Part shown: piece by piece, positions 1-64,000 of the stretch
Layout of the letters: each line of letters opens with the position of its first letter
Numbering within the stretch: position 1 is the first letter of the stretch
DNA from: Bugula neritina
Taxonomy: Eukaryota > Animalia > Bryozoa
Reading direction: 5' to 3'
Assembly (NCBI GenBank): GCA_964035545.1
Contig: OZ037769.1
Coordinates: 2,976,001-3,040,000 of the forward strand
DNA: 64,000 bases
Notes under the pieces: model-generated
What the model was told of the DNA's origin: nothing
The model's input: only the letters and a program-made list of their open reading frames with translations
The model's database searches: none
Translations under genes and position numbers: made by a program

Positions 1-470
1 GAGATTCTTCTAAAGCAGGTCTATATCATTTTCGGAGTAATAAATTAGCAGCATATTATACTACCCATTACCATCTAGTATTGCTAGGCTGCCTACAGTC
101 ACTACAAGGTATACAGCGCTCATCTTTCATCACAAAACACGTAATAATAACACATTACAAGCTAATTCATTACAAGTTTTTTTCACACAAATGATATGAA
201 TAAAATGGGCACATTGGTTTGTAAAACATAATGAGTATACGCCTATATACAGCAATGTATGTTATGCCGCATTCAGACTAGGTTGAAACTGAACTGTGAA
301 TGAGTTTTTGAGGCTAAGCATTAAACTCTGACATCACAGCTGTCTGATTTCTGAACAGTTCACAGTTCAGTTTCAACTGTAGTCTGAATGCGCCAATTCA
401 GTAACAACATATATCGCATACATAGCTGTTTATTATGTGTAGCAGGGGAGAGAAATATGCTTCCACTCAC

Positions 471-3400
471 TATTAATTTGCAGGCGACTTTAGCAAACAG
501 GAATCCGAAAGTGAACAGATATATACATGGATACTGAGTATATATGTCTCCAGACGGCTCAGACTTTTTGGCTATTACAACGGTTAATGCGAGAACAGTG
601 AATATCGGAAATACAGGAAATAGCACACTTGTATCCTGCCAAATAAAAGAAAATAACAATATTATTAGCCAACAATTTGTATATAAAATGGAAAACAATT
701 GTTTAATTTCAGCTCTAACACATCAAAACAAATCTTGTACTAGAATTTATTAGAATTAAAAACATGTTGAACCATATCTCACTGATATCCCTTCAAGACT
801 TACTTACTATTTAAATAAATTCACTGAATTGAATTAAGTGACAATTTGCAATAAATGCAATAATGAAATAAATACAATAACTGCCAACATATTGAGTGTA
901 TTTACACATTCTATCTATAGCTACATGAAAACAAGAGAAATCAACCAACAACTTGTATTTGTAGCAGTTCCACTACATTAGTTTAAAATAAATTTGAAAT
1001 TACTCTTTCACTTTACAGCAGGGCTGGCTATGTTTATATTAGATAGAGCTGCATGCAGACCAAATCAATTTTCTAGTAAATTTTATTTGTAGGTCTTCAA
1101 TTTATTCATTAGCATTTATTGGGCAATGGGCAACTTCAAGTTATCATAAATCATTGCTGATGTGATATCTGGCAAATATAGCCAACTCCCACCTAGACCT
1201 CTGGCATATATACAGCTTCTTTTTGTTGTTTTTGAGTCACTAACCATTTTTATGTTTTTTATTCAAAATTAGAATATACTGCAATAGCATACTGAACCAA
1301 TAAACTATAATGCAATTTATAAAATAATTGTAATTGTTATGAATTGTGATAGACAATACATGCAGAAGATGCTGTAGCAATAGTAAGAATAAATTTGGTT
1401 ATGTAATCAAATTGAAGTTGATGTCAATAGATGTTTATGCTTGCAGTGACTAATATAGCTGATAATTATGTTGGTTAGTTGTTGAATGGCAGATTAATTA
1501 CTATTATTATTTCCTGAGGACAACTATTGCACCACCGGTTAGAATTAACCCAAGGTGTTTCACTTAAATAATTATGACTCATCTTGATTAGGTATTGAAA
1601 ATAGGCTATTTTAATTTTCAAATGTTCAAAATTTTAATAGGAAGTAACTTAGGTATTATGTGTTTTCAGAGATAGCAGTATATATACCCTGTGTTTCAAG
1701 ATTTCGAATAATCCTGGGACTAATCTTGTATTAATTGTGTTAAGTTACCGAAATTTATTGAACTGAATTAATTATAACTTGACCAAACATTTTGAAAACA
1801 CAACCCTGAAGCTGTACTCAGGTTGTATAAAGCTATATCCTTGCATAAACTAAGATGTTGTTTTTAATATTCTAGCACTTCAGAAATGCAGCTAGACAGA
1901 CTTGGTTAAAAATAAAGAGTATTGTAAAAAGAAGACAACTCTGAAGAAGCTCAAAGTAAGATAACTCCCTATTACGTATTTGATTGACTTGTCATTGAAG
2001 TAAGTTACTCCATACAAGATGCCCGAAGCCAGAAAATACCATGACAAAAATTTTGGTATATATAACAGGTACTTTTCCCAGTTAATCAAGAAAGTAATGT
2101 ACTCAATACAATAAAAACCTACAGGGCTTTATAATGCATTACACTTGTGCTAAAAAATTACACCTCTATAAATGCTAGAAGTAAAATCAGATTAAAAAAC
2201 AAAATCTAGTGCACTACGAACTTAACAATACTTACTGCAACAGTAGAGCCATTTCTGCCCACTCCTCCTTTAATAAATATAGTATGGAAAGCAGGCAATG
2301 CTTGGAAAATTCCTCCCAGTACTACTGTGGCCACCAGGACTTTGTTGAGGGCAACTCCCAACATCGGCACCTGTCACATATCCAAACAAATAAAATACAT
2401 GTTACAACATTTCTAAATATCTCACAAATATTTGAATTCAGCAGGTCAAATTACATCAGTTGGACAACTTTTATAATTTTAAAGCGAAAATAATTTTTCT
2501 CTTGTTTTTCCCAGTTTGTACTAAATGAAGTGAGTTTGGCCCATTTGGGGAAGTTGATAATCTTCTTGAATCAGTTTTGTGAGATTTGATTGGACTTGTA
2601 AAACTCTAAAATCCAGTTAACACGAGTTACAACTCAACTACATTTTGTATGTATGTACTATGTAGACCTACAGAAATATGCCACTGCAAAGCATTAATGC
2701 AAGTGGAAAGACAAAACACTATCTCAACTATTAGAGGTTTAGTTTTTCACATCAGAAACGTTATGAATCTTAGTTTACTTTATTTCAACTAACTGTACAA
2801 GTCATTGATTACTTAGCCAATCAGCTAGCCATGCTATGAATCGTCCAGTTAGCCACGGTACGAACTGATGATGAAAGTAATCAGGTTTCTAAGTCACTAC
2901 TATGATTACTTATCTAGTGAGTCACTGCTTATCATCAGCTTACGGAGATATACTGTGATTGTATTGGGAGACTATACAATATATTGTTGTATAATTATTG
3001 TATATAATATACGTATCATTATATTATATTATATTATATACATCAATATGATATTATACTATATTATATAATATACACTATTATATAAATTATATTATAA
3101 TATAGTAAACGTTTCTGTCTACTCTAAACCGCTTCCAGTTCCCTCTGCCAATGTTTTGTTGAAGAAGTCAAGAGCAGATAACTGCCGAAAAGCTAAATAA
3201 TTGTAATAATATATTACAGTGCTCCCTCCATATCTCACGGATCTAGTTCTCACGAAATTCCATAGGTCACAAGAAGAGCTTGGACCCTGTTTTGTGGCTT
3301 ATGTATGTGTGGATAAGGACAAAATGGCCAAATTTAACGGATCCATGAGTTAAATCTGGCATTCTACTATGTCATGAATTGAGGTTTCACGACCTGCAGC

Positions 3401-4620
3401 TTAGTGAGATAAGGAGGGAGCATTGTATATCATTACTAATTATGTTCTAAATAACCTGGAAGATTGAAATACACAATTTCATAAAATGACACATCACTGA
3501 GTTTCAGCTACTAATACTTGTGTTGGTTTGCTTAGCTATGTAGACCAACCTGCATGAGCCAGATCTCTTCTCCAAACACACCAGACATCAGGAAACCAGC
3601 CATCATCAAAAACTGCATCTCCACCACATCAAACCTGGGAAAGTGAGAATATAGGAGTTATCCTCCCAACATAATTGATTTTAAAACTTGAGATTATTAA
3701 GTTATGTCATGCAAATTATTCAGCTTGTAGCAAAAGTGAATTTTCTTCAAAAATTGTCTAAAAAACAGTAAAAAGTAGAAAAGACTGAAAACATTTATAA
3801 ACCTTACATTTTCTCCCTTAATACAGGACAACTGTTTACTATAATTATTATTCCAACTGTTATATAAGATAAAAAATTTCCATGTTTGCAGCAACAGATT
3901 AGTAGCACATGTTACATTGCAAGAATACAGCTGAGCAAGACTGTGTCCTCAGATTATGAACACAAATGTTTGGTTGAGTGCTCCTCCCCCCCCCCCCTTT
4001 CTTACTACTAGCAATAACTAATACTTATACATGTATAGTTCCCAGACCAACATACTGCAATGTGTGAGAATAAACTGGACAGCCCATAAAACTTTATCTT
4101 CTAGAACCAAATTTGACTGTTGCACAATTACAATAAAATACTATACCTATTCCATAAATTGAAATATTTTTAATAAAAATCTTCTAATCCCTCATTTCAG
4201 TTACTCAACACTTTAAAGAGATATTTACATTTATTCTTCGTAATAAAAAACAAGCAGCCTTAATTTATTGATTCATTGATTTGAAGATTGTCGTCAAGTT
4301 GAAAAGATTGTCATGTAAATACCTTTTGAAAGGTTCTAGAAACTTACTTGCCAAACTTGAGAGCTCCAGTGCAGTAGGTGACCCAGTGAGCGAGGTAGAA
4401 AGCCATGTATGCTCCACAAGTTAGTAGCATGAGGTACTCCAGCTCTAGCCGACAGTGTATAAGAGACGCAACCACCAGCACAACTACAAGTGTTGGCATA
4501 TAATACAGTAGAACACGGGCTAGACAATCTCATCAACCAACAGTTTTAGACAAAGCATATCCTATCATAATACTATTTATATTAAATATATTAAAAAAAT
4601 ATATATATGAAATATATTAA

Positions 4621-4660
<40 letters not shown>

Positions 4661-7600
4661 GTGTGTGCGTGTGTGTGCGTGTGTGTGTGTGTGTGTGCGT
4701 GTGCGTGCATGTGTGTGTGTATGAATTTGGGCATAGTTTGTTACAGCTCTAGGCATATATGCTTTTAATAACTTGTGATGGTCATCAATTTATAAGATAA
4801 CTTGATGCTAAGTGTCCTAGTAATTGCAAAGACGAAATATATGCAAAAATGGAAAGTGAATATTAAATGGTTTGTATATTCAATCGCTGCATTATTGTAA
4901 TATATTATATAAAATAGACACAGCATATGAAATAGACAACTACGTACTCAGCACCAGACCTTCTAAAGATTAGAGACCACAGACCAGATATTGTTTCATT
5001 TTAAAGTCTGTTGTTATAATTTACACACTTGTCAGTCTAATTCAATCTGCCAAAATAATCAACCCAATAGCCATAACTATACTAAACTAGTACTTTGTAA
5101 CTAACATCCATACTCAATAGCTTTTGTACACTCCAAGTAGGAAGATAGGCACACTTTGTAACATCTTTAGAAACATACAGTATAGTTTATAGAGTGTACA
5201 GAAACATCTTAATAAAACAGTTGAAACTTTGAACTCTTGAAATTTCATATTCAACACTAATCTATGTAGTGCCAATAGTTTAAAGTTGTCCCTGGTACCA
5301 TAAGGGACTTCCTAGAAGCTAAACTCTAATAGATAGGTGGAAGGAGTATAAAGTACTCTACAGGAGATAAATTGCAGCGTTACTCATTGACCTTCATGTG
5401 TGCAACATGTTAGTGTATAGTGGGTATATATGACAAAAAGAGTTTAACAGCAACATACAAACACATAGCAGTTGATGACAAGTGGAACCTGGTATGAAGC
5501 AAAAGTTGCTACTAGGGAATATAAGTCTAAGAGAAAGAGCTGAAGTAGGTTGGCTCAGCATTCACTAGGTTCACAGTTACAAAGTGTAAAGTCCATATGA
5601 TGAACACTACAAAGCCTAGTAACTGTGAACTGTGATGGAAAGTAGAGCGCAGTGTACACCCTCATGATAAGAAAAGTTCCCAGTGTAAGAATTCAACAGC
5701 AGAAAGTGGAAAAAACCCAGCGTCTAATATCATATGTTGATCAAGTCTTTACAGTCATTACACTAATAGCATTTAGTTATATATTATAATTTCTATATTA
5801 TAACGTTACATATTATACTCTAATAATGTCATTACAAGTGAACCGTGGAGAATTATATAGCTGGTTAGTAGTACTAGTTATTCACACTGCTAGTTTAAAC
5901 ATCTAACTAACATTCAATAATAAATATATTATATAACTGAGAATATTGAATATTATAATTATATATTATATTTTATTCCACATTTTATATGGGTAACTTG
6001 GTAAGTGAAAATGCTCATAGTCATCTTTATTTGTTTAGAACTTCCAATGGAAGTTCATACTTTCTAACCTAAGGTCAATAACTAGGTTTTTATGTCAACT
6101 ACACATGTAGCATAGTTTCCTGGAATTGTAAGGGGGAGATAACTGACTAACCAGTAGATACAGCGTCACAGCCATGATCAAACAACTCCCCAAGTGGTGA
6201 GGCAGTATTAGTTCTTCTAGCTTGTTTTCCATCTATGCTATCCATAGTTTGATATATAAACACTCCAGTGGCTGCAGCAAAGTGAGTCCATGATGGAGAC
6301 TGAAAATAAGAAGATATGTGAGCGTGAAGAAATGAAAACTAGATATTGGATAATACATCTTATGCTTATATATGTGAATACGGAGATTTCAGTATTGATT
6401 TTAAGCTAAATACAAAATATGAGAAGAAAAGTTATAAACATAATTTACAATTATTACTAGCAAATAGTACTAAAAACACCTAAATTGATACTTTTTAAGA
6501 GAAAATCTTTATGTTAGCATTCTACCGTGCTATAAAAATTAGAAAAAAATGCATAGCATTTTATTATTTTATGAATATGAAGCAAGTCAAAACTGCAAAT
6601 TGAGTTTAACTTTTCTAACTGTATTCTTACAAACATATTTAGAGCAAATCATTTTCTAGTTATAAAGTCATGTTAGCTTTTAGGATAACTAAAAGTAACT
6701 TAAATTTGATAATGGTTTTTATAACAATTAAAATAGTAAATACAATAAAAAATCAATATCATTAGCATTGTGTCAAACATAGTGACAATATGAATGATAC
6801 TTGAATATCTAAAAGTCAAAGCAAAAGTTGGTCTAAAAATTATAACTCACTAAATAGCTTGCACAATGAATTACTCATAGTCAGGGTGACATTCATAATC
6901 CATTATGATTATCTTTGCACTGGATGTCATGTTGACGAAAATTGAATTGATCAAAGTGATTATTCAATCACTATTACTACTAGTAATGATTAAAACCATG
7001 GCACTGTGCTAATAAATCGAATGTAAGCTCCATACTGCTTTGGACCTGTGAGTGTAAAAACTTGACCTAATAATCATATCGTAATGATAATAACTAACTT
7101 AATAAGTAATGCGTATATGCCAGTTTTGAGAACCTAACTAAATTTAAGGGCAACTTAAACTTAGCAAAGCAAATAAATTTACACTTCTAACAAACTAAAC
7201 ACACTAAAATGATTATCATTATGGCACTATGACTTGTGACTAAGACAAAACATAAAAAACTTGAATTTCAACAATCACAATAACAATGAAAGTGCTAAGC
7301 TTAAGGCACAAATCTAATTTCATAACAATTAACACATCAATATTAATTATAATTTTTATTTATTATTTTAATTTAGGTACTAAAAGTAAAAGTAAATAAA
7401 AAAATAAAAAATAAGATTAGGTATAACCGCAAAAAAACTTACCTTCTGCACATTATCAGGATTATAAATTACAATAAGTAGCGAAGTAAATATGTTAATC
7501 ATGAGCCCAATAAACGTTATAGAATTGGGTGCCCACCATAGAGGGCATTTAGAAACTGTCCAGTTCCAAAAAGGCTGGAGCAATGGCTCAAGCATTGTGT

Positions 7601-7670
7601 AGTCTCCATCACGCTTATATTTATGTTCAGCCAAATTTTTTAATTGCCTAGCTGATAAAACATCCATCAT
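471..7670 (-). CDS. CEPT1: Choline/ethanolamine phosphotransferase (CEPT1/CHPT1 family), 3' part continues beyond window start
   Basis: Phase-consistent GT-AG exons 7670-7443, 6299-6152, 4483-4348, 3634-3550, 2370-2236, 635-471. Translation includes [14 protein letters not shown], the CDP-alcohol phosphotransferase motif [37 protein letters not shown] and [11 protein letters not shown]. An alternative in-frame ATG lies at 7736. Confidence 0.9.
3217..3425. mobile_element. Tc1/mariner(pogo)-type MITE
   Basis: Terminal inverted repeats CAGTGCTCCCTCCATATCTCAC / GTGAGATAAGGAGGGAGCATTG, flanked by TA on both sides (3215-16, 3426-27). Confidence 0.8.
4627..4720. repeat. (TG)n microsatellite with CG variants
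   Basis: Directly visible. Confidence 0.95.
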
Positions 7671-8895
7671 TTCACTTTTGAAAGACTTAATTGTCTTCCA
7701 GAAAAAGTATATTACACCACCCTCTAAGACAACCATTGAAAATCATCAACACAAATCTGAAGTCAAAGGTGAAAAGTCCAAAAAAGTAATAGGGAATTTG
7801 TTTTTACGAACATCACAACACACCGGTTTCCTGTGAAGGCGTGGTAAGTGTTGCTGGGCGGAACTTGGAAATAGACATCGACATAACATATCAAATTGAA
7901 CACGTGCTAGCATTATTATGTCAAGGGTGCAAGTGCAAGTGTCCAAGGTCAAGGGTCACGTTTTTCCATGTTTTCCTGCAAGTTATGAATTGTAATTCGA
8001 TCCTACAAATAAGTTAACTCTTAATTTTATTTATTTATATTTTGCTGAACTTATAAAATTGGCCTAGTATTTATGCGTAGCGAAGCGGTGCCCTGTAGAT
8101 GTATAACATTAACATAATTATAAATATACTGAAAGTAAAATATTAAATTTAATGTGAAATTATTCAATCATTATCACTTTATCAGTTTAACTTTATGATT
8201 ATCAATATCATTATCACAATAATGATCATTATCAATAATCATAATGCTAATCATTGTCATAATGATATTCCTAACAATAGCAGTAACTCGCTCAAAGTCA
8301 ATATTTGATCATTTATATTAATATAATCAATTAGTTTATCATCATGAGTGATCATGATCATCATTATGTATTTAACTTCAAGGTTTTTTACTTTTAGGTT
8401 GTGAAAGTCAACTCTAAGCTAGTAAACAGTAACATTGTCATTTGGGCTTTAGTCTTAGGTTTGGCTTAACTCAAAATGAGTTTGACTTTTAAAACTCAGA
8501 GTTTTAAATTGTAATTTATAAATTCAAATAAACCACTGGCTTTTTCCCCTTAGCCCACTCTTTCATGTCAGGAAGAGTGGGATTCAGGTAATTTAGGTAA
8601 ATCCAGGTAAATATAAAATTTGATTTTATAATATCCATTATGATTATTGATGCTCATATTGATAAATATTAATATTTTTATTACTAATGATAATTACGTT
8701 TACTGTGATTGTCCTATGGCTTTGATAAACATAATAGTTTGATGAGCAAAGCTGTAACGCTTCTAAACTTTTTAATATCAGTTTAAATATAATTGAGAAA
8801 ATGATGTTATGTAATTAAAAAATTTATTTAGCATGGGTTTTGGCATCATGTTGTGTGTGCGTGTTTCATCCCTAAGAATATCTGTTGACAGGGCT

Positions 8896-10028
8896 ATGGC
8901 TCGAAAGCTGAAGTTTGCTGCTAATTTGCACTGGCTGTTCAAAGAACATGAACATTTTACTGACAGATATGCCGCTGCCGCTAAAGCCGGTTTTCTGTAT
9001 GTTGAAAGTGCTGACGTATGCAGCTTGCCATTGGAGGAGTTGGTCGAAGCTAAAACAAAGTCTAAAGTCAATCATGTGCTCATGAACTCCACACCAGGTT
9101 AGTGCCGGGCCAGTTGTTTATTTGATTGGTGCAAATGTGACATCATTTATATGAATATCCATTGTAGAATTATGTTAGTGCTTGTAACAGTTAATTGTTG
9201 ACTGCAAGATTGCAATAATGAATTGAGAAATAAGAAAATTGTTGAAAGTCTGCAACTAATTGCAACAAATAATTCTAGTTATTTTATGATCTGTCAAGTA
9301 CTTTTTAAGTTATTAAGTCTTGCTCAGTTTAGTGTTCAGGGAAATTTTCATTATTAATTTACACGTGGTTATACTTTAGGACATTATTTCAAATTATTTC
9401 ATAGCTTTTATATTTAAATTAACATCTTTTCAAGTAATATGCATCTAGATTTGCCTTTTATCTGTTTTTAAAACTCGAGTGCTTAGATTGCTGGTTGTTT
9501 ATTTGTCTATCTATCTATGCTAGGAGATGTTGCAAAGGGGGAAAGAGGGATTTCAGCTGTACCTGAGAGACAAGATGCTTTTAGGCAATCCCTGGACACG
9601 TCAATTAAATACTGTAAAGCTCTCGGCTGTTCTAGGTATTCTCACATTAAATATATTCAGTTGTGTGTGCTGAGCAGCATCTCCATCTTGCCATAGTCTA
9701 CACATTACACACAGTCTGTTGTCTCACTAATATGGAGTTATCTGTTCACCAGTAGTGTAGGACAACTCCGAGTTTCGTGTTATTTTTTCTAGATTACATA
9801 TCATGGCTGGTGTTGAAACAGATGCTCACTCGAAGCAAGAAATGAGAGAAGTATATGTTGACAATCTGAAATATGCTTCACGAAAGTTAGGAGAGCATGA
9901 CATCATGGCTTTGATTGAACCAATAAATACCAGGCTCTCAGTGCCAGGGTATTTTTTAAACAATGTTGATGAAGGTAAATAAAGTTATTCACTATTAGCT
10001 CCATGTATACATATGCTATAGTATATAA

Positions 10029-10105
<77 letters not shown>

Positions 10106-10459
10106 TGTAATGTGTTTCTGAATTATTGCAATTTATTTCTCATATACTCTAATATGTTTCACATTAAGGATTGAAATTTGAAGTTGGTTAAAAACTTTCA
10201 CAGCTATGAAATATGAATGCTCTTCTGCCGTCCTAACTCCTTATATTATTACAAAATTCAAAACATGCTGATTCTAATTTTTATAATGTTGTGTTGCAAA
10301 AGTTGTTTCACAATAAATGAATACATAAATACTACAGTCTTAATGCTTGCAAATAATGCCTTTTCTCTCCTACTAAATGAATTTTTTTATTGAGTTTATG
10401 TTTATGGACAGATTTAGTCAATTTCAAGCTTTCTAATGATATATTAATAATATTATAAT

Positions 10460-10501
<42 letters not shown>

Positions 10502-13500
10502 GAGAAACATTGTTGATTTATTACTTTATTAGGTAAAGTAATTATACTGATATTTCGGGCACCACTGTGCCCATCTTCAGAGTAGCAATATACGTTTGCA
10601 CGCACGCACACACACACACACACACACACACGAGAAGAAATAAAATGAGATTTGATTAATATAATGACATTTATTACTAGTAGTTTCGTACACAAGATGT
10701 TGTGCACTTGTCAGATAAAATTGATGAGTGTACGAAACTATTAGTAATAAATGTCATTATATTAATCAAATCTCATTTTATTTTTTCTAATATATATATA
10801 TATATGTATATATGATAATAATAATATATATATTTTCATGTATATATTTATTATATAATAGATATAGATATAACAATAATGATATCTTAGTCAGATCACC
10901 TGTTAACTAAACAAGCGAATTCAAGAAGATTTGCTTTACCAGGTTTTATGACTTGCTTTAATGCAAATAGAAAAATAATTACAACTGATAATTTGTAGCT
11001 GTGAAGATACTGCAAGAAGTTGATGATCCCAATCTTAAGCTACAAATGGTGAGTTTGATTTAGCTTAGTTTGTGATTTTAGTCTCGAGTTTTAAGTTTGA
11101 ATTGTTTTGCACAATTTTTTAGACTCCATTCGATCACGTGGCTAATGGCCAAATTTTTAAAAAAAAAAACATTTGATTTACAGTGGATTACTTTTATGAA
11201 ATTTACAAAGTGATTTTGCACTCTCTGTTTGTTTGAGTTAAGCACTAGGTTGCCCCTATATAAAAGTACCACCATGTTTTGAGTGCTTTTTATGAATATG
11301 TTTTGACTTCACGCCCTGTTGTCTGTACCGTCTTTTTGTTCACTCAATTTATGATCCTCCAATCACATTTCAAACCTCAACTGAAGAGCTATTAAATTGA
11401 AATTAAACCTATTTTGTAAAATGTTCTACCTATTGCAGAGTTGGGGTCAATTACATATGAATGTAATTATTTAGAATTACAAATACATGATAATTTGTCA
11501 ATTACAATTATAATTACAGTTGAAATAAATGTAATTAATTACAATTACAATTACTGTTCTCCCAAGAGACTAATAAAAGTTATATAATCTCACTTGTGGG
11601 GTCCAACTACCCAGGGTAAGTTTGAAATCGGAAAACCTTCCTTTTTCTTAACAGTAACGAATAGAGTGATAAATACGACATTAAGTTAATGTAAACTTTT
11701 TATTAAACAGTAAGCATTGCAGGAAAAATATAAATTTTATAAGATTTAAAAGTTTGAAGTAATTGTTATGTAATTATAAAGTAATTGTTAAATTCAATTA
11801 CATTAGCAAAGTAATTGATTACAATTACATTTTTATACATCAATTAAAAATTGCATTCAATTACTTGAAAAAATTCAATTAATTACAATTACAAATTATA
11901 ATTACCCCAACCCTGACCAATTGTCAACTATTCATGGCATGCCTCTACTATCTGCTGTTCCTCCATGGAGCTTTGTTATCAATTCTTCTGCTATACGTGT
12001 TTTTTTTACTTTTGAATAAATATAACAAAACAAACAAACCTAGAAATATTGAGGTGACTATGAATTTTCACCTAACAGGTGCCTCAGTGACTTGTTTGGG
12101 TTGTCAGATCTATTTCTCATACCTGTAATCTTGTTTTGAAACAAGCCAACAAATACGCAAAGTGTTTGTGAAATTCTAAGGGCAGAATCTATGCGCATGC
12201 AGGCACTGCATACAAAGTGCCAGCATGTAGCAACTATCTAAAGTTTGTCCTCTTTTCTATCTGTGCCTTTCATCTGTGCCACTAATCTAATTTTTTTCAG
12301 GATTTCTTTCACATCCAGATAATGCACGGAGACCTAACAGCTAATATCAAAAAGTATCTTCCTTATATAGGTTAGTGTATTCCAAGTGAGCCCATTGTTT
12401 CCTGGTGGTAATTGAGGTTATTATTAGGTTAATGCTATAGAAAATCGCTTGAAGCAGCACAGAGTTGGTGGTCACTGAATGCATTGCTTGTGGTTTGGAG
12501 TCTAGACGATGCGTATACAAATACCCTACTCGGTCACCCCCAACTTGGTGCTTCTTCTAGCAATATTCGAGTTGTATTGCATAAATAATTTTAAAACGTA
12601 TTTTAGCATTCAGCAGTTTGTTACATTATATTATGTTATAATATATTATATTATACAAACTTATGGTAATATACAAACTTAATTCTTTTAAGTCATCTTT
12701 TTTACATGGTAATTTTGCTTAAAAAGTCAAAATGACTCTCTAAAGGCACTTTGTTTTTACTGGAGATATTTAATTGTGGGGGAGGCAAGTGATTGGGAAT
12801 TTATTAGCATAAGTCACTAAACTTGTTTGCGGTTATATTCATCAGATCCACCAGATTTTCTCTTGTCTGTTGGTATTTGACTATCAACTTTGCTTCACTC
12901 ATCAGTAGTGAATTAGGTTATTTGCTCTAACAAATAGTATTCATATGCCCAATAAATAAATTATGCAAATAATTTTTAAAAATATAATTATTGCATTAGA
13001 TGTTTAAATGGTTGTCACTATATTATTCCTATTTATACATATTTTGTATATAAATTTGTGTTTAGAATGATATATTTTATAAAATTTATAAAAAAATTTC
13101 CACCTGCTTAATCTTATATAAAGCGGTGAACAGTTGCCTTCTCCCTGTGGAAATGTGGTACACAAATGGGTTGTTTACTTAAATTTTGATTATTTCCTGT
13201 AATCAGTTTGACCAAAGTGGTTTCAACCAGTTTATTCTAACTAATTTTCATAAACACTAGGTAAGCAGTGAGAGTGCTTTCACCCAAACCGCTGATCAGC
13301 AAAATTGAACAAACCTGATCACTGCATCTCAATAGGACTACTACTTTCAGCTGTTGGTATAAACCTGAGTAAGCAGTTAACAAAACAGTGTAAATCCTTA
13401 ACTCTTCTACTTACATCTCCTTCAATCTTATCTCTCAACACTTAATCTCTATATTCTGCACACTCATTCATTCACCTTCAGGTGGCACATTTCATCATTA

Positions 13501-16500
13501 TGCTGTCAGCAAATATACGTATTTATGCTAGCTCTCTATGCATCTAGTCATATATACCTACGTACACGTATATTATGCTTGTGTATATATTTTTTTCTTT
13601 CTAATGAGTATTTACATACGAATCTATTAAATAAAATGTCTTTTAAATTTTAACCGTTGCATTTTATCTATAGTTTTATATAATATATACACGTCGTACA
13701 TGTTTGTCTGTATCATATTGTTTAAAGATTGGGAGGGGCTTTTCATTTGTTGTGCATTCAAAGGTTTTGCATCTTTTCATGCACCCAGTATACTATACTA
13801 AACTCACTGTAGTCAATCTTTAACAAGTTAGGCAAGCTAATTCTCTTATCTACCACCCTCGCATGTTCACTGAATGAACCAGCACTTTACCCATCATGGC
13901 TGCACTCATGAAATCTTCAGAAAAAGAATCAGTTTGAAACAACTGGGTGAGATTCTGTTAGGTAAAATATCAGTCTAATAATTGACTATTTCGTTGTGTG
14001 CATGTGATCAGGTGATCGTAACGTCCTATCTGCAGGGTATGTAGTTGGCAGCGTCAGCATGCAGTCTAGTCCTTGCTGCTGGCTGTTGAAGGTGCCTCGG
14101 CCAAATTCTTTTGATGTCAATCATGCTGGATGAATGTGGGGGTAGCTAGATGAGGGTAACCTGCTAATGCAGTCTCTCTTGCTAATATAGTACTCTATGA
14201 TGAAATAGATATCAATTTTATTGCGATGAAACGTAGATGTTAAGAGCCATCAGTTATAGATAATTCAACATATTTTTTTCATATCTACCTTAGGATGACA
14301 ATACTACATTATATGATGTTGGAGAGTTCCTGTTACATCATATAACTGATTTAACTTATTCATGTTGAACTTTTTTAAATGGAAAGTTTCTACTTTTTTC
14401 TATTGTTAAAGCAGAGGCACCAAAGCAATTTGCATCTTTTCAAGACTCGTGAAATTTTATTACCTTTGGGTTAGTGGCATAAAACAAGTTTGCAAGTATA
14501 ATTTCATTTTGTAAAGTGTTAACTTGAGGTTGAGATATGCATTATATCTGTTTGACATGAGTCTTGCGTGGGCAGTGGATGGTCTTAGTTTTCAACTCAA
14601 GTATGTAACGCAGTCTCTTTGTAGTTTATAACCTGAGCAAATAATATATTGTTAGTTACGTTTTTAGAAATATCTTTTGTGATGTCAAGGTTTTGGCAAA
14701 AAATCAACAATGACTTGACAAACAGAGATCTCAATTTGAATAGGATGCCTCAAATATCTTGAGCTACAATTTGATTGGCTGCTATTTTTAGAAATTTCTA
14801 CAAGACATAAGTAGCATTCATTTAGACAATTCAACCGTAGACAGTGACGGCTTTTGAGTGTCACATGACCCTTGATCATCTTCTAGTTAGGGACGCTCAC
14901 TGCTAATCCTCTATCTCAATTCATGTGCATACTGTTTCCTGCGCCAGAATTATGTTCAAATAAAACCGGTGAATAAGATTCTATTATGAAATCTTGCAAA
15001 CAAATAATAGACAATACAAAAAATGCAGATTATTTATCTTCTTAAATCTTATCGAGTAATTGCTAACACAAGGCTGATGTCATAAGCAAATATTTACTCA
15101 AAGTGAAACTTTTAAAAAGAATGAAGTTTAGATGCCTATAACAATAAACACGAGCACGTATTGTATTGACTAATATATCAGTGCTAGTATACATTCCCTC
15201 CTCATACCTATTTGTCATATGATATGTTGCTATAAGCTGTAAACACTATAAATGTTTGATTTCTTTTTCAAAATTCACCTGATGAATATATTATATATAA
15301 AACTCACCTGATGAATATAACATGTATATGACTAAGTGTAAACTGATATTACGCTCAGCAATAATATATGGTATAATGTAAAAATTGTTATAATCTACAA
15401 TAGTATATAGTACGTTTGTAGAAATTAATATATACTCTGTAATAATATATAGTATAATGTAGAAATTAATATATACTCTACAATAATATATAGTATGTGT
15501 GTAGAAATTGAAAACCACCAATTTTATTTATTTTCCAATTTTCTAATCTGCATTATTATTGATGCTGAAAAAGTTTTACCCCCCCTCCCCTTCTCCCAAA
15601 CTCCCCCTTCTCCCAATATCCACTTCTCCCAATCTCCACTTCTCCCTACCTCTTCTCCGCAAGAACAATATTTCCGCATGCAACTTTAGTCAATTCTTAG
15701 CGGTAGTTTAATTATATACATCGCAATATTTTAGGGCATGTGCAGATAGCCCAGGTTCCTGACAGACATGAACCAGACAGTGCGGGTGAGATCAACTACT
15801 CCTATGTCTTTGATGTATTAGAGAAGTGTAACTATGACGGGTTTGTGGGATTGGAGTATACGCCAGCAGGTAAAGGCTAAGTACTAGAAATGGTTTTAGA
15901 CTTGAGGTTTAACTTCTAAACAATTAATATACCTGCAAAAAGTTATATATTGCAAGTGTGCCGTATATTTCTTACATTGTTCATTCCGCTAATAGTTTTT
16001 ATCTTTTATTTGTTCAATTTATTTTTTTGGTTCTTTTACATTGTCTAATTGAAAAGATAATATTTTCTACACCTTTTTTCTTACCAATCAATTTCTGCAC
16101 TTATAGTGTATGTTGACAAAATGTATAGTTTACCTGTGTTTTTTAGGCGTTAAATTGAACCGTTCCTAAGTTTTACAAGCAATTGCAATGAGTAGTTGGT
16201 CCTCACGCTAATACTTGAAGCCAAATGTTTCATGCCAGTCCAATATTTAGTAGACAGAAGTATAATTTAGTAGAAAAACCTCTTTTATAAAAACATTTGC
16301 TTTTAAGTTCTTTTGAAGTCGACAAAATGATTTTGAAAGTTTTTTATGAAGATCAGCTTGGGATTTGTTTTCACATATCAGTTTAAAGGTTGTCTCCCTT
16401 TCTCTCCGTCTGCGTGTAATAATGAATGGTTATAGTGAGATAACTGCAGGAAGTAAGTTGTATGAGTAAAGATTCATCTGATTATTCCTGATTGTTTATG

Positions 16501-16550
16501 TATTGTTTACAGGTGCAACAGAAGATGGCCTTTCATGGCTGGCTACTTAG
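8896..16550 (+). CDS. HYI: Hydroxypyruvate isomerase
   Basis: Exons 8896-9097, 9524-9635, 9793-9974, 10999-11048, 12301-12370, 15735-15869, 16513-16550. Motifs LKFAANLHWLF, LHIMAG, LIEPIN, DFFHIQIMHGDL, GHVQIAQVPDRHEPD, GFVGLEY, TEDGLSWL. Divergent from CEPT1. Confidence 0.93.
10030..10103. repeat. (TA)n microsatellite
   Basis: Directly visible. Confidence 0.95.
10541..10589 (-). ncRNA. Minimal type-I hammerhead ribozyme motif (Penelope-like pLTR fragment, family 1)
   Basis: Minus strand: TACT-CTGAAGA-T-GGGCAC(AGTG)GTGCCC-GAAA-TA-TC-AGTA. About 90 bp (10499-10589) is homologous to 62940-63030 and 63546-63635. Confidence 0.8.
10637..10784. mobile_element. Inverted pair of Penelope-like pLTR fragments (family 2) with degenerate hammerhead motifs
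   Basis: Arms ~10637-10693 and ~10728-10784 are near-perfect inverted repeats. Minus strand reads TTTAT-CTGACAA-GTGCACAA(CATC)TTGTGTAC-GAAA-CTACTAG-TA-ATAAA. Plus strand reads TTGATGA-GTGTAC-GAAA-CTATTAG-TA-ATAAA. Confidence 0.6.
11436..11915. mobile_element. hAT-type MITE
   Basis: TIRs CAGAGTTGGGG / CCCCAACCCTG, subterminal AATTAC arrays, 8-bp target-site duplication ACCTATTG / ACCAATTG (7/8 match). Confidence 0.8.
12440..12568. repeat. Degenerate palindromic MITE-like element
   Basis: GAAAATCGCTTGAAGCAGCACAGAGTTGGTGGTCACTGA is an imperfect inverted repeat of TCGGTCACCCCAACTTGGTGCTTCTTCTAGCAATATTC. Confidence 0.45.
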
Positions 16551-17110
16551 TTACAGCAATGGACATATGTGGGAGAGGGCAACTCTCGGCAATAAAAGCT
16601 GCACTTGGCTATAGTTTTGTGTTCGAGCACCAATAGCATTATGTAAGAGGATAGTTGCCTATTGCTGTTTTAATGTTTCGTTATTGTAAAGCATTTTATT
16701 TAACTTTAGAAATTAGTTGGCTTTTTTGGAAATATGCACAAGTCTTGTAGTGTAATTATATATTTCAAATATTTTTATTTTATTTATGAAAATAATTTTC
16801 TGTTTTATAAATAAATTAAAAATGACATTTTATATATAAAACATATTATACAAAAAGATGCGAAGAAATCTTTAGACTATGACATTCACAATCATATTCT
16901 TGAGCATTGACTCAGCACCATAGACAGATAAGCTGCAGTGTTTCTGTTAAACAAATGCACTTAGAATAGTCACTCTTCACCATTCTGCCAGCAGATGGGT
17001 TTAAGAGAAAATATAAAAGGAAAGTTCACAATGCCTGCACTGGAATACAAAAAAATATTTACTTTAATTCATATTATGTACAAAAATTACAACAAGTATG
17101 CAAGGTAGAG

Positions 17111-18490
17111 TTACATGTGGCGCTTCATGTGCAAACTGAGGTGGTCACTTCGACTGAAGGCTCGTTCACACAGCTGACATGCAAATGGTCGCTCTCCAGA
17201 ATGCTTGCGATAGTGTCGAGTCAGCTCATCGCTTCTGGCAAATCGCCAGCCACATGACTTCTCCGGACATTTGTACGGCTTTTCGCCTGTGTGTGACCTG
17301 AGATGGGCCTTGAGGTGCGACGACTTGCTGTATGTTTTACCACAGCCTTCCTGTGGGCATGTGTGAATGGTAACTTTCTTTGGGTATGTTGTGCGTCTTC
17401 CTCGCTTCTTCTTGACTGGCTCAACCTTGACCGAAACAGTGTTGGTGGGTGATGTGGGTGGACTAGGCAGAATTTGTGGGTACATGCTAGCGGTGGGTAC
17501 TTGCTGTAGGGGTGGGGGTATGGGGGCGGAGGGTGGTGAAGTGACGGGATGTGATATACAGTAAGGGTTGTAGTTGGTTGGTGACTCGGGTGGTGTGCAC
17601 ATGCCGTACTGTGGTGGCTGGGGGGTGTTGCCCATGTGCATCATGTGGTATGCAGGGGATACTGGGGGAAACATTGGTTGCTGATTGTAAACTGGAGAGG
17701 TTGGACAACAGTTGACTAGAGTTGGTTGGTGTTGGTGTAAGTTGGTGGTGTGTGGCTGCTGGTGGTGGTGCACTAGTTGCTGCTGCTGCTGCATATGCTG
17801 CCGTGTTGATTGCTGTTGTCTGTAGTTCTGTATGTACTGAGGAATACTGGAGAATGTCGTCTCGTAATCGACATTGAGAAGGTCACCGCCGTGACACTCG
17901 ACATTGTTATTTACAGGTTCTTGTTTGATTGGCTGTTGGTTGAACTTGTTCTGTTGTTCTACTTCATACATGGAGTTCTTAAGAATGAAGTCTAGATCGA
18001 GGAGGTCTTCCTCTGAGAGGCTATACTCGTAGGAGGGTGTGGGTGGGGTGCATGGCGCCGATGATACCTCACTCTCACATCTGTTGAACTCAGGTCTGAA
18101 AGACTGTTGCTCTTTTTCTACCAACATTTGTTCTATCTGTAAAAAAAGTAAATAAATACTTATTACTCAGTCACAAAATACACAAACTCGACAAATGCTG
18201 GTTCTACAGCTGTGTTACAGGGGATTGTAGAAGCAAGCAAGCTTTATTGTGCTGAAAATACAGTTTATAAGCTTTTAGACTACGAGTAGAAAGCAAAACT
18301 TAGATCACCCCATCCAATACACACTCTACCCTATTGCAATTCAATAGGTTTTGTTCTTTTCACAACATTATTGTTATTATAATTGCACACACATAGTCAT
18401 ACAATGAACAGTAATATGATGGTTGCTTACCGTCTGATACTCCATGGATAGATCTCCAAATCTGCAATCCCTATACATAGGTGACTCCAT
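17111..18490 (-). CDS. Kruppel-like factor, KLF1/2/4 subfamily
   Basis: Exons 18490-18431 and 18136-17111 (phase 0). Three C-terminal C2H2 fingers ([24 protein letters not shown]...[14 protein letters not shown]...[15 protein letters not shown]), basic KKKRGRR, N-terminal LLDLDFIL motif typical of KLF2/4, Pro/Gln-rich middle. Confidence 0.92.
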
Positions 18491-18525
18491 TTGCACGGTG
18501 TTAAAACTTCAGTTTTCGTGAGCTT

Positions 18526-18656
18526 ACTGATTCCCAAACTGGCGAGTGCTAAGTTTTATTGAATAGTGCTAGCAGAATCACTGAATTCAGGAACCTTTGG
18601 GCAACCCATGACGTATTCGATTAGCGCAACCAATGAAAGCGCTAGGCTAAAAATAG
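18526..18656 (-). promoter_or_regulatory. Putative KLF core/proximal promoter: Inr, TATA-like box, CRE-like, CCAAT, MEF2 site
   Basis: Minus-strand ATCAGT (Inr, A at 18528), AATAAAA about 32 nt upstream (18560-18554), TGACGTA 18609-15, CCAAT 18630-34, CTAAAAATAG 18647-56 (matches CTA(A/T)4TAG). Confidence 0.55.
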
Positions 18657-20034
18657 ATGGTATATAAAGCAATGCTCGCCTTCACAATTGAGCGCACTCG
18701 CTACACAGCAGCTCTACAGTAACCAACCATATCAGTGTATCATCATTAAAAGGCATTCCAATAGACAATTACTACTGCAGCGATCTGACTAATATTGTTT
18801 GTGTATGAAGTAGAAGATTTCAAAGGAACTGTTGCTTAGATATTACGATTAATCACATTGTTATGATTATACTGTACATAGCACTGCATGTACTTCGCAA
18901 GGCTGGCTAAGATTTTTCATATTGCAAACAGTTTTCACCCTCGTTTTTTGTGCTAAATCTTGCAAGTTTAATTAACCAAATATCATATCCTACTTTTAAC
19001 CATACACTGCAACCTTGTCAAAGGCTGACATTACACATTTACGGGTTTTCTATTATTCTTGAGCTAAAGCCTAAACTGTGTTAAAGTTATTTGTAGATCG
19101 TGTACATGGAATCCCTCTTTGCTCATTTTTTACTCAAAATAATATAGCAAACTTTACTTTTTATTATTTAAATATTGTGCCGAAATAAGCCAATGCTCTT
19201 ATGGGCAATAATTAAATGTTCATTTTGCATAAAACATTCTTTGAAAACTGCGTCTATTTATGTCAAAGAAGTCCTTTTTCAAAATGTAATATTTTACTAG
19301 AGCAATATTTCTATGTGTATAACATCTTCGTTTCATACACAAACTCATTGAGCACAGCATTGCTTACAAAATAATATTTTGATATGTTATTGTGATGCCA
19401 ATTTGGGTATGTTGCTATGTAGTTTAGTAGTATTCCCTTGCTAGCTGTGATGCTAATTATATCCGGATGCCTCAAAGGTGAAAAATAGAAATTATTTTTA
19501 TTTCAAAATTAATATAGATGTATACAATAGCATTAGAAAACCTGTTCCCCATGGAATAACGACTCCAACACTTATACATCAATTTTCATTCACTTGTTGT
19601 TATGCATAACTAGAATGAGTATTGCATTTGGTTAAGTTGCTTTCAAGATTGTTTACTTTTGTTTTGTGGTTGTTTAGGAACTGATGCTGCGGTGATGTCA
19701 GTGGAGGGAAACGGCTAGAGTTTGCACAATTCTTCAAATTGAACAATTTGGTTTTCAGTACGGATTTACGTCAGTTGATATGAGAAAAGTGTGATATAAC
19801 TGCCCCTTATCTTAGGTCCTTCTTATTATTAGATAAACAATATATGTTATATAGGAGATAAGTTCTTTTATTTTTAGTTACATGAAATCTGTTAAGCAAA
19901 CAGGTCTTTGTTTTAAAAGGCTGTCTGAATGAAGTTGTTTTGTTTTATAAGCAACCTTTGTCTTCTCATTGGAGTTGAGTTGTAGCTTTTGGTATTTTAG
20001 AACCAGTATTAGAATAAAATATCTTATATTATAC

Positions 20035-20270
20035 TGTTTATTGTCTATACTGTAATATATTGTATATATGCTGTATATTGTAAATAATATATACTGTAAT
20101 ACATTGCATATATGCTGTATAATGTAGGCCTATATATGCTGTATACTGTATATATGCTTTATATTGTATATATATCTTGTATATTGTATATATATCTTGT
20201 ATATTGTATATACTGTAATATATTGCATATACTGCATGCATATGGTGTATAATATATGTATACCATTTTA
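20035..20270. repeat. Degenerate AT-rich minisatellite (tgtatatatgctgtata-like)
   Basis: Directly visible; produces the spurious ORF 20038-20310. Confidence 0.75.
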
Positions 20271-22599
20271 ATAATATGTGATTAATATATATTTGCATGC
20301 ACAATGACATGGTATAACCATACTTTTTCGAACATTATTTAATGGCATATTTATGCATAGACAAAGAACATTGAATTAATATTTCATAATGATCTGCATG
20401 TGCGTAGGTGTTTTAGTCTGGTGATAACAAAACATAACAAGTCTAGACACAACGCCACAACTTTTCAAAAGTTTAAACATCCTAGCCATGCAAGAAAATA
20501 ACTGCCTTTATGCACCTCTACACCTATTGCAATATAGTGCATAAGTACAGTAAATAGCATGTTAAAGCCATCACTTTGGCATAGTCAGTTTATGACTCTT
20601 TTAAACTCATAGCCACTGCTGTCTCATGTTTATAGCCATAGTTTTTTACATCCTAGATTCTGTGGTGCTGCGTATGAGTCATTGCATGGGTGGTAACGGC
20701 AGCAGCAGCTAAAATTACACGCTGTCATTGGGTAATAAAAAATAAATAATGTGATTATTTACTCATATTGTGTCGACCAGCCCTCTTATATTGTAACATA
20801 AAGTCATCCATCAGCAAAGAGCTCAATTGAACAATCAATCAATCTTATTCAAAATATGCATTATAACTCTTTTTATAATATATTATAATACTATTTTTAT
20901 AATATAATATTATGATTTATCTCACACTTCTATCCGTATAATCTATTGTTACCTATTTTAAAAAAAGTTACAAATTTTAATGATTTATTATAATTTATAA
21001 CTCATTTTGTAATATACTATTCTGAAATATTGTTACAAGTCATTTTATAATATAATATTATGAACTGATTTGTAATATATTCAAACTTGTTTTTTAATAT
21101 AGAGATGTTGTGTTTTTGTACTTTTATCCCAAGATAGATGAAAGGACTACAGTAAATGAAACGTTGCCGTGCTTATATACGTCTTTGGGAGGGGAGAGGG
21201 GGGTAAAAATAGTTCTAGGAGAAAGCATCAGACTTTAGATGCACAATAGCAAAGTATTGTAATAGTCAAATAATTTTAGGAAGCAGCATTAAATTATCAG
21301 CCCTTTATCACACAAACTACCTTTCTAAAATATGGTTTGAATATTGTTATGATTTTTTACTTTTCTTTGAAATACAATTCACTACGGAGTCTTCATTAAT
21401 TAATTAATTGGAGTAGCATAGTATTGTTTAACAATTATAATTTGCTGTCACATGCATATTCGTAACTGAGCCCTGAATAACATGTTTGTTGTTGTTTATC
21501 AAGTAGTATGACTCATAATAAAGGCAGCAGCTGTCAAAAAAATTATGTAAGGGAGAGAGTGTTCAGATGATTGGCTCGTGTTGTGTTAAGATGAGGTTAT
21601 TGATGCAAGTATCACCCTTCATTCACACTAAACAGTACATACAGTATGTAGGCCACTTTTAATGTGTCCGGGCTGAAGTTTTCAAAGTCCGCTATTAGGT
21701 ACGGTCTATGACACTTCATTAGACAATTGTACCCAATGAGTCAAAAGTTTTTCTGTCCAATAGGAGCTTGCAGCAACATTTTTTAATCAAGCGGTACTTG
21801 ATCCTAACGTACAGGAAGCTCAGACTTTTGTAAAAATGGTTGAAATTTGCTGTGTAGTAAGTGTGAATAGAGGGTCGGTAATCTGCGTATCAAGAAATTT
21901 TAACCAATGTTTTACCAGCGTTCACAAAATCATCGTAATTGCTAATCCAGGCTCATCTTCAGATTTCACCAGATAACTGAAAGATTTAGAGATTAGGGGA
22001 GTATAAGTCACTAAATACACACTAGATGAAGGCTATTAATTCGTCACCAGCTTGATATATATGGCAGTAATGTGTCCCCACATCTTAAAATTGGTTATTT
22101 ATCCTGTCTGGATTAAATAGAAACAAATGGACATTTTGGAAAAAAGGCTAGCTACCTACCGTGGTAAAGGTAAATCTAGCTCTTCATATAGAGGCCTGAG
22201 CTTGTATATTAAAAAGTAGCTGAGAAAACATTAAGCTAAGTTTCTAGGGCATTTAGGCAATGTAATAAAATACTCGTCTAATACAGCTAATTGTGTGGGG
22301 AAAAAGAGCCATTCTAAAGGCTTTGCTTTTTTGAAGAGTTGAAATCTTTTAAAACCTTAAATATGTTTTCTAACTACCAAATGATGGTAGGAAATTTTGA
22401 CCAACTTTTTCTTAGTAAAAGAATCAAACATCAATTCTTTCAAAATCCACGAATTTAGGCTAAAAATATATTGACTACTTTTAGTTTCAATAGTTAATTT
22501 CAATAACATTAAAAATAATCTAATATTAAAAATACGACTTAAATTTTTCCAATGCGTACCTGCTTTTCTCCTGTTACACGACCATAATATTAAAAATAT

Positions 22600-22673
22600 T
22601 GGCCAGTACGGGGCTCGAACCCGCGACATTCGCGTTATTAGCACGACGCTCTAACCAACTGAGCTAACCGGCC
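22600..22673 (-). tRNA. tRNA-Ile (anticodon AAT)
   Basis: Reverse complement GGCCGGTTAGCTCAGTTGGTTAGAGCGTCGTGCTAATAACGCGAATGTCGCGGGTTCGAGCCCCGTACTGGCCA: cloverleaf with A and B boxes, anticodon loop CTAATAA, followed by a T-run on the minus strand. Confidence 0.96.
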
Positions 22674-23334
22674 TACATAGTAATTTACGGCATTAAACTA
22701 AATATGATAACTTTAGCTTTGCAAGTTTCAGCCATAACCGTAATCAAACTCAATTTAGAGTTTATTATTTATGCCCTTGTGATCACGCAATATAAATTAG
22801 CATACACACTAGATTTTAGTAGTTAAATCACTCCGTTTAGATGAAGCCAGAGTAATCTATATAGATTATTCTATACGCAGCTCCGAATTGGTGCTGGCTA
22901 AGTGCGATAGTTTGAGATTCTTATGTTAGGCAATATGATTTTGAATGGGAAAGCCACTGAGCTGGAAAAAACTTATTGAGTTCATTGGTGAAAGCAATCT
23001 AAGAGGAAAACAAAACGTTATCATAAGTTTTAGGGCTATTTTAACTATTCCATCGTATTCCGTTTGTACTCTCGTGCGTGCGCCAGAGATTCATTCATCA
23101 TTGCCTAGACCTCATTGCTTTTGTGAAAATAAATCAAAATGAAAATGTGACCATCATAATGAATAATCATTATAAGTATAAGTATAAGAAGTTTTAACAA
23201 TAAAGTATTTAACTGGCCATTTAATAATGTTTATTAAATATCATTTCAATAGTGATGGTCAAATTGAATTAGTTCCATTTTGATTATGAACCTGAAACGC
23301 CTAAATCAAAACTACTGTCAGTGTCTGGTTAAAC

Positions 23335-23990
23335 TTAATTACTATTAGTATTACTATTACTATTAGTATTACTATTATTATTAGTTAATAAGACTAAGTT
23401 ATAGCTAATACTAATACTAAGTCTAATAGTAATACTAATAGACAATAGTATTACTATTACTATTAGTATTAGTATTGTTATTAGTAATACCAATACTAAT
23501 AGACTAAGACTAATAGTAATACTAATAGTAAATGTAATACTAATAGTAATAGTAATATTTAATACTAATAGTAATACTAATAGTACTAACAAGTACACCC
23601 CTACACTTACAACCACAGCCCTACTGCTATTAGTATTACTATTACTATTAGTACTATTAATAATACTATTAGTATTAATTCATTAGCTCATATTTTTGAT
23701 AATTAAAAATTTATTGATGATTTATAATTATTATTATATACTAATACTATTACTAATATTTAATAATACTAATACTAATAGTTATACTTATACTTATACA
23801 GTATAACTTATAGTAATGCTGTAATAGTAATACTAATAGTAATACTTTAAGACTTAAGTTTAATATTAATAGTAATAGTAATAGTAGGCTATTAGTAATA
23901 CAGTATGAGTATCAGTATGTTTAACGGTAAAGCTAACAGTAACACTTTCACTATTACATTGGCTATTACTAAATCTAATAGTTACCTACT
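23335..23990. repeat. Low-complexity (TAG/TAA/TAC)-type 3/6-periodic tract upstream of PRMT5
   Basis: Directly visible tagtaatactaa-type periodicity. Confidence 0.8.
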
Positions 23991-24371
23991 TCGATACTTC
24001 GACTTTAGCACACGCTAGATCACCATAAGGCGCAAGAGGCGTTAATCATTTTAAGGTCATCATTTGCAATTTAGGGATTATTATCGTGATACAGTCATTG
24101 TTATTTTCATAACGGTACTAAAGGGAAAACATACAAACTGAAACACAACTATAAAATATCAACTAATAAAATTTTAAACATATTAGATGGCATTGGCCAT
24201 TAGTTTAAAGTGTATTTTTATGATTAAATTTTGATTTAAATCAACTCTTTCTCAAGATGAGCTAAAGGTTTTATAGTATTTTTGCATGTATACCTTGATA
24301 TGTTTTACTATATGTAACTGTTTTAAACTAGTTTATTTTCATTTTTAGATAATTTAATTGTTAATCTGAAT

Positions 24372-27300
24372 ATGGCTGAGAATGACAATATTTCCTGTGG
24401 AATTGACTACTCAACTTGTGTTGATATTTCATCAACATTAGAAGATGCCTCATCCAACAGGTTTGGCTAAAAACCTCGTTATTTGAATATTCTAATTCTA
24501 AAAAATTTTTGGCTAAAGAGTAAAGTTTGATTCCAGTTGAGTCATCCGTCAGATTTATTTTGATAAATCAGTCACCAGTCGACATGTTTGTGTAAATTAA
24601 CTTACAAAGGGTAATGCTTGTAGCCTATTTTTCTACCTTTAATTTGTCAATAAAACGTTGAAATTTTAAATTTATTTTTAATTTTCAATTATTTTTTCTT
24701 TCATGTTTATGTTTTGAAACACTCAGATTTTTATATCTGCAAAGCTGATAAGTAGCTGATGAAGTTTGCAGAATGCATAATAATGTTAGCAGCAAGGAAA
24801 AGTATGCCTAGTGTTAAAATTAACAAAAACCTACTCACGGTATAAATATAACTATACTCTATGTGAGAAACATTAGTATTTTACAATAGTATTTAATTTC
24901 TAGGCTGCTACAGTAATGTTACTGGTGATAAATTCTATTTATATATGCCATGCTTACAGCTATTGGAACATTGAAATTTATAACTGAATATAGCACATAC
25001 CCGGTTGCCTGATGATCATGCATATACAAATGAAAATGAGGTATTCTTAGTTGTTGTGCTCACTATTGAAAACAACTGGGCTAGTTCCTCAATCATAATA
25101 AATTTAATGTAATTAGGTGCAGTCAATGTTAAGTCTATGTGTTTCAAGTACTTAAGTCAATAAGTACTCTGGTCAAATTCTTAGAGCAAATTCCAGATGG
25201 TGTGATTGTATAATAAGCTCCAACATTAAGAACAGTTTTGTTACATGATTTCTCTGACAGCTAACTGACAGCTAACCAGTGCATGATGTCTCGCCCAATG
25301 AATTCCTAGACAATAAATCATATCTAATATCGTGTCTGGTATAATTATTTTTGTGTGGTGATTAAATTTTGAGATGAATGTTTCAAAGTTTGCCAGAAAC
25401 AAATTTACATTAAAATGTTTTTGATATTTTTAAAAATATATGAATAAAAAATGTACTTTTTACTTATGCTAGGTATGACTTTGTGTGTGTGCCACTCGTG
25501 CATCCGAGATATAAAAAAGATTTCCTGCACGATAAAGTGAGTCACCGACCGGGACCATATTCCAGATCTGACATGACACTTTCTTCTAAAGGTATAGCAC
25601 GTTCATTTCTAGGATGTTTCTGTTCTTCCATCTAAGAGAGCAGTCGTGATTAGGTTGGTCTAGGGGCTAGAATGCTGGCTTAGTAAACACTAAGTCAAAG
25701 GTTCTAACCCAACAAAAACCATTGGTGATGTTAGGAAGAGCATCCAATCATAATTGCTCCTGTGCCCCATCTGAATAAGTCCTTAGCCTCATTTAACAAA
25801 AAACCTTTTCATCAGGGGTTCTTACAGGGATAGTGACTATAAACTTGCTTGAGTTTTTTTTTCTTTTATCTAACCGCTAGCAATCTCTAAACCCCTGATA
25901 TTCTCATGTCTATGCAACAGTTGTGTCTCATGGAATTTTCAAATACTGATTTGAAGACCTGCAGGTTTTTTAGGTCCCCTTAGACCTCATTCTTGCCTGC
26001 ACACAGCAGCCCCTTCATGTTCACAATTAGCCTTGAAATGATTTATGCATATCACTTCCATCAATGAAAATAATGGCAAGTGATATGCATACTAATGCAT
26101 TCCACTCTACGCCATTGTTGTATAAATAATTATCAAACTTAACATAATCTTTAGCATTTACTCTATCTCTCTAGTGGTGTTTGCTGCAGGTTTCCTCTAT
26201 TTTTAGTAACATTTGAACCTCCAATAGAATGCCTCCAAATTTTAACTTGCCCTGGTGGTTGTGACAGGGGGTGATGGTACGACATGTAAATACGCTGTGT
26301 TCTCTAATTATAGCGTTTGACAAGAGTTGTTTGTGCCATTATTTAATAGTTGCCAAACAAAAAAAAGTTGTAAGTTAAAAGAAGTTTATTTCTGCATTGT
26401 CTTGGTGTGGAACCAGGATTTAATAGTTTTTTCTTGAAATAGATGTGAAATGGCTTCATTAGTTGTTTTTGCTAAGCTGGATAACAATACGCCATGAAAT
26501 TTCCAAACAGTAAAATTTTTTGGTATAATTTAAAGTTTTGTTAATGAATTAAAAGTTTGTTTGTTTAGCTGCATAACCTTAAATCATTTTTCTACACTTT
26601 TAGTAAGTTGTTGTTTATTTGTTGGAATAATGCATGTAGCTCATCACAATATATGATTTTATGATAGTCTATTATTTCTTTGTTTTATCCTTTTAGATTG
26701 GAGCAGCCTCATTGTGGGTAAAATATCACCATGGTTACAGCTAGACTCTGATGTGCTCGATATTAGGAAAAATTCTGAACTGGTAAGTAATATGCGTTTA
26801 GAGATCAATGCTGAGAGATATTAATGCTATCGGCAATCAGATTTAATTTAATTTAAAATTCTGTTCTTTACCGTATAAGTTTTTGGGTGTATCTTTCTGA
26901 CAGTTTCTTTTAATAATTATTTTGGTGCAAGGTTGTTATTTTAATAATATTAATACATGATGAACTTACATGTTGGAAACTTTTGCATTGTATGAACCAT
27001 GATAATAGCCTGTGTTCCTGTAGGCACTAACTCGGGAGTTGGAGTGGTCTTCTCACCTCTCCCTACCAGCTGTGTTGATGTGCTTGAAGAGTCATAAATG
27101 TTATAATCTAGCACGGGCAGTTTTAGAGCACAGTATGGCTTTAACCAGTTTACAGGTAATCTTATGTAATACACACAATATAATATACATAATATAATAT
27201 ACATAATATAATATACATGATATAATATACACAATATAATATACATAATATAATATACATAATATAATATACATAATATAATATACACAATATAATATAC

Positions 27301-30300
27301 ATGATATAATATGTACACAATATAATATACATGATATAATATACGCAATATAATATACACAATATTATACATAATACAATATACACCATGTAGTATATAC
27401 ATTATATAATATGGTATACACAGTATAATATAACATACACGGTATAATCTAATATGTATACACAATATAGTATACATAGTACAGTACATGCAGTATATTG
27501 CATAGTAAAATATTGCAGTGTAAGAATATATTGCATTTAGTAATTTAAAGTATTACATAATGTGAAAGTTTTAATGTGAAATTTACACTAATATATTCTG
27601 TATGATTACATTTGAAACTGACAAACTATTTTGTAACAATACCCAATATATTGCGATTGGTTAAGCGCTAATGCAGTGCATTGAAATGATTGTCAAGTAG
27701 AAATTTACTTTTTGCTGAACCATTTTTGTTATAAGAAATAAAGTGAAAATATTGATATATATTTATGTATTTTATAGGATGTGCATATTTTATTTGTTGC
27801 AGTATTGGATAAAGGTGCCACTGATGTCTCCACATAGTTGTATAGATGCCGATACGATAGAATCTGAAGAGGTTATTGGGGACACGCCCACCAAACCAGC
27901 CAATGAGCAGAGCAGAGATACTTGGCACTGGTGAGACCTCACTGTATAGTTGATAGCGTGTTTGTAAGAGCTCTTTGCCGATTTACTTGGTAGAGGTTGA
28001 AATTTTTCTCTTTTTTAGTGATTAAACGGGAGTAATCGTGGTTAGTAGCCAATCAAATAGGTTTCATAGATTGATGTGAATCTGGCTTTTACCATATTGA
28101 GACCAAGAAGTATCCATTTCCAGTTTTGTTTAAAAGGTTTTACTTAAATTGAGACGCCAACACTTGCAAGTTGAGCACTCGTGGTTTCTTACTGACTTTT
28201 TAATGGAAGTTTTGAAAAAAAATACTATGCAAAATGTAAAAGTTGGTTCAAGCCTACAAATTTCGGTTTGTTACAATATATTGTTTCCTACTCTCAAATT
28301 GTTATGATCTTCAACATGAAACACAATATGCGAGAGATGTTTCCGCAGTTTTCTGAAAATCCTTGAAATGAATATGTTAGCCGTTTAAAGCTGGTATCGT
28401 GTAACAGGAGACTTGTTTTGGGGGAGGGGTTTCTGTTGTAACAAAACCTTTGAAATGAGATAATTTTTGAAAATGGTTAAAACTCGAGATTTGAAAGTTA
28501 TGGAGGCTGCCAAATGCACCTTCTAATAGTTTTCTCCAAGGCTACAGTGTGCTAGCTCCTACTTCCATTTGTTCTGTTTCCTTCAGAACAAGGTGAGCAG
28601 ATTTACACATCTGCACCACCAAGAGTTGTTGCCAAAATTAGTACTCCACTATTTCTGTGACAAACATTTAGCTCTTCATTGAGAACTTTTTCCAACGTCT
28701 CAAAAACTTGATGCACACTATTATGGTAAGATGGTGTCTTTTGTAAGAATGGGTTTAGAATAAGTTCAAGTATTCTAAATATAAGTTTAGGAAATTAAAT
28801 TAGGGTTATTTGGCTGAAATAGGTCCATGTGGGTTATATAATCTATTTATATAAATATATTTACCACCAACACTGGGTGCATACAGCCTGGAGATTTGCA
28901 TAACAAAGATGGGTTTTGGTGCATCTGTCTTAAAGCCGTTAGCCAGAATATCTCGACCTTCGTAGGAAGTTCAAGTTGTATATTTTACACACATAGCCTA
29001 TGGTACCTATACTATAATAGGTGCTAGATATCAAGATGACGGGAGGCGGGGAGTTACACACCGTGATGAATGTGCGTCTTTAGCCAAATAGCAAAATATC
29101 TCAGGGATGTGTGCAACTTGTCACATACCCAACACATGTATGCACATTACAAACACGTGCAGCAAGACGTGTCAGATCAAACACCCTGGAGGAATGTATT
29201 GTGAAATATGTACATAATATACCAAATAAAATAGCGTAGATATTGTGAAATATTTACATTTTACACTTTTTATCCAATATTGAATATGCGTGTTATTCAA
29301 CAAACCCATCTAGGCATGTAATTTGTTGAAGTTAATATCAACTGAGCACAGTAGCCTCTACACAGTTGAGTTTACTCTGCAAAGTTTAACTTGGTGATTT
29401 TAACATTTGTATGGTTTTTTGCATAAGTTAAAACTAATAATACCTGTTGTTTAAGTTTATGCATATCATTATTTACACACGTTTTATAATGCCATTTTTC
29501 TCCAGTTTATTATAATGCATTTAATATAATTCAGTGTTTTTGGCTCGTTTTGTATAAAAAATGTAATTAACATGCAAAAATTATGTTGTTAGCTAAGTTT
29601 CACGGAAAGGCTGTTTGCCCCCTGTCACAGGCTTGTACTGAATTGCCATTCTTCAATGCGGTAACCAATCAACCGGTAGTCACCTATTAATGCGGTTCTC
29701 GTTTAGTTCCTGATTTTAATAATAATTTTTTCTGGTATATTTATTAAATATTAATTAATTATTTTCTGGAAGAATGTTCTTCCAGAAAGTAATTAGTTGA
29801 AGTACTGCTGCTTAGAAACGAGTCGCAAGCAATACATTACCGCTGCAAGGTAGACCAGTCTGGCAGACTGCAGCTTGCAATAAATCACTAATTCTTCAAC
29901 GGAGCACACAAACCAATTTACTTGCGGACATTTCCTAAACTCATTCTTTGATGCTAGTTAGGACTTTAATTATTATGTTGCTAATTATTTTTTCTAGTTA
30001 CTAGTTTAAATTAGTTACATCTCAAATTGGATTGTATAATGCGATTTTAATAGATTTTTTCAGGCATTTCTGTCCCTATTTTGCATTGTGGGACAGCTAG
30101 CGTTGAAGACCTACTGCCTGAACAATTACCAACATATTTAATTTTCAAACAATTTTTTCAAGTTTAATAAAATATTTACCTGCGTACGTATTATTATTTA
30201 CCTGCGTATGTATCATTATTTCGCCATACAATAAAGAGTATTGAGAAATTCTATATCCTAATCCTTAAACAAGATAATCCAATAGGATACAAGTTTTAAG

Positions 30301-33005
30301 AGATTTGATATGCTGTTCAAGATTTATATGACTCTTCTAACTGTATACGCATGTTCCGTAATATCCACAGCACACACGTGTATCTATGCCCTTTCGTAGA
30401 TGATAGCCTATGTGTACATGTGCTACAACACAAGTGTGCATCTCATTACTCTAGGTGGAACACCTTCAGGACTCTATCAAATCGGTTAAAGTGTGTGTCG
30501 CTGTGTCTGGAGGTGACTGAAGACCTACCATCAGATGCCGAGGTAGACAGGTGGTACGGTGAACCAATCAAGTCTGTCATGCTGCCAACTTCTATCTTCA
30601 TATGCAACAGGAAAGGTTACCCAGTACTCAGTGCTGCTCATCAGAAGTTTCTTTTCAAGTTCTTCAAGGTCAGTGAACTCTACGTGGTCTTCTCTTCTCC
30701 AGCTAAAACCAAGCGCTGGTACTAAAGTACTGCTCTGATATTACTGGTACTCTAGTGCTTCTCTGATACTGCTGGTACTCTAGTGCTGCTCCGATACTGC
30801 TGGTACTATTTTGCTGCTACTGGTGCTAGTGCTACTCCTTAGGTTTCTATATCTTTTTCTCTTCCGAATGCCACTTTCTTCTAGTCTGGCTAGCATTTTT
30901 TTGGATCGCGGTCACTATATCTCTTTAGCTTCTCATAGTTAGCTGAAAACTGTTACCCTCATATATTTGCATTTCATGAAACTTTGTATAAACAACTAGC
31001 GTGTCTTGCATTGTTGTAGTATTTAATTAAACAGAAATTTTTCTTGCTACAGTAGTCTGAGAATCTTGCTTGTAAGGCTTTAAATATGTCCTTTTCTGAG
31101 AATTGCTGAGAGTTGTGTTCTCATTGTTACAATAGTATTAAAATGAGTAGTTTTTAAATTGTCTTTGTATCAATATACTAGGGATGATTGATAAAGGAAA
31201 TACAACTTCCAACAACACTCACTGCCGCCTATTCACCCTATCAACTCGGTCATAATCTTGTTACTTTTCCACTCTCTTTCCTCAGTCTGCTTACTTTCTC
31301 TGTATTTATAACCACTAATAGTTTTAAATACTTTTCAGTGACTAATATTTTCTGGAAGTAAATTACTAGAGCCTTTGGTACAATGTTAGGACTTTAGGTT
31401 TTGTGAATACTTGCCTGGTACTCATGCTACAGTGGTATAAGCATCTAATGCATAATATTATTCACTAATCAGTCATACGAGGTGTATATGCAACATGTAT
31501 ATATTATAATATTCATAACGTAATTATAATACATATGATGAGTACACTAACTGTACTCATTGTCAAATGATTTAGTTATGCTAATTCGCTCATACCTAAT
31601 GACTTCTTTATGCTGTAATAAATTACAACACACATGATACTGGCTTTGATATTTTAATTTAAGCACCATTCTATGCTTTCTCTTAACTATGGTAATGCAT
31701 TTTATTGAAATATGTAATTAATTAGTCGCATTACTGCATAAAATTGACATTTTTCTTGGGATTTCTTCAAACCTGCTTTCAGCTGCAGTCCTTACCTTGT
31801 GAATGTAACTGAAGAATTGATTTAATTGAGATGCCTGGGAAAGAACCCTACAGTTTAGTGCTGGTACAGATGGACTACTTCGTTCTCTATGCAGTTCAAT
31901 AGGTCACACCCTCAAGTTGTCTTGTGCTGAGAGCATGTGTTTATATTTCTTAGTGCAGAAAAGAGACCACTTTTTTTGTTGAAAATGAATATAATTTATA
32001 CATTACAGCTGAATATTATATGTTACAGCTTAATATTATATGTTACAGCTTAATATTATATGTTACAGCTTAATATTATATGTTGCAGCTTAATATTATA
32101 TGTTACAGCTTAATATTATATGTTGCAGCTTAACATTTTATGTTACAGCTAAATAATATACATTACAAAAAAGATTATGTGTTGCAGCTAAAAACTATAC
32201 GTAGCAGTTGAATGTTATACATTACAGCTAAATACTATATGCTATAGCTAAATATATTATACATTACAGCTGAATACTGTATGCTACAGCTGAATATTAT
32301 ACATTACAGCTGAATATATTATACATTACAGCTGGGTATACAAGTGATACTTAGCGGGGCTCCATTACATGACAGAGGTATGTTGGTATATCAGCAGTAC
32401 ATAGACCACCTGTATCGGCAGCAGGAACCAAATGACATCGTCACTCAGTTCTCTAAGGGATACGAAGATTACCTGCAGTGTCCTTTACAGGTTCACATTC
32501 TCTACATCCAACTTTACAGGATGATATATTATTGTATGAGTGATTGCGTAACTATGACAATGGAAGATGCTTCTTTATTTTGGTTGTGTACAGTGTAATG
32601 ATGAAATTTCGGTTATTCGACTAATCTTTATTAAACTCATTTGCTTGTTACTAGTTATCTTTTTTTGCAAAAGTCTCTATATAATTATTTTCAGCCATTG
32701 TTTATGTCATAAGTATGACATAACTGTCTACACTTCTTCGTTATGCAATAGCAGTGTCTTACTCATGCAGGAGTGATTATCTGGTATAGAGTTGTCTTCC
32801 CTATTAATCAGATTGAATCCTGTTTTATCTGTAAGTATTATAATTGTAGCCTCTGATGGACAACTTAGAATCTCAAACTTACGAAACTTTTGAAAAAGAT
32901 CCAATCAAATACGTCAAATATGAAGAGGTAGCGCTCAAGTTTCTCCATTTTATTATCATTCTTTTTCTACATGTTCACTGTAAACAACAAATACTACTGC
33001 TACTG

Positions 33006-33082
<77 letters not shown>

Positions 33083-33129
33083 GCTACTACTACTACTACT
33101 ACTGCTACTACTACTACTACTACTGCTAT

Positions 33130-33184
<55 letters not shown>

Positions 33185-33228
33185 GCTACTACTACTACTA
33201 CTGCTACTACTACTACTACTACTGCTAT

Positions 33229-33268
<40 letters not shown>

Positions 33269-33312
33269 GCTACTACTACTACTACTACTACCACTACTAC
33301 TACTACTACTAG

Positions 33313-33374
<62 letters not shown>

Positions 33375-33449
33375 GTACTACTACTACTACTACCACTGCT
33401 ACTACTACTACTACTACCACTACCACTACCACCACTACTACTACCACTG

Positions 33450-33486
<37 letters not shown>

Positions 33487-36440
33487 CACTGCTACTGCTA
33501 CTACTAACATACCCACTTTTTATGACTTGCTGACTTATTCACTCACTTTTAGGCTGTTTACAATGCACTGTTGGATAGAGTTCCTGAGAGTGAGAAGTCT
33601 TCTACTACTACGTAAGTTAGAATCTCATCTCATGTTTACTCTTACCGTATGTATGATATGCAATGATGATATGCTAAGTCGTTTTTATTTTGTTTTCATA
33701 TTCTAGGTATTAAATTTTTGTTTATTGAAGCCTATGTTTCTCTATACAGGGTAGTGATGGTTGTGGGGGCTGGCAGGGGGCCCCTCGTAAGAGCTAGTTT
33801 GAGAGCAGCTAAAAAGGCAAATCGAAAGATCAAAGTTTTTGCTGTAGAAAAGAACCCGAATGCTGTCATCACGTGTGTATACTTTATAGTCTGTGTCACA
33901 CTATTCTAGTAATACACGGATATCCTAGTAATGTTGGTTATTGAATGTAGGAGGACATAACTCCAAAACTGTTACACTCGCCGACAGATTATCAATGAAA
34001 TATATTTTATAGACTGGGCTCATTACAAACAACCTCCGTCTAGTTATTTTCATTGTAATATTTGTGATATGTTGGGATCACAGGCTAGAGAACATGCAGT
34101 GCTACGAGTGGGGAGATCAGGTCACTGTTGTGTCATGTGATATGAGGGATTGGACGGCCCCCGAGAAGGCGGATATTCTTGTCAGTGAACTCCTGGGGTC
34201 ATTCGGAGACAACGAGCTCTCACCCGAGTGTCTTGATGGAGCTCAGAAGTATTTGAAGGGTAATTTGTTACTTTCGACTCAGCCACTATGACTCAGTTAC
34301 TGTGACTAAATCATACTGACTCAGTCACAGTAACTGAGTCACAGTGACCCGATCACTAGGACTCTTTCATCTTTCACTGTGACTGAGTCTCAGTGACTCT
34401 ACCATAGCACTATACTCTTTACTGTGACCTAGACGCAGTATTAGATGCTAATGTAATGTGAAATCAGCTCAAATACTTCACTATAGCCACACCACTGCTT
34501 TACCTCTACCACTTCTATTGTGTGCTTTATTGTAAATGATGTGAGCGGGTAGAAGCCTTATTGCAGAGGCTAGTGCCCTCTGGTGTCAGCAAACATATAC
34601 TATATGCTATCATATACTGGTTTAGTGTACTGAAAAGTAGCTATTCACCTGGCCAGCATTATACCTGTCAGTGTTTATAAGAGTTCACTTACTCTTATGT
34701 TTGAATAATATGCTATTTCTGTACATTGACCAGATATATTTAGAGAGAAGACAACTTTTCTTTGTAATTGCGTTTTTTAAATACAATTTTGATAGATTCA
34801 TGACTCTGTTTATTTATCTTGTTGTAATATTTCAGTTGGTTTATTACTACTGCTTGACATACATGTGTAAATACTCTAGCTATCCAAGTATTATTATATT
34901 TGATTTCATTTTGGAGTTGTCTCATCTCATTAACAAATACAAATGTTTACAACTGTAGATGATGGCATCAGCATACCCTGTTCCTACACCTCATGGCTTG
35001 CGCCTATGCAATGTCCTAAACTACACTCAGAAGTGCGCGCCACTCGCGATAAAGACAAACACCCGGATGTACGTTTACATTTTGCAGTTTGTTAGTTATA
35101 TACATCTAGTAATTTGTGGATATTGGTATTAGGAACCTTGGGTTAGCACAATGCGGTCTTGTGGCTATTTCAGTTAGATGATGCTGTATTGTACTCATTT
35201 GAAGTGTTCTGTATATGTATACATGTACTCTACTTTAATGCAGTACCACCCCCCCCTCCCCACTGTGCACTCTAATTTCTACTCTATCATTCATTTTAAT
35301 ATTTATTTCTGCTGCCGCTTTAGACCTGTTTCGAGATGCCGTATGTTGTGAGACTACACAACTGTCACATCCTGTCTGAACCTGTCCCAGTCTTCACCTT
35401 CACACATCCCAACCAAGGTATGTCTCCCCAGTGCGGGGGCTAGCAACCCCCTTCTCCCATCTGGCTTGCCCCTCGTCTACACCCATGCTACTCAATATTC
35501 TCACTATTAATATTCGATTTAACATATTTCTATCAACATAATTTTAATGTTCTCTTTCTGTAATCGATTGATTGATTAATTTATTACATATCACAGACAT
35601 GAAAACACGTTGCGAAATTCAGTGTAAATCATCAGATGCATTTTTTCAGTTATATTGATTTTTCACCATTTATTGCTGTTACTGATTCAATTATCTCCCA
35701 CTGCATGTTTATTGTTGCGCAGGGGATGTGAGTAATGAGAGGTACGGCAGCTTCTCGTTTGAGATCTCCATGGATACGGTACTCCACGGGTTCGCTGGTT
35801 ACTTTGACACTGTCCTCTATAAGGAATCAGTCCTCAGTGAGCTCCTTACTTTTCTGTCTCTGCATACAAAGAGTTGTCTTCTCCTGAACATGTTTGTAAC
35901 GGAATAGCAGAGAAGTAAGACTGTAAAAGAGTAATGATTTTTAATGGTGGTTTAATTGTATTCTAGGTATTGTTCCCAAGACTCACTCTCCGGGCATGTT
36001 TAGCTGGTTCCCTATCTACTTTCCATTGAAGGTACAGTCTCATTTCTATCTCGTTTAATTTTTACTAAGTAACCAATTACTAGTGATGACATCATTTCCT
36101 TCTGCACAATGTTTCAAACCTCATCTATATTTTTACTCAAATTTTCTCAAGCCTCTATTTTCATTATCAAACTCGCCAGTTAGAGAATTCAAACACTGCT
36201 CTTTCTTTTTAGTCTCTGTACACGTCTGTTACAAAGTTAACCAATCACTACATCCTTTGATAACAACGTTGTCTGCTCCTTCTGTAGACTCCAGTACAAG
36301 TTACCGCCGGCTCCAGGGTCACAGTTCACATGTGGAGGAGAGTTTCTAGTAAAAACGTGTGGTATGAATGGACCATCTCTGAACCCCACCCTCTCAATAT
36401 CCACAACCCCAAGGGTAGATCTTACACTATCGGCTTATAG
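24372..36440 (+). CDS. PRMT5: Protein arginine N-methyltransferase 5
   Basis: 16 exons: 24372-24460, 25473-25591, 26697-26782, 27024-27155, 27803-27930, 30455-30668, 32332-32490, 32850-32927, 33553-33611, 33750-33872, 34084-34259, 34959-35068, 35324-35417, 35723-35836, 35967-36031, 36288-36440. Motifs [87 protein letters not shown]. Confidence 0.96.
25645..25845 (+). mobile_element. Probable tRNA-derived SINE (decayed)
   Basis: A-box-like TGGTCTAGGGG (25656) and B-box-like GGTTCTAACCC (25700) at tRNA-like spacing, followed by a TTGGTGATGTTAGGAAGAGCATCC segment resembling central domains of invertebrate SINEs (from memory). End boundary is approximate. Confidence 0.5.
27162..27490. repeat. 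13-bp minisatellite (AATATAATATACA-like)
   Basis: Directly visible in PRMT5 intron 4. Confidence 0.85.
30716..30838. repeat. 27-bp tandem repeat (gctggtactctagtgctgctctgatact-like)
   Basis: About 4 imperfect copies in PRMT5 intron 6. Confidence 0.7.
31991..32333 (+). repeat. ~20-bp tandem repeat containing the PRMT5 exon-7 acceptor
   Basis: Roughly 16 copies of TAATATTATATGTTACAG|CT; the last copy is the functional acceptor (exon starts 32332). Confidence 0.85.
32991..33507. repeat. (CTA)n microsatellite, ~500 bp
   Basis: Directly visible in PRMT5 intron 8. Confidence 0.97.
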
Positions 36441-38025
36441 TCGCACTGATACACTAAAATACTGACATAATGCTAGTCAAGGCGCTCCTTTGCACATTGC
36501 CCTATGTTATTCATGGATAAACAGTCTAATTGCTATAACAACCACATGTTTTATGTCTAGCATTGAAATGCTTAGTGCTCTTTACTTTGCTGCCCTCACA
36601 TTGAATTGAATAGCAGAGATATTCTTGTGTTGTGTAAATTTACTATATTAGGCTGCGCTTTGCAATGATTATTGGCAGTTCAATAACTTTACAGACCAAA
36701 GTTGGTACCTTTTTACTGTTTGAAGTTTTAGCATACATTTTATTGTCAATCACTTTGAATGAGTTAAAAAACTAAGAAGTATCAATTGTAATAACATAGA
36801 AAGTATTACAATAAAAATAATTGAAATGAAAATGCAACATTGATATAAGCAGTGCTAGCATGGCATTGTGGTTAAATAGCGAAAGTTGGAGTTAGCAAAG
36901 AATTGGTAGCAGTGAAACTCGCAGCAGAAAAAGTAACAGTGAAGGTTGTTGCAGTGCTAGTATTATTACTGGACTATATAAATAGTAAAAAGACAGACAT
37001 GTTAGTAAACAATGGAAACATAGATGACAAAGACTACAAAAATACTACGTCGCAAGCTAAATATCGCAGAGGACTACATATAGCAGTAGCAATAGTCTAA
37101 TTCAAAGCATTAGAGTTGTGTGCACCACACCTTACCACTCGCAAGAGTCACTATTAGTGTTGTCTTCACCTGGTATTTGTACAAAAGAGACATAAACTAA
37201 TAGTTGGTGCATGAAGAATATCAGTTCTGTTTACACGGGAGTCATTGTGGGTCGCACAATGCCATAGCTACAGACAAGTTTCAACATAAAAATTTGATTC
37301 GAAAGCTAAGTTTAAGACATTGACAGTGTTGCTATGCAACCGTTACTTCACGCACATGCTTGTGTTCTTACCCGCACTAACATGATTTAATGTGAGCTGC
37401 AGAAAAGGCCAGAGGTAATCCGTAAATATAGTCATTAACAATTTTAACAAGCTTATGTCATGTATACGGAATTTTTGGAGAAAGTAAAGCAACTCCTAAA
37501 ATAATGAAGTATCCGAGAATCTTGTTTGGAATTTCACATATCTAGTAAAGTGTGGTGTGCAGATACTAACAACAAGTTATGGGAAAAGGCATAGCAGCAG
37601 GACTACGTGTGTCGCACTGATTAATGCAAGGAAGATGTTACAAAGATAAAAGCCGTGCACTGCAGCGAGTTTGCAAGAAAAGTGAAACTAATTAATGCAA
37701 TATCACCAGCTCTGCACCTTGTCCTACCCATAATCTGTTGAAAGTACTGCAGTCACTCATTCATTGTAATTTACACGATTTATTCGTTCCATGCATTACT
37801 GTGGTTGACTCAATTTTTGGTTCACTGGTAATGGCCCTGTGGCTGGCAGTAGCAGGATTAGCTGTCAGCTGCCCCACAGTTTCAGTTTGCTGATTGGATA
37901 AGCCTATCAATGAATTAAAGTTGGCCATCAATGTATGTAAAAAGCATGTACTCATTGAGATAAATACTAAAGTAAATACTATTCAGTGTTGACACTAAGT
38001 ACTAAGGGTAACATTATAGGCACTG

Positions 38026-41000
38026 CTACTCGTCTAAAGAAGAATATCGCTGAGATTTGCTCCGCCTAGATTTTGATCTCCTAGCGCCATGATTAGTGCC
38101 GGGCGTATCAATGTTTGCCAACATAGAATAATGGGATTCATACACACCTGAAGGTGTTGAATCACTAGGGTACGAGTAGCGTTCGCTATCGATTCTGCTT
38201 GTCCGGTTTCTCTCTCTTCTGCGGCGGCGTCGTTGAGTGGCAGAATCGTCATCAGGTCGTTGTCGCTCATTTTCATCAAAACTACTTTGGTGGACCGTGT
38301 ATCGTGATTGGTGGGCTGTCTCGCAGTTCTCCAATGTGATTGGCTCATGAACTGTTGCCTGAAAAAAGCAGTCAGTTTGAACTTCTTCTTCTACAGTTAA
38401 TTTGACAGTGGTGTTTGTTTCTGCATCTTTTGCTTTCTCCATACTCTGATCTGTTTGTACTTCGGCGTGTGAAATGTAATCTTCTATGTTGAAACCTTCT
38501 TTGCCTTCATTGAAACTGATAGCTCGTCTGGCCGCGGACAACAGCGGCCTTTCACTGTCCAATATGTAACCCATGTCTATTGAACCTGGCACATAGTGGA
38601 TAATTTTAGTCGCAGTTGGTGGTAGGTCGCTAATTACAGATTTCCCCAGCATCTCAAGCTTTTCCTGCACTTCTTTCTTGAGTAGTAACAGTTCCATGTC
38701 TTTGCCTTTCACCACCAGATCTGTGAGCTGAACTGTGCTCCTCAGGGCATCGTGGTTTGCCTGCAGCTCGTCCTTGTTCTCAATAAGTTTCATCGTCTCA
38801 GGGCCATAAATATTGTGGATCTCTTCTATAAGAATCTTCTCTCTGTTGCGTATTTCTGCAATCATATCAATGGTAACATCTCGTATCTGCTTTTCCGCGT
38901 TTCTGATAGTAGTTTCACATGTATCGACAATCTGTAGTTGCTCGTCAAACTTAGTCAGTTTTTGTTTACAGTCAACCAGTAAGTTCTCAATGTTCCCTTT
39001 GTACTTTTTTACAGCGTCACTGAATTGCGCTATGTCGTGATCTTTATGATCATTAAAAGTGCAAAGAATGCATATTGCTGTCTCGCAACTTTCACAATAA
39101 AATCTCACGACTTCATCACTATGCTCTTTGCATTCAATCTCTTTCTCTATCTCTACGTCAAAGATGTTATGGTTCCTGGTCACCTGTAGCAATTCAAACA
39201 TTGGTTTAGTACATTGTCATGAAATTACGTATAGTTTCCGTTATCTCACTGAGTACAGATTCATGGATAATTCTAAAGTATCTGATTAGGTGATTCACAA
39301 TTTTTATAATTGTTCCGTAAAGCACTCCACCTGATCATCACAAATGAGATTTTGTAGTTACTGTTCTAAATAGAAAGCATTAAGTAACTAAAGCCTACAG
39401 GCAGCTCTTACTACATACTAATGGGAGGTTAGGAAATTTCTAATTATTTTCAGGTATTTGTTTATGCTGGGTGAGATTTATTAGGCAACTAAATTGCGCT
39501 CTAAAATGTTATATATAGGATAATTGTTAAACATGTGCAACCTAAAATTAACCTCAGGATGAAAATATTTATTCCATCACTTATTCCATTGCTTCATCAT
39601 TCATATGCATGTTTTTATTTAGTTGCTCACCATACTAATGTCAACAGGAAGTCTATATAGCTGTTCTAATACTCACCTTTGTGTCTAAATGCTGCTCTAC
39701 GCAACTCTTGCATAGCAACTTGTTGCAGTCCAAACATTTAGATGACGCCTCGTTGTGTTTCCTGCTTACTAGCTTGCATATATCACAGAATGGATATTTT
39801 GACGGTTTCTGTCGATCAATCACCTCGGTAAGACTAGACACCAGAAAGTTGTCTGGTAGTTTTCTAACGCCCCCTAGTGGTAAGGTTGTTCGCTTCCGGC
39901 AAAGAGGGCAGGTGAATTCGCGATAGTCGCTATACTTCTTATAGGATCCCTCGGAGTTGGCGTGACTTTCTATGCAGTCTTCACAGAACGTGTGCAGACA
40001 GTTGAGACTCTTAGGATTGGTGAATCCGTCCAGGCAGATCTTGCAGCAAAGGAACTCCTCGTGTATCTGCTGAGCCAGCATTCCATTCTTACTCACACCA
40101 ACCACCGGCATCTTTTTATTCTCCTCAATGATTGCTGAGGATCTGTTGTCTAGCAGAGGGGATGACGCGTAGTGCCCCCGAGCTCTTCTGGTTGATTCAG
40201 TTGGACTGGAGGAATGCGGACTTCCTCTCAAGTCACTTCTTGTGTGTCTAAAATCAGAAGAGCATGACTCTTAAATTATGTTTCAGAATTGCACTCATTC
40301 TGCTAGTTGTAACATCTGGCCAACTCATTCTCCAAACCCAAACATATAAATCCAATATGACAAAGGAAGCTTCTAGAGTTGAACAGAATGAATGTTCCTT
40401 GACAATCTAAATATGAGATCCAGTAAATTTGTTTACTAATTTGAATATTTAAATAGTCAATACCTTCCAGTGGGTGAACCTACTTATTTACCCTACATCA
40501 TAGGTTATTGGCACAATAATGAATTTAGCCTCACATAAATGATGCAGTGCTGTTTTGAAAAAATAAATCTCTTATGGAAATAGGAAGAGTTTTCATCACC
40601 GACATCAAAAGATGTCATCATCTGAAATGTTTAGAAGTTAAACACTATTTTGGTGGGCATGTATTACAGATGGAAAACAGATTGAATTCTATGTAAACCT
40701 TTTGCTGTAACCGCCACTGCTATTCACCTTGATATAGCTATCTTAGCTTGAGGAAGTTTTACTGGTGTAGTAAGTACTATTAGACATTGAATATTCCTTC
40801 ATGAGCTAAAGGTCATAATGTACTAGCTACTACAGAGAGCAATCTCAATATATACTGAGCGAGTGAGCCATGATGCACAATATATTGCTTTCAGTCAACC
40901 AATAAGAAATTGCAAGATCTTAATTTAGGCCAAGATTACTACAGTCATATAATGGCCTATTGCCTTAAACAGCAATTTTCTCAGCACAGCTTCTGTGACA

Positions 41001-42274
41001 CTAAATTTTTTGAAAATTCATGCATTTATCTGGTTTAGTATTGCCTACTGTATTTGTATATTAAGCATACTGACAAGTTGTCACAAAGTGAATGTACTCA
41101 ACATAAAACAAAAATTAAGATATATATATATATAACTCAATATGTGTACAACGGCTATTTCAGGGTTTGTCCCCTCGTCATCACAGAGTACCATGACTCA
41201 CACATTGCAATAGGAGAATTCTATGTTGAGGGATATCTATAACGTGAGTAAATTCTAGCCAGAGAGATCAAGTAACTGTGGGAGTTAAGAGTCATAGGCA
41301 TATATATTAACATGATTATATGCTTATTAGTTTTAGCATGTATTTCTAGTCGTTATTAGCAGCTCTGTAAATATCAATGGAGTATTTAAGGCACTCTTCT
41401 CCATCATCACACCTGGAACAGCTTACTACACTTGACCTACTGGCTTAATATAGCCTTATTCATCAACAATTTCCTCACTAGGAATTAGAAAACCATTTTT
41501 AATGTTTGTTAATTGATTAATACAACCTTTTAAACTAGGTAACTTAATCTAACATTTTCATAAAAATTAATAGAAGGAAACTAATTAACCTGTTTTCATA
41601 TCTATCTATAAAAAGTATAAAATGAATTGCTTCTATTTTGGCTACTGCAGAAAGCACTTGGTGTGTAAACATAAAATTTAAAAGAGGGAAAGAACACGAA
41701 CAGTTAATGTCAGGATTGAAAAATAATTGTCAATTGCAATACTTTCTATATTCTTAAACATATGCACCACCCTTTTCTAACTGTCAAAATTGCATCCATC
41801 TCTTTAACACACATTTTCACAATCTGTCCAAATTGAGTGTTTTGGAAAATAAAAGCATTTTGCCATTCTCACCTGCTCATTTCTGAAGATATGCTTACCA
41901 AACCTATATAGAAGTTGGTATACAGAGTTTTGTAGTTATCAGTAGCTTTACCTTTACTTAAGACTAGACTAGTGTGCGTTAATGTAGGCAGTCCAACAGC
42001 GAATGTAGCTGATTAGTGTACATCTACATTATTGCACTGTTTAAACTAATTATTGCATGTCGTAATTAAGCATGTATAGCAGACCTGTTGGGTATGAAAC
42101 AGCATTTTGCCCTTTATTACCTTGTGGTTGAAATATAGACTTAGTTTTATTACTGATGGAGTATTCGAGATTGACATTTGCTCACCTCTTTGCCCGGGCG
42201 CTTCGACGTATCTCTTCAGAACGTCGTAACACCGCCTCAGTTTCCACGTCTTCTAAGTCACCAATGTCAGTCAT
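38026..42274 (-). CDS. TRIM (RBCC) E3 ubiquitin ligase, TRIM56/TRIM45/TRIM2-3-like
   Basis: Exons 42274-42186, 40247-39677, 39183-38026 are phase-consistent. RING CKIC...CLHTFCEDC...CPLC, B-box1 CDIC...CLDC...CKSC..H, B-box2 CKEH...CESC...CILC...HKDH, coiled coil, low-complexity Arg/Ser-rich tail. Confidence 0.88.
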
Positions 42275-44965
42275 TATTATTTGTCTAATAATGTTGATTC
42301 TAAACAAAATCTTACTTTCTAAATGCAGATATAGAAGCAGTAATATCTGAGTGTGTGAGGTTATGTATACTAGTAGAAAACTACACTGTTTACGTTATCA
42401 TCAAGTAAATGAATGAGATTTGTGTATTCATTATGTTATTTCATCACTCATTGCTGTTCAAAAGTATGCATGATTTTTCTTCTTTTCTGATTTTGTAATC
42501 GCAATTGTGATTAGTTGGCTAGTTTGATTCTCGCTTAGAAAAATAGCAGACCCTCTGTAAGTCTGACTGATTCAATGACTATAGGCACTGCTTCACGAAT
42601 ATATATATGCGTTTTACAGATGCTGGTTTCACTTGTTTACATGCTGTGCTTGTCGAAATGCTCTACATAGCTGATGGAAATTATTCACTCATCTTTATGA
42701 TGCGTATATAAGCAAGTGAGTATAAAGGAGATATTTATGTATTCTATAATGCGAGCATTGGGAAAGCAAAAGATTGTGATACTGAGACAGTATCACTGAA
42801 ATAAATTGTATGCATAAGTTATATGTACGTAAATATATTTTTTTAAAAGTTTAATATATGTAGAAACAATTTATGCTTTATATTATTTGATAATAATTGG
42901 CTGCATTTAATGTCAATAAGTATGCAATAAATTGACAACTATACAACAATTAAAAATACTATTTGAGTAAATAACTCCATTTTCTGATTTACATGATACA
43001 TTTGTATAGCTCTACACTGTTTTTCTTTTGAATTGCCTTTAGTTTTTTTTCCTATTATTATGTCTATTTACAGATTAGAGTTGAACTAAAGTCATATGTT
43101 ATATAATAGCAAATAAACAAATTAAATAAGATCGCAATTTTCATCATGTTTCTTATTTAGCCTTCACTTAGGTTATATTAAAATATATCAATTATATACA
43201 TACCTTTGGTGACTCAGATGCAATTTGATGTATATTCGCAGACTGTGTGTTGCAGAGTACCACAACTTACATTATGCAATGTCTTTACATTACAGAATGT
43301 ATATCCAAAGTGAAAACAAAGCAATATTAAATATAGACTATAATACCTTATACCAATAAGGGAAGGTAAAGCCTATAGATTATGTATATGAAAATAACAT
43401 CCAACTATCACATTTCTAAAAGTAAACACTGCCTTAGCTTAAGATATATGCCCAACAGTATACTATAATACAACCAGTAATGGATGCATTTATACATTCA
43501 ATGAAACATCAAATCCCTTTTGTCACAGCTCCAATTTTAGTTACTTGCAATGACTAGATTGAAACTATAGGATTTAAAGTCATTAAAACTCTAATTTCTA
43601 CATAATTCAGTTGGTTAGGAGAGATATAGGCTACACATTGTCTTCTGGTAGACTTCATTACTTTTTGAATAATTGGACTTTTGACATCAGATATTTAGCA
43701 CAGGAGTTGTGTTCTCTTTTTTATCGACGATGAATTGTCTTCACTGAAAAAAATGTGCTCACAGTTGTCTCTAGCAGCTGCGCAAGTCCGCGTGAATTCA
43801 TTACTTCCGGTTGAAAATCTTCTGTTGCGTGAAGGGGCTCTCTTGCCCATACCTGATGTTGTTACCGATTACTCACTTGACTGTTAGCTAACTTATTGAA
43901 TATCCCATCGTATTCTTATGAGTTTGCTAATTTAGTGATTTATTATTCAGAATTCTGATTTATGTTATAAAGTAGCATCGCTGCTACAGTACTACTACTA
44001 GTACTACATTCGTCTTCGATTGGCGACTATCGGACTAATTTTGATTCTCACTCTCAGTTAATTTGAATCTAAAAAAAAGTAAATTGCATTGATACTGATT
44101 GTTGAAGTGATGCTGATGTTCCTAGTAAAAATCGTAATCATAATGATAATTTGATAGTGATACTGATATTTCTAATGAATGATGTTATCGTTAATTATAA
44201 AATAATGATCAATCATAATCATAATGATAACCGAATACTGGTGCTACTGACTGCTAGTAGACGTAGTAGACTAGTACTAGTAGTATAAGTATTAATGTAT
44301 TCATTGCTGCACTGATTTGTAGTCAATGTGCAAGTTTGAATAACTATAGCAGTAACTAAGTTAAACCCCGTCACAAAAAGAGTGAAAAACGGACACAATG
44401 CCTGCTGATGCTACATTTACATTAACAGTTACATACTACATACTTATAGGTTTATTGATAGAATCTGTGACTCAGACTGTTAGTCTTACACTCACACTAC
44501 GCATAATGATAATCATTGCATACTGATACTGTATACGATTACTAGTCATTACTCATTAACTTCAACACGGACATTGGTCTTAGATTTAATGATTAGTGTT
44601 AATACTAATAGACTAGAACTGATGATTAATCTTAGTTTTACAAACAATACATTACAAACATTCATTCTAGTGTTCAAAACACTTTTGACATGTCTAAGTT
44701 ACAAAATAAAATGGATGGACACAAAATTGTCTTTTTACACCTTTTTTAGACGAAGCTATAAACAGATTTTGGCATATTATATCTATAGTATTGCTGATTA
44801 AAAGAGTTATATGCAAAAGAGATAAATCAATGAGCTATGTGTTGAAATTTTCCAGTTATTTTACACCAGTTTTCAATAAAATTATAACTCATAAGCCGAT
44901 AAAAGTGTGCAACTTTCGCTGCCGTTATAGTTGCAGTTGGTTGTTAGAATTTATATGACTGTGCA

Positions 44966-46331
44966 ATGGCCCGAAGAGCCCCACCAGCCATCGCTGGCAT
45001 GACCTCACTCAAAGTTGACAATCTGACATACAGAACATCTACAGATGACCTGAAAAGAGTATTTGATAAATATGGAGAAATTGGAGACATTTACATACCA
45101 AGAGATGCATACTCCATGGAAAGCCGAGGTTTTGCTTTTGTGAGGTTAGATATATCTAATGCAGCTTTCGTTCACTTGCACAGCTTTTTATTTTAACCAA
45201 CTTAATGACTAAAAATCATGTTTCTTTGTTGAAATTAGCAAAAGTTGACTGTAAGGTCTAGCATTTCTTGTTCAGGTTCTATGACAGACGTGATGCTGAA
45301 GATGCTATTGATGCTATGGACGGCAGAACACTTGATGGAAGGGAATTACGTGTTGGTATGGCAAAACACGGCCGTCCAGAAGGTGGTCGTGGTGGTGGTA
45401 GACGTGGTGGTTATGGTTATGATCGCAGAAGAAGGTTTGTACTCAAAAGAATTCGTTTTGATGTACAAGTATATTTGATTGTCTGTTTACTGACCTTTTT
45501 TAAAAAATCGATCAAACTTCATGTAATATTCTAATTTATTGGCACAAGGAAATTTTTTTTTCAAGTTTGTTTCAATTCACCGAAACCGTAGCAGTCATTT
45601 ATTAAAGCTTGTCATGTAAAAACATTTGGGTTTATAGTTACTAATGTTGAACAGCCATAGAAATATTGATATAAAAATAAAATGTATGTTGCCTCTAGTA
45701 GTTGGAGCTTTGGATTTGATGTTTCAGCCCATTTGTAATTGTTTTTGGTCATGTTTGATAATATCATATTCTTTTCCAAAAATCACTGTAGTTGTGAAAA
45801 CACAAGGAGCTGTTTTGTTATTCTCATAGGCATTCACGTTCAAGATCTCGATCCCGAGGTCGCGACAGATGGAGGTCTAAAAGTCGGTCCCGTAGCAGAT
45901 CCCGCAGAAGAAGCCGGTCCAGAGAGAGAAGAAACCGATCTCGTTCTGCTAGCCCTAGAAAGGATCATTCTCGATCCGCCAGTCCAAGAAAAGATCGGTC
46001 CCGCTCTGCTAGTCCCAAGCGAGGCCGGTCTCGATCAGGAAGTCCTAAACGAAGCCGATCTCGATCGGGCAGTCCTAAGCGAGCCCGGTCCCGATCAGCC
46101 AGCCATAAACGAAGTCGATCTCGATCAGGCAGTGCTAAACGAGGCCGGTCCCGATCAGGCAGTCCTAAGCAAGAGCGGTCCGGATCAGGCAGCCCTAAGC
46201 GAGGCCGGTCCGGATCTGGCAGTCCTAAGCAAGGCCGGTCTGGATCAGGCAGTCGCAGACAGAGTAGATCCTCTTCAAAGGAAAAGAAAGCTGCTACTCC
46301 TCCGAAGAGTCGGTCTAGATCTCGGTCCTAG
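44966..46331 (+). CDS. SRSF2: Serine/arginine-rich splicing factor 2 (SC35)
   Basis: Exons 44966-45144, 45276-45434, 45830-46331. [16 protein letters not shown]...GDIYIPRD...[32 protein letters not shown], Gly hinge, RS domain ending RSRSRS* (TAG 46329-31). Confidence 0.95.
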
Positions 46332-47358
46332 TTGCAGCGTCTGACCTATCAGGTTCTGCCTCTACACCCGGTTGATGCTTCAGAACGTGCTCCTGTATAT
46401 ACACGAAAGGTTAAGCTTGCCTTCTCTATTAGCACATGTTGACTCTTTGTAAACTATGCTAAAATCTTGACACAACACTACAATTACAACCTAGTAAAAA
46501 CATTGCCTTTTATTTAGTCAACTGTTTACTTAATAGATACTGGCTACTAAATTTTTCCACTTCAGTATTTTTATTTCAAATATATTACCTCTCAATGCTA
46601 GTATTGTCTAACAAATTTAAACTTGTGTTATGTGATTATACAGTTGGTGTAGCAGTGATCTGCTGGGCTGCTGAGCCTACTGGAGGTGGTGATAGGTGCA
46701 GTGTTGCTGTCCATGTTGCTGTTGTTGCTGTACTACTATTGCTGCTGACATGCTGCTCTAGAGTGCTGATGCTGATAATTACGCCGAACTGCTGTCAGTT
46801 GCAGACACTTCCTGTATTCAGCCACTGATTTCCTGTTCAGCTGCGAAACACACTCAGGTGTTTCTGTTAGAGCTGATGGTCTAGTTTTATTAGGTAGCAT
46901 AACAATTAAAAAATATTAAGCATGGCAGGAATTTAGCAGTTTAGAATTTACATAAATGGCATGACTTCTGGTAAAGTTGTATTGGTGCAGGTAAAGAATG
47001 TGCATTGCACCACACACAGGACTTAGCCTTAACTTACGTATTTCAACAATTGGTGAATAGCTAGCCTCTACTTGGCTATAGGATTAATCAACTTTTTGAG
47101 ACAATAAAATAAGTTTTTATTACATTTTCAATATTTTTCTAGTTTTATTAAGTATCAAGTGTATACTTTATGACTTGCTATTGTAGAGTAATGCAATAAC
47201 ATTAGTTATTAAAATATTAGACCACGGCAAACTAGACTCAATTGTATAATAGTATTTTGAATATACTAATATAAAGTGTGTTGAGAATATTGTACTAATA
47301 TAAAGTGTGTTGAGAATATACTAAATGGTTTCCATAGTTATTTGTAAAAAGAAATATT

Positions 47359-48033
47359 TTAATTTTGGCACATTTCAAGTGGAGGAAGCTTCAAAGGTAT
47401 ACATCCCATCACAAAGTCCTCAGCAGAAAAAGCAAGCCGTTCTTGATCAGTTAAATCTGTTATCTGACTGTAGAAATGATCTATATTTTCTTTGGCAATT
47501 GGTTTACCAAACAATGCCTTGCTTGTACTAGATGAACTTGACTTAAAGAAGGAATGGTTTTCAGGTGCCGCAGGCTTTGTTGAAGCTTGATTGCCAAAAA
47601 GTGATTGGGTAGAATTTGACTGAGGTTGACCACAACCAAAAACATTCTTACTGCTGACATCTTGCCTGAACACATTTGTGGCGTTGGATTCATGTGGTAA
47701 GGGCTCTCGAGCAGTTGTGCTGAAAAGTGATCTATGGGAATGCGAGTTATTGGATGAAGAGTTCTGTGTGCTTTTGCCAAAGAAAGATTTTGGTGCATCA
47801 TTTATGCCGCTGGGTGCAGAAGTCTCAGGTTTTCCAAACAGTGATTTGGCCGATGAATTGTTCGCCTTTCCAAATAAAGATGCTGTAGCTGGCTTGAGCT
47901 CTCGAGATTGAGAATGAAACTGTTGGGGTACGGCATTTGGTCTTGTGATACCACCACCAAAAACTGAAGATGAGTTAGAGTCTGATCCTCGACCAAAAAC
48001 ATTTGAAGACTTAGATCCACCAAAGACGGACAT
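47359..48033 (-). CDS. NUP42: NUP42/NUPL2 (hCG1)-like FG nucleoporin, short form
   Basis: Multiple xFG repeats (SVFGG, NVFGR, SLFGK, SFFGK, ALFGK) and C-terminal FYSQITDLTDQERLAFSAEDFVMGCIPLKLPPLEMC, resembling the GLE1-binding motif of Nup42. First in-frame ATG at 48033. Upstream exons (48172-48138, 48567-~48432) appear non-coding. Confidence 0.7.
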   Translation of the reverse strand: MSVFGGSKSSNVFGRGSDSNSSSVFGGGITRPNAVPQQFHSQSRELKPATASLFGKANNSSAKSLFGKPETSAPSGINDAPKSFFGKSTQNSSSNNSHSHRSLFSTTAREPLPHESNATNVFRQDVSSKNVFGCGQPQSNSTQSLFGNQASTKPAAPENHSFFKSSSSSTSKALFGKPIAKENIDHFYSQITDLTDQERLAFSAEDFVMGCIPLKLPPLEMCQN

Positions 48034-49857
48034 CTTTTGCACGCTGTTGGCCTTCAACTAAAAACATAATTTGTAAAAATTATGTTAATGTTTTACTTGC
48101 ACTTTAAGAATCACAAGCTAGCCCATAGTTGACTCACCTAGTATTTTCATGTGATCTTGGAATTTTGTGAGCCTGTTATTTACAAAATATATTGAACCAG
48201 TCACAAACTAGTTTTTAGGTTGTGTTTAACTGTTGGGAGGAAAAAAGTATGCAGGCTAATACAACAATCAAGGTTACCTAATTTTGGGAAAATGTTGGCA
48301 GGTCACTAAATTAGCTTAATATATTAGTTATAGATTTCCAACAGAGCTAGGTAGGTTACTAAATCCATGACAGTTGAACAATGTGTGTAGCAGAAAAATA
48401 TGTTTTATGCTGTGCGACAGGTTATATTGACCTGAAAGTAGAAGGGTGGTCTCAAACAACCAGACTAGATATCACGTCTTGATTATTGTGGCTCGTCGGT
48501 CATCACGCTTAGGTTCGGCTTATATTCATTGACTTTCTCTGTCGGGAGCAAGTTCAGTAGCCGTGGACTGAAATTTAAATACAAATTACAATGGCCAAAT
48601 GTTTCGCATCTCATCATTGGCATTAGTGTAGCTGCGAGTTTTGGTATTCGCACTTACAGTGAGAGTGGCATTTAATTTATATTAAGGTTGGAAACCACAA
48701 TAAGTGACCCAATTAATGCAAAACTGACAGCAGATTCAAATCATTGAATTCAATGAAAATGTTTCACATTCATCACATTTGCTGAGAGTAAATTCACTTA
48801 GCATGTTATTGTTATGCTTATTCTAGTGAGTGATATTCGTGAGGTTAGGTGTGGGCTTGACTCTCACTCGGAGAGTGAGCCGTTCACTCTGACTCAAGTC
48901 AGTCACACTCGTTGTGACTTTGACTGCCAGTGTGCGCGTGACTTTCACTTTAGTATTAAAGTGAATCTCTGACCACTAAAATCAGTAATTATTCAATAAT
49001 TTTAAAATCATATGTTTACAGTTATGGGTTAGTGTTACTGATAGTGATACTCTCACTGTCTTAGAGTTAGACTCAAACTTAGACTAATAGTAATAGTAAT
49101 AGACTATATTACATATTTAGAGTCTAAACACTAAACAGTAAATGTGAGAGTGATACACTAACAGTAACACGGATTCTGAATCAGTGAATACTGAATAGTG
49201 GATGCCAGTAGACAATAATTATCAAATAACAAATTTAATAACTGATTAACTTTAACTTACAAGTTACCGTTGACTTTAGTTTAGCTTTAGTCTTTAAGTT
49301 TAACTTTAAGTTTAAGTGATCATGATAATAACTATTATTATTAAACTTAATACTCTAAAGTCTAAACCCATTAGTGGCATTACTAACTGTAACTACAATG
49401 AAAAGATACTGTGATTCCTAAAAACTGTTGAACTCAAACTATGTCAAAGTGAATGTAAAATCGTAATCATAATGATAATCATCATTTATCATCATGAATT
49501 TTAACTATTTTCCAAAATTTCCTGTTGTATAACAACTTTGCAAAGTGCCAGCTTCAAATCACCGCTGCATGTATTTGTAGCCTTGGGTGCAGCTATATAT
49601 TGTTTATAGGTAGTGTTGTGAGGTTTTCTAATACTATAACTATAGGCTTTGAGGACTTCCGTGGAACCAAGTCAGGAAAACCAGCACACACTCGTTGCTT
49701 TCTGTCTACTGCACCTCTACTTCATAAATCAATTCGCTACTATTACCCGACAATGAGAGGTCTTGCAAATGATTGAAACAAAATGAAAGTCTAATTGCTA
49801 TTCATCTTGTCTTTTGTGTAATTTTATAACTAGAAACAACAGTTTTTTTCCTAATAG

Positions 49858-52800
49858 ATGGCTTCTAAGAAGTTACTTGATGAAGTAGATAAACTGGTTG
49901 CAGTTTCAAGCTCTAGTTCTTCACACAAAGAACTTGTGGGAAAGTATGTTTCATAGTTTAAATCATATTCATTTTGATTGTGATTGTAATTGTTTGAGTA
50001 TGATATTGATACCGACTATGAGTATGTCTATTAGTATTAGTATTAGAGTATTACTATTAGTATTTTACTTTTACTACTGGCATTATGATTACTGTAGAAT
50101 TGAATTACAATTACTGCTCATTATAAAGCTATTGAAGCAAATAATGACAATGGCTATATAATGACTGGTCTGCTTTAATTTTTAAACATTCATAGAGTTC
50201 TATCATCAGCTATTCAAAAACCAAGAATTTAACCACTAATTTTACATAAAGTATTGTTTAATGCAATAAGTTATTATAGTGGAGGCACTGTTAAGTTTAT
50301 GAGACCCTAGAACTAATTTTGAGAGCACTGCATGCCCGCCCTCACTCCCCCCCCCCACCCTGCAGAGCCCCTAAGTATAATCTATGGGTATTGGTGGTCT
50401 AGGCAAGTCAAGTTATGTTAACCTCAGATCTATGCTGGGGATTGTCTAGTTTAGAAAAAAATTGAGTTTGGGTATTTGAAGTGTAACTTATCAATAGCTT
50501 TGATCAACTTAAACTTGAATCAGCTTAAATTGATTTAGGAATAAAAATTATGTCATTAGAGTCAATTGCTATTGGTATTGCTATTAGTTAACTTGAAAAG
50601 TAAGTAGTCAAGTAACAAATCAACATTACTCAAACTGAGCTCTAGTCATTAGAATAAGTAATAGCATGACGATGTCATACATGTCTAATAAAATGTGGTA
50701 ATAATTCATGGTTATTTTACCATAAAACTATATAATAATTCTGACACTGGACACTGTTTGGTATAATATTCAATATTTTTGTATAAGTTTTGTTCTCAGT
50801 TGAAAGTTTGAGGTGTTTCATTTGTGATTTAGTATATTTCTAGGCAACATTGTTGCTGAGTAACAGTGTTCCTCATTCTAGATATACTGGGGTTTTAACA
50901 CAAATCACAGCCTTGCCTCAGCCCGATCTAACTGATGCATTGCACCATTTTATTCAATCAGGTAAAACTATGGACTCTCTTTTTACATTTTTTAATGCTC
51001 AATGTTTTTTTCCTTTGTCTCTCCGGCACAAGGTTAGCATACTATCTCAAATGTCCTTCAATATAAAATACTCTAAAGTTGTGTTTATACGATTTTCATT
51101 CAAATTTCACCGAGTTGCATTGTAAAAGCCACCGTCAAGTTTTTGGTCCTGTGATAACTCAATCGGCCGAGTTCAGAATAATAATCAAAAGAAATGATAA
51201 CTTCCTTGTAGATATCGGTTTGCAATTATGACGTTGGCAATTAGATGATGTACTTACACAGCGGTAAATAAAGCTTCAGATATTCAAGTAAAAGTGTCAT
51301 GTTTATACTTAGATCGACTACAATTTTTTAATTATCAACTTTATGTTGTCAACTTTAATAATTCATTTCGCTTGCATAGAGCATCAAATAGCGAGTCATA
51401 TTTCACTATTAGGAAGTAATCTTCCGCATCATTATGATTTTAGCAAGTTTCAGTAAAACTATAAAGAAATACTCGGACGAGTGCAATTAACTGAAACTCG
51501 GAAATTTTTTCAGCAGAGGTGTAAACGTAACTTTAGTAAGCTGTACCACTTTACTGTACCTTGCATGTGTCTGTGCTTGTTCAAGTGTGTGTGATGTCGT
51601 CACCTAGTTATATAAACATTTATGTGCTTGAAAACTCAATTTGTGAAGAAAACCTCTTACTAAAACGCGATAGTGTGCTTTTGTTAACCTAGTTGAGCGC
51701 ATTATTAATTCTATATTTGTGTGTGCATTAATTGATTATTTTACAGTATTTGCTGGGGAGGTGAGTTTGATGGTGTCTCGTACCGTCCTAACAGAACTGT
51801 GCAATATTCTACCTACTCTAGAAGACTCTTTCAGTGAGACAATTAGCAAATTTATATTGCAGAAGGTGCAGACTCGGGTGATATCTTTTGAAGATCAGGT
51901 AGGTTTATGTTTATTATTAAAACTAGATACTGCATTTACTCTGCAGAGTTTTCTCCCCGTTTATTAATTCATGACATATTCAACTTCGATGAGTCACAAG
52001 TAGACAAAACTTTGAATATTTCGTTATTATATAATCACAGGACAAGCTTCAAGTTTTTGTAAGGACCTAAATAAACTGAAAGATTTGTTATGGTAAATTG
52101 TTAGAGTACCACTAGTAGAAGGAACCTATCTGCACACTTTACATGCTATTTAGTGTTGACACAAAATAAATGTAAATTAGGTATGAGACATTTTCTGTCC
52201 TGCGTTATAGTTTTTCGTAGTTTTAAGTGGTGCCTTGTTTATTTTTCCCTGTGTAAAAATAAATTAGGTCATTTTTATGCTGATTTCCTTTATAATGTAA
52301 TATAGTGTACATTTTTTTTGTAACAATTAAACAGTTTTTTCTTGCTTACTATAAATTGTCGTAAACTTCAATGTTAAATAAATAGCAAATGGCTGACAAA
52401 TCCTATCAATACAACTTTGGAATGGGCAAGCAAATTTCAAGGTACAGGCTTTATAGGAATGCATGGTTCTTGTTATTTTGAGAATATCCTGTTATGATGT
52501 AGTCATGCAATCACAGCATTAGTGTAATATATGTCCGTCTATTGACCCACATATTATTTTCTTCCTAAAGGTGGTTCAAATAAGAAAACACTTGTCATAT
52601 TTATATGAGAAGCAGCAAAGATGGAAAGACGCTGCTCAGTGTTTAACACTAATTCCTTTAGAGACTGGTCAGAAGTAAGTTTTACACGTACATCTCTTTA
52701 GAGACTGGTCAGAAGTAAGTTTTACACGTACGTCTCTTTAGAGACTGGTCAGAAGTAAGTTTTACACGTACATCTCTTTAGAGACTGGTCAGAAGTAAGT

Positions 52801-55800
52801 TTTACACGTACATCTCTTTAGAGACTGGTCAGAAGTAAGTTTTACACGTACATCTCTTTAGAGACTGGTCAGAAGTAAGTTTTACACGTACATCTCTTTA
52901 GAGACTGGTCAGAAGTAAGTTTTACATGTACATCTCTTTAGAGACTGGTCAGAAGTAAGTTTTACACGTACATCTCTGGCTACAACAGGCTTACAACAAA
53001 ATTGAAAAAAATACCAACTTAAAATATTTCAAGTACATTTGCATAGTATTCTGAGAGGTGGGATGGTAAAGTGCCCATCTGAAAGATAAACCATTACAAT
53101 AATATAATGCTGTAGGCAGTACACAGTAGAATATAAGCTGGAGACTTATGTGCAAATAGCTCGGCTCTTCCTGGAAGACGACGACCCGGTAAATGCTGAG
53201 GCGTTTATCAACAGAGCGTCTCATCTTCAGGCAGACACTACGGACGAGAAACTGCAAATATACTACAAGGTGTGTTGCTCAGTCAACTGTATAATGCAGT
53301 GTGTGTCCCACAGGGGATCACATTTGTTTTTCGATGATAAAAGCCTATTGTCAATATAGAAATTTTGATATAGCGATTAATTTTCATAATCAACAAATTA
53401 CATTGATATTCTCCAGTTACCAACAGTGTCACCCATGCTTAGATCTGTTCCATTAAAGTAGTTTAATTGTTTGTGAAAGGCTTTTTTATATTTTGTTATT
53501 ACTTGATGTAAATATAAGTTTTTTTTTCAATAAATTATATGATAATATAAATAATTTTCTTTTCTGTATCAGGCTTGCTATGCTAGAGTGCTGGATTATA
53601 GAAGGAAGTTTATTGAAGCAGCACAGAGATATCATGAGCTTTCTTTTAAGACTGTAGTCAACGAAGCAGAACGGTTGTCGGCTTTAGAAAAGACTCTCAC
53701 ATGCGCTATTCTTGCATCAGCAGGTAACATATGCGCTATTCTTGCATCAGCAGGTAACATATGCGCTATTCTTGCATCAGCAGGTAACATATGCGCTATT
53801 CTTGCATCAGCAGGTAACATATGCGAGTACAATGTGAATTAAATTACATAGGGGATAATCAATATAGTTAGTAATGATTTTATTGATCAGGTGTGTTTCA
53901 CAAGGCCTGGTTTTGATATTGTGACAGGAATTGTTTGGCTGCTGCAGGTCAGCAAAGGTCAAGAATGCTGGCAACTCTGTTCAAGGATGAAAGATGTTCA
54001 CAGCTCACCACTCATTCTATTCTGGAGAAAATGTATTTAGATCAGGTGATCAGACGTAAAGACCTCATTGAGTTTGAGAGAGGACTGATGGAGCACCAGA
54101 AAGCCGTTACTTCAGATGGTATTTAAGCAATTTTTTTATTCTAGATTGAGGCCCGTATTTCTTATTATGGTATTGCTTGTGATTATAACTCATAATTTTG
54201 GCTAAACTTACTTCTACTCAGCAAGAATTAGCCGGTGAAGTCTGTGTAAGCCCTCTGTATGATTGCCTACTATTAAAGTGAGCTGCCATGTATGAGAAAT
54301 GCAAATAAAGTTGAAATTGGCCTGTATTACTAAAAAGAAAACTAACATGTTTATAAACATAATGTAAATTCTATTATAATTATAAAGGTATTTGTTTTAA
54401 AGAGAAGCTAGATTTGTATTTTAAGTTTGCTCAGACTCCTTGACTTCTACATACAATAATACTTGTAAATATATTTATAATTAACTGCTTTAAAAATTCG
54501 TCTGATTTATGACTTGTTACCAATTTCAGAGTTGGCATTTGTACTACATTTAAAACATACTGAACAATTAGGTCAAGGGTACAAAAATCGGGTCAATCAG
54601 GAATGATAAACATGAATCTTATAATCTCACTAAGCCTAGGGCCACAAATTGCGAAAATTGAAATCACAAGTAGCAAAGGTGTCCACTGTAGCGTCAGTGA
54701 TGCGTGATAAATAAAGCTTTCATTTTTAAATCACACTCGCTTTCAATAAAACGCAAATTACTGGAATGTAGCACTAAAATAAAGAAATTGGGCTCGCTGA
54801 ATAACTATCAGCCAATTAGGTGACGACGACAGAGACGATTCGCACTTGCGTTGAGAATGCAGAGCGACAAGTGCGAATGTTTTCTCAGCGCGTACAGTGG
54901 ACACCTTTGCTACTTGTGATTTCAATTTTCGCATGCGAAAATACGCACAGTGTGGCCCTAGGCTAACTTTCCTAGTTTGCTTATCAATGAATTTTCTAAG
55001 CCAATTTTCAGGACTAAAATTAAATCATTATCCTAATTTTAAAACAGTTAAATTTCTGTTACCCAAAATGTAACTAATGATTATGGTGGCCGTTTGCTAG
55101 TTATGTTCAATTTGTAAGTTCTCTGCAGATCTGTTCCATTAGTATAGCAAAAGTAAAGCTTTATGTCATCACCCGCAGGTTCTACCATCCTCGACAGGGC
55201 TGTCATAGAACATAACCTGCTGTCTGCCAGCAAGATGTACAACAACATTTCATTTAAAGAACTGGGCTCCCTCCTGGAGATAGATGGGGAGAAGGTTAGT
55301 GCTATGGCAGAATTAATTGCAGGTGAAAATCTCTCAGCTGCAAATTGTTGGGTTTATGCTCTGAACTTGTTTAAAGTATTGAGATTTTTTCGCTGTTTTC
55401 CCAATTTTACCTGTAAATCTATTGGATGTTTACTATAACATGGACCTTAATTAATGACACCTAATTCATGCTAGTTTTTGTTGTGTCAGTTATTACCCTC
55501 TAATATAGTAGCTGGCTTTCCTCCTTCTTGTATATCAACTGTTAAACTGCACGTCTGTTGTAAAAATTTAAGCTGTAAGTGCGTTTCATTGTTCTGTATC
55601 ATTTTCTATTGTAATAAAGTAAACTCTGATTTACCACAAGACTGCTTATTCTATATTCAAGGCTGAAAAGATTGCCTCACATATGATTTCTGAAGGTCGC
55701 ATGGAAGGCAACATTGACCAGCTGAATGGAACTGTTCATTTTGAAGGTATGTGTGGTTTTTTGAACTCAAAATATGACCTCATTGGTGTGTAATTTTATA

Positions 55801-56307
55801 TCAAAGCTTTAATTCAAGCGGACTTAGTTTATTTTATTTGTAAGAGTTTTTGATATCTTAACTTTATTTTTAATATATTTAACTTTATTGACTTTATATT
55901 TTAATATATTTGATATCTATGAAGTCAGCTATATCAACTTTTCTGTGGTCAGCAAAGAAACTTGTGTATGATTTAGAGACATGTTGTACATTTCCATTCT
56001 GTTTTAAAGAATTATATTTTAATTATTTTTGCTGTTGTTTCAGGTTAACAAAACAAGAATTTGAGCATCTAGTTATAAATATTTTGTGACGCAATGCCGG
56101 GTATGTTCATTTCTTTCAGCTATAGCCACTGATGTTTAGCAATATAGTTTAGTGTCTAATTTACTCTCTGTTTTAGTGGAGCAGCCCCTGGTTACGTGGG
56201 ACACCCAGATACAGGAATTGTGTGGTCAGGTGAATAACATCATTGATATGATAGGCGAAGCCAACCCTCAGTGGCTAAACAAGATCACTGCTCAGCAGAA
56301 TCTGTGA
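49858..56307 (+). CDS. COPS4: COP9 signalosome subunit 4
   Basis: Exons 49858-49943, 50882-50961, 51747-51898, 52571-52674, 53116-53269, 53573-53723, 53948-54118, 55179-55294, 55662-55746, 56177-56307. Motifs [88 protein letters not shown]. Confidence 0.96.
52656..52977 (+). repeat. 40-bp tandem repeat x8 spanning the COPS4 exon-4 donor
   Basis: Unit CTTTAGAGACTGGTCAGAA|GTAAGTTTTACACGTACATCT, near-identical copies. Confidence 0.95.
53701..53825 (+). repeat. 30-bp tandem repeat x4 spanning the COPS4 exon-6 donor
   Basis: Unit ATGCGCTATTCTTGCATCAGCAG|GTAACAT, identical copies. Confidence 0.95.
54634..54963. mobile_element. PIF/Harbinger-type MITE
   Basis: TIR GCCTAGGGCCACA / TGTGGCCCTAGGC, TAA target-site duplication on both sides, ~40-bp subterminal inverted repeat TGCGAAAATTGAAATCACAAGTAGCAAAGGTGTCCACTGTA. 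Confidence 0.85.
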
Positions 56308-58622
56308 TGTGGCCTGTGATTGGCCAAGATCTATACATTACTTCCTGCATCAGCTACTTCAAGCACACATAGAGTGACTGTACATACATGATAGCTCTAT
56401 GCAACTCACGAGCTCGCTGGACATGAGAGAATTTTCAACTTGCTATATACTTGTTAATGCAGGTTATAATCTATACTTGACTACGTATAATGTAATACAA
56501 GCTTGTAATTACTGGTGTTTGTATTATTTCATCTATATTGTGTCAAGTTTCTCGCCTTGATGCTTATACAGGAGAATTTTGTATCAAGTTATTTATGCAT
56601 TGACAGCATTCACTGTGACCGGAAATAGTATGTTATATCTTACAGTTACTAGTGAAGTGATGTAAACTGTATATCTGTTGGTGAGAGAAGCTTATATTGA
56701 ATAAATTTGTGTATCATTTTGCCCTCTGTTCACTAACCTTGTGTCTGTCTAAACGTACAAGTCCAGTTCTGTTGTTGAAATACCATTTGCTGACCTTCAA
56801 CTCAACTTTGTAATTGTATACATGTATTTAACTAAAGCAAGCCAACAGGTAACCAGATAAATGGAACATTTCATCCAACTTTTCTTTTGCTTAACTGCAA
56901 TATTCTATCCGAAGGAGTGAAGAGTTTTACTTAGCACTGTTGCTGCTCAACTATTTGTTGTTTTAGAATAAATTGAAAAGCTCTAATAATCTAGTTCAGT
57001 TTAAGTGGTCTTTTCTTGGCAAAGCATAAATTCATTATAATCCAAAACCTGTCGGTTTAAGCCTGTTTCGTTGCAAATTACAACACTTATGTGACTAATC
57101 TATATTATGCTGACCCAACTATCAATTTCTTCCTACTTGCAGATATTGTCTCTTTTAGAAAGTGTTGCCAAATGAGTAATATGTGTCATTTTGACAGCTG
57201 AACCAGCAATTGGTACTTTGAAATCAACTAGTAACTTTAACTTCACAGAGGTTGGGTATTGGAAAAGTTGTAGAATTTACACTTAAGATTGTGAAAAGAG
57301 AATTAAAGTGCTTAGTACAGTCATGCACTCACTGGCTATTCAAACTGTTAATATAATATAGTTGGATCATATTGATTAAATTTAGTGTTTACAACGCTTA
57401 CTTCACCATGGTGATCATAAACAATCACCTTCATTGTTCAATACATCAATCAATTGAGCTAAGTAAATAGTCTATAGTGCAGCCAACAACTAATCAGATT
57501 TCATGTAAGCTACCGTGATTACTGGCTACATTTCTTTGTCTCACAGGCTATTGGATATTCAGTTTCAGTATCCTAGTATAATATAGTCACTGTGTGCAGA
57601 GATTCTCTTGGGAGAGAAGATAAAGTTGTAGACTAGCAGGTTTGTATAGTCCAATTGTATTTAAAGGTTTTATCAGACCTTACCTTCAGTTATGTATATG
57701 TCTTTGCTTGCCATCTTTTTCACCATTTCGAAGTGCATACATGCAATTATATCTAGATATGAATTTTATTTTGACACTCGAAATGAAATTCATAGGAAAA
57801 TTTGTTTAAATCTGAACTAATGTTAATTAATAGTTAGCAAGGTGAAATGGCAACTAAAGTACGCAAACTCCCTCGTTAGGTCTTACTGACACAGAGTATG
57901 TTAACATAACTTTCCTTTGGGTCAACCTTACTGATGGCAGTCACTATAATTTTAAGCTGATAGCTTCTATTGGTCGGCAGGCTCAATTTGTAATATGTGT
58001 TCCAATATTTTATATTTCTAATTATTTGGTTCATGACGGTAAGTTAGGGCAACAGGTGCTGTTACAAATAGTAGCATTTAGTCTCTATTGAACACTTGTG
58101 TCTAATGATATAATGGTTTGTGATGCAGAATACATCTTAATAGAAAGTGCTACTTAAACTATGGATCCTCAATAGTTTAGTAGCCTAAGTAATGGTGGAG
58201 TATTACTTTAATATCATGATATCATAGCATAATTGAAGCTATTAAACCAATAGCTGCATATGCACTGGGATTTTTAAACAAAGCATAAAATAATGATATT
58301 ATATATAACAAATCTAGGTTCTGCGCAATTTCTTTATATTTGCATTAAGCACTGATGTAATATCATACAGTTATGTACTTTCAAATAACTAAGATATTAT
58401 TGACCTGCATAAACAATTCGTAGCTGATAGCATTTGAGAGAACAGGCTATTTGCTTTGTGATAAAGAATTAAACATATTATTGGTAGTTGGCTATATTAG
58501 TTCCTGGTACATTATATACATGTACATAATCGTGGCTAATATATTTGTTGTTGACATACAATATCAAACACATTGAACTAATTTTCAACTCATTATTCCT
58601 TTGGAAGTGCAGAAGTGTAATA

Positions 58623-61600
58623 ATGGGGGTGGCAGAAGAATGGGAAGAGATGGAGGAATACTCCCAGCAGGTAGACCTGATGAAGAGACAAATCTCCAGT
58701 CTCACAGAAGCTCTCTCCAAACTCAAAGCTTCTGGCAAGGCAACAGGTAAACCATCTTTGCTTAGACCGCAAGTATTACAATAACAGATCTACAGCTTCC
58801 CAGTGTATGGGTCAACAAAAAAATTTAATTTGAAATTTGTGTAAAGCCTGTTTTCACTACTTTGTCACCTTTATATAACCTATCATGTTATGTGTGACAT
58901 ATTAGACTCTGTCATAGATAGTATCAGCTCCACAGAGTACTTTTAGGTGGAAACCTTTTCTTTAAAGAATCTATTATAGGTTACCATTCAGTAGGAGTTC
59001 TTATTATCACGTGGGAATTTTCTCAAATGCATGAGTCATAAATGTTATATAGCTATTATTACTTTCACATGACAGCTAGGATGGCGCTATTGCATGGTTA
59101 CTACCGTGTTATATCTAAGATATATATGGTATACCATAATCGTAACATAACAGTAACCCTACTGTGGTGTACCTATACTACAATATCTAAATTATATGGT
59201 ATACCTTACTGTGGTAGACCTATACTATAATATCTAAGTTATATATAGTATACCTTACTGTGGTGTACCTATGCTGTATATGGTATAAGGTACATGGTAT
59301 ACTGTGCTATAGAACTGTTGGTACATGGTATTGTTACTCTCTCGTAAGCAATACAACATAGTATATATTATATGTTAGAAAGTTGTTAGTATTACATAAG
59401 ATCTATATTATTGTACTTTATCTCAAGAAAGCTGTATGTCAGAATGTGGCACAATTCACTCTGTCATTAGAATAGATTTACACACTTTCTATCTGTTCAC
59501 AGAAGCCGATTGTCAGTCGGAAGATTGTGGGCGGCCCATTGATTGGTACTGCAGGTACTGCAAACTATTCATCTGTACAAGGTTGGTGTCTGCCGATTGT
59601 CTCTGGCTAGTTTTACATCTTCCTTGTTAGAATAAATATTCATAGTGAAGATTTTGTTGAACATGATATTGTAGATTTGAGGTGCGTTTTAATCGTCAAG
59701 TTTACTTATACAAATCAATGGCAATAAGTTATACCATAAAGTAAGATTTATAAGTATTTTTAAATTCATGATATATGTATATGCAAAATAATTCTTTCCA
59801 AATATAATGTCATATTTATAAAAGCGAATTGAATTGAGTGAATGTTGTACCATGCAGGTGCTCCAAGAAACCATGTGGAAATGAAGAAAAGCATGATGTA
59901 CAAGACTTTGAAGAAATGTATGAAGTCTGTAAAGAGAAATACATCGAGTGGAAAGCTAGCAAAGAATTGGCAATGGGAACTCTTTCCAAGCAGGTAATAA
60001 AAAACAATTCTTTTCAAAGCCTGCAGTCTAGAGTCTCGACTATTGGATAATTTCACTCTTTTATTTTACTCTCCATATATCTCTCTTATAGTTATCAATA
60101 GTATAATTTAATATCAGAGCCCGTGGGTAACCTGTTTTTTATAAATCATAGTCTCAAATAACTTTAATGAAAAAGAATAAATTAGTAAAATGAAACTCAA
60201 AAAATGGCCTTTCAACTCTTACAATTGTCTTATAGAAGAAAAAGTTGCAAGAAGAAATTACCTTGGAAATCCAAAAGATGGCTAACGCATCGCCAGAACA
60301 ACTGGTGTCTTCAGAACTGACGAAAATAGTCACCGAGTTACCAGAAAAGCGAAAGCTTTTAGAAGACGTGACAACACAGATAGCTGAAGCGGGTTGCTCG
60401 CTCCAATCAGTTGATGTTGATTCTCTCAATCACCAAGAATTTATTCAAGTGTTCGGAGAGCTCAGTATGTTGTATGATATAATAGCTTCTATTCTTTGTA
60501 GTACTTGTGTTAAATATATGTAGAGTCTATATGAAGTTCTGCTTGGTTTTGGAAATGAGACTTCTGTATATCAAGCTTTAATATTATAATATTATATTAT
60601 TCTGTTGCATAAAATTAAATGAAATATTATGTGGCCATAGGTACCAGCTGCTATACCCTACCATGTTTATTGGTTTTGTCATTTTTTTTAAATTTAACTA
60701 CAAATGTTTCCATCATTAAAACTAAAATCACCACAGAATAAAGTTATCTAGCAAACTACTTGAGAGAGTTTTGTTTAATTTCATTTGTGAGATATCTCTA
60801 GCATTAGGTTAAGACTATATGTCATATATTTTAGGTGATCATTTGTTTGAAGCAACTGATTTATCGAAAATATCGTTGTCTGCTTCTTGTGACATCATCA
60901 CACCAAAGACTAGCTATGACATTGACATTACTCCTTCTGGCGACATACTACTCGCTGGAAATAGAGGATTTAATGTGTGCGATAAGAACGGAAATATTCT
61001 ACGGTCTGTCCCAAACAATAAAGGTGACTTCACAAGTATTCAGTATTACAAAGGGAGAATTTACACTCTGTTAAAAGAGCCAAAAGGAAGCAATAAAAGA
61101 TATGTCATCGTCTACTCTGCTAAAGATTGCAAGGAATGCTGCCAGTGGCAGCTGCCTGATTATGGATTCATCAGCATGTTGGCAGTCAGCAACGATAAGG
61201 TGTATGCTGTTGATAGCGACTCTAAAAAAGTAAAAATTTATTCACTATCCGGTAATCCACTAACTGACTTTTATCACTCTCGATTTAAAAACCCTGTGTA
61301 CATGAGTAAATGTGCTCCTGATGGTGTGCTGCTAGCTGATTGGTCAGCTGGTTTGGTGTATAAAATAGACTGTGCTACAGATAAAATAGCGTGGCAGTTT
61401 GAAGTTGAAAGTCCCCGTGGAGTTTACTGTGATCGTTCTGGTAATGTGTGGATCTGGTCTTCCAAGGAGAAAATGCTTGTTTTGAGATCAGCTGATGGTA
61501 AGCTATTCCAATAAGGGTAAAGCAATGCAGTGTGTGAGCTTGAATTATTTATTATTTTCCGTCTATGCTTGTTTTAACAATATTGCTTCATTGTGTTGTA

Positions 61601-62200
61601 CAAAATTACTAACTAACTTCCTCTATCTGAAATAACACCATAATTTTCCAAATAAAACTGTCACGAAAGAGCGGCTCAGCTTTCATGATCTTTTAAAGTG
61701 CTTTTTGCCAGGAGACATCACTTTGAGATTGGGTATCTAAATATATTCTTGTGCTAATATTAAATGCTTTTCTAATAATACTTTGACAAATTGCTTGCGT
61801 TAATAGCAGGTGTAATGAAAACTTCAAAGAAGAAGTGTTGTTTACTTTTATTTGATATATATGAAACGCATTATATTTCAGATAATAGTACAATGTTCAT
61901 CCGAATAATAAGCATGTTTGAATCATTACTGCTTATAATTACCATTTCAAGTTAAAACTAAAACTCAGAGCATTAAAGTTTAAGTTATCAACAGTGATTA
62001 ATAAAACACTGGTAATAGTAGGCGTAATGAGTGTTTCACATTTTGTAGGGAAACAAGTGAAGAGGTTTAAGCATGACAACATTGTTAGTGCAGGTATTGA
62101 GTATATCTGTGGCTTCTTCATTAGTGACGATCACTTATGGGGAGCAGCCTGTGGCAAGGGTGTTGTACGAGTTGACATGATAATCTCAAAGGATGGTTAA
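58623..62200 (+). CDS. B-box / coiled-coil / beta-propeller (TRIM-NHL-like, RING-less) protein
   Basis: Exons 58623-58746, 59503-59581, 59858-59993, 60236-60464, 60835-61497, 62049-62200 are phase-consistent. B-box-like CQSEDC..WYCRYCKLFICTRC..C....H, helical segment, NHL/YWTD-like blades (DIDITPSGDILLA, LAVSNDKVYAVD, PRGVYCDRSGNVWI). Confidence 0.75.
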
Positions 62201-62858
62201 CTCAGCTATGAGAGTTGGATGCTAAATAAATTTGACATGCGAACAGATTTGTTGCTTCAATTTAAATACCATAAATTGATTTAATTTAATTGGAGTTATT
62301 ATAAATATTTTCTTAGTGTATCAGAGAATGACATATTTACCAAAATGAATATAATATGTTTTCAATTCTTGTGCTCCTAATAATTCATATGTGTGTTGTA
62401 TCTACTTAAGTTTTTTAAAATGTTGAGTATTTTTATGATAGCTGCTAGAATAAATTAGTTTTCTACAAGCTAGATTTACATAATATAGATATGCTGGTAT
62501 GTCTTGAGTAGAAGTGATTACAAGTTTATATGTAAAAACTTCAAATTCTACAAAAAAAATCCATTAGAAAATATTATGATTTCGTTAACCAGGTAATGTC
62601 ATAATCAATAGTTTTATGTAAAGTCTACATTTTATGTGATATTGTTCATGCATGTATAATTATAGCTCATTTTAGCTCACGTATACTTCAGCTAATGTAT
62701 TATCATAACTCTTATATGAGCTGCCAGGTGGCTTCAAGTCACACTTATTAAATATGATTTAATGGAAACATTAGTTTCTTTCATATCAAGAAGGTGTTGG
62801 CCATGGCGCTTTGTTTTGTGTTGTCAAGGAGACAAACACTAAAATACTTGCTGCACAC

Positions 62859-62859
<1 letters not shown>

Positions 62860-62930
<71 letters not shown>
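62860..62930. repeat. (AT)n microsatellite abutting the Penelope-like element
   Basis: Directly visible. Confidence 0.95.
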
Positions 62931-62936
<6 letters not shown>

Positions 62937-62979
62937 GTATACGAGAAACATTGTTGTTTTTTTACTTTATTAGGTAAAG

Positions 62980-63030
62980 TAATTACACTGATATTTCGGG
63001 TACCACTGTACCCATCTTCAGAGTAGCAAT
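62980..63030 (-). ncRNA. Minimal type-I hammerhead ribozyme motif (family 1, inverted copy)
   Basis: Minus strand ATTGCTACT-CTGAAGA-T-GGGTAC(AGTG)GTACCC-GAAA-TA-TC-AGTGTAAT. Confidence 0.82.
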
Positions 63031-63542
63031 GAATGAAATTCAAAAATTATTATGTTACGTTAGACATTATGCATGACACAAAGAATAGAGAGTGACAGTT
63101 ATTGTAAATTATTGAAACTTAAAGGAGATAATCTTATTTTATATATTACGCAGGTCAAAAATTATACTGATTTTTTTTGCATAAAAAATAAATTAGAGTT
63201 GACAAAAAATAGATATCCAAATATAAAAACAGCAAGAATTAGTGAAACTATGTGAGAGTTGAGTATAGTGTGGAGCTATTGATATAGTTTTAGTGGTATG
63301 GAGTAATTTTGTTTATTGAGTTGCGGTTTTATTTGTTTAATGTCTTGCTGATAATCTATGTTTTAGGCCGTCTGTTTATTCTCAGAATTAAGTTGCTATA
63401 TGTAACATGTAGCGCAAGGGTAACAACTTTGACCCTTAAGAACTACCTACCTGTTCTGTATCGCCATTGCATGACACAAGCGTTACATGTTAACTGTGTC
63501 ATGCATAACGTCTAACGTAACATAATAATTTTTGAATTTCAT

Positions 63543-63595
63543 TAATTGCTACTCTGAAGATGGGTACAGTGGTACCCGAAATATCAGTGTAATTA
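63543..63595 (+). ncRNA. Minimal type-I hammerhead ribozyme motif (family 1)
   Basis: TAATTGC-T-ACT / AGT-GTAATTA stem I, CTGAAGA core, 6-bp stem II GGGTAC/GTACCC, GAAA, palindromic ATAT in place of stem III, AUC cleavage triplet. Confidence 0.85.
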
Positions 63596-63623
63596 CTTTA
63601 CCTAATAAAGTAAAAAAACAACA

Positions 63624-64000
63624 ATGTTTCTCGTATACCTATTTATAATCAAATTACTAGCTCGTAAAGATATATTTAAATTAATCGAAGAGAAACACGG
63701 GCGACAAATGAGATTATCAGCAAGACGTTACGAATCACTCAAGATTAAATCAACAAAGATCAAAGCTGACATAAAGTATATTCTAATTTGCAAAAGAGAA
63801 TCTTTATCTCCTACATTTTCTCAAGTGAAATTGTCTATTCCTGGTAAGAACTACAAATTAAAAGCTAAAATTTCGAAACTAATTATGGAACAAGAATTAA
63901 AGAACAAACACTACCAGAAAAAGAAGGTACAACAATCTATCACTGAAGTCAAGCAATATCTTCAAAAGAAATTAAGTTTACTTTTTTATCTAGTCCTTAT
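63624..64000 (+). CDS. N-terminus of putative Penelope-like retroelement polyprotein (partial)
   Basis: Stop-free for 125 codons to the window end (absent from the ORF track): MFLVYLFIIKLLARKDIFKLIEEKHGRQMRLSARRYESLKIKSTKIKADIKYILICKRESLSPTFSQVKLS...; basic helical N-terminus directly after the hammerhead. Confidence 0.65.
   Translation, partial: MFLVYLFIIKLLARKDIFKLIEEKHGRQMRLSARRYESLKIKSTKIKADIKYILICKRESLSPTFSQVKLSIPGKNYKLKAKISKLIMEQELKNKHYQKKKVQQSITEVKQYLQKKLSLLFYLVL

What the first reader, a model, noticed from the sequence alone, without database searches (positions are those of the whole stretch)
62928..64000. Penelope-like element with two oppositely oriented minimal hammerhead ribozymes and an intact-looking ORF
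Seen: a ~150-bp inverted repeat (62928-63080 / 63496-63646). Each arm has a full hammerhead core (CUGAAGA, 6-bp stem II, GAAA, AUC) with stem III reduced to the palindrome AUAU. An ATG ~30 nt downstream of the plus copy opens a stop-free 125+ codon ORF, and an extra hairpin (TGCATGACACA...TGTGTCATGCA, ~63468-63506) precedes it. Known: Penelope-like elements carry such minimal hammerheads in their pLTRs, often with an inverted 5' pLTR copy, and these are thought to cleave as dimers. Inference: a young, possibly active family in which self-cleavage would define the RNA 5' end just upstream of the start codon.
Basis: partly seen in the sequence, partly recalled or inferred. Interest (0 to 1): 0.8.

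Follow-up and report, generated by a model that had tools for sequence, protein, structure and literature searches.

The report
Defective Penelope-like retrotransposon with hammerhead motifs
This is a real but broken copy of a young Penelope-like jumping gene (reverse transcriptase plus GIY-YIG nuclease) sitting in a TA repeat, with the small hammerhead ribozyme motifs and inverted partial copy that are already textbook features of such elements.

Summary
A 153-nt, 99% inverted repeat (62928-63080 / 63495-63647) carries a minimal type-I hammerhead motif in each arm, with 0.01 such motifs expected by chance per 64 kb. An ATG at 63624 opens a frame that reaches the window end.

Extending the contig shows a 3.5-kb Penelope-like element (PLE) inserted in a (TA)n microsatellite. 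From left to right it has:
- an inverted 5'-truncated copy;
- about 150 nt of filler;
- a 187-bp tandem partial copy (pLTR);
- a 2757-bp unit encoding RT plus a C-terminal GIY-YIG nuclease;
- a third hammerhead in the 3' pLTR.

The family has at least 371 hammerhead-bearing copies at 93-100% identity. They are mostly 5'-truncated, have two fixed 3' ends 34 nt apart (the published PLE "tail"), and about 30 of 35 junctions lie in (TA)n. Hammerhead stems covary within the genome and in relatives at 38-46% protein identity.

- The window copy is defective (a +2 frameshift and a stop just beyond the window).
- The "extra hairpin" is a junction accident involving a captured host-gene fragment.
- None of about 65 copy 5' ends lies at the cleavage site, and full-length copies span it, so cleavage did not define the template 5' end.

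All of this matches published PLE biology, so it is a new member of a known kind.

The parts
62861..62927 (.). (TA)n microsatellite, left flank of the insertion (target)
   Evidence: Sequence. The right flank, beyond the window, is also (TA)n, from L031 4439. About 30 of 35 independent 3' junctions of the family abut (TA)n.
62928..63341 (-). Inverted 5'-truncated copy of the element's 3' end (unit positions ~2307-2723), ending at the 'no-tail' 3' terminus
   Evidence: 100% complementary to L031 3988-4404. The inner boundary is good to about 3 nt.
62990..63021 (-). Minimal type-I hammerhead motif of the inverted copy (C17 = 62990 on the minus strand)
   Evidence: Exact 32-nt match. Descriptor hit.
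63339..63354 (-). 16-nt fragment of the ORF 5' region (unit 30-46) joined to the truncated inverted copy
   Evidence: Exact 16-nt match to unit 30-46 ([I13], 79). Inferred to be a template switch or internal deletion.
63359..63496 (-). Filler copied from a host gene on another contig (exon-intron boundary, C4:17195216-17195351, 96% identical).
   Evidence: Only two places in the genome. Alignment and host context.
63495..63681 (+). 5' pLTR: 187-bp tail end of an upstream tandem partial copy (unit 2571-2757)
   Evidence: Direct repeat with L031 4252-4438, 98%.
63554..63585 (+). Minimal type-I hammerhead motif, predicted cleavage between C63585 and A63586
   Evidence: The monomer MFE fold gives stems I and II with an open core, z = -2.4.
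63624..64000 (+). Start of the single ORF (N-terminal domain, RT, GIY-YIG). It continues beyond the window to L031 4055 and is broken there by a +2 frameshift and a TGA.
63648..63681 (+). 34-nt 'tail' between the two alternative 3' termini of the family (unit 2723-2730 and 2754-2757), inside codons 9-19 of the ORF
   Evidence: The two classes of 3' ends are seen. This matches the published 30-40 bp PLE tail between two RT start sites (PMC8557442, PMC11167929).
63682..64000 (+). First 319 nt of the 2757-bp full unit, which ends at C5:3042438 with a third hammerhead at C5:3042311-3042342

Best explanation
The locus is one composite insertion of a young Penelope-like retrotransposon of the Penelope/Poseidon type, and this copy is dead (one frameshift, one stop).

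Shown:
- The 2757-bp unit is preceded by a 187-bp tandem partial copy (pLTR) and, head-to-head, by an inverted 5'-truncated copy.
- The whole insertion lies in a (TA)n microsatellite.
- The family's copies are mostly 5'-truncated and end at two fixed sites 34 nt apart, inside the first 58 nt of the ORF.
- Every pLTR carries a minimal type-I hammerhead motif whose stems covary.

Inferred from published work on the Anolis element PAc (PMC11167929): the nuclease nicks AT-rich (here TA-repeat) DNA on both strands. The RT then starts internally on the element RNA at the two sites that bound the 'tail'. Priming on both strands plus template switches gives the inverted-plus-tandem arrangement. In this insertion the switches also picked up 16 nt of the ORF 5' region and about 138 nt of a host gene.

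The hammerhead has no helix III hairpin (only AUAU). It is therefore expected to cut only as a dimer or with protein help, trimming longer-than-unit transcripts 38 nt upstream of the start codon. The RNAs that were actually copied into the genome ran uncut, or religated, across the cleavage sites. [quoted passage not shown]
For: - Anatomy.
- Protein: RVT_1 E 1.7e-10. PF01541 GIY-YIG E 6e-5, 23.7 bits against a 22.6-bit cutoff. Invariant GIY, YIG, R, H, E and N positions across 10 relatives. An 809-aa intact homologue at 97% identity and 363 relatives.
- Family behaviour: at least 371 hammerhead copies against 0 in the control. 5'-truncation series. Two 3' termini and (TA)n targets.
- Hammerhead: 0.01 expected per 64 kb. 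In-genome stem II variants are C-G (9 exact), U.G (5), U-A (more than 100 exact) and C.A (1). Relatives at 38-46% protein identity keep the motif 14-51 nt upstream of the ATG, with entirely different stem II and stem I sequences and C3-G8 / U3-A8 / G3-C8 core pairs.
- Templates span the cleavage site, and 0 of about 65 5' ends lie at it.
- Literature: PMC4209133 (min-HHRs in pLTRs, unpaired nucleotide 5' of stem II, opposite-strand pairs 100-700 bp apart); PMC8557442 (pLTR, inverted 5' copy, 30-40 bp tail, microsatellite bias); PMC11167929 (both-strand cleavage, internal RT start sites, protein-assisted hammerhead not needed for insertion).
Against: - No Rfam hammerhead model reports the motif even at E<=10.
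- Self-cleavage is untested, and the AUAU helix III is too weak to be predicted by thermodynamic folding of a dimer.
- Clade assignment rests on motifs, not on a tree with named references.
- No fully intact full-length copy was seen in this assembly, although only 56 of 442 candidates were scored.
- Transcription, promoter and RNA ends could not be examined.
- The both-strand priming and template-switch steps are carried over from another PLE, not shown here.
Confidence: 0.88

Rival explanations
1. One reading: hammerhead self-cleavage in the 5' pLTR routinely defines the 5' end of the element's functional RNA (mRNA and template), 38 nt upstream of the start codon.
For: The motif lies at a conserved short distance (14-51 nt) upstream of the ATG in this family and in 8 relatives. 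The stems covary, so the RNA fold is under selection.
Against: The window insertion and the other full-length copies are contiguous for 74-732 nt upstream of the unit, across the cleavage site. None of about 65 copy 5' ends maps to unit position 2662; the nearest case retains C17. A cleaved RNA would be uncapped with a 5'-OH. In Anolis PAc, no RNA-seq reads begin or end at the site and cleavage is dispensable for insertion in vitro (PMC11167929).
Confidence: 0.2
2. Circular-template model: the two pLTR hammerheads release a 2757-nt unit RNA with 5'-OH and 2',3'-cyclic phosphate ends. This RNA is ligated into a circle, and the RT copies the circle for more than one turn, giving the tandem partial copy (pLTR).
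For: The hammerhead-to-hammerhead distance equals the unit length. Insertions are longer than one unit by variable amounts and are contiguous across the cleavage site. The model was proposed for PLEs in PMC4209133 and PMC6765202.
Against: Transcripts of genomic tandem copies explain the same anatomy without a circle. No circular RNA evidence is available here. PAc data point to unprocessed RNA as the dominant substrate (PMC11167929).
Confidence: 0.2
3. The hammerhead motif is a passenger, or a vestigial or 'parasitic' motif, with no role in this family's life cycle.
For: N-terminal-EN PLEs (Naiads) proliferate without hammerheads, and the authors raise the idea that HHRs may simply parasitise PLEs (PMC8557442). 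In vitro activity of metazoan PLE hammerheads is low (PMC4209133).
Against: In this genome stem II changed through a G.U intermediate to a fully compensated pair: U.G 5 copies against C.A 1, and the compensated form is the one that amplified. Relatives keep the core, the unpaired nucleotide, G10.1-C11.1 and the palindromic helix III while every stem base differs.
Confidence: 0.12
4. The 153-nt inverted repeat is the functional unit in its own right: terminal inverted repeats of a DNA transposon or foldback element, or a hairpin-RNA / small-RNA source.
For: The arms are near-perfect. A read-through transcript would form a 153-bp duplex.
Against: Both arms are simply 3'-end segments of the PLE unit. 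The inner ends differ from insertion to insertion: inverted partners are truncated at unrelated positions. No transposase is present, and the left arm ends exactly at the family's fixed 3' terminus.
Confidence: 0.03

Closest known systems
Canonical EN+ Penelope-like elements of the Penelope/Poseidon clade (e.g. Penelope of Drosophila virilis, Poseidon PAc of Anolis carolinensis)
   Same: Shared features:
[quoted passage not shown]
- pLTRs formed by a tandem partial copy;
- an adjacent inverted 5'-truncated copy;
- heavy 5' truncation;
- a 30-40 bp optional tail bounded by two RT start sites inside the start of the ORF;
- AT-rich targets;
- a hammerhead in the pLTR.
   Different: The hammerhead cleavage site lies 38 nt upstream of the ATG here, whereas in PAc it is 26 nt inside the ORF. 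The RT start sites are at about +24 and +58 of the ORF, against +111 to +118 in PAc. Insertion is almost exclusively into (TA)n microsatellites. Clade membership was judged from motifs only.
Minimal hammerhead ribozymes of metazoan PLEs (Cervera and de la Pena 2014; Lunse et al. 2016, cited through PMC6765202)
   Same: Type-I topology, CUGANGA...GAAA core, one unpaired nucleotide between A9 and G10.1, a G10.1-C11.1 pair, a long helix II (6 bp), a short helix I, and no helix III hairpin but a palindromic AUAU. The motif occurs in both pLTRs, and in pairs on opposite strands a few hundred bp apart.
   Different: Nothing structural differs. The motif is highly uniform in this genome (more than 100 identical copies), as in D. 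virilis and unlike the heterogeneous sets of most genomes. Cleavage was not tested here.
Animal non-LTR retrozymes (small non-coding hammerhead repeats, proposed non-autonomous PLE derivatives)
   Same: Both have a hammerhead at the unit boundary and insert into (TA)n in this same genome (earlier notes of this scan; bioRxiv 10.64898/2026.07.22.740005).
   Different: This element is autonomous (2.4-kb ORF). The 271-nt retrozyme of this genome shares no stretch longer than 12 nt with this PLE unit.

Membership tests
Penelope-like elements (EN+, C-terminal GIY-YIG) | Reverse transcriptase domain in a single long ORF, with the PLE-typical DKG motif upstream | tested here: met
   RVT_1 E 1.7e-10 on the 775-aa open frame of a sister copy, and E 8e-8 on the window copy's piece. 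The DKGKG motif is visible in the translations.
Penelope-like elements (EN+, C-terminal GIY-YIG) | GIY-YIG endonuclease domain at the C-terminus | tested here: met
   The C-terminal 130 aa of the window copy hit PF01541 with E 6e-5, 23.7 bits against a 22.6-bit cutoff, covering profile positions 3-75 of 78. The catalytic Y, Y-G, R, H, E and N columns are invariant in 10 relatives. A PDB profile search gave nothing significant.
Penelope-like elements (EN+, C-terminal GIY-YIG) | pLTRs from partial tandem copies, frequent inverted 5'-truncated copy, heavy 5' truncation | tested here: met
   Window copy: 187-bp tandem piece plus an inverted piece of about 416 bp. The same architectures, with varying break points, occur in about 40 loci.
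Penelope-like elements (EN+, C-terminal GIY-YIG) | Optional 30-40 bp 'tail' at the 3' end (two RT start sites) | tested here: met
   3' ends fall at unit 2723-2730 or 2754-2757, 34 nt apart.
Penelope-like elements (EN+, C-terminal GIY-YIG) | RT groups with PLE/TERT RTs in a phylogeny | not tested
   No named reference sequences were available. The 363 homologues found are unnamed.
Penelope/Poseidon clade | CCHH motif in the EN present, and CX2-5CxxC linker upstream of the EN absent (criteria from PMC8557442) | tested here: met
   Checked by inspection of alignment A2. C-x4-C lies between the GIY and YIG motifs and H-x3-H after the arginines; there is no Cys-rich linker in the 60 residues upstream. 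This is motif-based only.
Minimal type-I hammerhead of PLEs | Conserved core (C3 U4 G5 A6 N7 G8 A9 ... G12 A13 A14), H17, stems I and II, an unpaired nucleotide 5' of stem II, G10.1-C11.1, palindromic 15.x-16.x | tested here: met
   Descriptor hits at 63554-63585 (+), 63021-62990 (-) and L031 4311-4342 (+), with 0.01 expected per 64 kb.
Minimal type-I hammerhead of PLEs | Compensatory base changes in the stems | tested here: met
   Within the genome, stem II pair 4 runs C-G, then U.G, then U-A. In 8 related elements, stems I and II are fully different yet still paired, and the 3-8 core pair appears as C-G, U-A or G-C. This was counted by hand, because the MAFFT alignment was out of register.
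Minimal type-I hammerhead of PLEs | Self-cleavage at H17 (as a dimer or with protein) | not testable with these tools
   Needs transcription/cleavage assays. Folding gives only the two-stem scaffold.
Rfam hammerhead families (type I/II/III, HH9, HH10) | Score at or above the family gathering threshold | tested here: not met
   No hammerhead hit at gathering, nor at E<=10 on 62800-64000. These models require a helix III hairpin that min-HHRs lack.

The most novel reading that the evidence does not exclude
The copies of this family record that the RT template always ran across the hammerhead sites and exceeded one unit by variable lengths. The most novel reading still open is that the template is a hammerhead-processed, religated circular 2757-nt RNA copied for more than one turn. 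That would make this an autonomous, protein-coding counterpart of retrozymes. The ribozyme would then be kept by selection, as the C-G to U.G to U-A path in stem II suggests, and its stem II hairpin would also serve as a snap-back point for some head-to-head copies.
Probability: 0.2. Interest if true: 0.55.

Novelty: new member of a known kind. Interest (0 to 1): 0.25.

Why it matters
On its own this is an ordinary, correctly recognised transposable element. Every structural feature (pLTR, inverted partial copy, tail, AT-rich or microsatellite target, minimal hammerhead) has been published for Penelope-like elements.

Its modest value is as clean material. The family is young and uniform, with hundreds of copies, sharply defined 3' ends, almost exclusive (TA)n targeting and an in-genome compensatory change in the ribozyme stem. 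It could serve to test what PLE hammerheads do and how the inverted/tandem structures arise. Both questions are still open in the literature (PMC8557442, PMC11167929).

Tried and rejected
- Rfam scans gave no hammerhead hit, either at gathering on the whole window or at E<=10 on the region. I take this as a limit of the models, not as evidence against the motif.
- The MAFFT alignment of nine hammerheads (A1) was out of register. I therefore used no covariance model or the count of structure pairs, and tabulated the stems by script and by hand.
- Pfam on the whole 228-aa C-terminal piece and on the 775-aa frame missed GIY-YIG. Only the trimmed 130-aa domain passed.
- A PDB profile search with the EN alignment gave only insignificant hits.
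- I tested whether the 151-nt spacer between the arms belongs to the family. It does not: it is a captured host fragment plus a 16-nt ORF piece.
- I tested whether the first 30 codons are unusually conserved at the nucleotide level, as an RT start signal might be. Identity there is only mildly raised: 0.60 and 0.56 overall and 0.43 at third positions, similar to the RT core.
- The fold of the region around the start sites is not significant (z = -0.66).
- RNAcofold of two copies predicts swapped stems but no AUAU helix, which is uninformative.
- I tested whether the genome's 271-nt retrozyme derives from this family. There is no similarity.
- The run accession of the intact homologue's contig was not found in the literature.
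- The species was not identified. The contig is not human: 32% GC, PLE-rich, 216-Mb assembly.

Full report
**Observation.**
The region was read directly. The repeat finder gives arms 62928-63080 and 63495-63647, 153 nt, 99% complementary, 414 nt apart. The plus arm contains CUGAAGA, one extra U, GGGUAC-AGUG-GUACCC, GAA, AUAU and C, in that order. ACU precedes the core and AGU follows the C, which gives stem I, and AAUU/AAUU extends it. The other arm is the reverse complement.

A descriptor written for this architecture required:
- the core;
- 0-1 unpaired nucleotide;
- a perfect stem II of 4-9 bp;
- GAA;
- a palindrome starting with A;
- a non-G residue at position 17;
- at least 3 bp of stem I.

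It finds three hits in the 64-kb window, against 0.01 per window in 100 Markov-1 random sequences. Rfam models do not report the motif at gathering or at E<=10. This fits a hammerhead without a helix III hairpin. The monomer's minimum-energy fold is the two-stem scaffold with an open core (z = -2.4).

**Whole element.**
The window is G000:C5:2976001-3040000 in a 216-Mb, 321-contig assembly with 32% GC. It is an animal-type genome, not human; the species was not determined. I fetched C5:3038001-3044000 as L031, where L031 position + 62000 = window position.

The insertion runs from L031 928 to 4438, with (TA)n on both sides. Its parts are:
- An inverted copy at 928-1343, 100% complementary to 3988-4404.
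- A spacer of about 150 nt.
- A direct 187-bp repeat at 1495-1681, matching 4252-4438 at 98%.
- The 2757-bp unit at 1682-4438.

Hammerhead motifs lie at 1554-1585 (+), 4311-4342 (+) and 990-1021 (-). The two plus-strand motifs are exactly one unit apart.

**Protein.**
The ATG at L031 1624 (window 63624) opens 432 codons. The frame then shifts because of a 2-bp insertion at L031 2854-2855. An in-frame TGA follows at 3366-3368, and the rest is open to 4052.
- A sister copy on C8 is open for 775 codons but stops 34 codons early.
- A public read-set assembly holds an intact 809-aa version, P0001, at 97% identity.
- Pfam finds RVT_1 (E 1.7e-10).
- On the trimmed C-terminal 130 aa of the window copy, Pfam finds GIY-YIG PF01541 (E 6e-5, 23.7 bits, cutoff 22.6).
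- In ten relatives the GIY, YIG, Arg, His, Glu and Asn positions are invariant.
- The DKG motif and a C-x4-C ... H-x3-H (CCHH) arrangement are present, and there is no CX2-5CxxC linker.

By the criteria of PMC8557442 these motifs point to the Penelope/Poseidon type. No tree was made.

**The family in the genome.**
- The 32-nt hammerhead occurs 371 times with up to 3 mismatches, and 0 times in the reversed control.
- Internal DNA finds 5 full-length and dozens of 5'-truncated copies at 93-100% identity.
- Mapping about 40 loci onto the unit shows full units preceded by tandem partial copies of 74-732 bp, many head-to-head inverted partial copies, and 3' ends at either unit 2723-2730 or 2754-2757. 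The 34 nt between those two ends are the published 'tail'.
- Of 35 independent outer 3' junctions, about 30 abut (TA)n.
- None of the full-length copies examined is fully open, but only 56 of 442 candidates were scored.

**Is the hammerhead under selection?**
Within the genome an older subfamily has stem II GGGCAC/GUGCCC. A solo fragment of it lies in this window at 10508-10590, minus strand. Counts, and for the last class, are:
- C-G: 9 exact copies.
- U.G intermediate: 5 copies.
- C.A: 1 copy.
- Fully compensated U-A form: more than 100 identical copies.

Contigs encoding eight relatives at 38-46% protein identity carry the motif 14-51 nt upstream of their ATG. They keep the core, the unpaired nucleotide, G10.1-C11.1, GAA and a 4-nt palindrome (AUAU, AAUU or ACGU). 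Their stem I and stem II sequences are entirely different but still paired. Two have U3-A8 and three have G3-C8 in place of C3-G8. One has a U at position 6, and one has a poorly paired stem II. MAFFT put the short sequences out of register, so I counted these by hand. I did not build a covariance model.

1. 'Intact-looking ORF' is true only within the window.
2. 'Extra hairpin' is a junction accident. One arm (63496-63506) is the first 11 nt of the 5'-truncated pLTR. The other (63468-63478) lies in a 138-nt filler that is 96% identical to an exon-intron boundary of a host gene at C4:17195216-17195351 and occurs nowhere else in the genome. Between that filler and the inverted copy sit 16 nt of the ORF's 5' region (unit 30-46). 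This junction looks like a chain of template switches.
3. 'Cleavage defines the RNA 5' end' finds no trace in the genomic copies.
   - The window insertion is contiguous from 91 nt upstream of the 5' cleavage site through the 3' one, and the other full-length copies likewise.
   - Of about 65 copy 5' ends, none maps to unit 2662. The nearest case still contains C17.
   - The 32-mer downstream of the site is not more frequent than the ribozyme itself (326 against 371).
   - This concerns templates, not mRNA, which I could not examine.

The two oppositely oriented motifs cannot pair as a ribozyme dimer on one RNA. On a plus transcript the left arm is antisense and would instead form a 153-bp duplex with the right arm.

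**Mechanism.**
The anatomy fits what has been shown for the Anolis Poseidon element (PMC11167929):
- The polyprotein cuts AT-rich DNA on both strands.
- Reverse transcription starts internally at two neighbouring sites in the first part of the ORF, and these sites bound the tail.
- The hammerhead cuts only with protein present and is not needed for insertion in vitro.

It also fits the structural description of PLE insertions in PMC8557442 and of min-hammerheads in PMC4209133. The latter includes the unpaired nucleotide 5' of stem II and motif pairs on opposite strands 100-700 bp apart.

For this locus, the parts, the two 3' ends, the TA targets and the stem covariation are shown. Both-strand priming, template switching and dimeric or protein-assisted cleavage are inferred.

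**Earlier notes of this scan.**
Notes on other windows of the same genome describe hammerhead retroelements and a 271-nt retrozyme in (TA)n. My own counts agree on TA targeting and fixed 3' ends. The retrozyme shares no similarity with this PLE unit. The hairpin signal proposed there beyond the start sites was not supported or refuted by a single fold.

**Verdict.**
The finding is real and largely correctly read, but it is a member of a well-described kind. 

Noticed in passing
window 10508-10590 (-): A solo, roughly 85-nt 5'-truncated tail of an older subfamily of the same PLE, lying between a (GT)n and a (TA)n run. Its hammerhead has stem II GGGCAC/GUGCCC, a compensatory double change relative to the young subfamily.
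   Followed up: partly
window 63339-63496; host source G000:C4:17195216-17195351 (L045 1501-1636): Between the inverted and direct copies lie 16 nt of the ORF 5' region and a 138-nt fragment, 96% identical to an exon-intron boundary of a host gene on another contig. This looks like a chain of template switches (or filler capture) during insertion.
   Followed up: partly
L065 (G000:C2:24025079-24025174); also L081, L083, L084: Some head-to-head copy pairs are joined exactly in the loop of hammerhead stem II, giving a perfect palindrome (snap-back at the stem II hairpin). Many short copies have 5' ends clustered within the hammerhead (unit 2618-2657). The sample was biased towards such cases.
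   Followed up: partly
L050:605-638, L051:231-264 (U3-A8); L052:825-857, L053:2680-2711, L054:2560-2592 (G3-C8): Related elements from metagenome contigs carry hammerhead cores in which the C3-G8 pair is replaced by U3-A8 or by G3-C8. The three G3-C8 elements also lack the two cysteines of the nuclease's CCHH motif. I found no description of natural G3-C8 hammerheads in the held literature.
   Followed up: partly
L046 (Logan SRR4020086 contig, 2613 nt): An intact 809-codon version of this family (97% identity) exists in an independent public read set, whereas every full-length copy examined in this assembly is broken. The contig spans the hammerhead uncut.
   Followed up: no
window 22600-22673 (-): A tRNA gene (64.4 bits), the only Rfam gathering-level hit in the window.
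   Followed up: no
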